A stretch of DNA of 63,805 nucleotides, filler included, from Hyphochytrium catenoides (Eukaryota > Protista > Hyphochytriomycota), in assembly GCA_900088475.1 (NCBI GenBank). It is 17 parts of 17 records of this genome, joined end to end, with 100 filler letters (N's around TTAATTAATTAA, not from the genome) between each part and the next. Parts side by side here need not be neighbours in the genome. Positions count along the whole stretch, not along the records: positions 45,789 to 49,719 come from FLMG01002664.1; 16 more parts are not named here. The stretch is one strand, 5' to 3'. The notes under the pieces are model-generated. The model ran no database searches and had not been told where the DNA came from. It was given only the letters and a program-made list of their open reading frames with translations. Position 1 is the first letter of the stretch, and each line of letters starts with the position of its first letter. Below, piece by piece: positions 1 through 63,805 of this stretch. The position numbers and the translations under genes are program-made.

Positions 1-822
1 CCTCTCTTTACTTCGCGCATTTTAGAATATTGGCTTTATTATGGCGCGATGCTTGACCTTTGTTTGCACTTATGGGCGGAGCAACAAATGCGACTGCAAT
101 AGGACCAGAGAGACAACTGGGTTGGTGGTAACGACTTCTCTTTACGGGAGTCACATATTACCTTATCACATACAGTCCTACAGTCCTTATCATCACTACC
201 CATTTTTATACCAGAAAACTTTAAGCGACAATCTTAGGGATACGATGGGTTTCAGATCTTTCTAGGATCAGAATCTTTTGATCTCGAAACGCGGCCCTGT
301 GAAGCTTCAAAGTCCTAAAAGGCCTTGACGGAAGAAGGTCCTGAAACTCCACAAGGGACCGGTAAGGCTAGAGAGGGCCGCCAGAGAACGATTGGCAAGC
401 TTGAGCTGAGAACTGGAAAGCGCGAAAGCAGCACCGAAAGCGCGAAAGCAGCACCTTTCACAGCCTCAATCCTCAGTCCAGACACTCGCTTACGAGATGA
501 GGACAGTCTGAGGCAATCCAAGAACCAGAGGACTCAAAACATTGTCTAGGAACATGCTGTGCTTACCCAATAGAGTGCTTTGCCGCCGTGGCCCAACCCC
601 GAGTTTTTATCTTACAGAATTTTGGAACTATAGCAGGGAGCTCCCGGTATCTGCTCCCCATATCTTGACTTTCGGTCCTCCTTCCGTAGTTTCTGCTCTC
701 GGTGTTGTCTCTTTGTCATCCTTTACCAATCATAGGTCTTCCGCAACATATTCAAGCTTGACAAAGACCCTCCACAGGCTGTAGCAGCGGCTGACAAAGG
801 ACTCCAACCTAAGCGGCAAGAG

Positions 823-1928
823 TTGTTTCATACTTCATTTACTCCGCTGGTCTCTTCTCCCAACAATGGCCAGTCATCTAGCTCAAACGGAATCGTTGCT
901 TCTCTATACTCAAGGGACTTCAGGGGACCTTCACCCCCTCCATTCTCGGACGTGACGAAGACTCATGTTTGCCTCCTCCTTTCCTCTTTTAAGCGGTGGA
1001 CGGGAAGAGACCTCCTATCCGCAGTACAAGAGAAACAGAAGGCTACAGACCAACATAGCGGCGAAAAGGGAAGAGTGGAACACAAAGACATAGAGAGTGT
1101 TGAGCTATTCAAGAAGATATATGAGGCAGACTTCATCTTGGTATCACATGGCATTCAAACGGACCCTGTGTTAAACTATGGGAATCTTCAAGCGCAGAGG
1201 CTCTGGGAGACGGATTGGCGAAGCCTAACCTCAATGCCTTCACGATACACAGCCGAGGAGAGCCGAAGGACAGCGAGGAGTGAGCATCTCGCACAGGTCG
1301 CCAAAGATGGCTATATGAGGTCAGCTAGGCAAGGGGAGCCAATGGGGGCTGACGTGTTATCCATAAAAGACTTTCGTCAGTGAGAGCAAGGGACAAAAGC
1401 AGAGAGAAGGAAGACAGAGAAAGCATGGGAGAGAGAACGAAGAATAGAAGAGAGAAGAACCTGCGATAGACGAACCATCAGAGTTAAAGTTTGACTGACA
1501 TGAGGGGCATCCAACTATGGAGATGGTTAGGGCTCCACATCCTTCATTCTAAGAGTAGAAAAGATGGATATAGTACTGAGGTAAGACAGGAAGAGAAGAG
1601 ACAAGAAGAACTGACTTGTCTTGTCTATAGCGGATACTCAGGTGTTCGAGTCTCTACCAAGAAAAACCGCTTCGAAATTCTGGATGCCTTCTTATGGGAT
1701 GTTGTAGTGGACGAGAGGGAGTTCAAATGCCAATTCCAAGATGGCGAGGAGACCTCAGGAGAAGAGGAGAGAACATTACGAGAGATAGGGACGAGAGCAG
1801 ATCTGCCGGTGGTCCTTTTGGGGCCAAAAAGGGAGTTAGTTAGGAGACCCGACGGCTTGATCAAGGTTGGACAAGCCGCGGCGATTCCACGGTGGAAAGT
1901 GCTGGGAAATAGTGCCGCAGGGTGTTAG
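823..1928 (+). CDS. Stand-alone MEKHLA-domain (PAS-like) protein; intron 1320-1630; true start not resolved
   Basis: Spliced product LLSSFKRWTGRDLL...ADFILVSHGIQTDPVLNYGNLQAQRLWETDWRSLTSMPSRYTAE...DGYMS|GYSGVRVS...FLWDVV...GQAAAIPRW matches the MEKHLA pattern. The GT(1320)..AG(1630) intron restores the frame. Position 823 is a TTG, so the start is probably on an upstream exon. Confidence 0.85.
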
Positions 1929-2761
1929 GCTTCAAGGTATCTAACAGAGACACATGACTGTTTGTTTCCACTCCTTTGTCGCCTCTCATTACTCCACGGT
2001 TCCGTTTCCTTGGGTGCTGAACTAGGCTAACGTGACTTTGATGGGTAGTCCTATAGCTAGTTCTTGGAGGAGGGGACGCGAGAGCCGACTCTAAGTGTTA
2101 CGGACAGTAGTTCCTAGGTTCTGCCATTTCCCTATTCTCTTCTGCAGCTCCACAGATGCCGCCTGACCATCATCTGGTTCCCGGCAGGACTAGGCTATGC
2201 CGTCTCTTCTGTGCCTTTGTGGGCGCCGTCGATTTATAGCTAAATACGCAATGTTGAAGAGAACATCTTCGTATCTCTGATACAGGCACTGAGATTAGGT
2301 AAATTCGTGATTATCATGTTATTTATTTAGTACCTGGATGATGGCTTCATTTGTAACCTCTTTCTTTCCACTCCTCCTACTACTGTTTTACCTTCAGCAT
2401 ACTAGACGAGGCGACGAGCTGCTCTGGTCTTCAGTCAAGAGGTGAGTTGAGAGACACTGCAGACGAGAAGAAGATAAGATAGCAGGCAGAGGCTTGAAAG
2501 AAGGATGGGGACATTGAGGGGTAGAAAGGTACAAACGGAGCTAGCGTTTGTCAAGCGGTGAGCCATATAAGGTTGAGCCCCATTGGGGGTAACGTAGCTT
2601 CACGTCCTGAGAGGAAGACTCACCGACTTCTGCATCTTCCCTGTGCGTTCCTGTCACCTTGGGGACTTATTATGGGGACGGACATGTCACGCTGCGGGCT
2701 ACTGCCATTCAGCCATCAACCATTAGGAGAGTAACAGAGGACATCCTAAGCAGATCCAGAT

Positions 2762-5700
2762 ATGGCGAAGCTGACTGCGGATCGGCCCACTTTTGACAGG
2801 CCTCACAAAGAGAAGAGAGTCAAGAGGACAAAGAAGCTTGCCAACGCTCTAGACGGAGCTGACAAACTCCAAGAGAACGAATCTGTATGGAGCTTTTAGG
2901 GTCTACTGTAGCTTTCCGCCTTAATGAGAATTGTTCATTCAAAGTATCCCCCAAATCCAACCCATAGCCACCTAACCGCCCCTTTTCCCCTCGACCCTTA
3001 GGATGATCTTGTGAAGAGTCTCCTAGGTGAAGCAACTTCCAATCCTTACAAAGCTCAAGAGGTAAGAAACGATATAGCACCAGAAGTAGTATCTCCTTTG
3101 GGCCCACCTTCCCAGAATCTACTTCGTGCTATCCTGTGCTGTCCTCTCAGTTGCGTTTACACTGAGGCACTCCGCGTTTGACTGATCTTCTTTGTTTTCA
3201 GCAACTTCAGAGAGTGCTGGGTGTCGGCGAAGTGTCCCTGGATTATCAGACTCAATCGGGCGATTCTTTAGTCAGTCTCGCTGTGGATAGTGGGTCTGTT
3301 GACATGGTCAAGTTTCTCGTGGAATGGTATGGGCCATCATCGTCCTTCAATGAGGCTCTACTTTCTCTCTTCCTTCACTGGCCATCCCTTTGGCTCCCTT
3401 TTACCTAGGTCGTATCCCCTTCCACTTGAGTCTGTACTCGGTATTTTAGTGTTAGGCTATGGTATTTATCTGAAGATGCAGTCGTCGTCCTACGTTACCC
3501 TTCCCGCTCCGACATTTCTTCTTTGCCCCCACTTTGTCGTATCCATCTCTGCCTAGTTCTCTCAATGGCTTTCCGTGTCCCTATTGCCGTACTGTCTTTT
3601 TTGCTCACACCTCGTCGCGTGCCTCCTTGATAATAAATCTTTGTCAGGAAAGCTCCGGTCAACACTCCGAACAAGAAAGGATTCACTGCACTCATGAGAG
3701 CTGCAGCAAAGGGAGACCTATCTTGCGCTACTCTTCTACTGTCTGCGGGCGCGGATATTCTATTTAAGGACAATGGGGGCATGACGGCCCTTGACTGGGC
3801 AAGAAGATTCAAACAGGAAACTGTCACATCGCTTCTTGAGACGACCGTGGCAGAGGCTGTTGCTAGGCAAAGAAGGAACTTCATTGCAGGGGCTTCTTCC
3901 GCACAGATCAGTGTTATCGTCCAGACAAATGCCAAGCTGGCTCAAGACTTAGAGAGAATTCTAGACGCCGGAGATCTACAGAAGGTCAGTAAAGAGAGAG
4001 AAAGAGATTGAGAAGTCAAACAGCGTAAGGGGTGAACAACCTTCGAAGCCTAGCGAGGATAGAGTATAAAATGAGAGAGATGGGAGACGGTCGGCGGTTC
4101 ATACTTATCCCGTGTTCTATTGTCTTTGTACTCTGACCTAACTCCTCCTCCTTTGGTTATTGTACAGCTAAAGGGGATGCTCCGAGACACTAGCTTTCCC
4201 TCTCTGTCCTCCTTTTCGGACGCCTGCAGCCAGCTGAACGTAAACGGAAACGACGCAACCTACTTCCTAAATACGGAGGCAAAGCTCAGTTCTCGTACTG
4301 CACTCTCTCTTGCTGCTTATTCGGGTGACGAAGATCTGGCCCGATCTCTCCTTTCCATTGGCGTCGAAGTTGACCATGAGAGTAGGAAGGGCCACACTGC
4401 CTTCTTCTGGGCCTGTATTTGTGGAAGACTTCCTCTATGTCTTCTCTTGCTCTCTTCTGCTGCAGACATAGAATACAAATCCAAAAAAGATGGAAAAACA
4501 GCCCTTATCTACGCTTCTATGGGAGGCAAGAGGGACATCGTAGAATTGCTGCTGAGGCGTGCCTATGATGGGTAAGTATGTGGAACAGACGACGGAAAAG
4601 AATAGAGCTACAGGGAGACAGGACAAGAGCGATATACCTTTCTCGCTCGCTCTCTTGTCCTTGTGGTGTATGTGGATATACCTTTCTCTCTCTCTCTCTT
4701 GCCCTTGTGGTGTATGGGGAGCTTTGATCGTCTGTTTCTTCTATCTTTCTTTATTTTGATGTGCGTCCTCATCGCCAGCTTCTTATGTTAGTGCCCAGAT
4801 TTGTCTACCTTCCTTCGAGTCTTGAACTTACATGCTGGTCTCTATTAGGGGTCCGTGGGTCTGGCACGTTGTGCTCTGTCTTTTTTTGCCCTTCTCACAT
4901 ACCGTTACGTTGGTTTTGGCTTCCTTGCAGTGCAATGGTACGAAGCACCGCAGCCAAGCAGTTAAAGCGACAGTCTCTAAAGCTGGAGGGGAAATGGGAG
5001 AAAGAAGGGAATGGCATGGAAAGTGGGAAAGACTGGAGTGATATCCTTTTGTCCTATCTGTACCATCGGGATAGCTCAGGTCTCTCTGCCTCGGACTACG
5101 CGGAAAAGGAGGGCCACACAGACGTTCTCTCGCTCCTTAAGTCCTCTGAGTCTCGTATCTCTGCCCGACAGTTTGAGCTGATACAACGAAAGATTAACGA
5201 GAAAGCACAGATCTGCAGCCTTGGCTGTGGGGAGGCTGTGAGGGCAGTCGATCAAGAGCGACATGAGGAGCACCTCTGCTTGAAACGGCTAGTACGCTGC
5301 GAGGACTGTGAGGAGACAATTCAATACGAAGATGTAGAGGTATTAGGCTTGAGTTCCCTCTTCTTAATCTACTTCTAGACGTCTCTCGGATACCTCTCAG
5401 TGCTTGGCAGTGTTTGGAACATGCAATTGCCCTCGTATCCTGGATAGATTTATGCCTTTAGGGCCCTGTCCCTTCCCACGCTTCTGTTCGCCACTTGCTT
5501 TGTTGCCTCTAGATGAAATCCGTTAGAGTTGTGTGCTGCGGTCTTGAAACGCTCCTCGCTTATCAAAATTTCTCAGAACCACAAGCTGATGGATTGCGGC
5601 CGACGCCTTGTCTTCTGCTCTAACCTATGGGAAGGCTGCAAGGAGAGACTACCAGTGGAGGAGAAAGAGAGGCATGAGCTCCATTTGTGTCCGAAGAGGA

Positions 5701-8700
5701 AGATTCTCTGCCCTCTCAATTGTGGAGAAGTAGTAGCGGCAGATGGATTAATAGAGCACCAGCAGGTCCTACTAGCCCACTTCCCTCTTTCCGGCTCTTC
5801 TGGGGTCTCTCCTATGTCTTCCATCCTCGACCCGTCATTACACTCCCTTCTTCTCTTTCACTCTTTGACCTCTATGAGATGCGTCATATCAACTTCTCCG
5901 CTTGATCCCGCATATCTAGATGTACACATTTGTTCCTTCTACATAAAGTGAGCATATCTCTCTCTCATCATTCGCACCCGTCCCTACCTCCTCCGTGTAG
6001 ACGAAGTGTACGTCACCATCGTGGTTTGGACAATGCCCGCATGGCTGTGGAGATGTAGTCACATCTTCGTCGCTCAAGGAGCATGAAGAGTCTTGCAGTC
6101 AGTTTATCATCCGATGCCCCCACGGCTGCGGTACAGATCTTAAAAGAGGCGATCTTTCTCTTCATGAAGACACCTTCTGCCGTCTCCCTTGTCGATGGGT
6201 AAGCAACTTCTATTCAGTTATTGATGTCCCCCAAGGCACTGAGCTTTCTCCAAGCTTCATCTCTTCAAGGCTCCAGACTCGGCAGTCTCTCTACCTGTCA
6301 TCGCTGTTCGATTCTCTTCGCTGTTTCACAACCCGAGACCTATCAATTCGTACTTCTCTTGCTGTGATACGCCATCTGCTTTTCTCACTCTCTTGCTCTC
6401 TGCATGCGGCTTTCTTTAGGCTTGTGGAGAGAGAATCTCTCCTCCTGTCAAGCGTCTGGCCCATGAAGAAGGAGAGTGCAGCTTTCGTCCTGTCCTTTGC
6501 CAACTCTGCCAGGAGTCTCAGCAGTTCCACCGTTTGAAGTGGCATCAGGACGGAGAATGCGGAGGAAAGCTTATGCTTTGTGCATATTGTTCTGGACAAG
6601 TTCCCCAGAGAGACTTTAGAGCGCATCAGAGATGGCACTGCAGCGAGAGAAGGATTAGATGTCCTCTTGGTAAGGCGAGAGATAAAGAATGACGGAGAAA
6701 GAGAGAGGGTAGGAGAGGTTGGAACTTGGGAAATGGTGTCATAGATGGATCATGGAGTCAGGACAGGGACTTACCTTGAAGGTAGGAGCCAATGAGACTA
6801 TAGAGAGGGTTTGCTGGAGGATCCGAAGGGTAAGTTTAGTTGCCTTTTGCTCTCCAGCGATTGCATATCTAATGAAAAGGCGGGAATAAAATGAAAGCCG
6901 AGAGAACGGGGCAAAAGCAAACGGAAGGCGAAGCAGAAACAGCTATGACAGATTGTCCAGTCCTAAGCTGCCGTGCCCTATCAGACTGTTTAGGCAAGCC
7001 AGTGTTGTTCCAGTCACAGCTGTGGGACGTCCCAAACCTGGGGTTGGTCCAGTCCTTTGACCAGGAGACGCACAGCTGTATCGTCCATAAGCTTCATGGA
7101 GGAAGCGAATCAGTAAACCTCAGAGACTTCTTTCTCGAGGAAGTGAGATGGGAAGAAGAGAGTTCGGAGAAAAAGGTCGAAGCCGGGGGCGGTACGTCAG
7201 ATCACTCAACTTGCTCCATAAGAGAGTCTTCCCGTCTCACGACCGCCTTCTCCACCGCTCACCTTTTCGTTTCTTGGTCTCCTCCGTCGTTCCTCCTACC
7301 CGCTTCAGCTCTATGTGGTCTTATACCTTTCAGAGATTTAGACCTGCATCTCAAGCAAGAGTGCCCTTCCCGTCTCGTTCCCTGTTCAAGAGGCTGTGGC
7401 CAGAAGGTACCGGAACGATTTCGTGAGAGGCATGAACGAGAGCAATGTGAGCTCTCCACCTCTCAATGCAGCCTTGGTTGTCTACTTCTCCTCCAAGAGA
7501 GAGAGAGAAAAGTGCACGAGCAGGAGCATTGCCCTCTGCGTTTGGTGACTTGTATTTGTGGAGCCACTCTCCCTTTTCAACAGCTTAACGACCATCAGGA
7601 GGTGGACTGCCCAGAGGCCTTTGTCCGATGTCCTTTATTCTGCCACGGAGAACGAGATGGAGATGAAATACACGAACAAAGTGATAGGAAGGGCGGCGTC
7701 AAGAGGAAAGATTTACACCGTCATGTGCGCGAGAGATGTGCGAAGCGAGTAGTCCCGTGCCCACGCTGTGCAGAGGAAGTGCTCTTTGACCAGCTTCAGA
7801 CCCATTCCTCGTCGTCTTGCCCATATTCTCTACACAAATGTCCCTTTGAATGTGGGCTGAGTATGGAGCTTCAGCATATGGCTTTGCATCAGGGGGTAGA
7901 ATGCGAGTACCGAATGATAACTTGCAGCTGTGGGGAGAGAGTTCGGTCTAAGGAGTTACAAGCGCACCGGACTCTTATCTGTCCGGCCGAGTTCGTGTTC
8001 TGCTTGCAGGGCTGTGGACTAAAGCTGAGGAGGAGAGATAGAGAGGTAAGGAGCTAAGAGAAGTTGGAGATAGAGCAAAAACCGAGTAGGGAGGACTACG
8101 GGTGGCGCAATGGATCCCCCAGTTGCTTTAGCTTTTGGTGTCTATCGTGTGAGACAAGCAGGGAAAGATCCCTCCCTTCCTTTGCCTGCAGCTTTCTAAT
8201 GCCGCTTTCTCTTTGTATACAACTCTTTGCTCGCTTCTTCTCTCATATCTAATCGGCTCAGCTTTGTCCTGACTGATGACCTTTGACTTTGGCCTTTTTA
8301 GCTCTCTTACTTCCTTCCTCTCATTTGTAGTATCATGAACTTCATCTTTGTCCCTGTGGACGCGGGCCCTGTCCTAATGGTTGCGGAGACATTCTCCCCC
8401 GCAACGAACTGCCCACACACTGCTCCTCAGTCTGCCCAAGAAGAAGGGTGGAGTGCTTCCTTTCATGCGGCGAGATGATTAGAGAAGAGGAGAGGCTGGC
8501 GCATGAGGAAATCTGTCTTCATCGCAAGATTAGCTGTGGACTTCACTCCTCTGCATGTGCCAGGCAAATTCGCTCTTGGTTACCTATCGACCCCAAGACA
8601 GGTTGATGAAAATGAACGGACACCGCATCTTTGAGGGTTGCTCTTTCTGTGTTGCCCACATCTTCCTTGCCTTCTCCTATCCTGCTACTACCTTTTTTCA

Positions 8701-11700
8701 CACCGTCAGTCTCCCTGACAGACGTGTTGTCATCGTGAGGCCTATTGGTAGGCACTCTTTACCTTGATCCACCACTTCTGCGGTCTCTGTCTAGTCCTCT
8801 TGGGACTCTAGTATGAGTCGTTCCCTTTCATTAGCTGACCATCTTTAACCACTTTGAAGGCGAAAGCAAAGTGGTTTACTGCAACCTGCATCAAGACAGC
8901 GCACTGTCTTGGGCAGTGACAGAGGGAAATGAGGCATTGCTTCTATCGCTCCTTCAGAGAACGAGAGGAAGAGAGATTGACCATGAGTCTCTTTCAGGAG
9001 AGACTCTTCTGTCACGCGCAGCAAGTAGAGGAAATCTCGCCATGGTAGAGATGTTGCTCCATTTTGGGGCGTCCCCTGACCTCGAGAGCTCGAAAGGAAG
9101 GTAAGCTCTTGCTTCTGTAAAGCTTGCGAGTTTGTGCCTGTTTGATGGCCCTTCCCACTACTGTTGCGGCTTACATTTAATGCCTGCGCACTGTTATTAG
9201 ACATCCTCTCTCTGAGGCCGCCAAGAACAACTATCTAGCAATCTGTCAACTACTGGTAGAACGAGGAGCCGATCCTGAGCGTCCAACACGTCTCAGGCGC
9301 AACGCAAGAGAGTGGGCTACAATTTGTAGGGCTGAGGAGGTGTCAACTTGGCTTGAGGAGTATCGGAGAAGGATGACGGAGTATAAGGACATTTTAGTCA
9401 TGATCAAACTGTAAGAAGGATGAGTTCTGCCACCTTCTTTCCTGGGAACCTCACCATGATTGTTTTCTTGTGGTTTCGATTTGAACGGTCTCTTTCACAA
9501 ATTTTCATAAGCCGTCCCTTATCTTCGCTTCTCAGTGCGGCGAAGAGCTTGACTTCCGTCTGCTGGCCTATGCATGGATGCATTTTCCTCCCCTATGTCG
9601 CTGGTGGCCTTCTCTTTACACTCTTTAGCGCACAGGTGGTTCTATGCTGCTCTCTGACATTCAGACATTCAACTTTATCTCCTCTCCTATGTCTTGCGTC
9701 TCAAGAGAGACGCTGGAAAGCATCCAGCCACTCATCTACAGAGGGGAGCCATACGAGCACCGTAGCCTTCATCAAGCTCGGCATCTTGTTAAGGCCTTGG
9801 GAGAAGAAATCCACTTAGCAGAGGAGAAGCTTATAGCTATGAAAGGTTGGAGAAAGGAAACTAAGTTCGAGTGGCACTCTTCGGACGAGAATGACTAACA
9901 CTTCGAGTCTTCTCCTCGCTTACCCTGTCTACATTGCACTCTATTGCAGAGGAGCTCATAAATGCGGAAGAGGCAGAGAGAAAAACGGAGGAAGTACTCA
10001 AAAGAAGTCAGGAAGAATTCAACTTCCTATTCCAACTGAGGGAGCAGCTGCAGCATGAGGAAGAGAGTTCTAGAACAGCAACAGAGAAGCATTTGAGAAA
10101 GGCTAAGGAGCTCGTACGGGTAAGAACCTTGGTTTACTCAATGATTTGGACTGCTGTCATTCCAAAAACTCACCCTCTTTCCATTTCGCGCTTTCTTTGA
10201 GTCCCGATAGGTCAAGCATCATCGGCTTGTTTGCAAACTGTACAGAGACGTGATGGACTTACGCGCTCTGCTTCTTTCTTGCTGCTTCTTTCTCCTATTA
10301 CAGCGTGTCTCTCTTCCCGGCTCCTTATTACTTTCCGTCTCTTGGCCACCGCGTTGATCTCTTGCTTCTCAGGCAATACGTTGGAAGGAGATAAGTGAAG
10401 TGGTCGCTGGGTATCCAGATTGTCCGTCTCCGTCCCTTCTGGCTCTCGCCGACTCCGTTGCGCTTTTGCTCGCCATCCCTGTCGCTGACGATGGACCTCG
10501 CACTGACAAATTGTTCTTGGCAGAGGTAAGCTGTCGCATTCCTCATTGAGTGGCGCCCAGGAACCGGTCAGAGAGTACCTCTTGTGATGACGTCTCTCTG
10601 CTCTGTTATGTCTTAAGGATCTCTCTCTCTAGATTGATTCTCTGTTTCCCTCCTCACCAGCTTTTATTTTGTGGTGTCCTTACTTTCTAATCCTCTGTAC
10701 CCTCTACCCCAGGAGACAACTTCCTCCGCACCTCAGACCCAAGAGTCATTGCCCAGCAGTGCGCAACGTTCCGGATCCCCTTACGCCGCTACTTCGGCAT
10801 CATCTCTGCCCCCATTACCCTCAGGACGCTTGATGTCGTCATGGAACCTATTAGGTCACGAGTGGAATGAAAAGAAGATGCAGCATAAGATGCTGTCTTT
10901 CACTATGAAGAAACTACAGAAAGAAACCCTTGATAGCTTGAAGGCGAAAATTGCGCCTCTTCTTCAATCAGTGGAGGATCTCGAGGTTACCCTTTCCCCT
11001 TCCTCTGATCACACAGGCCTTCCATCCTCTGCTCTTACACACTCCCGGGGTAACAGCCCCTCTGCCGCTGACTCCATGGAAGGGCCCGTAACTACTAGAG
11101 GAAGGAAGAGAGGACGGCAGAAAAGAAGCGGTGGAGTAGAAGGGGTAGCCTTACCTCCGCCTCGACCTCTCAGTCGAAATTTTCCCCCAGAACTCACTCC
11201 TGTTGGGCTTAAACCTGTTTGGACTGTCAACCGCGATGCCGCAAAGAACATTCTGGGTAGGTACTTGGCTTCGTTCTTGCCTTAGCGTCTGCCTTGCTGG
11301 CTTTGTTAGCCTTTAGCTTAGATTAACCTTGTTTATGACGCAGACTTTCCAGTCGCGACAGTCTCCACGTTCCCGACGGCAGGACCTAAGAGAGAGAACG
11401 GAGATAGCATGGAGGAAGCCCAGCCTACCGGATCATCTTCCTCAGGAGACAACACTGAAGACGAGAAAGGAGAGAAAGAGAGCACAAACGACAAAGCAAT
11501 CTCTCTTCCTTCCATCGTCCAGCGAATAGATCCGTCTCCCTTTGTGGAGCTCGTGGACTGGGTGAAGGAGATGATTTTGCATGGGAACTGGAAGACAGCG
11601 CATGAGCAGACGTGTCATCGTCTAGGACAGACTCTGTAGGTCTTTTGCCTATCCGGCAGATCCTCCTCTTCGTCCTCCTTCGATATGCATTTTCTAAGAC

Positions 11701-14700
11701 CACTGCTGTCTTCATCTCTCCTTGTGATGTAGATCGCCCTTCAATAATGCCGAAAGGGCGCTTCGGGCTGAGGAAAGCGCGTACAACACGAGTGTTGGCC
11801 AAGCCCGATCACTCAAGAAGGCCATACAGGAACTGCAGAAAGAATGTGACCATAATAAGAAGAGAGTGAGTCGCGGTCATCTCTCACGCTCGTCCTACCG
11901 GGTTTATTGGATCGAAAGATCACAAATCTGGCTCCTATCACCGTGCCGCCCTCCTTTCGTCCGGTGATACTCTCTCTGTTGAGCCCTTTACCTTTCCGTG
12001 ATCAGGCTCAGACAAAGCAGTCAGCCTGGAACTGTTCTACTTGCGTGGTAGACTCTACCTATAAGAGCCTTATGCCTCTTTGGTCTACTAAATCTTGTCA
12101 CTTATCGTTGAAGTCTGACTCCTCAGTTCTCTTTTCTTTGGCTAATCTCATTGCTCGCGTTGGTTTGTATGTAGATCGTGTTGGATACCGAGCGTTATCG
12201 GGTGATGGAGCTACAGGGATATCGCTCTTCCATCGACCACCACGCATTAGTAACCTTCGCTGCTGCGTGTGGGAATGCTGACGTTGTCCGCTTACTTCTT
12301 CTTCACGGTGGAGCCCCCGATCATGACGGCCGACACTGTAACAGAGCGGGTAGAGTGCTTCCTATACTTGTGCCTTAAAACGTCTCCCAAGGGTTGGCTC
12401 TAATCATTGTTCTGTGTCTTCAGATCTCTCTCCTGTCATCATTGTGTCTGCTCTGTCCAATCTTTTGTGCATCTAACTTGATCTCATGCTGCCCCATCTT
12501 TGTCTAGCTTCACTGATACAAAAAGTCTGGCGACACTATCACTGGATGCTGACGCGACCACGTTGGATTCCGGCTAGAGCGAGAGAATACCGTGACCGTT
12601 TTCTCTCGTTCCTCTTCTCGCGACACAAGGCTTGCAAGGCTTTCCAAGAAAGCAGAAGGCTACAACGCTTCCCTATCATTGAAGCTGCCTATTACGGGCA
12701 TACAGAGGTAAGAGAGCAGACCAATCGACCGGGGAAAACCTACTGATGGCTTATTCCTCTCGATCTTCAGCTCTTGCTGTGCGTTTCTCCCTATTTTCGG
12801 CCCTCGATTGTCAGGCATGCTCAGACTTTCACAATTCTGTCTTGTCGTTGCTCGGCTTTCTCTTCTCTTTTAGGTTGTTAGAGTTCTTGTCAATGCCGGT
12901 GCATCGATTGGCCGCGTGCAGTACCTCCACCCAATGGCAGGGCCCCCTTATAGCCTAAAGAATGACAGACAGACGGGACTGAACATCGTAGAGTGGATCA
13001 AAGAAGGAGAAAGAGAGCAAGATAGCCGTCTATCCTTCAACTTCAAATCAGGGGGTTGGCATGAGAGCACGCGTTATAAGGACATCATGGAGCTTTGCCA
13101 GCCTCTCTACCAGGTTCGATAGTCACCGGTTCCATCCCAGCCTTCCTTGCGGGGATATTTTAAGTCCATTGTTACTTCTTTACCGCTCTCACTCAATCTT
13201 TTCCACATATGCCCCTTACCTCGCCTCCTCATTCCCGTGACCTTTTGCCTTTGGCGACCCCGACAATGGTCCTATCTCTCCTCTTCTTCTCTATCCTTAT
13301 GTACGGTCCTCCTTCTTTTAGAACTCTGTAGACACTAGACAGGCCTATCAATCGCGTGTCACGGCCGAGCTGCATAGATCCCATGTGGCGATTCAACTGG
13401 TGGAGCTGAAAGGAAAGATGTTTAGCGCTATGGAGGCCCTCGACTTCCAAGAGGTTGCAAGGCTCGCTCAGCAGGGAGCGGATATTGATGCAGAGAATGA
13501 CCACGTGAGGACGCTAGAAATGAGAGACCGGAGGATATGGAGACAGGGGAATTGAAAGTTCAGCAACCGAAGGATGGGTTGCTGGGTCGCAAGAGTGACA
13601 GAGTGAAAAAGATAATGGAAAGCGGCATTGAACATTAAGAGAAAAGCCGTAGAGAATGAAAGAGCATCCCAGAAGGGAGTATGGAGGTTGTAAGAAACAG
13701 TGAACGGGTACTAGGAGGAGACAGGGCGTAAAGGAATCTACAGACCTGAGATTAGATGGAGCAAGGAAAAAGAGAGAGAGTAAAGCAGCGGCGGAAGAGA
13801 AGCCACTAGCAGTCTGACCGCTTTATATCCAACAGTCTGAAACGGCGCTGTTCGTGGCAAGCGCGCACGGCTGCTACACAGTCAACGAGGAAGGGGAGAA
13901 GGTGCTCTCGGTGGAATATCTCCTCAATAGAGACACCCATAAACCCGTCGTGGACAGAGAGAGCTCCAACCACCATACCGCTCTATCGTGGGCTTGCATC
14001 CACACCAACATTAAGGTAATAAGACCATTGCTCTGGGTGGATCCTTCCTTCTAGGTTGTCCTCCTCTCGGCCTTACTCATCGCCCTGCCCTTTAGTTCCG
14101 ACCATCGGCCTGTGATTGTGCCCTCCACTTAGCTCTGAGCCCTGCTTCAATGACCTTTCCTTTCTCAGCTGTTGTCGGCTTGCCTCTCAACACTCTTTCC
14201 CTTATGATGAGTTTTACGTATTTGAGTGTCTTTGGCGTCTTCTCCTCGAACCTGAGCCCTCTTTCCTCTTACTCCATCTCTCGCCGTTTCGTCTCTCTGT
14301 TCTGTTTTTAATTGCTATGCTAGGTCGCATCCAAGCTATTGGAGTTCGGCGCGGACGTGAACCGTCGGCTTTCGACGGGAAAGACGCCGCTGATTCTAGC
14401 TGCTGAGAAGGGAAAACTTCAAGCAGTAGAGTTTTTGCTTAGCCAGAAGGCTGACGCTAATGCGAAGGCAAGGCTCCCTATTTTGAGCGGCCTTGATTCT
14501 ACTCTCCTCTCTCTAAGGGAGAGCATGTTGTTTACTTTGGTTCGCGGGTAGCCTGTGGTCTTCTCCCTTCTTTTCTTGATCTCTCTCTTAGCCTTAGTTA
14601 TGTTTGTCCATCTATCGCCCTATAATTTCTCTGACCACTCTGTTTGTTGGGGTCCTCCGCCCAAGTTATAGCATGCTTACAATCCTTGTCTTTGGCTCCT

Positions 14701-17671
14701 TCCCATCTTTTTGTTTACTCACCAAAATCTACCATGTAACACTCCTTCCCTCTCCCCCTTCTATCCCTATTTATCTCTGTCCCTCGGTGTGTCTCTCTTC
14801 CTCGGCCCATCATTCCGTTCGGTAGGATAATGACGGATTAACGGCCATCGACCATGCAAGGAAGAACGGCTTCACAGACGTAGAGGATCTCCTAGTGCAG
14901 AGGATGCAAAAGTTCATATTGGACCCAGTTTCGGCGGAGTTCGGTACGGCTTGCCTCAAACATGGGTCTGCAACTCTCTTAGGTCATCTCGATTTGCTTC
15001 CTTTACCTTATGCGTACATGGCTCTGGCCTCTTTGTGATCTCATCTACCTAGCAGTCCCAGCAGAGCACTCATGGCGCGTTTTCTCTCTTCCATGTCGTC
15101 AGTTCGTCCTTATATTGTCTGCCCAAATGGTTGCGGCCAGGCTGTGGATAGAGCTCAGGTCACACAACACATTGAGACAGAGTGTGGGAAGAGATTGGTC
15201 TCTTGTTCGCTTGGTTGCAACATCCCAGGCCTCTGGGCGGAAGAGAAAAAGAGACATGAAGAGGAAGAGTGCCCCAATCGCTCAGCTCTCTGTCCGCTGC
15301 GGTGCAGTAGTGTGATGCAGGGGCTGCTACTAGAGAAGCACGTCAAGCACGAGTGCCCTAATCGGCAGGTATTTGACACTATCGTTTGCTCTCTCCCTGC
15401 CCACGAAAGCAGACCTCCTACAATCCGTCAAGTGCTTTCCTACCGCTTTCCCCTTCCGTCTTACCTAACCCTTCGATCCACTATCTTTGTAACCCACTCT
15501 TCTTTTTACCCTTGGCTGAATCTCTCTCTCTCCCTGTAATCTACTGCAGTCGCCTCCGAGGGATGCTCACTATGCACCCCTTCCTTACGGCCTTTTCTCC
15601 TTTCATGTTAGGTACATTGTGTGTCATGCAGTGCCATAGTTAAGGGTAGCAACTGGGATCATCATAGAGAGAATGTCTGTCCCTTCCGCATTCTTCCATG
15701 CTCTCTCTGTCGTCTCTCCCTGCCTGCGAACAAACTGGTAGAACACCAACAGACTGAGTGTCATCTGAGGACAGTGCGCTGCGTGATTGGATGTGGAGAG
15801 AGTATGCTGGCAAGAGAGAGAGACAGGCACCATAAGGAAGAGTGCCCCTTTCGAACAGTAACTTGCAGAGGCTGTGGCCAGCAGCTCAGAGGTGGGCAGG
15901 GTATTGTCTCCCCTTAGATCGATCTACTTCCTTCTTCGGAAGCTCCCTCCTGCCCTTACTCCTGCTTTCAGTGCTCAGTCCCGTAATAATTTGTGTCGCT
16001 TTTCTCTCCTCTTAGCTCCGCCTTCATAACTGGCGCGAGCTATCGATGAGAATCTTCTCAAGTAATCCTCTTTCCAAGATACCTACTTCCCAGACTTCTG
16101 TTCTTGGTTCTAGTTCCTTGGCTTAACTCTTTGGTCGACGCTGACGCATTGGGCACATGAACTATCTCCCTCAGGAGTCGATCAAGAAGCCCATCAGGCA
16201 TCCCAATGTCCCGTTCTACCCAGACCATGTCGTCGAGCGGGATGTTCCGCCCTCGTCTCACTTAGAGATAGAGAAAAGCATGAAAGCCAGTACTGCAGCT
16301 ATCGTTTCGTGGACTGCTCACTAGGTCCGTGGCATCTCCTCTCTCATAATCACTGCGGCCCCGCGGTGATATGATGGCGCCTGCGTGCTTCTGGTCCCCG
16401 TCTCTCTCGCTGGTTCCTGGACCAAGAGCTACTTTTTCAACTGTGCTGTCGCATTGACGCTATGTGGTCGGTTTGCTTCTTCTAGTCGCAGAGAATTGAT
16501 GTCTTGACTTCTCGTTTTTGAGGCGCAGGCTGCGAGATCAAGCTTCGAGCTTTTCAGAAGGAGCAGCATGAGTCAAGCTTTTGCCATCTTCGTCGAGTGG
16601 ACTGCCCTCAGGGCTGCAGACAGAAAATACCGAAGGCGGAAGAGGAGAACCATCTTACTTCTTTCTGCCCCAAGAGATGGGTCCACTGTCGACAGGTAAG
16701 ACTTCTAGATATCTCCAGCTCTATCCTTCGTTCGTCCTAGGGCCGTGCGTTCTCTTTCCATCTCACCTCTGCTGTATTGTCCCGCAAGGTTCACATGTCT
16801 CTCTATGTCTCTCTCTCTCCCCCTCCTGAGCTTGATTCTCTGAGGCTGGAACCCTTCTCGCAGTGATCCCGCAAGGCGTTCCTCTCTCTTACAAAGGGCT
16901 CTGATATCACTCTTCATCTCTCGTTGGTCGCTCCTAAACTTCTAAACGCGAGCTGTACTTCCATCCCTATCAACACAAGTTCTGATCTGCCTCTTTTGGC
17001 CCCTGTCTTTCCGATTTCGACAATCGATAGGAGTGCGGCCAGCAAACCAGATGGGACGAGAAAGAGGAGCATGATAAGGTTTGCGGACGGGTGATTATTC
17101 CCTGCCCTCTAGAGTGTGGGAGGTTCTTAGAGAGGAGAGATGAAGAGAGGCACGTCACCTTTGAATGCCTGCATAGTAAGAGATATTGTCCTCAAGGTAA
17201 TGGCATTCCGCCGCTGTCCTCTTTTTTCTGGGTATCTCTGTCTGACCGCACATGCCAACCTCGTTCCATAGAGGAAGCTACCTCCTCCTTACCTCATTTC
17301 TGGGACTTTTGCTTGTAGCCTCTTTACTCTCTCCTCTTCCACGGTTGAATTGTTCCCACGCTCTTGGACACCGTCTAACGTTCTGTCTGGTTCGACTAGC
17401 CTCCTTAAGTAGTGAGAGCAATCTATTTCATCACGCTGTCTTATGCACATCGCTGTGACGCGTTCTCTGCCGCTGGTCTCATCTAAACCTTTCTCTTCTA
17501 GGCTGTGGCAAGATAATTGTTCATGAGGACGAGAAAGCACACAAACAAAAGGACTGTGAGATGAGATTTGTCGACTGCCCACAGGGTTGCAGGGAGAAGA
17601 TCAGGGCGAAGGACCTATCAATCCACCGAGAGAGGTGCCGTTTGCGAGGCTCCTCCTCAATTGCGCTCTAG
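2762..17671 (+). CDS. Giant multi-exon (~30 exons) protein: ankyrin repeats, ~20 TRAF-type zinc fingers, ankyrin, coiled coil with dynein-MTBD-like insert, ankyrin/IQ, ~14 TRAF-type zinc fingers
   Basis: Most exons join in phase at GT-AG sites (one GC-AG) from ATG 2762 to TAG 17669-17671; the join around 6670-6993 is uncertain. Ankyrin motifs include GFTALMRAAAKG, GHTAFFWACICG, GETLLSRAASRG and GKTPLILAAEKG. Repeated C-x2-4-C-x11-12-H-x3-4-C units include CPLNCGEVVAADGLIEHQQTKC and CPQGCREKIRAKDLSIHRERC. Confidence 0.8.
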
Positions 17672-18166
17672 GCTGCTTACAAGGAAAGCCCTTTGTCAGC
17701 TTGTGGCCTCATCTAGAGGACAGAGAGGACAGGTGTTACCGGCGTATCGTCCAGCCTTCTTCAAATAGCAGTGAGGAGAGGTATAAAGACACAGGTTGAA
17801 AAGACCTTGATGGCGGGTGAAGAGAGATAGGGGAACAGGAAGAATATCAGAAAAGCATGGTAAATGTTCCGGCCAAGCATGCTTCTCTGATACTTTCGGT
17901 GAGACGGCTGGCGGAAGTATTCCCTGCTATTCGCACTGCTCTTCCGCACTGCTACTCTTCCGAGCCGATTGGCAGGGAGATGCATACATTCTCGCTACAG
18001 TGGGATGACACCTCCGAGAGCTTTGGTGGAACACAAGGTCAATAAATATTCATTCATGGTGGATACAGCATGTAGACAATAGAGAGACCGTTGCAGGCAA
18101 CAAGGGGAGGAAACCTAGTAGGGACACATGGTGCATAGCTGAAAGAAAGAAACTATTCCGCCCGGA

Positions 18167-20999
18167 TTAGCCATAAAATAGATCTGTGGCGGGATAGGAG
18201 TAGCTCCGTGGGCGGCCCTCTCTTTGTTCATATTTTGTACACGCCAAGGCACCTCTTTGGCTCTCCCCTCCGAGATGGCACTTTTTGCAGGAAGAGCAGT
18301 GCCATCGAGCGTTCAGCGAATCGTTGTACAACTCCATGTCGCACCATGAGAAGGAGAAAGCCTCGCCGCACTTCTCACACTTTAGACTCGGTATGCTTTC
18401 CTTCACTAGCACTCTCTGTCCACAGCAAGGCAGCGTGACCTTGTCATGGATGTATCGTGTCATATCCTTGATGCGGCTCAGGTTATGCAAGAAGCAGGGA
18501 TTGTCTCGTAGGAAGCGCGCAGCAATGACGTCCACTCCTGCTGCGAACAGCTTGGAAAACGGATTGCGGCAGATTTTGCACTGATAGAGCAAGGTGGAAC
18601 GCAATCCACAGTTAGTAAACGAGAAGAGCGAGCGCAAAAAGAAGCTGAGGAAGGGGAAAGAGACTGAAAGAGAGAGAGAGTGGCAGAGAGAGAGAGAAGA
18701 TATTGAGGGAAGAAGAGATAGCGTCAGGAAAGCGTGCATGAGAGAGACAACAAATTCAAACATAGGCGAAAGCATGTCTGCACAAACTCCAAGAAACCCA
18801 AATACCAAGACCGGACAAGGAAGGTGGAAGGCCGACGCTACCTTGCATGACTGGCTACACATCTCCCCAGCTTTGACGCAGCAACACCTGGCCCATGTGG
18901 GGTGAGCAACGGAGCATGAATTGAAGAAAATAACGATAACTATCGGGGCCCAAGATAGAGAAGGGAGAGCACAGACGAAGAGAGAAAGAGAACGGTACAA
19001 AAAGACATACCTCGCATTCCTACAGCCGCCTGAGCATTTGCAGACCATGGTCCCTGTGGCTAAGTGACCAGGAGGCAGATGGGTCAAAAGACAAGGCATG
19101 AATGGGAAAGAGGTAGATTCAACGTGGATCTTCTAGACTCACCATAACCTTCTACACTGTCAATTGAGGTAGCCCGGGAAATAGCCGAGGGGAGCAGTCC
19201 TGTGTCATAGTCCCCGCTCCACGAGAGCTTTCTTCTAGATGATCTGGAGTCTCTGTCTCGCCCAGTTTCCTTCCGTCGGTGCATCAGCGGCGAGGTAGGA
19301 AGGGAAGAAAAAGGACCTATCAGGTTCTCTCCTTTAGGTGCAATCTTCACAGATCTTATGTGGTCGGAATGAATGTCATCGGCTCCTGTGAGGACGTAGA
19401 GCGGGCCGTGGGAGCTAGGAGAAGTGGGCCAGACGGGGAGAGAGCTATGTGAAGGCGAGGAGAGAGTGACTTGAGCAGGACTTCGAGGGCTCTGAGGAGT
19501 AATTGCCCCTGACAGGTCTCGAGGGAGAAAGTGGAACATTTTGTTCCCTGTTAAAGTGTCAACTCCTAGCTTTCCTTCTCCAGGTGGAGGGAGGATTGTT
19601 AGGTATTCCTGTGGCTCCTCTGAGTCTTCAGAGAGATCTGCCAACTCCATTTCTCGACCGCCCAGGAGAGAAGAGGAGCTGCTGCCTTCGTCTCCCTCAT
19701 ACAAGTCATTAGGAAAGAAGCCAAACATAGTGGAGAACGTCCCTGCAGGTTCAGGGAGGTCTTGCATCTCTGTATCGTCCAGCGAGAGAATAGGCTTCTC
19801 AATATCGCCTTCCAGCGTCCCGGTCTCCCCTCGGTCTTCGTCACCAGTAAACGGAATAAGCTCACCAACCGGTGGGTCTATGGTGCCAGAAGGAGGTAGA
19901 GGGAAGTCTAGGCGGAAACAGTCAGTCGGCATAGATTGTGTGACAGGGAGGGATAGCGACATCCCGGCCGGAGAAGGAGATGGTGGAGCAAGTGGAAGTG
20001 CAGGAGACGATGGAGGAGCCAATGGCAGCGAAGAGGGAGGGAAGGAGCCGTATACGCCCGGCAGGGGAGAGGTGTATTCTCCAGCCCCCATATATATGTT
20101 CCCATAGTCTTCTCTCGGCAGGTCATACTCCACGCTCTGCATTGAGAGAGGAAATTGCAAGAGACACAAAGAAAGGAGAGATGGAGAGAGGGATTGTTAA
20201 TCAAGAAAAGATAGAGCGAAGAGATGGTGAGACTTTAATAAGAGCAGAAGAGAGACATATTGAATCGCTAGAAAGCAGATTTTAGAGCATGAGAATACGA
20301 TACATTGGACACTCGAAGAAAGAGAACCTGAACGAGGAGAATACTGCAGCCAGGCCTCCACCATTGCCGCCGAAGGCATGCGCCAAAAGAGTGAGGAAGA
20401 GCAACAAAGCCGCGAGAAACGGCAATTCTGTAGGGGCTAGAATGGAGACAGGCCAATGGCAGTAGGAAGAGGCCCAGTGAAATGGAGGGAAGGTATGGAG
20501 TCCTTCATCAAGTCCCTGCACTTACTGGGAGAGGGGTGAAGCCGTTCAAAGTCTGTTCTTCACTTATCCTGTCTCTTTCCTCTGTCAGTCTCTGGGCTAG
20601 GCAAGCGGGACAGACAGGAGAGAGAAGCTGCTTTCCATCTCTGCTTGTTTCTTTGAGTCGTTTCACAGTGTCGGCCCGCAAACAGCCCCTGTGAACTGCG
20701 TGGCCGCACTGTGTGAAGCGCAAATCGGCGCCCGAGCTCCCACAGAAGACGCATGGGAGAAGGGGAAGAGACGGAGGCGTAGAAAGCCTAAGAGAAGAGA
20801 TTACATCCTCTCTTAACTGAGAAGAAAGAGAGGTAGAAGGGAGAAAAGGCGAGAGAGACGAAGAAGTCTCATCCTCTCCTAGGTTGATATTAAGAAGCTG
20901 GAGGACCTCACTCTCGGCAAGCTCGTAGCTCTGCGGCGAGTGGCGGCCATACAGTGGGCCTTGCAGCTTCTCTTCGGAGGGATGGTCCAGCACATTCAT
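18167..20999 (-). CDS. RING-H2 + Pro/Ser-rich linker + tesmin/TSO1-like CXC and further Cys-rich domain protein (5 exons traced; start uncertain)
   Basis: CVFC-x11-CGHAVHRGC...CPAC fits C3H2C3. The spliced C-terminus reads MVCKCSGGCRNAR|CCCVKAGEMCSQSCK|CKICRNPF...LPCCG...CEKCGEAFSFSWC...HCSSCKKC. Introns at 20525-20137, ~19142-19061, 19010-18888 and 18841-18581 keep phase. Confidence 0.75.
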
Positions 21000-23030
21000 G
21001 GGGTTGGCTAGCACGACCCAATCCGAAGTGTGCGAGAGAAGAGAGACGAAAAGAATTATCAGAATCATTGCGACTAGACAAGTCTCAGAAACAAAGCTCT
21101 TACAGGTAAATGCGATGAGAGAGATAACATATGGGAAAGTAAAACGCCTGGAAGACAGGGAAGCGATAGAGCAGACAGCGCAAGAAGAGAGAAGCCAAAG
21201 GGAAGAACGAGTGCGAGAGANNNNNNNNNNNNNNNNNNNNNNNNNNNNNNNNNNNNNNNNNNNNNNNNNNNNNNNNNNNNNNNNNNNNNNNNNNNNNNNN
21301 NNAATATAGCCAAGGCCGCATAGTGCAACCAGAGGTAACAGTGAGCCGCAGCGCCCTTCTGTCACCCTCAAGACAAAGAAAGAGAGCCAAGGCACCACAA
21401 TCTAAGCAGAATCTTATAACGGACCTGGAGAGCGAAAGAGAGAGAGAAAGTTAGTATGCGAGAGCGAGAGTGAAAAAAGACAGAGAGAGAGAAGTCAGGG
21501 AAACTAAGTCTATTGGCCACCACTGGGAAAGGAAGTTATTACCTTGAAGAGCTCAGAGAAGTCTGGCTGGCCTTCGAATCCAGGTCGAAAGATAGACAGA
21601 GAGAGTATCGAGAGAGATCAAAGATAGGTGTTGAGAGGAAGATCCAGAAGATAGCCGTCAATGGTCGTTGGGAGAGGATAGAGCCAAGCAGCTAGAGAGG
21701 AACAACCAGCACAGAGAATCTTTCCGTCTTTCTTTCTCTCTCTCTCTCCTCGGAAAACGCAAGATTTTCTTTATTGCTTGCAGCAGAGCGCGGCCGCAGA
21801 TGATGCGCTCGTAGGGATCTCACGATCCTCTGATGATAGGGAAAGAGGTCGATTGTCTAACAAAGATGAGGCACGAGGAGGGCTACAAGGTGGTCGGGGA
21901 ATGGGGCGAGAGAAAGAGAGAGTGTGAGAGCGAGCGAGCGAGAGTGAGAGCGAGAGAAAAGACCCTGGATTCGCACTAGAGCTGCANNNNNNNNNNNNNN
22001 NNNNNNNNNNNNAAGAGAATGAGACGAGAGAGAGACAAAAAAAGAGAGAACGAGAGAAGAGAGTGGAAGAGAGGGAAAGCGAGAGAAGAGAGACAGAGTC
22101 AAGAGTTTAAGATGAGAGAATGAGAACCTGACCATCAGGAAGCAAAAATTGAAGAGAAAGAGCGAGAGACAGAGGGAGAGACACAAAACGATAGAAAGAG
22201 ACAAAGAGAGAGAGAGACGCACACAGGAAAGAGAGAGAGAAGAGACGAAAGAGAGTGGTAGAGACAATGTAAGAAGACAGACAGAGTCAAGAGTAAGAAC
22301 AACACAGTTCTTTGTACCAAGATCAACACTCTAACATCATAACTCTATGATAACTATTCCTTTCCAAAATCGATAACCGAGGATGACACTGTAACGGCTT
22401 GTCACTCTGCGTTCCTTTGTACGTTGTCCTAGTTCTCAGAACCTTGAGGGCCAAGGGTAGAAGAAGATCTCTCGTCTGCTTGATAGTTCAAGCGCAAGGG
22501 CTTCCTATGCTACCTTCACCTTGTTCGTTCCTCCCAGAGCACACATTGCCTGCTGCGCCCTGGTGCTCGATCGCACCCCTGATGACGAGATAACCGTGAG
22601 CGGCCCTACGAGAGTTGCTAAGAGTGTGTGGCTGCTCTTGCCCTCAGTTAGACTGCTTGCCTCTTCCAATAATCAAGCGCCCTGTAGGTTTTACCATCTT
22701 TGCAAAAAAAGCTTCTAGTACACCTCCGATAGTAATTGATCATCCTTGAAAAGAACGTGAGCTTTGAGACATTCCGGGGAGTGCCGCCCTCGCCGCTATG
22801 GCTGGCGCTTTACACTGTAGCGGGCAATCGCCTCCGCACTGCTGCGCCCTCAGAAAGCTTACGATGGGCATATAGAGTGATACTTGGCTCACTTTCATAA
22901 TTTGAGCCCTTGTGTCGTTACTGGTCAGGCACTGCCTGAAGGTGCTCAAGGACGCTCCCCTTTCCGAGTAAACGTCAAGAGGTCCTCAACATATTAGAGA
23001 ATAACGACTTTACGATTGCCTCACAATGTA

Positions 23031-23128
23031 AGGTCCAAACCGTGCTGAAAGATGTTTGGAGAGAGAAAGTTCTTCAGCGCCCAGGTCCAAACCGTGCTAA
23101 AAGATGTTTGGAGAGTTCTTCAGCACCC
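23031..23128. repeat. Tandem duplication of a ~52-bp unit
   Basis: AGGTCCAAACCGTGCT(G/A)AAAGATGTTTGGAGAG..TTCTTCAGC(G/A)CCC occurs at 23031 and 23083. Confidence 0.9.
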
Positions 23129-23478
23129 ATTGGTAAGCGTTAGTGCGCAAAGGCACCGTCCTCAGTGACAAATGTAATGATGACCTTGGCAAAGTTTAAA
23201 GAGCAGAACCAGTCTGCTCGTGGCCAAAGAGGTCATCAACTAGGTCAGTTGGATAGGAGTACTTTCTAAGTCTTTATAAACTCGCCGAAGGTCTATACAT
23301 AGCGATTCCTTTTTGGCCTTCTTATGGGTAAAAAGGGTGAGCTATATTGTGTGTGTACACTGAGCTTGATAGTTTCCTTACTAAGCAACTTCTGCACGTG
23401 GTGCTACATTCTTTGGCGCTCTAACCAGAGCCACCGCGCGCTCAGGAGTAACTAACCGTAGGCGGGGGAGACTGCTGC

Positions 23479-24059
23479 CTGATATGGCTTCCTCTTGAAG
23501 TTACTGAAAGGATCTGCCTTGTCCCAGAGGACATCTTTGGAGGCTAAAGGAGCCCTTCCAGAACCCTCTGCTATTCCGTTGTCAAATGAGCAACCTTCTG
23601 CCTACAGAGCTCCTCGAAAGGAGCAGGGCCTCCGCCACCGTCCCTCTGGTTGACACTGGTGGTCAAACGTGCTACTGTCGTCTTCAGTCGTAAGGTCATT
23701 TCGATAACCGTCTCGTCCAAAAAGTAAGCGTGTCCTTAGCCCTTGGACGACCGGAAAAATCCAGTTCAAGAAGTATGACCCCATCTGGACAATAAGCCTT
23801 CACTGACACCCCCTGGTCGGTCCTCATCGAGCGCAAGGCATCTAAAGTGTCTGCTGCTTTCCCAGCATCTTAACACTACCTCTGTCGGTCAACCAGAGGG
23901 AAGGTGGCGAAGGCCTCGCTTCCCGGAGCTCTTTCGGCAGATAGCTGCTCATCTGTTAGCGGAGCACAGGGCCTTGGAAGGGCTCTATTTAGCCTTCAGA
24001 GATGTCCTCTGAATCGAGGGAGATGATCCACTACTTCAAAGGGCAAGGCATAATATCAG
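23479..24059. repeat. Long imperfect inverted repeat / foldback
   Basis: Core arms 23525-23654 (CAGAGGACATCTTTGGAGGCTAAA...CCCTCTGGTTGAC) and 23888-24011 (GTCAACCAGAGGG...TTTAGCCTTCAGAGATGTCCTCTG) are reverse complements. Weaker pairing extends out to ~23479/24059. Confidence 0.85.
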
Positions 24060-25204
24060 ATACCAGTTCCAGCCCTGGCCCGAGCCTAAAAAGCCCCCCT
24101 TCCCCCCCATGTCAAGAAGATGTTCTCTCTCCTATCGATCTAGGGTTTTCAGCTACCCTTCCTGCCCCTGCTCGTGAAGAGCCGGCTCTACTCCGACCGC
24201 ACCTGCGGCTTGACGGCTGACTACCGTGCCCTTGGCCTGGTGCTGTCTCCTCAACTGATGCGGTATAGTTTCGCCTTGTCATTGCCTTCTTCCTTCTGCT
24301 GTTAGGGAATTTTACCGCCCTCCCTGTTCCACCAGCTGGCAACTTGCAGCATCAGAGGAAAGAAGACAAAGCTACCCTGTCCTATACGCCGAGGTTGACT
24401 TAAGTGCAGACAGGGGCTTCTTAAATAAAAGCCATAGGACACATGAGGACGAGATATAGACTGAACAGCGTGAGGGATATATGCGCTATGGACGTAGTTC
24501 AGCAGGGTCCACTTGTTAGGTCTCCTTAGATGAGGCACCTCTTCGTCCCTGCCTCGTAACGAGGGTGGACGGCATCTGCATCTTTTAAATCACAGGCCCG
24601 CTGTGTGCCTCTGTAGAGCCGTACAGACAACGAACGAGTCCCGCGTCGAGTGTGCGCGAAGAGTAGGTCCGATTAGATCCGTTGGTGCTCATTGGCCAGC
24701 TTTGCTTGCTGGGTCTTCCAGCTTTCCATTTATTCCAGCCTCATCAAGACCCAGCGAGTGCGGCTTCGACGCTCACCCATGCTTTGCCGCAAGTTCTCCT
24801 TCCATTCGTCCCCACCTTGAAGGTTCTTGTTTGAGTGAAGCGTTCATGATAAGTTTAAGGAGCAAGAGCAACAAGCAGCTCTAGTAAGAGAATTGATAGC
24901 CAAGCTCCAAGTGCAAACTCTTAGCAAGTTGGCACATAATATAGGAAGAGCAAAAGAAAGAGAATGGTGCTGCCAGAGTGGAAGTACGCCAATGGGATGT
25001 GCCAACAGGGGATCCTTCAATAACTCCGTTTCTCTTATGTAACTCTGTCCCTACATGTTCTCTCTATATTTCTTGTCGTTCTTCTGTGTACATAAAGTGA
25101 TCATCGGACTTAGCATCTTGGCTCCCAACCAAAGCTCCTGATAACCTCCGCTTTTGCTCTAATAATTTATAACGAAGTGCCTTCTATGACTTCTTCCCTT
25201 GGGC

Positions 25205-26899
25205 TCATTGGCTCTCTCGTTCTTGAGGAAGATAGGAGTAGAGAAGCTCAAGAAGCTCCTCCTGAGGAGCAGTGGTAAACAGAGTAGCTGGATAAACCGA
25301 AGAGCCCCAAAGAGGGTGGAGCAGAATTTTGCAATGTCCCGCGCTTTGGGTTCGATAACGTAGTAAAACCTGCAACGAGCAAGGACCAACGAGCGAGAAG
25401 GGTAAGAGACGACCGGACTAAGAGACGACCAGAGTCGGAGACTGCTGGGATGCGAAAGAAGGCAAACGGGGGCCCAAGCTGAAATCTGGTGAAAGGAGAC
25501 TGCGAGATGGAAGAGAATCAAGGCAGGCAGGAGTACGAGGGGTATAGAAAAATGTCAGAGTATCGACATGCACACGTTTATAATCTGCGCAAGGGTTAGG
25601 ATTAGAGTTAAGTTGACCAGATGGTAAGACAGGGAGAAGCGATCAGTGCTCACTTGCACTCAGGGATGCCGCACCTGCATGCCATCAACTTCGCTGTAGA
25701 CCTTATTCGATCTGGAGGTCAGCATAGGTAGACCCGAACACGGGTCGATGAAGTCCGCCCAGAACCCTTTGCAATGAAGCTTCTCGCAGACTTCTTGAGC
25801 CCATTCTGTGAACTGAGGAATGAGAGAGCAGGCGAAGGAGGAGAGCTTAGAAGACCCACGAAGGAGAGGGATGAACATGGGACCCTAGATGTTTTGAGAG
25901 GGGACATGTCCTACTTCTCTCTTCCGTACCTCTCGCTGTCTTCTTCTTCTCCTCTGTGCCAGTCTCTCTCTCTCACCCGTCTCTCTCTCTCTCTATATAT
26001 ATACCTCTTTGTTATCTCATACTCACCCGCTCCAGGAGCTTGTCTTTTTCCTGTTCTACCTTCGCGCCCATTTGCACTAAGTCCATTGCAGCGTTTTGGC
26101 AGGTGGGAACCGCCAGAATCGGGGAAGATGACAAATCCACCTGGTAGAGAAGAGGAGAGAGACGAGACAATTAGTGCATGTGACTAGGAGAACACTCTAT
26201 ACAGAAGAGAAGGTGGCGCAAAGAGGGAATGAGGGGAAAGAATGGGAAAGACTGCGTGCATGGCTGAGATCTGTTCCAATGCATCATGACTTATAAAAGT
26301 AGCAGGAGAGATCAAGAGAGTCTTCACGGAGAGAGAGAGAGAGTGGGGAGAAAGAAGAGAGAGTGAGACAGGGGGAGGGAGAGAGAGAGAGAGAGAGAGA
26401 GAGGGAAAGAGAGAGAGATATGGGGGACTGTGGGGAGGGACAGAAAGGGACGCAGGAGAACAAGAGCCGGAGGCGCTGGAAAACTCAGCGAAGGCTCTTA
26501 CCGTCTGGAAGATGGTCTTCAGTTCTCTGAAGAGACTCTTGGGGCAGGTGTGAACCGATACCTAGGAAGACGGGAAAGATTAACTATGCCAAATGGAAAG
26601 CTGCAGGGAAGCTAGGGAAGAAGAGAAGCGAAAGAGAAGGAAGGAGGTATCCATAGTGATGAGGAGAAGGTCTCCTCAGTGTCCAGAGGAAGCCTACCAA
26701 AAGGGAGATGGAAGCTTGGCAAGGAAGAGAAGAAACGAGAGAAGTGAAGCGCCGGGGTACAGGCAAAGGAGGGAGAAGCAGCTAAGAGAGAGGGAGACGG
26801 GACGCTGCTCACCTGTATGCCATCTTTGGTGAGAACTGGCTCCAGAAGCGTGCGGCCGTGCAACATTTCCTCTCTTGATGAGGACGAGACCGTCGACAT
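25205..26899 (-). CDS. MMADHC: Cobalamin trafficking protein CblD/MMADHC homolog, 5 exons
   Basis: Exons 26899-26813, 26561-26502, 26140-26027, 25812-25675 and 25369-25205 give VSVHTCPKSLFRELKTIF..PTCQ..DLVQMGAKVEQEKDKLLERF..WADFIDPCSGLP..GHCKILLHPLWGSSVYPATLFTTAP, which are diagnostic MMADHC motifs. Confidence 0.92.
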
Positions 26900-27136
26900 T
26901 TTGCCGAAGAATGGATGGAGATAGAAAGAGGGCGCAAGGAGGAGAGAGACAAGGGAAAGAGAGGAATGCTGTCGCCTCAACTGGCGTCGCCAGGGACGTG
27001 GCTGCGGCTAGATAGATTTGTTCATCTTCCTCCCATTTTCTTGTTGAGTCTCCTCGGCCAGTCTTCTTCCTTCACAACTTCCTGGTGTATCTGCATAGGC
27101 TTCCTCTGCAGAGTCGTGTCCTCCCTTATTCCTCCC

Positions 27137-27172
<36 letters not shown>

Positions 27173-27754
27173 CGCTCGCTCACTCTGGTCTTTTTCTGTT
27201 TTGAGGTCGCTTTCTCGCGCTTTCTCTGTCGCTCTGCACGATGTTCTTGTCTTACGTCTCTCAGAGACGGCTATGCTGGTCTGTCCCTTGGTCTAAGCGG
27301 ACTATTTATCTCATAAGTTGCTCTGAGTAATGTTCCAGCCCTTGAGATGTGACGATGAAGGGAAGAGATGTATCCTAAACATCTTCTCTTAGATGGCTTC
27401 CTGAGGCACCAAGAAAGCGGCGAGTGGCATCAGGCGGAGGGAGAGACAGAGTGATGTCTTGTGAGAGAATCAGACAAGAGAGTTGAGGGGAGGGAATAGA
27501 GAGAGAGAGTGAGAGAGAGAGTGAGAGAGAGTGAAAGAGAAAGAGAAAGAGAGAGAGAGAAAGAGAGAAAGAGAGAGAGAGAAATAGGGAGAGAGAAAGA
27601 CAGAGAGAGAAAAACGGAGAGAGAAAGAGAGAAACAGAGAGAGAGAGAGAGAGANNNNNNNNNNNNNNNNNNNNNNNNNNNNNNNNNNNNNNNNNNNNTT
27701 AATTAATTAANNNNNNNNNNNNNNNNNNNNNNNNNNNNNNNNNNNNNNNNNNNN

Positions 27755-28695
27755 GACATGCTCCTCTTTGCTCCCACCACCGGACAAATTGCAGGTCTCA
27801 AGGCTATGCTCTCTGCTCGTTTCTCCATCACCGATCTGGAGGAGTTAGAGTACTACTTGGGCATTCAAGTAAAGCGGGATCGAGCTGCTAGGAAGATATA
27901 CCTTCGACAGTCGAAGTATATTACCGAGATCTTGGAGCGCTTCAACTTACTTGATGCCTACCCCAATCCTATCCCAGTGGTGCCTAAGACGTACTTGCCC
28001 AAAACTTCTACCATTCCTCTTTCTGATGATGACGCTGACCGGTTGGCTCGCACCCCTTATCGTCAAGCAGTAGGTTCCTTGCTGTACGTCATGGTGTGCA
28101 CGCGGCCTGATATCGCTTATGCGGTACCAGCTGTGAGCCAACACGTCACTAACTTCCGCCACGTTCACTGGGAGGCTGTCAAACGTATCTTCACCTACCT
28201 GAAGGCCACCCAAGACTACTCCTTGTGTCTAGTGGGAGATACCCCGATTCAACTCTCTGTCCAGGCTGATGCTGATTGGGCTAGTGACCCAGCTGACCGC
28301 AATTCTATCACAGACTATTTTTTGAGCCTCACCGGCGGTGCTTTTGCATGGAAATCAAAAAACAATCTCCCGGAGCGTAGTCAACCACCGAAGCGGAGTG
28401 CGTCTCTCTTTGGTCCGCAAGCCAGGTCGCAGCAGAGCACTTCAGTGTGTTCCTTGGCGAGCTTGGCTTCTCCAACCAGCTGCCCATCCCTGTTAATCAG
28501 GACAACCAAAGCGCGATTATCCTCTGCTCCTCTTCACGACCAAAGTCAAAGACTTTAGATGTCAAGCACTGTGTCCTGCAAGAGAAGGTCGCCAATGGAA
28601 AAATTACGCTGGTCTATAGTCCCTCTACAGCTATGGTAGCCGATTTCCTCACCAAGCCTTTGATGAACTTTACAGAGCTGGGTGGCAATGCCTGA
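27755..28695 (+). mobile_element. Decayed Ty1/copia LTR retrotransposon pol fragment (RT C-terminus + RNase H)
   Basis: Motifs YYLGIQV, YRQAVGSLLYVMVCTRPDIAYAV, ADADWASDPADRNSIT and WKSK; then, after a frameshift in the A-run near 28356, QDNQSAI, TLDVKH and MVADFLTKPL. Confidence 0.93.
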
Positions 28696-28803
28696 AGCTT
28701 CTGTATGAGCACAATCTAGATGAAATGATAATAAAGGGACTGGGTAGAAATTGGTGTGTGATGGAGATTTCTCTGAATGATCACTCAGTCCTGAGAGCCT
28801 GGT
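28660..28803 (+). repeat. Dispersed repeat, copy 1 (shared with 34098-34235)
   Basis: TTTACAGAGCTGG..CAATGCCTGAAGCTTCTGT.TGAGCACAATCTAGATGAA..GGACTGGG..GAGATT.TCTCTGAATG is present in both places. Confidence 0.85.
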
Positions 28804-29237
28804 NNNNNNNNNNNNNNNNNNNNNNNNNNNNNNNNNNNNNNNNNNNNTTAATTAATTAANNNNNNNNNNNNNNNNNNNNNNNNNNNNNNNNNNNNNNNNN
28901 NNNCTCTCTCTCTCTCTCTCTCTCTGCTCAATCTTCTACCCATTGACGAGCCGTTAGCAACTCTATGAGAAACTTTCTGCTGACCTTTTTCTGCTGACCT
29001 GACAACTGAAGCGAAAGATCGCGCTCATGAGCGCCTTTGGCAGTCTCTGCGCTCCTCTGCCGCCCTTCCGCGGCCCTGGTAACCTCTGCGCTCTGTCCAG
29101 ACTGCAGGTCGTTGAGGCTTCTTTCCTCCCTTCTTCCCTTGCTCACCGCTCAGTGAGGGAAGGCTTCGCATAGCCGCCAGTAGGTGATATCCCTCTCCAA
29201 GTTGGCACGGCGCTGCATGCGTATCACCAGTGCGAGG

Positions 29238-29965
29238 ATGAGTCGCGGAGGAGTTACTAGCAGATACTTTGCTAATCCGTTCAAGGACGGAGGAGAACCA
29301 CTTCCTAACCTGAAAGAGGACCAGCGGCTAAGAGATGAGCTCAAGCACTACGTATGGCACCGCACAGACACGGTCCTGAGTGCTCTGTACGGCTCAGACC
29401 CACAAAAGACAGGAAAGGAGAAAAGGCGTAAAACTGCCGGGGCAGAAATATTATCCTCTCGCCCGTCTTCATCCTCTCTCTTTGCAGAGGAAAAGCTTCA
29501 GCAGCACGGGCTTAACGACTCCGCAGATCTATCCCTCTACACTGGCGTTGGCGGCGTTGCAATAACCTTCATCAAGCTAGCCCTAAGTCCCACGATGGAC
29601 ATCCTTCGCGAGCCCACAGCTCAGTCTCGTGCTATTGTCAGCCTCTTACGTGGCTACATCGCGAAGACGGTGCGCCATACGGAAGCAGACCAGCGAGACA
29701 CAGAGGCAGAGGAATCGGAGCAGAGTTGGGAGATAAGCCCTTTACTTAGGAAAGGACTGGAGCAGCGTCACTCCGGTTCCTTTCTCTGTGGAGCCACTGG
29801 AGTCGCGGCTGTTGCGACAATCAGCGTCTACCTGATCCGCCCATCAGAGGCCCATCTTCTCCAGACACTGATGAGCGGCATTCTGGCAGGAGCAGAGCGG
29901 GCTTGTGATCCAGTGATGACTCCAGCGGACGAGGTCATATATGGCCGAGCAGGACTGTTGCTAGG
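29238..29965 (+). CDS. LanC-like protein (LANCL/GCR2 family), first exon only
   Basis: RYFANPF, SLYTGVGGVA, SFLCGATGVAAV and DEVIYGRAGLL match LanCL motifs. GT donor at 29966; the contig ends inside the intron. Confidence 0.85.
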
Positions 29966-31880
29966 GTAAGTGAAGAGACAGAGACCAAAGAGCGAACGGC
30001 AACTTCACCGCTAAAAGTGGTGAATAAGGGGAGATAAGTCAAGGAGAGAGAGCCCCAGAAAGAATTAGCATGAGTAAGGAAAGAGAGAGAGACTGTATAA
30101 GAGACAAAGAAAGAGAGACAAAGAAAGACAGACAGAGAGAGAGANNNNNNNNNNNNNNNNNNNNNNNNNNNNNNNNNNNNNNNNNNNNTTAATTAATTAA
30201 NNNNNNNNNNNNNNNNNNNNNNNNNNNNNNNNNNNNNNNNNNNNGACAAACGGCCTCGATAGCCAGCGTGGACTGCTGCATAGGGAAGGGTTTTTTTCTA
30301 AAAGCAGACCATCCATTTAGAAACTCCACCATCACGGCTTGTGGTTAGTTCTATGTGTTACGCTGTTTGTTGCCCTAATACTCTTGTTGCGATTCTTCTT
30401 GGACCTACTTTACCACCACTGCGGCTGCAGGACGACAAGCCTCATCATTTCAGTCCTCCTCTCGCTCCATGTGGTTGTAGGAAGTACTAGCAACAAACGC
30501 AGCTAAGGGAGAAGGCTCCAAGTCGCATGATGATGATATGTTTGTTTGTATGTCCATCAACATCATCAATATGATCATTCTTTTTGATGCCCCTACTACA
30601 CCTGCTGAGTGGTGGATGATACATATTATCATCATATCATTATACAAATATCATTATGGAGGCGGTAAGAAGAAGCAGCGGCAGTGCAGGTCGCATCATC
30701 ATCCTTATTGGCGAACAATCCGTCACGTGCATCATATATAACTCCGGTGGTCCGGTGGTACTTGTAGCTTCTTCCTTGCTGCCAATTTCTTCATCAATAA
30801 TAATAACAAACACCTCCTTTTTGATGATGAGAACAACATAGAGGAGGACAGATAACGAAATGGGACCGCCTTCGTGGACACCGTCTTTCTGCTGTCTGTC
30901 GTTGTCTAATTAATTATTATAGCCAGACGAAGCCTATTACTATCCGTCCTACAATGTTCTTTGACGATGAACGAACTTCTTGTTGCTGCTCCTCCTCCTT
31001 CAGCAACAACAACAAGAAGCTGCTGCTCTTCCACTACTACTACTACTGCTAATGACAGTTTCTATTTTTCCTCACCGTCCTATGAGTAGAGCAGGTTGAA
31101 CATAAAGAAGAAGAAGAACTTTTTGCCTGCCTGGTTGTTGCCAGCTGCTGCTGTCAACGGCAAACCACCCACAAATCTTCAGCTGCTGCCTAAACACCGC
31201 AGAAGGGCGTTAGCGGCTTTCTTGGTTTTTGATCGTCATTCCTGATATCTGCCTCTCCTAAGCAGCTCGTAAATAAACCGCCCAAACTATAGTGTGTGAG
31301 ACAGAGTTACAATACTAATACTGACAGAGGCGTTGCTGTACAAGGTTGAAGGATGTACGACCTGATCATTCGCCGCCCTTGTTCTTGCGTAGCAAGTCAT
31401 TCCTCATTTCTCTCTCCCGTTCGCAAAGTCTGGCCGCCGCCGCCGCCTCTGTCACTTTGGACGCCTATCTACAGCTTTCTGGAGCTTTGTCGTCGGCTTC
31501 TGACCTTCTGACATCACTAGGCCACAACAAGCGCGCGATAAGCTTCTCCGTGGTCGTCGCTCCCAGGGCCTCGGTAGCAGAGCTTGATGTAAAGAGATTT
31601 TACCAAGCAAAGTGAAGTCAAACCGTAGAATAGAGAACCCGTATTCGTTCATGCTGCGCCTTGTGANNNNNNNNNNNNNNNNNNNNNNNNNNNNNNNNNN
31701 NNNNNNNNNNTTAATTAATTAANNNNNNNNNNNNNNNNNNNNNNNNNNNNNNNNNNNNNNNNNNNNGAGAGAGAGAGAGAGAGAGAGAAAGAAACCAAAA
31801 TGAGACAACACAGGATGCAACAGGGAGACAAAGACATGCACACCGAAGAGAGAGAGAGAAAAGCTGATTTATCTATCTCA

Positions 31881-33415
31881 CCTGCAGCTTGTTGCATTCC
31901 TCATAGTACTCCTCCGATAGAGCAGAAGCTTCATTCGCGTCAAGCAGAGCCCAGGAGAGAGGAGAAACCTCTTTCTCCACATCTTTCTTTCCCTCTCTGA
32001 TACACTAGAAGACAATTATTAGTCTTGGCAAAGACATAGGGAAAGAGAAACAAGAACGATACAGAGAGGAAGAGAGAGAGACACAGAGACAAGAAAGACA
32101 ATGCCGGAGGCACAAAGAGAGAGAGAAAGAGAGACATAGCAAGCGGGGAGACAGACAGAGAGACGGACGGAAAGACATAGCCAGACAGTAAAGAGTGACA
32201 GAGTAACAGAAGGGAAAAAGAGAGGCTTCCGGCAAGAAAAATAAGGAGAAAGAGGAAAGGAAGAAAGAGAAAAAGAGAGAGAGAGACGGAAAGTGAGAGA
32301 GAGAAGGGAGAGAGACGGCGGAAGAGAGAGAAACCTTATCTCCTGACCTTCATAAGCCGCTTGACCTCAATTGTCTCTTCCTCTCCCAGTATTACTCTTA
32401 GCCAGCGATCAACCTCCGGGCTCGGTTTCCGCCCACAGTCTCTCATGTTTCTCAGCGCTGTGAGAGCTTCATCATAAGTCACTGAGCTGCGGCGAGAGAG
32501 AGGAGAGAGAAACAGAAGGGAAGGTCAGGTATGGGAAAAGGAGGGAGNNNNNNNNNNNNNNNNNNNNNNNNNNNNNNNNNNNNNNNNNNNNNNNNNNNNN
32601 NNNNNNNNNNNNNNNNNNNNNNNNNNNNNNNNNNNNAGAGAGAGAGAGAGAGAGATTGGGGAGCTCAAAGGATGTCCCAGTCTACCTGGATCCTTTGGCC
32701 CTGCTTTCCCCTAGCATCTTCTCCAGCATGGCAAGCTCCCACTCATCCAACTGTGAAGACGGTCGCTGAGAGGCGAGAGAGAGAAAGTCGAGGTGCTGAG
32801 GGAGAGGAAGAGAGGAAGATGGGCCAGGGGTATCTTCACTTGTCAGACTCTGAAAGAGAGCTTCTTTCTTGGCTCTTTCCTGGTTCTGGATTATGATTAA
32901 GAAGGAGATATGATAAAGAAAGAGAAAGAGACCCAAAGAAGAGAGAGAGAGAGAAGAAAGAAAGAGAGAGAAAAAGGGAGCCACAGAGAGAAAGAAAGAG
33001 AGGGAGAAAAAATGAAAGAGATTTAAGAGAATGAAAGAGGAAGAGAAGTTGAGGAATAAATAGAAATGGGAGTGAGAACAAGGATGAAAGGAGGGAAAGA
33101 GAGGAGGAAAGAGGAGAGAGAGAGAAGCGCAAAGCTTATAGGCTGTGAGGGAGAGAGTGGAGCCCAATGTAAATGAAAGCGTGGCCTTGAAAACAGAGGA
33201 TGACGTGGTCCACATGGAGAGAATAAGAGAGAGAGAGAGACACAGAGAGAGAGAGACGCAGCTTTACTTTTCTCTCTTCCTCAAGTGTTTCTGCCTCTCT
33301 CAGCACATCCTTCACTACTGCAGACTCGTAACGAGCAGGATTTCCCCGCTTGCCAGGAGAGGGAGAGCTGTTTGTTTCTTTGTTCTTTCTATTCTTGACC
33401 AAGCTGATTGGCAAC
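31881..33415 (-). CDS. Internal exons of an unidentified protein
   Basis: Four short non-repetitive blocks are bounded by CT tracts and GT donors (e.g. SVTYDEALTALRNMRDCGRKPSPEVDRWLRVIL). No family recognised and phases are not fully resolved. Confidence 0.4.
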
Positions 33416-34097
33416 ACAGGAGGAGAGAAAAAAGAGGGAAACAGAGAGGGGAGACATTGAGAAATAGCGAGTAAGCGCGAAAAGAGGGAGAGAGTAAGAG
33501 AAAAGACAGAGGAACAACAAGAGGAGAGCAGGGAGGAGGGAAAGAGCCCGAAAGAGAGACAAAGAGAGAGAGAGANNNNNNNNNNNNNNNNNNNNNNNNN
33601 NNNNNNNNNNNNNNNNNNNTTAATTAATTAANNNNNNNNNNNNNNNNNNNNNNNNNNNNNNNNNNNNNNNNNNNNGGGAAGAAATGCAACTCTGAGAGGA
33701 AGGTTGCCCTGACTCCAGAGTTCGTAATGTCCACGCTGGTGGACGAGGCTGCTGATAGGAGGGAGAGGAGAGACAAGACCACCTTTTTTTTTTTACCTTT
33801 AGCAACGGTCAAGCCGGTCAAGCCACCAATCAACCTCGACCTCCCGTGGCTTTCCAGACAGTCAGTACTAGCTCTGAAAAGACCATCAAGACGGGAAGCA
33901 TCTTCTACCGGCAGACCCCTACTGTCGAAGAATGAAGTAAGAGACGTTGCTTGTTCGACTGCAAGAAGCTTGCTCAGAGAGCCAGAGACTGTAGAGCCCC
34001 GAAAGCTGAGAATTCGCTTGCAAATGCCGCTGTGACCACGGGTACTGAGGAGCTGGCATTGACCTTCCAACCTCGAACTCCGTTTTGAAATTCAAGG

Positions 34098-34235
34098 TGA
34101 TGAAGTTTACAGAGCTGGTAACAATGCCTGAAGCTTCTGTGTGAGCACAATCTAGATGAACGATAACAAATGGACTGGGCAGTGATATATGATTGAGATT
34201 CTCTGAATGTCAATGAGCCATGAGGTCGGTTTGGT
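34098..34235 (+). repeat. Dispersed repeat, copy 2 (possible LTR-associated sequence)
   Basis: Matches 28660-28803, which directly follows the copia RNase H. Confidence 0.8.
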
Positions 34236-36977
34236 CTGCTCTCAAGATCCTTGCTCGTCCCAGCTTCCCTCATCATCTCTCTCTCCTGTGGTGCTCCGGC
34301 GCTCAAAAAGAGTTCATGGAATTCTTCTTACACCTATTTTTCCCATAACACACGTGTACCCCTATGTATGTCCCTGAGAGCTAGGTGTATATAGAGAGTG
34401 ACTACTGTAACTAAGGTTGTGCGTTTTCACAGACAATTTGATAACACCAGCAAATGGACCCGCTAACGAACTGATATTTTTATTTTCGGCTGTGAGGTTG
34501 GGCTGACACTTTGCTGACACTTGCTCACACTCACATATACCTGGAAACGGCTAGATTTCTTGAGTTTGTGATCACACTTTCTGTCATCCCGAAATCTAGC
34601 TCTGATACTTCGCTGACGTTCAGATTCTACATCTGAATTTTCCCTATTACGAATCCGTGTGCAACAGAAAACAAGCATGGAAGCAGAAAATAGTTAACCG
34701 ACACAGATGAAGATGATAACGGTGATCAAGGGCGAAATTTGCTCTTCTCTTTTCGGTGGCTGAGCTCCATCATGCATCGTCTTTCATCTAGACCCTCCGC
34801 TGCATCTCAGCAGCTAGAAGACTCAAAATTGAGCTGAGGTGGTTACTCCTTAGGAAACCTTTACTCCTCGTTTCCTCTCTTCGGTGACATGGAAGCTGCA
34901 CCATCTTCTCTTCCTACATCTCTTACTTCGCGAAGGACAAGGCCTCGCCGTATCCTCTTATTGGAGCTCCTTGCATTATTCCAAGGACAGCGCGAAGCTC
35001 TTAGCGCACGACAACAACTAGGTGGCGGCAATAGCTATGGCCACCCTAGCACTCTGCCATAAATCCGGGCAACAGGAGCAGAAAGAAAGCGNNNNNNNNN
35101 NNNNNNNNNNNNNNNNNNNNNNNNNNNNNNNNNNNTTAATTAATTAANNNNNNNNNNNNNNNNNNNNNNNNNNNNNNNNNNNNNNNNNNNNGAGAGAGAG
35201 AGAGAGAGAGAGAGACTGTATGAAAACGCGAGAGAGGTTTTATGCGTTACATGGCTGGGTACAGGGCCCCACAGAAAACGCGTTTGAATTTGAAGCTGTG
35301 CGTCGAGGGGACACCTCTGCCTTACCAGCCCCAGGGACAAATCGGCTTGGATTGCGACTAGCGCTATGTTTTTTTTAAGGCCTTGACACCCTAACCCTTA
35401 CCCAGGGGGACCCCCAGCTTTGGGTGGGTGGGGTTCTGTAAGTACTGTAATGACGCTTTTCCATAGATTGAAAGGGGTGAGAGGGTGGAACCACCCACAG
35501 CGTTTTAGTGTGACACGGGACAGAGGGCCCCCACCCACCTCTCTATGGCTTATGACCTTAGGGTGGGTAGGTACATCTATAAATGTTCTCGAGATTTCGT
35601 GCATTTCCTGCTGGCTTTTTCGGACGAGAAGGAGGATTCGGCGCTAAGTGAAGCGAGTGCACTACCGTTACAAACTAGAGGAAGACAAAACTGTAACGCC
35701 GCGTGCTCTAACTACTTAAGGATTCCTAGTCATTTCTGGCTAGCCTCCTCCGGACTCTGTGGTGGGAAGTCTCTTCCCTGCACTGCCTGTCTCTACACTG
35801 GGCTGGGCCCATGGTCTTCTGCCTTAGACTTGGGAGAGAGAGCTTCTGATGATGTGCACTACTCTGAACTTTGTTCACTGGATGGCGAACGGGGCACTTT
35901 CTGAAAGACTAGTTGGCCTTCTTTCTGCTGCTTTTAAGGTCTGTTCTTCTCTCTCTCTCCCTACGACGTTTCTCGTGCACGATGCGTCACATCTGTATAG
36001 CTGAGCGCTTTTCTCTGGAACTTGATGAATGATTAGCTGTGAGCTAGTGCTCTTGATTGCCAGCGCTAGCTAGGGTTAGGGTTAGGAGCTCTACCATCTT
36101 CAACATCATCAATAAGCCTATCTAACATTAGTACTGAGATCCTCTAAGTCTTCAAAAGTCCTTCCAGCAGAGAGAGAGAGAGAGAGAGAGAAGAGCAGGA
36201 TGACACGATGGAAAGCACTTTCATCCTCCATCTCAGTCAGAAAGCCACATCCTTTATGGTGTTCAGGAGCTTACAGCCCAAGAGTGATGCTGCATTAACT
36301 TCAGCACCACAACTCTTACCACTGCTACATAGTCGTGACGCTCACTCTCGCAACTTTTACTCCTCGTTTCTTTTTGTTTCTCTTCCTCTCCCTTGCTCTC
36401 TCTCTCTCTCTCGCGCGCGCGCTCTCTCTCTTCTTCTCTGTCCTCCTAGGAGTGGCTGCTAAAGTCCTCTGATGGAGAAAGCGTGCAATGACACGCCTTG
36501 TTCTTCTTCTTTTGTCTCCTCCTTCTCCATCAACGTTCCTCTTTCCTTCCCCAGCGTCGGAACACGGCTTTTCTCTCTCTCCGAAGTTGGCTCGCTCTCT
36601 TTCTCTCCAGGTAGCTGAGCTATAGCGCACGAGAATAAAGGCAACGTTTGGAAAGAAAGGGACCATCGGGCTGGCAAGAGACGGGGAAAAAACATAGAAT
36701 TAAAGGTAGAAAAGGGGAAGGACGATAGAAAGAAGAAGAGGAGAGTCTTGAGAAGCCAAAAGAGAAAGAGAGAAAGTGAGGGAGAAAGGGGGAAAACTGT
36801 GAAAAGCTTCAGAGCTGTTTGTCGCGATGAAGTAAAGGCATCTATTTCTATATTTATAACGAAGAGTAGAATAACAAGGGAGAGAAAAAAGGGAGAGAGA
36901 GAGAGAGGGAGAGAGCGAGAAGGGAGAGAGAAAGACAAGAAAAGAGAGAGAGCAAAAGACAGAATAAGTAGTGGCTC

Positions 36978-37381
36978 TTAAAGCAGTAGCAGCCCCCAAG
37001 TAGAAGGCTCTTCAGCACGCAAAGATGAAGAAGAGGAGGAGGAAGAAGGAGGAGGAAGAGTCCTGAGAGTGGTCCGGCAGTGCGTGACCCGATTCTCCAT
37101 AGAAAACACATAGAAATCCAACAAGTGCAGCCGGATCAGCTTCCCTTTCTTCTCTTTCTCTCCTCCTCTTCCCTGTCTCTCTCCTTCTTTGGTAGAGCTG
37201 CCGGCCATCTGTCTTTCCTCTTCTTCGCTTTCTTCCTGGGGAAGAGCGCCTCTCTCTCTCGCCTCTAACGTAGCGAAGACAAGGATTCTGTCTCCTCTGA
37301 GGTCCAGCGGCCGGACTTGGATGTCAGAGAAACGGAACCACTCGTAGCGGCGACAATACTCAGACCTACGCAGGGATGATT

Positions 37382-37424
<43 letters not shown>

Positions 37425-38294
37425 AAGGGAGAAGTGTGTGAGGGCGGTGGCTGACATGTGGGACGAGAGAGACATATCTTTTGGGAGCGAGGGAGAAGGA
37501 GAGCAGAAAAGAGAGAGGGAGAAGAAAGAGAAAAAGAGAAAGAAAGAAGAGAGAGAGAGAGTAGTGAAGACTCCAACAGAACAAAGAAAGGCGGAAGGAA
37601 GGAAGTGAGAGAAACCAAGGCTGGTGGGTACGCAGACCACCAGGAGAGAAAACCATAGAGAGAGAGAGGCAGACTATAGAGACGCTTGGTGGGATTGGAG
37701 GCATGACAGGGAAAGACCGAGAAACAGAGAGAGACGAGAGAAAAGAGGGAGAGAGACACTTTGAACAAGGGAAAAGAAGAGACAGAGAGCACTGAAAAAG
37801 GGGAAAAAAAGAGTAAAGGAGAGAGCAAGAGAGCGAGAGACAGAGGGAGAGAGAGAAAGGGAGAGAAAAGGAAAGGAAAGACCGAGTGGATAAAGTTTGT
37901 ACCATAATCTGCGGATTCCTTCTTCCCCTCTCACCGCATTTTCTTCTAGAATATCGGGAAATGCCCAGACCGAGGGAGGGAGAGACTCGAGAGAGGGAGA
38001 AGACGACAGGAGAGAGACATCCTTAGGAGAGAGAGACGAAGAAGAAGGAGGAAGCTCATCATGCAAAATTGCGGCGGTTCTATGGAAGAGAGAGAGAAAG
38101 ATGTCAAGATTTTTCGCGTTTAGATGGCTGATGGCCCAAGAGAGAATGTGACTGCGAAACTCTCTTACTCTTCGGAGAGAGAGGGGAGAAGAGAGAGAGC
38201 CTGCTGAAGAGAGGGAGAAATCTCCTGATGGGCAGGCCACGGGGAGAGAGAGCTGCTGCAGGCGTGACCTTAGACTTTGGTGTCTCTCTTCAGC
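36978..38294 (-). CDS. SnoaL/NTF2-like domain protein, 3' part (exons 38294-37903, 37365-36978)
   Basis: Spliced AISHLNAKNLDIFLSLFH...VRGEEGIRRLW|SEYCRRYEWFRFSDIQVRPLDLRGDRILVFATL...GKLIRLHLLDFYVFSMENRVTH follows the SnoaL pattern, with two low-complexity inserts. Confidence 0.6.
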
Positions 38295-38836
38295 NNNNNN
38301 NNNNNNNNNNNNNNNNNNNNNNNNNNNNNNNNNNNNNNTTAATTAATTAANNNNNNNNNNNNNNNNNNNNNNNNNNNNNNNNNNNNNNNNNNNNTACTAC
38401 TAGCCTCACTGATGCTCGGTCAATGGCTATAAGGGAAAAAGAGTTATGTTAGGGTGTCAAACGACGATTAAAGCTGCTCGATCGCTTTTCCCTTCCCATT
38501 CCCCTCTTTCTAGCGAGACGTAGGGGCAGAAACATCTTCTTTCCTAAGTAGTCCAATTGCTTCACCCTCTACTGAGTCTCCGTCTTCTTTCCTAAGGCCA
38601 TTGTCGCTCGCCCTTGCTTCTCAGAAGTTCACTTGTCTCTCGACTATCGAAGGAAGATTGGGCCTATCAGCTTTCGAATGTTGGTCTAGCAAAAAGAGAG
38701 GACCCGGAAAAGTCCGCAAGATCGTGCCAGGAAAGAGCTAATGGTTCAACTGTACGAGAGAGTAGCGTAGGGCTGAAAGGCAACAGGCCAGGAAGGCTCC
38801 AACGTATCACAGCTTGTGACTGGCTTTCTCAATTCC

Positions 38837-40847
38837 TTAGCTCGTGTTCACAGCCTTTCTACGCAGGTACTCCGCTATGCTGCTTCTATGGAACTGCTCA
38901 GCGAGCTCTGGCGCTGTGACACCGTCGTAAAGCTCGGCACGGGCGTTGAGGTCTGCCCCCGCTTGCAATAGCAGCTCAATAAGGTCGAGGTCCAAGCCCA
39001 CTTCCACTGCCTACCAAGTATAAGGAGCAGAGGCCAAGAGTGAGATATCGGATGAAGAGGAGAAGAGCTCTGGAGAAAGGAGAGGAGGCCAAATGGGAAG
39101 TAAGCGGAGCACCAGGGAGGCTAGTGGAGACAACTTCCAGCACTACTGACTGGGTGTCTGTGGGAAGGAGAGAGAGAGCCAACAATAGCGAGAGAGAGAG
39201 TGACAGAGAAAAGAGAGAGAGAGATAACCGAAAGAGAGAGAGAGCCACTAACTTTAAGGAGAGGAGTCATTCCAGTCCGGGGACACTTTTGCTCTATCAT
39301 CTCTTTGGCTCCAGGTTGCGCCAATGCTTTCCTGAAGGGAACAAAACTGCTCAGCTTGATAAACAAAATGAAGGAGAGAGAGATATACGGAGGGCGCCCT
39401 GAACACGAGAGCAGAAGGTGGTCTCGGCCAAGTTGCGGAGGAGAAGCACCGAAGAAACTAAGCGTACTGACAGCAGAGAGAAAGCCAATCATCTTCCTTC
39501 TACCTCAGGCAATCTACGTCTCTTCTCTCTATGATGGCATGGAGACTTTCTCCGCCCAGTGGCCCATCGCTTGGAGCCTCATCATTTTCTTCTAGTCTCC
39601 CCACCACAGGGTAACGGCGCGAGAGTATTGAGAGGAGGTCCATCACAGCCCGTTGCTCATCCCAAGTAAAGGCTCTTCGGAGCGTTGCGTCAAGGTCATC
39701 TTCTTTGCCTGTCAGTGAGAAAAGGGTAATGTCGTGGCCTGAAGAGAGGAGGGCAGCCATTAGGAGAGAGGGTGACGGGTTGTGGAGCACCGGCCGAGGA
39801 CAATTTTGTGGGAAAGAAAAGAGAGTGAGCCTCTTCATTCATCGTCCAAGGACAACATCACAAAGCAAAGCAGGTCAGGGTTATTTTGAAGATATCAGGC
39901 AACAAGATTAGGCTGAAGGACAACCGCCAGAAGAGAGAGAAGCTTTTCAGTCAGCATCAGGAGGCTCCTATATTACTTACCTAGAAGAGCTGAAGGTAGA
40001 TCCACCCGCTGGCTTTCTTCTCTCTCACCTACCGGCAGCTTCACTGAGCAGTCAAAGACATAGCCGCTAAGAGAGACTAGGAAAGGGACCTTCTCTCCTT
40101 CCTTGGGCACCGTTAGGTCCTCCAGCTTATATCGCTTAGCAGGTAGGCTGCTGGCCTTGTAACCGAGAGGGCATTCCGCACTGTCTACGGCGTGCATGGA
40201 CGAAGAGCCGAAGCCCAGTGGACACTGAGGTACAGTTTTTGGCACTTCCTCTGTGCCATTAGCCTGCACAGACCCTGCTGGTGCTTGCGCCCTTTGCATC
40301 TCAGCGGTCTGCCTAAGAGACAGTACATCCAGCTCCTCTGGCGATAAGCTTCCTATGATGGGATACTTAGCTTGAAAGCGAGAGAGCCAGCCATGCAGGG
40401 TGCTCCATTCTTTGTCTGTTAGCCCGTCCACAGGCAGATCAAGCTGAGAAGCATCCGTCACGCCACGGCCTAGACAGAGAGACACATCGTGCCCAGAGAA
40501 GGCGGCGTAAGGGCCTCCCGGACCGTAGAAGTTCTGCCCTTTGCTGACGTCAAACACTCTGCCGAGAACAGAGACCACCAATTCTCCTTTTTCTGAGAGC
40601 ACGAAGAGTGAGAGCAAGGTTCTAAAGAGGCCAAGAAGAGGGAGAATGCAAGCTCCGGGTGGGAAGGAGAGCATGGCTGCTGTCAGATTGAAGGACAGAG
40701 AAAAGAGCAAACAGAGTAAAGAGAGAGAGAGAGAGAGANNNNNNNNNNNNNNNNNNNNNNNNNNNNNNNGAGAGAGAGAGAAAGAAAGAAGTGGCGCCAA
40801 GGCTCACCATGCCTAGATCGTAGCTCTGCAAGAGTTAGCTGCTCCAT
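38837..40847 (-). CDS. Protein with two cytochrome b5-like heme/steroid-binding (MAPR) domains, CP motifs and C-terminal ankyrin repeats, 5 exons
   Basis: Exons 40847-40808, 40592-39981, 39738-39504, 39331-39253 and 39010-38837. Domain 1 is LTLAEL..SVLGRVFDVSKGQNFYGPGGPYAAFSGHDVS..W..RFQAKYPIIGSL. Domain 2 is VSLSGYVFDCS..GHDIT..RYPVVGRL. The ankyrin part is TGMTPLLK|AVEVG..IELLLQAGADLNA. Confidence 0.82.
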
Positions 40848-41781
40848 TAAGTACCTATCAGTTGGCCGCAGGGATGAACAGAGCTGTTTTTCGACCGCAA
40901 GAGCTCCAAAGAGACACAACCCTGTCTCTGCCCTTCTCCTCTGCGGATATACCGAAGAAAGGAGGAAAAGACCTCCCGGTCAGAGAGTAGACCCCAGCCT
41001 CCAACCTTGCTCCTTTCCTTGCTCAGGACTGCTTCAGTGCCAATCGACAGGGGCCGCGTACCTGCTAAGCAGAAGCTTGTTCTCGTCTTCAGCAGCAGGC
41101 AATCCTTGGTCCCACACTTTGCCGTGTCCTGTCTTCCAGCAGGCCTATAAATGACATTCCCATGCCCTCCTTCTCCTATCGCTGTCTGCTGTCTCTCCTT
41201 GTCGTGTCTCTTTCCATTGATAACTCTTACTTGACACCTTTTCTCTCTCTCTCTCTCTCTCTGTGTCTCTCTCTCTCTCTCTCTCTCTCCCTGTCTCTCT
41301 TTCCCTTCTCTCTCTCTCTCTTTGCCTTGCTGGTCGGCTTCTTGAAGTTCTGAAGCTTTGCACCTGCACTTTCCGCCTCCTCCGCACCATCGCCGCGAGT
41401 CCTACGAGAGTCAAGTAAGTAAGTTGCCCTATTTAGCGTGAGACTTATCTACTTAAAGGGGACCACGGCAAAAAGGGGAGGTTTTTAAAGTTTGGTGGGC
41501 CGATAAGTCCAAGTTCTAAGTATGTTGGATGTAAGTCCTACCTACTTTATTATGGTCATGCACGCAGACCCCGTCAATCACTGGGAAGGGTTCTGACCGT
41601 CCTTGGGAGCGTATTCTGAATAAGGATAAAGATTACAGGGGTAAAAGGGTATATAAGGCGCCTTCATTCGGGATATGACCCATTCTGTGCTTTACAAAAG
41701 GTTGGGGGCGATCAACAGGGAAATAGAACTTGGGTCCAAGATCTTGGGGAGAGAGAGAGAGGAGGAGAGAAAGAAAGAGAG

Positions 41782-41827
<46 letters not shown>

Positions 41828-42423
41828 GGAGAAAGAGAGAGAAGAGAGCGCGCGTGTGTGCGGGAGAGAGAGAGGTAGGGAGAGAGAGAAAGGGAGTGGA
41901 CGAAGAGAGAGAATGGAAGCGTAGTAAAAAGGAGGAAGAGTAACAGTTGACATAGAGAGAGACAGATCTCGATGGCATCCAAGATACGCTGAGGTTAGGG
42001 GGAAGATAGAGGGAGAGAGAGAGAGAGAGCTCTCAATCAGGTAGCAGTCAACACGGTTCAGAACAGCCAAGGCGGCAGCACTTTCTTTCCTTCGTCATCC
42101 TTCTGAAAGCCTTCCTGTTACGCCGCCGCCAGCGTGCCGCTGTCATGAACTAACACTTTTTGGACAGACCGAAGTAACTCCCGAGCTCGACAGCGTGGAA
42201 GACAAACAAGGCAAAAGCTCTCTCTCTCTCTTGCTTGCAAAGAGAGACGACGCGGACAATTCGTTGAGCTCTTCTGCGGTCTGGGAAGATAATAAGATTC
42301 TCCACTTCTCAACTTTCCAGCAGCAGCTTGCGTCCATCTTTGAGGCGGAGAGACTGAGACAGGCAGAAAAAAAGAGAGAAAGAGGGAGAGATTGGACGAA
42401 GTGCAGACTCTCTTCTTGGAAGT

Positions 42424-42706
42424 ATGTCGTCGGCAACACGTCTCAGCGTGACTCTCCTTGGGCTGCTGCTCTGTCTTGACGCTACGGTCTGGGCGAAGAA
42501 GAGGAGACTGGAGAACAAGGTATGTAGGGCAGACTGTTCTCCTCCCAGCCTCTCTCTTTCACCGATCTTGACTTCAGCCATTTACTCTTAGTTCCCTTCT
42601 CTCGGGTCTTCTCTTTCCTCCTCTCCTAAGGCCTCTTTTCTCTTCTCTTTTTTCATATGTCCCCTCTTCCTCTCTCTCTCTCTCTCTCGCTCTCTCTGTC
42701 TCTCGC

Positions 42707-42737
<31 letters not shown>

Positions 42738-43406
42738 GTCTGTGTGTGTGTCCCTATTCCGCTCGTTGTCTCTGTTCTCAGCCTCCCCGCTTTCCCTGAG
42801 ACTAAGCTCTGTTGCCTGTCTGGCTATTGACAGACCTCCGATGACGGATCTCCTAAGAGCTCGCGCCATCTGCTGCTAAAGACAGCGATGTACATCCTCG
42901 TCATCGCTGCATCCGTGGGCTTCCTGTTCTTCAGAGCACAGCAGAGAAAGAGACAAGCTCGCCAGGGAGGCGTCCTCCTCACCCCGACGGGAAAGCAGAA
43001 GAAGCTGACGGTCATGGGCGGCGCGACCTTGATCACAGAGACAGAGACGAATCGCTCCATCCCTCAAGCGGTGCTTGCCTTGGAAGGAAACATCTCCGTG
43101 CAGGAGTTTGCTCTCTTTCTGAAGGAGAAAATGACTGCAGATCGGCTGTTTGACCGCTACCGATCGGTGGTGCATCAGAACCACTTCCACCTGCTGGAGA
43201 CCTTTGACCCGGCAGCATGCATGAGGGAGCACCAGCTGAAAGAGGGACAGAGCTTTAAGGATTTTGCCAATGAGATGACGAACAAGCCGCTGGATCCTAT
43301 CAAGCCCTTGTAAGGACCTGTTGGCGCTTATCTCTCTCAGTATATAGCCTTTCTCTCTCTCTTCTGTTTCTCCTTTCTCTGGCAGTCTCTCTCTCTCTCT
43401 CTCTCA

Positions 43407-43437
<31 letters not shown>

Positions 43438-44717
43438 TCTCTCTCTCTCTCTCTCTACGACTCCTTCGGTTGCCTTAGTCTCACTGTCCGTCAATGATAG
43501 CATGGGGCCGTTCTGTTTCGTTCTAGTGTCTTTCATAACCTCGACTTAGACCCTCTCCAATCTTCCTGTTTGCCCTTCTCTTGATCTTTCTCCCATGCTG
43601 GCTTCAAACTCTGGATTTTGTTTGCTTTGCCCCATCTATCAAGTAGTCTTTCTTCTGCGTCTCACTCTCTCTCTCTCTCTTTGACTCTCTCTTCGTTTCT
43701 TGAAGGTGGGAGATGGTCGTTGTCAATGAGGCATCCACATGCAACATCCTCTGGCGTGTCCATCACTGCATCGGAGACGGACGCTCTATGTCCTGGTCCT
43801 TCTTCAAGCTTACGGACGAGTTCGTAAAGCTTTCAAAGCTCCAGGAGGCACAGAAGAAGGCTGCAGCGGAGAAAGCAAAGGCGAGCAAGGCGGACAGGGC
43901 AGGGGGAGAGAAGACCGAGAAGAAGAAGAAAGAGACAGCCTCATCTCCTCTCTCTTCTCTTATCAACCTACTCCGCATCTACTGGAAGCTTGTCAGCATC
44001 TACATCATCCCAGAACCTCGTACGGTTCTGAAGAAAAAGGGAGGAGAAGAGAAGAGAATCTCGTGGAGCGTGAACTTGAAAGTGTCAGAGATCAAGGAGG
44101 CAGGGAGAAAGTATGGAGCCACAGTCAACGATGTGATGTTGGCTTGCGTGACAGGTGCCTTACGGAAGTACATCGCCAAGAGAGAACCTACAATTCTCTC
44201 TCCTTCTCTCTCTCTTCGAGCAGCTGTGCCGATAGATCTCCGCCCCGCAGATGCGATCATCACGTCTCTTGGGAACAAGTTCTCTTTCCTGCTCATCTAT
44301 CTCCCAGTGGGGAAGGAGAGCATCCTCGATCGGCTGAAAGGAGTGAAGAGAAACATGGACTCTGCCAAGAATTCTCCTGAGAAGTTCATCGCTTATCTTC
44401 TCTCTCAGATCTCGGGGAGATTCCCTGACTTCCTCATGCGACCGGTTCTCTCTCTCGCCACCCGGAACATCACCATCGCCATCTCTAATGTCAGGGCCAG
44501 CGATATCCCTTTCCACATCGCGGGGAGAAAGGTTCTTTATAACATTGGCTTTGTTCCTCCTCCTCCGACAGTGAACATGGGCGTGGCTCTCATCTCTGTG
44601 GGAGACGACATGGGACTCAGCCTCCTCGCGGATGCGAAGGTTTGTCCCGATCCTGACGAGTTCATTGGACTCATCGAGGAAGAGTTTAGAGAGCTGCAGA
44701 AGGCGGTAAACGCGTGA
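42424..44717 (+). CDS. Wax ester synthase/diacylglycerol acyltransferase (WS/DGAT, WSD1-like), 3 exons
   Basis: Exons 42424-42519, 42834-43309 and 43706-44717 join in phase. Motifs KPL|WEM, catalytic HHCIGDG (HHxxxDG), ATVNDVMLA, GNKFS and ISNVR are present. Confidence 0.9.
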
Positions 44718-44800
44718 GCTAGAGACGCACAGGCATACGGCTGGGCGAGAAAAGAGGGAAGAGGAGAGAAAGCAAAGAGATGACAGATACCAAAGAGAGG

Positions 44801-44837
<37 letters not shown>

Positions 44838-45156
44838 GAAAGAGAGGTATGGCGGTCCAGGTAGCTATGGATAGTGAACCCACGTCGCCAGGGAAGAGAG
44901 AACCAAGAACAAGAGCAGAAAGAAAAAAGAAGAAACAGGAAGGGGAGAGAGAGAGAGAAAGAGTCTCCTCGACGCGGGCTGGACGTATAGTCTGTATTAT
45001 CAAAGGAGTGAACCGTCACTCCTACCTTATTACCTTTTAATATCTTATGAATGACGAAGTGTGCACTAGCGGCCAGAATCCAAGAGTAGTAAGAAGGGAG
45101 AGAAGCAATCTGCCTCCTCCAATGACTCCTGTAGCTTAAAAAGGCTCCCTCAGAAG

Positions 45157-45197
<41 letters not shown>

Positions 45198-46907
45198 CTG
45201 GGAAACGACACTTTCTTCTCTGCCCGCATGTCCTCTTCTCTAATTTGTTGGCTTGCTCGTCTACTTCCAGGGTTTCAGGAGATTGCTGATCGACGACGAT
45301 GAAAGACGGAAAAGAAAGAGAGAGAGAGAGAAGTCTAAGGTTAGAAAGGGGAAAGTGAGAGGGAGAGGACAAGGAGCAGTGAGAATGATGATAGGAAACG
45401 GAAGAGGGATAGCGATCATCTGCGTTCCACAAGGATCCTCGTAACACTTTTCTATCAAGGATATAAAGGGAAAAGATCAGGAGAGAAACTCGCAGGATTG
45501 GAGGAAGAAAGAGAGGAGGAAACAATATCATCCGGGAGAGGGAAAGCATCTTGAAGAAGGTTGGTCGCCCGACAGACAGTTCAATCGAGAGAGAGAAAGA
45601 GTGAGAGAAGAGAAAAAGAGAGAGAGGGAGAAAGAAGAGAGAGAGAAAGAGAGAGGGGGAGCGAGAGATAGAGAGAGACGGGGGGGGANNNNNNNNNNNN
45701 NNNNNNNNNNNNNNNNNNNNNNNNNNNNNNNNTTAATTAATTAANNNNNNNNNNNNNNNNNNNNNNNNNNNNNNNNNNNNNNNNNNNNTCAATGAATGCG
45801 ACCACACTGCTCCTGACGGCTGAACCTCTTCTCACTATGCTTGTGCCTTCAGTGAGAAGCAACAGCTATAGATTATCTAGCTCAGACGCAGCGCCACTGC
45901 TGCCAGTTCCTTCAGAAGAGGAAGGCTAGTCCTGTCGGAGACGACGTGGATGCGAGTCTTTTGAGTCTCATCAACATCTTCCAGCACTGCTGGAGATGGC
46001 CAAGAAGGCAACCTTCTGTCTTCTTGCCTTCACAGCTCAGCCGCTGGAGACTCTACTACTGCTCGATGGCCCCAGAACTAGCGATGTCCTGCTCGCCAAA
46101 GTGGTCAAGAAGCGGTGCCCTGAGCTTAGGAAAGTGCTGGACTTGTATGCGCTTCCAGGCTCTGCTCGAGCTGTGCGTTGCACACGAACTTACTCTTAGG
46201 TCTAGGAGCTTTATCGACGTCATAACATGAGAACCCGCGGCATTGATAAAGAGCAGGGCAGTAGGATAAGAGGCAGTGTCCCAAAGAGGTAAGAGCAAGC
46301 GTCGCTGGTGCCATTGCGGCTGACTTCTATGATGCCCTGGCGGCACTGCAGGAGCCCGTGCGGACCTCAGGAGCTAGTCCAGAAGTGAGCGGTTTGGCTC
46401 CTTTTCACTTCTTTATCAAAAGCCTTTGTTAAGAAAGAAAGACTCAGCCATGCACCTCTTTCTCTACGTCTGCTCTGACAAAAGAGAGAATCTCTACTCT
46501 TTGTGCTTGTTGATCGGTCACTGTCTGTCACCTAACATCTTCTCCAGTGGCCACCGCGCTGCTACGTCGATGGACCTCTTTCCCTGCAGTTGTTTGACTG
46601 CCTTTGTCCGAGCTTCTTCTTCTCTATCATCTCCGCTGACACAGGCAGTACGAGGATGAGCTGCACAGCAGATTAGCTTATTAGTACGTCCTACGCGCTT
46701 CTGACACTGAGAGGAAGAATGACAGGCTCGCTATAGAGTTACGGCTCTGATCATGAGCAGTGAGGACTCGTCAATGGGTCATAGGAAGTGCTTATAGCTG
46801 TTAAGCAGTAGAGAAGCTATGCAGAAGACGAAGAGGAAGAGAAAGAGAAAGCATGGTCAAGCCCAAGAGTCAGCGAGGTCTTCCAACGTGGCAGCTGGCT
46901 CCCAGAA

Positions 46908-47546
46908 CTACTCTTCAATGATCTCTTCCTCTTCGATGATCTCTTCTTCAGCAGCAGCCTCATCTGCCTGAAGCCGCCTGCCTTCTTCTTCTTCAATGAT
47001 CTCTTCCTCTTCAATGATCTCTTCTTCAGCAGCAGCCTCATCGGCTTGAAGCCGCCTGCCTTCTTCTTCAATGATCTCTTCCTCTTCGATGATCTCTTCA
47101 GCAGCAGCAGCCTCATCTGCTTGAAGCCGCCTGCCTTCTTCTTCAATGATCTCTTCCTCTTCGATGATCTCTTCTTCAGCAGCAGCCTCACCTGCTTGAA
47201 GCCGTCTGCCTTCTTCTTCAATGATCTCTTCCTCTTCGATGATCTCTTCACCAGCAGCCTCATCTGCTTGAAGTCGCCTGCCTTCTCCTTCGATGATCTC
47301 TTCCTCTTCGATGACTTCTTCTTCCTCAGTCTCAAGCTCCTGCAGACTTCTTGTCCACACTTCCTTCGCATCATAAACAGCATTCACCTGGACTTGACGC
47401 AGGTTGCGTCGCTGGGTCGGCTCGACTCGAGCAATGATACCATCTGCCGCAAAGCTGTCCGAAGATAAATTGGATGCGGCTGACAAGGTTGAGGCCGAAG
47501 AGGCGGCGATCACTTGCAGGAGGAGGAGGATGCTTGAGAGCTTCAT
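46908..47546 (-). CDS. Secreted Glu-rich tandem-repeat precursor with RRL spacers (intronless)
   Basis: Signal peptide MKLSSILLLLQVIAASSA, followed by six ~24-aa units (QADEAAAEEEIIEEEEIIEEEG). The units are separated by five RRL spacers and preceded by RSL. Indels between units preserve the frame. Confidence 0.8.
   Translation of the reverse strand: MKLSSILLLLQVIAASSASTLSAASNLSSDSFAADGIIARVEPTQRRNLRQVQVNAVYDAKEVWTRSLQELETEEEEVIEEEEIIEGEGRRLQADEAAGEEIIEEEEIIEEEGRRLQAGEAAAEEEIIEEEEIIEEEGRRLQADEAAAAEEIIEEEEIIEEEGRRLQADEAAAEEEIIEEEEIIEEEEGRRLQADEAAAEEEIIEEEEIIEE
46911..47330. repeat. Coding minisatellite, ~72-78-bp unit x ~6
   Basis: TTCTTCAATGATCTCTTCCTCTTCGATGATCTCTTC..AGCAGCAGCCTCATCTGCTTGAAGCCGCCTGCC is repeated in tandem. 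Confidence 0.95.
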
Positions 47547-47876
47547 GATGGGTCTCACTTCACTGGGTGTTGCTGGTCTCTTGTCTTGTCAGATAAACCT
47601 GAAGACTATCGTCCTTTCTTTCTTTTCTTGGTGCTCTGGAGAAGGAAGGAGTCTGCTGCTTGTGAGCTGGGCAAATTGGAAAGTGAGAGGAGATGCAGGC
47701 GACGGCGCTGTTCCACTGAAGAAGGGATCCCAAAAATCTATCCATCATTAGTACTCTTCCCTATGCCACAGGCAGTGAGAGAGGCTCGCTTCTTTCCTAT
47801 CTGTCTACTTCTTCAGATGGTGATGCGAGGTATGCAGCGCGCTCATCATCGTCAGGTATATGTACAAAGAGAGAAG

Positions 47877-47924
<48 letters not shown>

Positions 47925-49819
47925 CAGAGAGAGAGAGACAGAGAGAGAGGAGCCACCTTCCCTGTCATGGTCACACTGTCTTAATCATTTTACTAGCAGT
48001 GAGATGCAGGAAGAACAAGAAGTGCACGGGATGCAAGGCGATCAGAGACCCAGACTGAGGAATGGTTGAGCCATCCACAAGCTCGCGAGCGTGGACTCCA
48101 CAATCTCTTTTGATGAAAGACCTGGCTAGCTTAAGCATCTGCTTGCTCCATTGGAGAAGAAGGAAGAAAGAGGCTCCTGGTCCTCTAAGGTTGACCTTCT
48201 GTTAAGGCTCCGAGCGCTATGCAATACCTTGGACAGCTTGTCAATAACAGGCCAAGCTAGTGCTGGCGGCAACATCTAGAGAGGAGTAGAAGCGGACGAT
48301 CGAAGAGAGGACCAGCGGCGAGAAGCGGCCTCCTTTTATAGATTTTGGCTTCTGTCTATAGATTCTTCCCTCACTGACTATCCAGAAGAGGGCCAGTCCT
48401 TGAAAGCTGGCTGCTGCTCCTCTTTCTCTTGGGACTGAGGGCGGGAGAAGGCCACTCTCGGTCATGACCTGCTATCGGACGCGGTCCGAACAGCCAGGCA
48501 GCAGCGGCAGAAGGAGAAGGAAGAGTCTGAAGTTGGCACTAAGAACTAGACGAAAGACAGGAAAGAGGGGAAAGAAGCCGACAGGATTCCATCAAGGGAA
48601 GACTAAGATGACGCCGCAGCTTGATTTTATCCCTCGACACATCTTATCCTCCTCTGCCATCCAGGCAATCAACAACTGAAAGGCACCTTCTCCTCCTTCT
48701 ACCGTCAGTATTCTTTGGTTCTTCACTCGAACGGAGCTCAGCAGAGGCCAAAGAAGTGATAGGCAAGCCGAGAGGAAGGAGAGACCAGATCGTGCACCTT
48801 GAGCTGCAGAGTCATACCTCGCCAGCCTTTCAGGCTTCGCAACGATCAGCGGCAGGGACGAGGAGCCAAGATCACATCGTTCTATCATGGTGGCGTCCAT
48901 CCGTAGGTGAGAGAGGGCGGGCCATCATCCTCAAAAGTGGCTGAGGAGGCAGAAGGCTAAGTCTTTCTCATCAAGATCTCAATAGCCGACGGTACAAGCG
49001 GCTGGCTAGGGCGGCTTGTGCTGCAACGAAGACCTCCGACCCAAAAGCAAGAGAAGAAAGAAGGAAAGAAGACCAGACAGCGGACAATCACCTCATGCGC
49101 CCCAACTTTAGATGGAGACAAGGAGGCCTGTGTACACGCTGCGCAGACAAAGCCGCGTCTGCTAACAAGAAGAAGGCTTCCTGCTGGTGTTGCTTGTGGA
49201 GGAAGATGGGCAATGTCACGTTGTGGTTGAAGCTTCTGAGCGAGATGAGGAATGTGTCTTAGCCTCTCTTCTTAGGCCTGATAGGCCTTCTATACTCGGG
49301 AGAGGTGATCGTTGCATCCTGCCTCCTCGTTGGCTTCCTTTATTAGTCGCCGGCACTAGCGTTGGCATTGCCAGCCCGCCTTTGTATGTCCTCTTGGGAC
49401 CGTCAGTAATGTATGATGACAGCTACTCTTAGACGTCTTCAGTCTATGAAGAAAGCAAGCAGGCACACGCACCGGCCCTAGTGTCCAACAGAGAAGGCGC
49501 GTGTGCATAGGCCCGGAGACACGGCTCGCAGAAGTAATCTTAGAAGGAATGATGCTGAGTAGCTGCTCCGAAGCAACGACCTACTAGGAGGAGGGTCGGA
49601 AGGAAGGGAGGACTACTCGTGTCCATCAGCAGCAGCAACCCCAGCATCAAGAGGGGAGCCTGAAGTCAGAGAAGCAAGCCAGCAGCAGCGACACCAGCAC
49701 GAGGACGACGTCGACGAAGNNNNNNNNNNNNNNNNNNNNNNNNNNNNNNNNNNNNNNNNNNNNTTAATTAATTAANNNNNNNNNNNNNNNNNNNNNNNNN
49801 NNNNNNNNNNNNNNNNNNN

Positions 49820-51274
49820 GCGGTTATCTTGGACGGCGGGAGAGACACGCGGATCAGAGAGAATTAGCTTTACGGTCTCATAATCGCCTGTCATTGAATA
49901 GAGAGGAGGTTAGAGAAATGACAACCGCAACGGATAGGATAGAGCGATCATAGGGAGAGTCCATGATGTCGCGACTTCTAAGAGGAAAAAAGAGAGGGAG
50001 AGAGACAGAAGCACTGGGACAGAAAAAAGAGAGAGCGCTCCGCGAAGATAGAAAACTCTAAGGGGAAAAATGAAAAGACAGTCAACAAAGAAGCGACCCT
50101 ATTCTATCTATTTTTCACCTGTCCAGCAAGCCGCGTGCAGAGCTGTCTCGCCCTTGTCGTTAATAGCCATGGGGTCTACCCTTCCATCGTCCAGCAGAAG
50201 CTGCACGACCACTGCGTGACCTTTCCGACTTGCCTTGTGCAACGCGTTCTCCACTTGAGTGTCCGCAATAGAGGGCGAGAGACGACCGTCTTTAAGGAGA
50301 AAAGAGATGACGTGATGTTGTCCAGCGGCCGCAGCAAGCATTAAGCCGTTGCCACCTTTATCGTCCGACAGTTGCAGGGCTTCGGGAAAATCCTGGAGGA
50401 TTGTCTGGACCTTACTGAGATCCCCTTCAGAGCACGAAGAAAGAAATAGTGCAGAGTTTCTCTCTTCTGGACGACTGCGTTCCATGCCAACGGGGTACGG
50501 CCCGACCCACGTGCCAGGATGCGGATGGGAGGGAGAGGGAGAGGGGAAGTAGGAGGAAGAGCGAGAGAGATGGTCCTTGTAGGGATGATACCCATATCTG
50601 GCGTTGTCTTCTCTTTCCCTATTGCTCAGCTCAGTTCTAGGCCGCTTAAAAAAGCTAGACCTTGACTGGGCAAAATCTTGGGGGTCTTGATAGCGTCCTT
50701 TTCTTCCGACCTCGTCATCAGTGTTTCTCCCTCTTGGATAGCTTTCTAAAGGTAGAGAAGACTGCTTGTTTCCGTCCTGATAATACTGATCACCACCGTA
50801 GGAGTTTGAATGTTGGCGATAAAGGGGAGAGCTGGAAGGCTGTTGCCCAGAAGATACAGCAGCAGAGGAGAGAGATGGCCTCTCTTGCTGGAATGGAGAA
50901 TATCCTCCTTGATTATGTGCTGCTTGGGGATGGGGAGAGGCAGCAAATAGAGGAGGAGAAGACGAGTGTCCACTCTGTACGGTTCTGTAGGAAGAGTGAT
51001 GAGCTAGCTCTCCTGGGTAAGGAGAGAATGCTCTGCGAATCGGGGCTAGACCATGCGGAAGAGCAGGTTGCTGCGGGAAAGCTTCTTGATAACTCCTTCT
51101 CCCTCGCACTCCCCCTTCTCCTCTGTATCTCCCAACATAGGGCGACGTCTCAGCTGACCCTTCGTGCCCATCTCTTTTATGAGGGTAGGAAGAATACGCT
51201 CCTCCTGGTTGGAGGTTACTGCCATGCTGATGCTTCGTACTTGAGCCTGGAATGTTTTCGGTGCAGCTGCACAT
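49820..51274 (-). CDS. Ankyrin-repeat protein with long Ser/Pro/Gln-rich N-terminal region (partial)
   Basis: GGNGLMLAAAAGQ, ENALHKASRKGHAVVVQLLLDDGRVDP and GETALHAACWTG|DYETVKLILSDPRVSP. Truncated by contig ends. Confidence 0.8.
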
Positions 51275-51392
51275 TCGACTGCCCTTTCTCTNNNNNNNNN
51301 NNNNNNNNNNNNNNNNNNNNNNNNNNNNNNNNNNNTTAATTAATTAANNNNNNNNNNNNNNNNNNNNNNNNNNNNNNNNNNNNNNNNNNNNC

Positions 51393-53359
51393 ATTGCTCT
51401 TCCGGTCTACCCGCCTCTCTCCTCTCCCATTGAGAACTTCACCTGGATACACACCATTGTCAAGAACCATGTACGTACTCCACAGACAAGAGAAAGAGAG
51501 AGAGAGAGAGAGAGATTGGGAGAGAGACACAGAGAGAATGGGAGTGTGGGATCGGCGGCGCGTCAAAGAGAAAAAAGGGAACTCAAACAAGGTAGGCATG
51601 AACGAAGAGAGACGGACCAGTAAGGGAGAGAGAGAGAGAAAGAAGGATAGAGCGTGATCTAACCAAACGAGAGAGAGAGAGAGATAGGACCGCTGTACAC
51701 TTTTCCCTCTCTCCTTACAGACCTTGAAATGGCCTTCTCCTCTTTTTTCCCATCTTTCTCCTTCACCTTCGTCAAGTCTAAGAGTTTTTGGTACTCTCTT
51801 GGCTGCTCTCTCTCACATGCCTGATTTGTCCTCTGTTTACTCTCTCTCTCACTCTCTCTCTCTCTCTCTCTCTCTCTTTCGCTCGTCTCTCTCTCTACAC
51901 TTACAGGGCACAGTATTCAACACGAAAGCAAGGGCTCCTGTGATGCTTTTCTTTGAGGTGGAAAGGGAGAGACAGAGAGACGAGGCACTGGAAGAGGAAG
52001 CGGAAGAGCTAGAGAAGAGAGAAGAGAAGAGAGAGAGAGAGAAAGAGGAGAGTGAGATAGAAAAGAAACCCTCGAAGAGTAGACTAATGAGGCAAAAAAG
52101 CCGCTACTCCTTCCGTCAAATTAGCTCCAAGTTAGGAGAGGTAAAGAGCTGTTTCCCTATGTGCCTCTCTCTCTCTCTCTTTTCCTTTGAACTTCTTTCT
52201 CTGCCCTTACATGTCTCTCTCTCAGACCTTGCTTATTCTTATGGTTGTCTCTCTTCTTCTTTCTCAATAGCCTCAAAAGGTTATGCCTTTTTCCCTATCT
52301 TTCTCTCTCTCTTTTGTCTCTCCTCTTGTCATTTCTTCTCTCTCTTTCATTTGCCATCGCACTTCCAGTCTCTCCTCATTATCTTTCCCTTTCTCTCCTC
52401 GTCCCTACCCCATTTCTCACGAACAAAACCATCTCTCTCTCTCTAAAGCTCTCTTTCTTTCTTTCTCTCTCTCTCTCTCCCCCCGTGTCAATTGCATAGG
52501 CCACATTAGTTGTTGAGGCCATCAAAAACAGGGAAAGAAGTGAGCCTTTCGAAGCTGCGGCAATGGGTCAAGCCTTGGAAGATCTGACAGAGATTATTGA
52601 GAGATTTCCAGACTCTGTCGACAAACAGCAAGCCTTAGACCAAGCAAACTTCATGAAGACGCTACTCTATGGAGACAACCGCGCAACCTTAGTTGGCGAT
52701 AGTCCCACACACGCTCCACAGATGGAGCAACTTTCAATGGGAGCTGTATGTTCAACAACAGAGCATCGGGAGCTTGTCTTTGGCACTCCGATGGCGGGTA
52801 GAGAGAAGGCGATAGCGGAAAACTCTCCCCTATCAAAGACACTGCTCAACTGGAGCTGCATGTCTTTTATCGCGAAAAGTAACGATGATCTTCGTCAGGA
52901 AGTATTCTGTCTTCAGCTAATTCACGAAATGCAGATGGTTTTCGAGGTGGAAGGGCTTGGTGAGTCTATAAGAAACACATTGTCGTCCCAGTCATCGGGA
53001 CTGTCGAACTCAAAAATTGCCGATCTGCCATACATTTACTAATTAGACTAATCTCTCCGTAAAATCTGTAATCTCAATCTACAGATCTCTGGCTCCGGCC
53101 TTATCGGCTAACCGCCACCAGTTCGAACTCTGGATACATAGAGACACTCTCCGGCTGTACCTCTCTAGACGGTCTAAAGAAGGCAACGGGAGGAAAGACC
53201 CTGAAGGATCACTGGCGGTGTATGTATGGGGAAGAAGAGAGTCCGGCCTTCCAGGTAGCTCTCCGTAATCTTGTGAGCAGCCTTGCAGGTTATTCGGTGG
53301 CATGCTATGTGCTGGCCATAAAAGACAGGCATAATGGAAACATCATGATTTCGGAGGAG
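51393..53359 (+). CDS. PI4KB: Phosphatidylinositol 4-kinase (type III beta-like), catalytic-region exons (partial)
   Basis: VFNTKARAPVMLFFEV, IAKSNDDLRQEVFCLQLI, LWLRPYR, SLDGLKK and SSLAGYSVACYVLAIKDRHNGNIMI. Confidence 0.88.
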
Positions 53360-53646
53360 GTAACGTGGCTCACCACTCTCTCAGACGTCCTTCTGCCTGT
53401 TTTTCCTCTGTTCTCTTTTCCGGTTTGGACAAGAGAGAGAGAAAAAAGAGAGAGAGAGACTCTCTCTTCGTCCTCTTCACAGATCTTTCTCTCTCTTCAT
53501 AGTATTGTCCTCATATGGTCTTTCTTTCTCATCCCCCGCGATCGTCNNNNNNNNNNNNNNNNNNNNNNNNNNNNNNNNNNNNNNNNNNNNTTAATTAATT
53601 AANNNNNNNNNNNNNNNNNNNNNNNNNNNNNNNNNNNNNNNNNNNN

Positions 53647-53709
53647 TTGCATGCAATTTGCATGCAAGTATGCGACTTATGATAAATTGCATGCAATTTC
53701 GAAACCCTG
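53647..53709. repeat. Three palindromic TTGCATGCAA boxes ending in AAACCCTG; possible DNA-transposon terminus
   Basis: The motif occurs three times in 55 bp. The minus strand reads CAGGGTTTCGAAATTGCATGCAA. Confidence 0.45.
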
Positions 53710-55216
53710 GTAAGTTCTGATGTGTTCTGATCTCAGTCTGATTACTTATATAAATCAAAAGCCTAAGTAATCAGTTCATATCGGGGACCAGCTTCCTTTC
53801 CCCCCGTTTCCTCATCAGGGAAGAGGGTGACCCCTCCCCCAAAGATGTTTCTCTCGGTCCTGCTGCTCTTCCTCCTCCTCCCACCATCACTTGTCACATC
53901 AACTCTTAGATAACCCTTAGGTACTGTCCGAGCGTCAGTGCAGTCCATCAAGATGATGATGCCCTCCTGGAATAAACCCTGTCCGACCACCAGCTGTGGA
54001 GGAGACAGCTTGGCCAGAAGACCTCCATTCCATAGCAGGTCCGCGAGACGGGAACCAAGGCTTGGTGAAAGGGAGGCCGGCCTGAAAATAATGCACTACT
54101 TGGTTGTTGGGGTAGAAGCGAAGAACAACACGAGGGCAGCAGGAGGATTCGTTGAAGAAAAAAATAGAAGAGCAGCAGGTGAATACTGAAGCACTGCATA
54201 AAGACCAGGGAGAGAGAAGCCGTAGTAGGAAGAGGAGGGCGCGGTACTCGATAGCGCTGAGCTTGGAGATGAGTGATAGTTTCATCATCAACACTCGCTC
54301 GTAGGCCTGCCAACTCAATCATCACGAGGCTTCCACTTCATTATTATAAGTCTGGGGAGACGGAGCTTCCTTTTCTCGAATTGTGGGATAGTGTGAGAGC
54401 TACATCTGATTCAATCGCCTTACAGACAATAAGACGAATACATTCTTCGGGCTTTCAGCAGCCTAAAGGTGGCTGACTCCCACCACTTTCACTGGTGCTT
54501 ATTGGCAGTTCTTCTCAGAACACCCTGCTCTTCTCAGCCAATGATTACATTATTACTACGAGAATTGAGAGGCAGAGCAGCAGCAATGGGGCTTATTCTT
54601 CTTGCTACGTCTGCCTTGTCCATAGTACCGATGCTGGAAGCGTCGTCACCGCCATCGTCGTCTCCGTCGCGCTACTCATCAATGGGCTTCCATGATGAAC
54701 TCTGGCTTATGAACAACGCTCAGNNNNNNNNNNNNNNNNNNNNNNNNNNNNNNNNNNNNNNNNNNNNTTAATTAATTAANNNNNNNNNNNNNNNNNNNNN
54801 NNNNNNNNNNNNNNNNNNNNNNNGAGAGAGAGAGAGAGAGAGAAAGAGGTTAAGAAGGGAAAAATCGTGCCATCTCCACTACTCTTCTCTTCCTTCCTGC
54901 GAGTCGGTGCCTTTTTCTCCTTTCTTTCTGTGTCTTTTCCATTGTTTCTGTCTGCTATTTTGCTTCCGTTTGATGATCTCTTTCTCCTTCTTCTTCTCTC
55001 TTCTCGTCGTCTCTTCCACCCTCGTAGCGTCAGCCCTACTAGGATATATAAGCTCTAGGTAAATGTAATGCTAAGCCGCTCTCCGGCCATGTTAGACATA
55101 GCTGCCTGATCACGTCCTCTTTTTCTTTCTCTCTCTCTCTCGCTCTCTCGCTCTCTCTCTCTCTCTCTCTTTCTCTCTTTCTCTCTCTCTCTCTCTCGCT
55201 CTCGCTCGCTCTCTCG

Positions 55217-55257
<41 letters not shown>

Positions 55258-56343
55258 GATTGGCGTGGGGGTTCACTCTCGTTCTCCTGTCGTCTTTCTT
55301 TCCTGTGAAGAAGAATACTAAGCTACGATCGCTCGTACATTGAGAGAAGAGTCAGCACCAAGTAATAACATGCGAGACTGATGCAGTTCTCGAGAGAGTG
55401 AGAGAAAGAAGGTGCTCTCGCGGAGGAAGACTAAGTAACAAAGGTGTCTTCTTTCTTCAGAAAGAAGTTTATAACTGAGATAATAAGGAGAGAGTCTCCC
55501 TTGGGAGAGAGTCAGTCTACCCGAGAAATGCAAAGATAAAAAAGCAGAAACATGCAAGAGAAGTAGTGTCAACAGGCTATTCCGATAACATGCAACGAGG
55601 AAGAGGACAGAAAGAGAGAAAGAAGAAAGAGAGAAAGAAGAAAGAGAGCATCCTTCGTCATCGCACGACTGTCTGAGAAGAACATGCTGATTGAACAATG
55701 TTGGGAACATGTGGGACTCTTCTCACACTTATTTGGGCTACAATCACCGATGGCGCAAGCTGACAAGCATCGACTGGCAGGCAGCTAGCATCGGTCTTCC
55801 CTTCTCACAAGATCTATACCACGAACCCTCATCGTATGTCCCGTCAACAATGGACAGATATGCTGAGATATCCGGGTGATAGCGCGGGCGCTGACCTCGC
55901 GCCTCAGTATCAAGCTTTGTTCCATCAGCCGCAGCGTTTGCGGCCTGCTCAGAGCCTAGACACAGTGCCCACGGAGAAAGGAGGCACAGCTGGCGACATC
56001 CATTCAGCGCAACAGAAACAGTCAGCCGCCCGCCCGCCTGCCCTTCGCTGCTCCGTTAGAGGAGATGATGGTGCGTCTTTTATGCGTCAGGCGGGGCGGT
56101 AAGATGTTCATAGTTTACGCTTCGTTCCTGGTGAGTTAGTTGAGAAGTTAGGGACACGACGGCTAGTGCTAACGGGCCAAGAGCCTCCTCGCGCTGGACC
56201 CAGCAGCCAGGCGGCAACGAGAGCTGCCAAGCCAGTAATGTCANNNNNNNNNNNNNNNNNNNNNNNNNNNNNNNNNNNNNNNNNNNNTTAATTAATTAAN
56301 NNNNNNNNNNNNNNNNNNNNNNNNNNNNNNNNNNNNNNNNNNN

Positions 56344-56631
56344 ACTGCTCGCTGTCTCTTCCTCCTTCTGGGTGCACATGCTCTCCGCCTGTGTGCTTGC
56401 TCTCTTCTACCAGCAGTGCGGCTGGCTGGCACATGACTTCCTGCACCACCAGGTAAGAGATGGAGAGAGGAGAAAGAGAGAGAGAGAGAGAGAAGATTGT
56501 AAAGGGAAAAAGAGATGCGGAGGCTTGAAGGGAAGAAGCGACAGACATTAAGTCGCCGGAACAAGCCTTTGTTGCCTCTTGGTCTACCCTCTTGCTCCAC
56601 TGTATGCCTTTCTTCTGCTCGGTTGTGACCC

Positions 56632-56667
<36 letters not shown>

Positions 56668-57813
56668 GAAATAGGTCTTCAAGAACCGCTTTTATGGTGA
56701 TTTGATGGGCTTCTTCATTGGGAATGTCTGCCAAGGCTTCTCTGTCGCGTGGTGGAAGAACAAGCATAATACTCATCACGCCATACCGAACCTCAATGAG
56801 TCCGGGAAGGACAAGCATGATGGTAAGAGAGAGAGAGAGAGAGAAAAGGGTGGGGGAGAGAGAAGGAAGCTAAACTAGGGCAGGAGTTAGGGAAAGACAC
56901 AGGGAGAGAGATTGTCTGACAATGAAGGAGGGATCTATCATCTTTCTCTCTTTCCCTCTTTTTCTCTCTTTATGAGTGCTTTCTCTTCCTCACCCACTCT
57001 ATTGTCCCTTTCCCTCTCCCTTCACTATACTGCCGATGGCTTGTTGCTCACTTCTCTTCCCTCTCTCTCTCTCTCTCTCTCTGTCTCCTCCATGGGTCCC
57101 TTCTTCTAGGCGATCCGGACATTGACACGATGCCCTTCCTCGCCTGGTCTCTCAACATGGCAAAGAAGGCTGAAGACAGCGGTCTAGGGCGCTTCATGCT
57201 TCTTCATCAGTCCTCTCTGTACTTCCCCATCCTCCTCATTGCCCGCATTAGCTGGCTCTACCAGTCTTTCCTCTATGTGCAGAAGATTGACACCGCTTGG
57301 AACCAGGTTGGCAGCGAAGAGGCGGTGCAGAAGAGGCCAATTCGCCATCAGACTCTAGAGAGAGTCTCTATCTCCCTCTATTATCTATGGAACGTCGCTC
57401 TGATGGTGTCTTTTCTCTCTCCTCTGGAAGCTGTGGCGTACTTCATCGTCTCTCAATGCGGATGCGGCCTTCTCCTTGCCCTGGTGTTCGGAGTAGGACA
57501 CAATGGGATGAGTGTCTATGAGCGTGAGACCAAGCCAGACTTCTTCACGTTGCAGATCACCACGACGAGGAATGTGACGAGCTCTGTCTTTGTTGACTGG
57601 TTTATGGGCGGTCTGCAGTACCAAGTGGAGCATCATCTCTTCCCTATGGTTCCGAGGCATCACCTGGGCCAAGTGAATGTCTTGGTGAAGAGTCTGTGCA
57701 AGAAGCACGGGCTGAAGTATCATGAGACAGGCTTCTTTGAGGGCAACTGGGAGGTACTCTCCCATCTCTCCGCCGTCACCAAGGAGTTTGTCGAGCACTT
57801 CCCAGCGATGTAA
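56344..57813 (+). CDS. Front-end fatty acid desaturase (delta-6-like), 3' part
   Basis: Exons to 56452, 56675-56822 and 57110-57813. His boxes HDFLHH, HNTHH and QVEHH are present, plus GDPDIDTMP and C-terminal FPAM. Confidence 0.92.
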
Positions 57814-57855
57814 GAGGGATACCCATGGAGAAGAAGAAGGGAATGTTGGCAGAGG

Positions 57856-57888
<33 letters not shown>

Positions 57889-58488
57889 TGTCGTCGTACG
57901 TCTCTTTGACCTCGCTATGCATTCATTAAAATCAATGGATTGAGACAGAGTATCACTCTGGACATGTTCTTGTCCCCGTCGAGCTCCATAGCGCTTATAA
58001 GCTAAACATATGCGATATATATAAAATCTTAGAAGAGAGAGAGAGAGAGTTTTCCTTCGTCTCGTCGAGATGATCTCTCCTTCCGTTTCTCTTCTTCTCT
58101 CTCTCTCTCATTTTACTTTTTTGAGCTAGGTCACCATAAAGAGACAACGGATGTCTGAATCAGAGAGAGTTGTTACTTTATAAATAAGACTTCCCTATGA
58201 AAAGAGAGAGAGAGAGGGGCCGAGGAACTGCCTCACTGTTCCCTTTCCCTCGTTTCTTTACCCGTCTCTTTCTCCTGAGAAAGAGAGAAGCGAGGACAAT
58301 AAATAAACTATTCTAACCAGACGGAGAACGAAGATTGAACCAGACACTGACAGAGAGAATTAAGACCGCTAATAGACTAATGAACAGAGATAAGAATGAA
58401 GGAAGTAGGATAATAGGCACGAGAGAGAGAGAGAGAGGAACAAAGCACATGTGCCCGTCTCTCCCTCTCTCCTCCTGCGTATCTCTTC

Positions 58489-59697
58489 TTAAAAGCCTAC
58501 TCGAGCTCTTGGCCTCGAGATGCCAGCAAAAGAGGAAGATGACTGCCCAAAGATTTGATGGTAGCGGGATCTTCTGGTCCCTGAGAAGGTGACCAAAGTC
58601 TGTGACGCCAGCTTACGAATGTCCTCCTGCCAGTGCCCAGCCATTGTGCTCTCTAGGGCAGTGGAGATCTGCAGCACTTGGCCTTGATAGAGCGTCAGCA
58701 CGTTAGGATGCAGACGCTTGCAGAAAAGGATGGCCGTCATGGCCACTTTGGCGTGAGGAGAGGCAACACAGCTGACCACGTTCCTTACGAGGACGCTCAT
58801 CTCTCTGTTCTTTGGCCCGTCTTCCAAGTGCACGCGGAGGTCCGGAGACGCGTCCATCATCGCGTAAGCAACATTGAGCCATCTGACCGTCTTCTCACTC
58901 TGAGCGCGAGGCCAGCAAGCGAGAAACGCGCGGAAAGCACGAATGCAGGCTTCTCCTCCTCTCTTGACAATGGCCACTGCCAGAGCTGAAGCCATGGAGA
59001 GCTCCGCCTCATCTTCCTCCTCGTCCAAAGCGAGAAGAAGAGAGAAGACACATCGACTAAGATTTCTGGAAAAGGCATCATCGTGATCTAGCGGGAGAAG
59101 ACCCTCCAAGCAGACTTTCAAGAGCAAATCCACTTGATGCGGACGTCCTGATCTGTCCGTAGACGCTCCGTAGTCGGACGCCTGCGCGGCCTGCCCCTGA
59201 TCGGCTCGAATCTGAAGCTCCTGACAGATACCTTCAAAGACCTTCCTCTGTATGTTGGCAGCGGGAGATCGCATAAGAAAGGTCTTCAGAAGCTGGTACA
59301 TCAGCATCCGTTGAGCTGCGCGGACGGCAGCCTGTGAGCCTGCGATAACGCGGTAGAGAAAGCGCTGAGAAATGGCGTCGATAGGAGCCTTGTGCGCAGC
59401 TTCTATCAGCATCTCCAGCACCACCGCGGCACGAGTGTCATCAGAAGAGTTGGAGCGCTTGAACATCTTTCCATGCGTCTGCTGCTGCTGCAGAGACGAG
59501 AGAGAGGAAGAAGAGGAAGGCGCAGAAGACGGAGGACTCTGTTGTCTCTCTCTCTCCCCTACGGAAGAGGGAAAGACGGCATCATTAACCATCTGTGCAA
59601 GATACTCTAGAGCGAGCACATCACTCTTTGCCACGCCCTGGAAATCCAATGAGCTCCTTCTGACCACTGAGCTCTGCTGCTGAGTCAAGGGAGCAAC
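58489..59697 (-). CDS. Divergent PP2A B56/B'-like helical repeat protein (5' truncated)
   Basis: FLACWPRAQSEKTVRWLN resembles B56 LLKFWPKTHSPKEVMFLN. CVASPHAKVA resembles CVSSPHFQVA, and GHWQEDI resembles SHWNKTI. The ORF is open for ~400 aa. Confidence 0.65.
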   Translation of the reverse strand, partial: VAPLTQQQSSVVRRSSLDFQGVAKSDVLALEYLAQMVNDAVFPSSVGERERQQSPPSSAPSSSSSLSSLQQQQTHGKMFKRSNSSDDTRAAVVLEMLIEAAHKAPIDAISQRFLYRVIAGSQAAVRAAQRMLMYQLLKTFLMRSPAANIQRKVFEGICQELQIRADQGQAAQASDYGASTDRSGRPHQVDLLLKVCLEGLLPLDHDDAFSRNLSRCVFSLLLALDEEEDEAELSMASALAVAIVKRGGEACIRAFRAFLACWPRAQSEKTVRWLNVAYAMMDASPDLRVHLEDGPKNREMSVLVRNVVSCVASPHAKVAMTAILFCKRLHPNVLTLYQGQVLQISTALESTMAGHWQEDIRKLASQTLVTFSGTRRSRYHQIFGQSSSSFAGISRPRARVGF

Positions 59698-59906
59698 NNN
59701 NNNNNNNNNNNNNNNNNNNNNNNNNNNNNNNNNNNNNNNNNTTAATTAATTAANNNNNNNNNNNNNNNNNNNNNNNNNNNNNNNNNNNNNNNNNNNNAGA
59801 GCAGAGGTCCTCCCTCATCATAGTCTTAGCGCAAATTCAGCATTCTCGGGACACTAGCGGCATCTGGGCAGGGTTTTGAAGCTACTGCAAGAGCTATATA
59901 GTCACC

Positions 59907-60867
59907 ATGACGGACATGTACAAGCTGATCGACTGGGGAACAAACATTGTGGAGAAATTTTTCAACAAGGGAGTCTCGGCCGACCGACAGATCGCACCTG
60001 AGCTCATAAAAAGTGCGAAAGGCCTAATCTTGCTGAGAGAACTGAAGGCAGGCTTCGTATGGACAGGAAAGATAGGCGGTGGCATCATAATTGCTCGACT
60101 CCCAGATGGAAGATGGTCTTCTCCGTCAGCCATCGCCCAAGGCGGAATGGGTTGGGGTGCAGAGATTGGTGGCGAGCTCACGGATTTCATGATTGTCTTG
60201 GGAAGCGATGGCGCCGTGAACTCTTTTAAAAGAAGTGGACAAGTGTCTTTCGGAGCGGGATTAGATCTTGCACTTGGGCCTTACGGTAAGGGCGAGAAAT
60301 CTTTGCTCTTTGCTCACCCCCTATGAGGCGGCTGAGGACTCCGTCATTTATTCAGAACTCCTCCACTGCTAGACTTCAAAGCTATAGTTTGCACGCATCT
60401 TTTTGCTTGAAAACTCCCTCCTGTTTATTTTCTCTTGTCTACAGTGCCAAGTAGCCCATTTAGCTCCTCGACATGGGTTTAAGCCCTGCTGCTCCTGACC
60501 GGTGATCAACGCTGCGCGGGCACTGGCCTGCCTTACGTCTAGCGCCATCCTCCTCACGCTCTCCATACTAATGCTTTCAAACTGTGTCTCACCCCATCTT
60601 CTCCTCTTAGGCCGTGTGGCCCAGGCGAACGCTATGGCATCGGCAGGTGGCGTGGGTGTGAACTACACCTACAGCATGTCCAAGGGCGCCTTCGCGGGCA
60701 TCGGGCTGAGGGGCGACGTCCTTATCGCGCAGGGTAAAGTGAATCAAAAGTTCTATGGCAGAACCGACAACCTGAAGCCCCGCGCTATCCTGGAGGGAGA
60801 AGTCGAGGCGCCGCCCCACTCCTGTGACGCCCTCTGGGCTGCCCTGGCCCGTGCGGAGACGGGGGAG
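59907..60867 (+). CDS. SYLF/Ysc84 (SH3YL1-like) domain protein, partial; intron 60286-60610
   Basis: IAPELIKSAKGL..KAGFVWTGKIGGGIIIARLPDGRWSSPSAI..GAEIGGELTDF..GPYG|R..YTYSMSKGAFAG..VNQKFYG..ILEGEV. Confidence 0.9.
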
Positions 60868-60967
60868 NNNNNNNNNNNNNNNNNNNNNNNNNNNNNNNNN
60901 NNNNNNNNNNNTTAATTAATTAANNNNNNNNNNNNNNNNNNNNNNNNNNNNNNNNNNNNNNNNNNNN

Positions 60968-62364
60968 GCACCCTACGTACTTGTAGAGAGCTAATCATTG
61001 ATGGTACTGCGGTCGCACCCAGACGCGAGCTTTTACGTCCGGGGAATATACGTACGAGGCCCATCGTTAATGAAGGGAGAAAAGTAAGAGGCACAAGTAG
61101 CAGTGACCGGATGTTCATCCCCAATAAGAGTGTGCGAAAGACGCTTCGAGACTTCACCGAGAGCGGGCCATCAAAGCCTTTGGAATCCAGTGTAAGCTGT
61201 TTTTGACCTTTACGTGTGCTCGCTCTGCAAAGCTACTCACAAGTCTTGATTACATAGTCCTTTAAAGCCGCCATTAGCGCAGCGCCTTACATGCGCTACC
61301 TCGTTGGGACTTGTTATCGTGAAGAGGATACTGGGTGCTATTGCTACACTGGCGATGGCAAGGCTAAGGCAGGGAGGGTCCTGTTGCGGGCCCTTACTAC
61401 AACGACATCCATCTATAACGGCCTGATCAAGAACCCTAAGGCCATGAAGAGTGCCCTTACAGAGCTACTGATGACCAAGTGCTGGAATGACACAAAGATT
61501 CAGTCATGCGTAATGGACTACTTCCCCATCCTAGGAAAGTTCCTGTACACGTGTGGTTCCAGTGATGAGATACAGAGCTTGGGGCCTTTGTTGATTCGGA
61601 TGATCGAGAAATGTTCTCTCATTATCCCTGAGACTGAAGTTGGAGAAGATAACGAGGAAACTAGCACTTCTGTGAATGCGGACATGTCTTGTGGCATATG
61701 GCTGCCTTCACTAGCCACCGAGCGCAGCTTTCACGATTATGTAGCTCCCACAAGGGATTGGGAGCTATTTGACTGCAACAAAGACGGTGGCGGAAAGCAC
61801 AACACTCTTCTGCCAGGCATCTTCACGCTAAGCTGCCCTCATGGTTTCTACTTGGGTAAGACCCAATTTTGAGTACGAACTTGCAAACTGAACAGCGAAA
61901 CTAACTTCAATTTTCCTAAGGCTTCTTTTTGATGGTCAAACCTGAGAGTCCTGAGACAGTTTTCTCGGTTATGTATAGCAGGTTTCCGGATGGGAAGCGA
62001 TTCATTATTTATGACAATGCCTGCAAGCTGTTAGAGTATTGCCTGAACAGGGAGCCGCATTTCTTTCAAGACACTGTCTTTCTCATAGACAGACTGCATG
62101 CGGCAGGTCACGTGGGATGCACGCCTGGTATGAAAAGATTGCCTCGCAAAGGTGATACTCTACTAACGTTTTGACACAGGGCACGATATCTCCTGCTTTT
62201 GGTGGGCGCAGGCCATCAACTCGCAGGTCAGTGAGCAGGGAAACGCCCACACAGCGCGGATTAAGACCCAGACGGCCTTCATGACAATATATCACTTTGC
62301 TCTGTACATCCGCCTCGTCATATCAAGGAGGAACATGGACAAGAAGTCCCGACTACTGCAAGAC
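60968..62364 (+). mobile_element. Kyakuja-Dileera-Zisupton (KDZ) type transposase, spliced, truncated at both contig ends
   Basis: Motifs LIIDGT, CNKD, PGIFTLSCPHGFYLG|FFLM..ESP, IIYDNACKLLEYCLNREPHFF, LIDRLH..GHVGC and INSQVSEQGN. Introns 61192-61257, 61856-61920 and 62128-62179 give one continuous frame. Confidence 0.85.
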
Positions 62365-62803
62365 NNNNNNNNNNNNNNNNNNNNNNNNNNNNNNNNNNNN
62401 NNNNNNNNTTAATTAATTAANNNNNNNNNNNNNNNNNNNNNNNNNNNNNNNNNNNNNNNNNNNNAGAGAGGGAGAGAGACTTCCCGTGCGAAGGAGACTG
62501 CCCATGAGAGCGAGAGGATCAGGGCCAGAGGATCGAAAAACAGCGCCCTGGCTAAGCATTTCACGCAAGCGATGGGGAAAACTCTTTTGTACAGAGGAGG
62601 CGCCATCTGCTCGTAGTTTAGAGTCTTTGTCTGAAAGTCACAGCGGGTATCACCCTTCCTTGAATCGCCCGCCGCTCTTCTCCCTGGATGTCACAGGGGT
62701 TGTCACCTACACTTCGCTTCTTCTTACTCTCTAAGCCAGAGAGAACTCCTCGCCTGTTCATAGTCTGGTGGCCGACCCTCATTCCGTCTATCTTCCCTTC
62801 CAG

Positions 62804-63040
62804 GTCCTTTTACGATGGGGTATCCAGCGCGGTCTTTCTGTGCTTCCCAAGGCTTCTTCACAATCTCGCCTATGCGAGAATCTGGAAGTGTTAGATGTGG
62901 AAGAAGCTAGAAGCGACCAGCAGGAGAAGGGAGAAAAGAATGCAATACGACTGTCCGACGAGGAGATGGAGGTGTTGAACTCTCTACATAGAGAAGTGGG
63001 AGAGCATAAGTTTTGCTGGGATCCCGCGAAGATCGCCTAA
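62804..63040 (+). CDS. Aldo-keto reductase, last exon
   Basis: After the CAG acceptor: VLLRWGIQRGLSVLPKASSQSRLCENL...LSDEEMEVLNSL...KFCWDP. Confidence 0.85.
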   Translation, partial: VLLRWGIQRGLSVLPKASSQSRLCENLEVLDVEEARSDQQEKGEKNAIRLSDEEMEVLNSLHREVGEHKFCWDPAKIA

Positions 63041-63805
63041 AGAACGGAGACAACCAGAAACGAGCATCAACGATAGACCGACGGCCTTTCTTTGGGCAAG
63101 CTACGGGTCGTTGCACAGTGCAAAATCCTTCGCCCATGGCTGTACGATATCACGAAGGACATAATAGCGAATGAACCTCCAGTACTATGTATAAAGAGTA
63201 AAGAACAGAAGCTTGAGCGCCTTACTTGGCAAGAGGAAGAGGGAGATAAGAAAGGGAGGAATAAGACCACAGGCCGCAGAGAACCCGCAGTTAGGGACAG
63301 GGACAATAGATAGAGGATTGTAAAGACTTGAGTCTAGGCTCAGATGTCCTGCTGGCGTGCAGTCTGTCCATTGACTTTGACTTCCATAAGATCTAATAAA
63401 TATGATGGGCGGGTCAGAATGCTCTGTCCGCCCCTTAGGGAATGGGATTGTGGCAAGGCCTTTCCTCATCTACCCTCTGCTATCTCACGAAGGGACGTTA
63501 CGGGAGATGTCTTCTTTATGTCTGGCCTACACGCTACTCGTCACCGCATGCAGCACGACCACTTCGGCCTTGGCAGGGTTAAAATGCCATCCCTCTGGAA
63601 CGCGTTGAGGAGCTTGCTGCTAATGGAAGAGGACATTGTCTGCACACGCTCCCGATGTAGTTCCCGCTAATCTTTTACTGCCTCTTCACAGATTCCAGCT
63701 GTTAAAGACAGTTCTCACGAGCGAACTAGAGTGACGCAGACCGATATGTCGTCCATCTTTCCATGGGAGAGCTCAAAGAAGTATTTGAGGGCCAGGCAAT
63801 CGTAA

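Follow-up and report, generated by a model that had tools for sequence, protein, structure and literature searches.

An orphan gene predicted to encode a secreted repeat protein whose acidic units are bounded by R-x-L motifs

Does a minus-strand reading frame built largely of near-identical acidic repeats encode a protein, and might that protein be a precursor that is cut into small peptides? The frame lies within a window of 63,805 nt (the whole stretch of DNA that was analysed) and runs from an ATG at 47546 to a TAG stop codon at 46908-46910, giving a product of 212 aa. It is the one convincing gene, on the minus strand, in the piece at positions 45789-49719. The first-pass annotation had read the frame as a signal peptide, a pro-region with RRNLR and RSL, and six peptides joined by RRL, and this layout is borne out by translation of 46908-47546 (Table 1). 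The annotation had also remarked that the last unit stops just short of a spacer. The translation agrees: the protein ends in ...IIEE-stop, two residues before the EG-RRL that would be expected there.

Table 1. Features of the reading frame and of the DNA just upstream of it. Positions count along the whole window; aa numbers refer to the 212-aa product.
Feature	Position	Strand	Remarks
Complete coding sequence, 212 codons + TAG	46908..47546	-	intron not required
Signal-peptide-like N-terminus, aa 1-18	47493..47546	-	hydrophobic core; small residues at -3/-1 (ASSA/S); read from sequence
Pro-region 1, aa 19-49 (31 aa)	47400..47492	-	ends in RRNL (47400-11; aa 46-49); translation
Pro-region 2, aa 50-68 (19 aa)	47343..47399	-	mildly basic; ends in RSL (aa 66-68), then Q; translation
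Acidic unit 0, aa 69-92	47271..47342	-	diverged copy; ends in EG-RRL; net charge about -10
Acidic unit 1, aa 93-116	47199..47270	-	ends in G-RRL
Acidic unit 2, aa 117-141	47124..47198	-	ends in G-RRL
Acidic unit 3, aa 142-166	47049..47123	-	ends in G-RRL; allele with in-frame CAG insertion at 47098 (+1 Ala)
Acidic unit 4, aa 167-192	46971..47048	-	ends in G-RRL
Acidic unit 5, aa 193-212	46911..46970	-	stop codon precedes spacer
Pyrimidine tract ending in AG, ~90 nt upstream of ATG	47636..47651	-	no ATG between tract and start; read from sequence

The N-terminus reads MKLSSILLLLQVIAASSA and is signal-like. Its core, LSSILLLLQVIAA, has a mean Kyte-Doolittle value of 2.36 (aa 3-15), and the highest 11-aa Kyte-Doolittle value of the whole protein (2.52) also falls within this N-terminal stretch. 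Judging by the residues themselves, the predicted leader cleavage could occur somewhere in aa 18-24, with RRNL then lying 25-31 aa past it. RRNLR occupies aa 46-50, and within it RNLR (aa 47-50) also reads as RxLR, while RNLRQ reads as RxLxQ.

The rest of the protein consists of six units of 20-26 aa joined by five RRL spacers, one unit being diverged and the other five near-identical. Every unit begins with Gln and has two Ile-Ile pairs set within Glu runs, and the first five end in Gly-Arg-Arg-Leu. Across aa 69-212, Glu makes up 45 per cent of residues and the net charge is -59, or -9 to -11 per unit. The units had been said to hold no Ser, which is correct for units 1-5 (they also lack Thr and Tyr); unit 0 has one Thr. 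At the DNA level, Tandem Repeats Finder reports a period of 75 nt with 5.5 copies and 92 per cent matches at 46912-47324. The spacings between repeats are 78, 75, 75, and 72 nt, all divisible by three.

An open frame across such a repeat proves nothing on its own, since the same is true of three frames out of six. The locus could then be no gene at all but a 75-nt minisatellite, open in three frames by chance, one of which meets an ATG. The surrounding DNA is full of simple purine and pyrimidine runs, and the product has neither a relative nor a Pfam match and is given a low recognition score by a language model, all of which would suit a minisatellite. What speaks against it is that the acidic frame alone runs on for 68 more codons (aa 1-68) through unique sequence to an ATG and a textbook hydrophobic leader, and that the stop codon stands exactly at the end of the array. 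Moreover, the differences between units are biased to third positions. Among the columns that vary between units, codon positions 3:2:1 of the acidic frame are represented in the ratio 10:5:3 (a small sample), and in units 1-5 the codons for Gln, Ile, and Arg, and those for RRL as a whole, vary only synonymously, as do most of those for Ala/Glu. We regard this bias as moderate support for the acidic frame. Length changes are also confined to 3 nt inside the gene, where the sole polymorphism listed is an in-frame CAG, but take values of 1, 2, and 5 nt in the flanks. We conclude that the acidic frame is very probably a real gene, and that a chance minisatellite is a highly improbable explanation.

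Two other frames across the repeat were considered and rejected, namely a 188-aa Lys/Arg/Ser-rich frame on the minus strand (46817-47383, with an ATG start) and a 140-aa Phe/Leu/Ser-rich frame on the plus strand (47046-47468). Neither has a leader and in neither do the variable sites fall at third positions; both are by-products of the stop-free 75-nt unit. The codon use of the accepted gene is characterised by a GC3 of 47 per cent and by GAA being commoner than GAG. Its start can be placed with the help of an allele that lacks 5 nt at 47555, which is 9 nt upstream of the ATG. As this deletion falls between an upstream GTG (47558) and the ATG at 47546, it rules out the GTG and leaves the ATG as the usable start.

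Both DNA runs of the source organism contain two haplotypes at ~1:1 depth, locally 3-5 per cent apart and with many small indels (46608-46633). Differences between them occur across 45789-49719 (e.g. 46531-46671, 47720-47749, and 48297-48478), and the assembly looks like a mosaic of both. The ~1:1 depth indicates that the host is a heterozygous diploid or a dikaryon. In the pro-region, the second haplotype carries N26I, L27V, and A34T together with three synonymous changes, and the frame is kept. Haplotype divergence is 6/186 nt in the pro-region and 8/317 nt in the flanks, and constraint on the pro-region is thus weak, because the haplotypes differ there about as much as they do in the flanks.

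A relative with ~95 per cent identity is found in a soil metagenome at a word depth of 5-15x and, like the second haplotype, covers aa 1-108. The five gap letters in it are accounted for by the 5-nt deletion upstream of the ATG, which leaves the coding part free of listed frameshifts. As for transcription, the hint consists only of repeat contigs of 48 and 105 nt (depth about 3) in the run of another organism, which was guessed to be RNA.

We searched for further relatives at several levels. The word-indexed protein search gave no match to the whole protein or to aa 1-90. A full HMMER scan of 1.84 billion representatives (E <= 0.001) returned one match only, P0001 (1412 aa, eIF3a-like, with ISEGRRPQ-type repeats), which was rejected as a chance match to unrelated EGRR repeats. 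Pfam returned nothing but a sub-threshold DUF3653, and the ESM Atlas feature search gave no usable match. Among metagenome contigs, 600 peptide-pattern matches yielded 0 confirmed cases, and a degenerate 38-nt repeat pattern had 0 matches. Exact look-ups of the 212-aa product, the 188-aa alternative frame, and a 66-aa flank ORF found all three absent from the record, and the peptide strings had no match in the collection of papers that was searched. Low-complexity sequences match poorly in searches of this kind. Because the unique 90-residue N-terminus is also without matches, we treat the gene as an orphan for now. The claim of an undescribed family thus holds in the narrow sense that the protein, HMMER, Pfam, ESM Atlas, and metagenome searches found no relative.

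How the product might be processed is suggested by the distribution of the R-x-L motif. The unique region aa 19-92, the diverged unit 0 included, has three RxL (shuffle p about 0.01) and two RxL(x)Q (shuffle p = 0.001). All seven RxL sites precede Q or RQ. The five RRL sites should be counted as roughly one observation, because duplication produced them.

Our preferred reading is that the gene is real and restricted to its lineage, and that it encodes a secreted polyprotein of repeats that would be cut at R-x-L into polyanionic peptides. Drawn from sequence features, it stands in our estimation at slightly under an even chance. The signal peptide would bring the precursor into the ER, and a secretory-pathway endoprotease would cut after the Leu of each R-x-L (P3 Arg, P1 Leu), a mode of cleavage known from diatom RXL precursors and from the PEXEL/TEXEL aspartyl proteases. 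The applicable protease varies with the host; in a fungus or an animal, the cut would come after the RR pair instead. We favour ER entry and a cut after each R-x-L because of the motif itself and the layout described in the diatom literature. From such cuts we infer, as products, two pro-peptides and six peptides of ~20-26 aa, each Gln-initiated and with a net charge of about -9 to -11, and any trimming or function of these peptides is likewise put forward as a proposal. As soluble polyanions, they could condense or neutralise polycations (long-chain polyamines, basic proteins) or divalent cations, either in a secretory compartment or in the cell covering, and their Ile-Ile pairs might favour self-association once the charge is screened.

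The first-pass annotation had gone further and suggested an N-terminal pyroglutamate, C-terminal amidation, and a role in biomineralisation. All three are conjectural. The first two are feasible as chemistry, but pyroglutamate would form only with a cut after Leu, and amidation would also require removal of Leu-Arg-Arg together with an amidating enzyme. If the host were a silicifying or mineralising stramenopile, the peptides might represent a new class of RXL-released biomineralisation polyanions, Ser-free and unphosphorylated, rich in Glu and Ile and with N-terminal pyroglutamate, that would replace phospho-silacidins as the counter-ion organising long-chain polyamines or cations; we would call this a long shot.

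Several known precursors have a comparable layout. In Sil1p an RXL site comes after the leader, and the repeats close with RRIL or RRNL, which are missing from the mature peptides; the repeats of silacidin, cingulin, and frustulin also have an RXL at their end (PMC4557024). Sin1 has a signal peptide and then about 30 aa ending in RRL (PMC5525289), and cleavage at RXL falls on the C-terminal side of Leu (10.1101/518332). Our protein shares the Sin1-type arrangement, an RXL that closes a stretch of about 30 aa after the signal peptide, in the form of RRNL at aa 46-49. Sil1p of Cylindrotheca fusiformis is alike in having a signal peptide, an early RXL, and tandem units with RRIL/RRNL; our protein has RRNL after the leader and RRL after the units. 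It is unlike our protein in that an acidic N-terminal domain is followed by repeats that are strongly basic (Lys/Ser) and heavily modified.

The silacidin precursor of Thalassiosira pseudonana (Wenzl et al. 2008, as summarised in PMC4557024) is likewise secreted and highly repetitive, and it releases acidic, Asp/Glu-rich peptides at the RXL ending each repeat. According to the same summary, these peptides act as polyanions towards long-chain polyamines and their activity requires phospho-serine (PMC4557024). The label 'silacidin-like' given by the first-pass annotation consequently survives in part. A secreted repetitive precursor with acidic units bounded by RXL (five RRL, plus the RSL before unit 0) fits it; phospho-serine and sequence similarity do not. 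Where silacidins are Ser-rich and phosphorylated, units 1-5 are devoid of Ser, Thr, and Tyr, rely almost wholly on Glu, and follow a regular Ile-Ile/Glu4 pattern. Neither the 1.84-billion HMMER search nor the word-indexed search found a sequence relationship to silacidins, which were judged by their published description. We do not consider the protein a member of the silacidins, because the phospho-serine chemistry is absent and no sequence relationship was found.

Outside diatoms, sorghum Siliplant1 (Slp1) is also a secreted repeat protein in which RXL ends some of the repeats, and it has been proposed to act in silica deposition. Unlike our protein, it is rich in Pro and Lys and basic (pI 9.3), it has just three RXL sites, and the two share no sequence similarity. 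The diatom-type reading as a whole fares in the same divided way as the silacidin label: the layout matches the RXL precursors of the literature, but the motifs fit TEXEL/PEXEL, RxLR, and Kex2 equally well.

The chain might also stay whole. It would then be a secreted or lumenal acidic repeat protein of ~190 aa, in which RRL is structural (Arg-Glu salt bridges along a long helix) or a plain spacer, and which would serve as a high-capacity, low-affinity cation buffer or as a matrix or cell-surface polyanion, like calsequestrin or chromogranin. The Glu content and net charge of aa 69-212 given above would suit such a role. In addition, AlphaFold2 without an alignment predicts that aa 43-211 form a single long, unbroken helix, for which the local confidence is high (pLDDT 85, pTM 0.37). 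If real, this helix would suit an uncut rod equally, which weighs against the polyprotein, as does the fact that the searches gave no relative to show that RxL is kept between species. Single-sequence helix predictions for Glu/Ala-rich runs are unreliable, however, and poly-Glu is non-helical at neutral pH. A further point against a rod is the small hydrophobic moment (0.57 at 100 degrees); with this low moment and with Ile pairs that do not lie on one face, an amphipathic helix or coiled coil was rejected. Finally, RxL with Q is also found in the non-repeated pro-region (p = 0.001), where it can have no repeat-structural role. We consider an uncut protein unlikely, whether as buffer or as matrix polyanion.

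Processing could, on the other hand, follow the dibasic pair rather than R-x-L. Kex2-processed repeat proteins are defined by a signal peptide and near-identical repeats lying between KR, RR, or KK (PMC6339444), and our protein agrees formally with this definition, with RR between all units. As a precursor of the Kex2/furin type (in a fungus a Kex2-processed repeat protein, in an animal or alga a pro-hormone), it would be cut after RR, a carboxypeptidase would strip the RR, and the Gly might be amidated; the peptides would then begin with Leu-Gln. Such processing would explain the Gly-Arg-Arg context at every spacer. The fungal proteins (alpha-factor, Ustilago Rep1, and those of the ustiloxin type) are alike in having a signal peptide, near-identical peptides, and dibasic spacers, and many of them are genus-restricted orphans. 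The 1:1 haplotypes would suit a dikaryon, and the close relative is abundant in a soil metagenome. Fungi are the commonest soil eukaryotes.

Yet RSL contains no dibasic pair at all, and what RNL (in RRNL) and RSL have in common is Arg-x-Leu. The element common to all seven sites is R-x-L, and the peptides would be unusually long and polyanionic when set beside those released by Kex2. The surroundings are a further difficulty for a fungal host, as flanks of ~1.1 kb and ~2.1 kb without a gene signal (longest stop-free stretch <=148 aa) are sparse for most fungi. The non-coding DNA, at 52 per cent GC and with moderate deficits of CpG and TpA (0.62 each), also has a strong AG/CT excess of 1.58, which is not known as a trait of fungal genomes. 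Kex2/furin-type processing is in our judgement distinctly unlikely.

The same motifs can also be read as export signals. PEXEL is RxLxE/Q/D at 15-30 aa past the signal peptide, plasmepsin V cuts RxL, and ASP5 cuts RRL after Leu (PMC4764566). Our protein contains RRLQA five times, along with RNLRQ and RSLQE. It might then belong to a parasitic alveolate or oomycete and be an effector aimed at that parasite's host, or a vacuole protein, with the acidic repeats as delivered cargo; RNLR (aa 47-50) would serve as an RxLR, or RNLRQ and RSLQE as PEXEL and RRLQA as TEXEL, cut by an aspartyl protease of the plasmepsin V/ASP5 type. With RNLRQ 25-31 aa past the predicted cleavage, the distance is at or close to the longest given for PEXEL. 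ASP5 for its part recognises the consensus RRLxx and is strict about Arg at both P3 and P2 and about Leu at P1 (PMC4764566). TEXEL/PEXEL substrates such as GRA16 and MYR1 share the P3 Arg, the P1 Leu, and the cut after Leu, and RRLxx matches five of our sites exactly, but these substrates have one or very few sites and not one per repeat boundary. Gene-poor surroundings and a relative in soil would also agree with an effector.

As to the identity of such a parasite, a GC of 52 per cent would suit coccidia, but coccidia are haploid, and the ~1:1 haplotypes in both DNA runs suggest a diploid or dikaryon. GC3-rich genes are typical of Phytophthora and Pythium, and the codon use reported above is unlike theirs. 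Oomycete RxLR effectors carry the RxLR some 30-60 aa or less from the N-terminus and, after it, an acidic dEER stretch. Our protein has RNLR at aa 47-50 and an acidic run from aa 69 on, although an EER triplet after the RxLR is lacking. Pfam at E <= 10 gave no RXLR or WY-type effector domain, and the predicted model is one helix. An effector or vacuole protein is in our view improbable. Diatoms, other stramenopiles, dikaryotic fungi, and several further groups are all possible as host.

Returning to the secreted polyprotein cut at R-x-L, the gene as read from its sequence is a variant, without relatives, of a known design in which a signal peptide precedes repeats that have a basic-Leu processing site at their boundaries. 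R-x-L-cut repeat polyproteins are the diatom route to small charged peptides that shape silica. We know of no identified protease for the diatom R-x-L site, and to our knowledge every acidic peptide described so far depends on phospho-serine. A Ser-free polyglutamate version, if true, would mean that the precursor-and-RXL design serves a wider range of polyanions. The unit peptide would be cheap to synthesise for precipitation tests with silica or calcium, and seven clean R-x-L sites in 212 aa make the protein a handy reporter for finding the enzyme. Should the host be a parasite or a fungus, an export-element protease or Kex2 would have in this protein an unusual substrate with multiple sites. 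As one orphan gene on a short contig, its value is that of a lead, and interest in it would be much greater if the host mineralises and the peptides occur in its covering.

We also surveyed the rest of the piece. All 20 stop-free stretches of at least 70 aa were compared with Pfam and gave low-complexity noise only, and an Rfam scan of the piece gave only sub-threshold lncRNA noise. The latter includes a match to HOTAIR_2 at 46401-46464 on the minus strand, which scored 26 bits against a gathering score of 60 and was taken as noise. Besides the pyrimidine tract upstream of the ATG (Table 1), a second long pyrimidine tract ending in AG is present at 46820-46855 on the minus strand, 55-90 nt past the stop codon. 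To judge by their letters, both tracts may be splice or trans-splice acceptors, or may simply be CT-rich background. Towards the end of the piece, two 26-mers containing CAGCAGCAG (49626-49704) have 73-77 per cent identity to the Ala-coding part of the repeat unit, a likeness that is probably a simple-sequence coincidence. Lastly, an (AG)41 microsatellite with 85 per cent matches lies at 47868-47949, ~320 nt upstream of the gene, and the contigs of all DNA runs end there.
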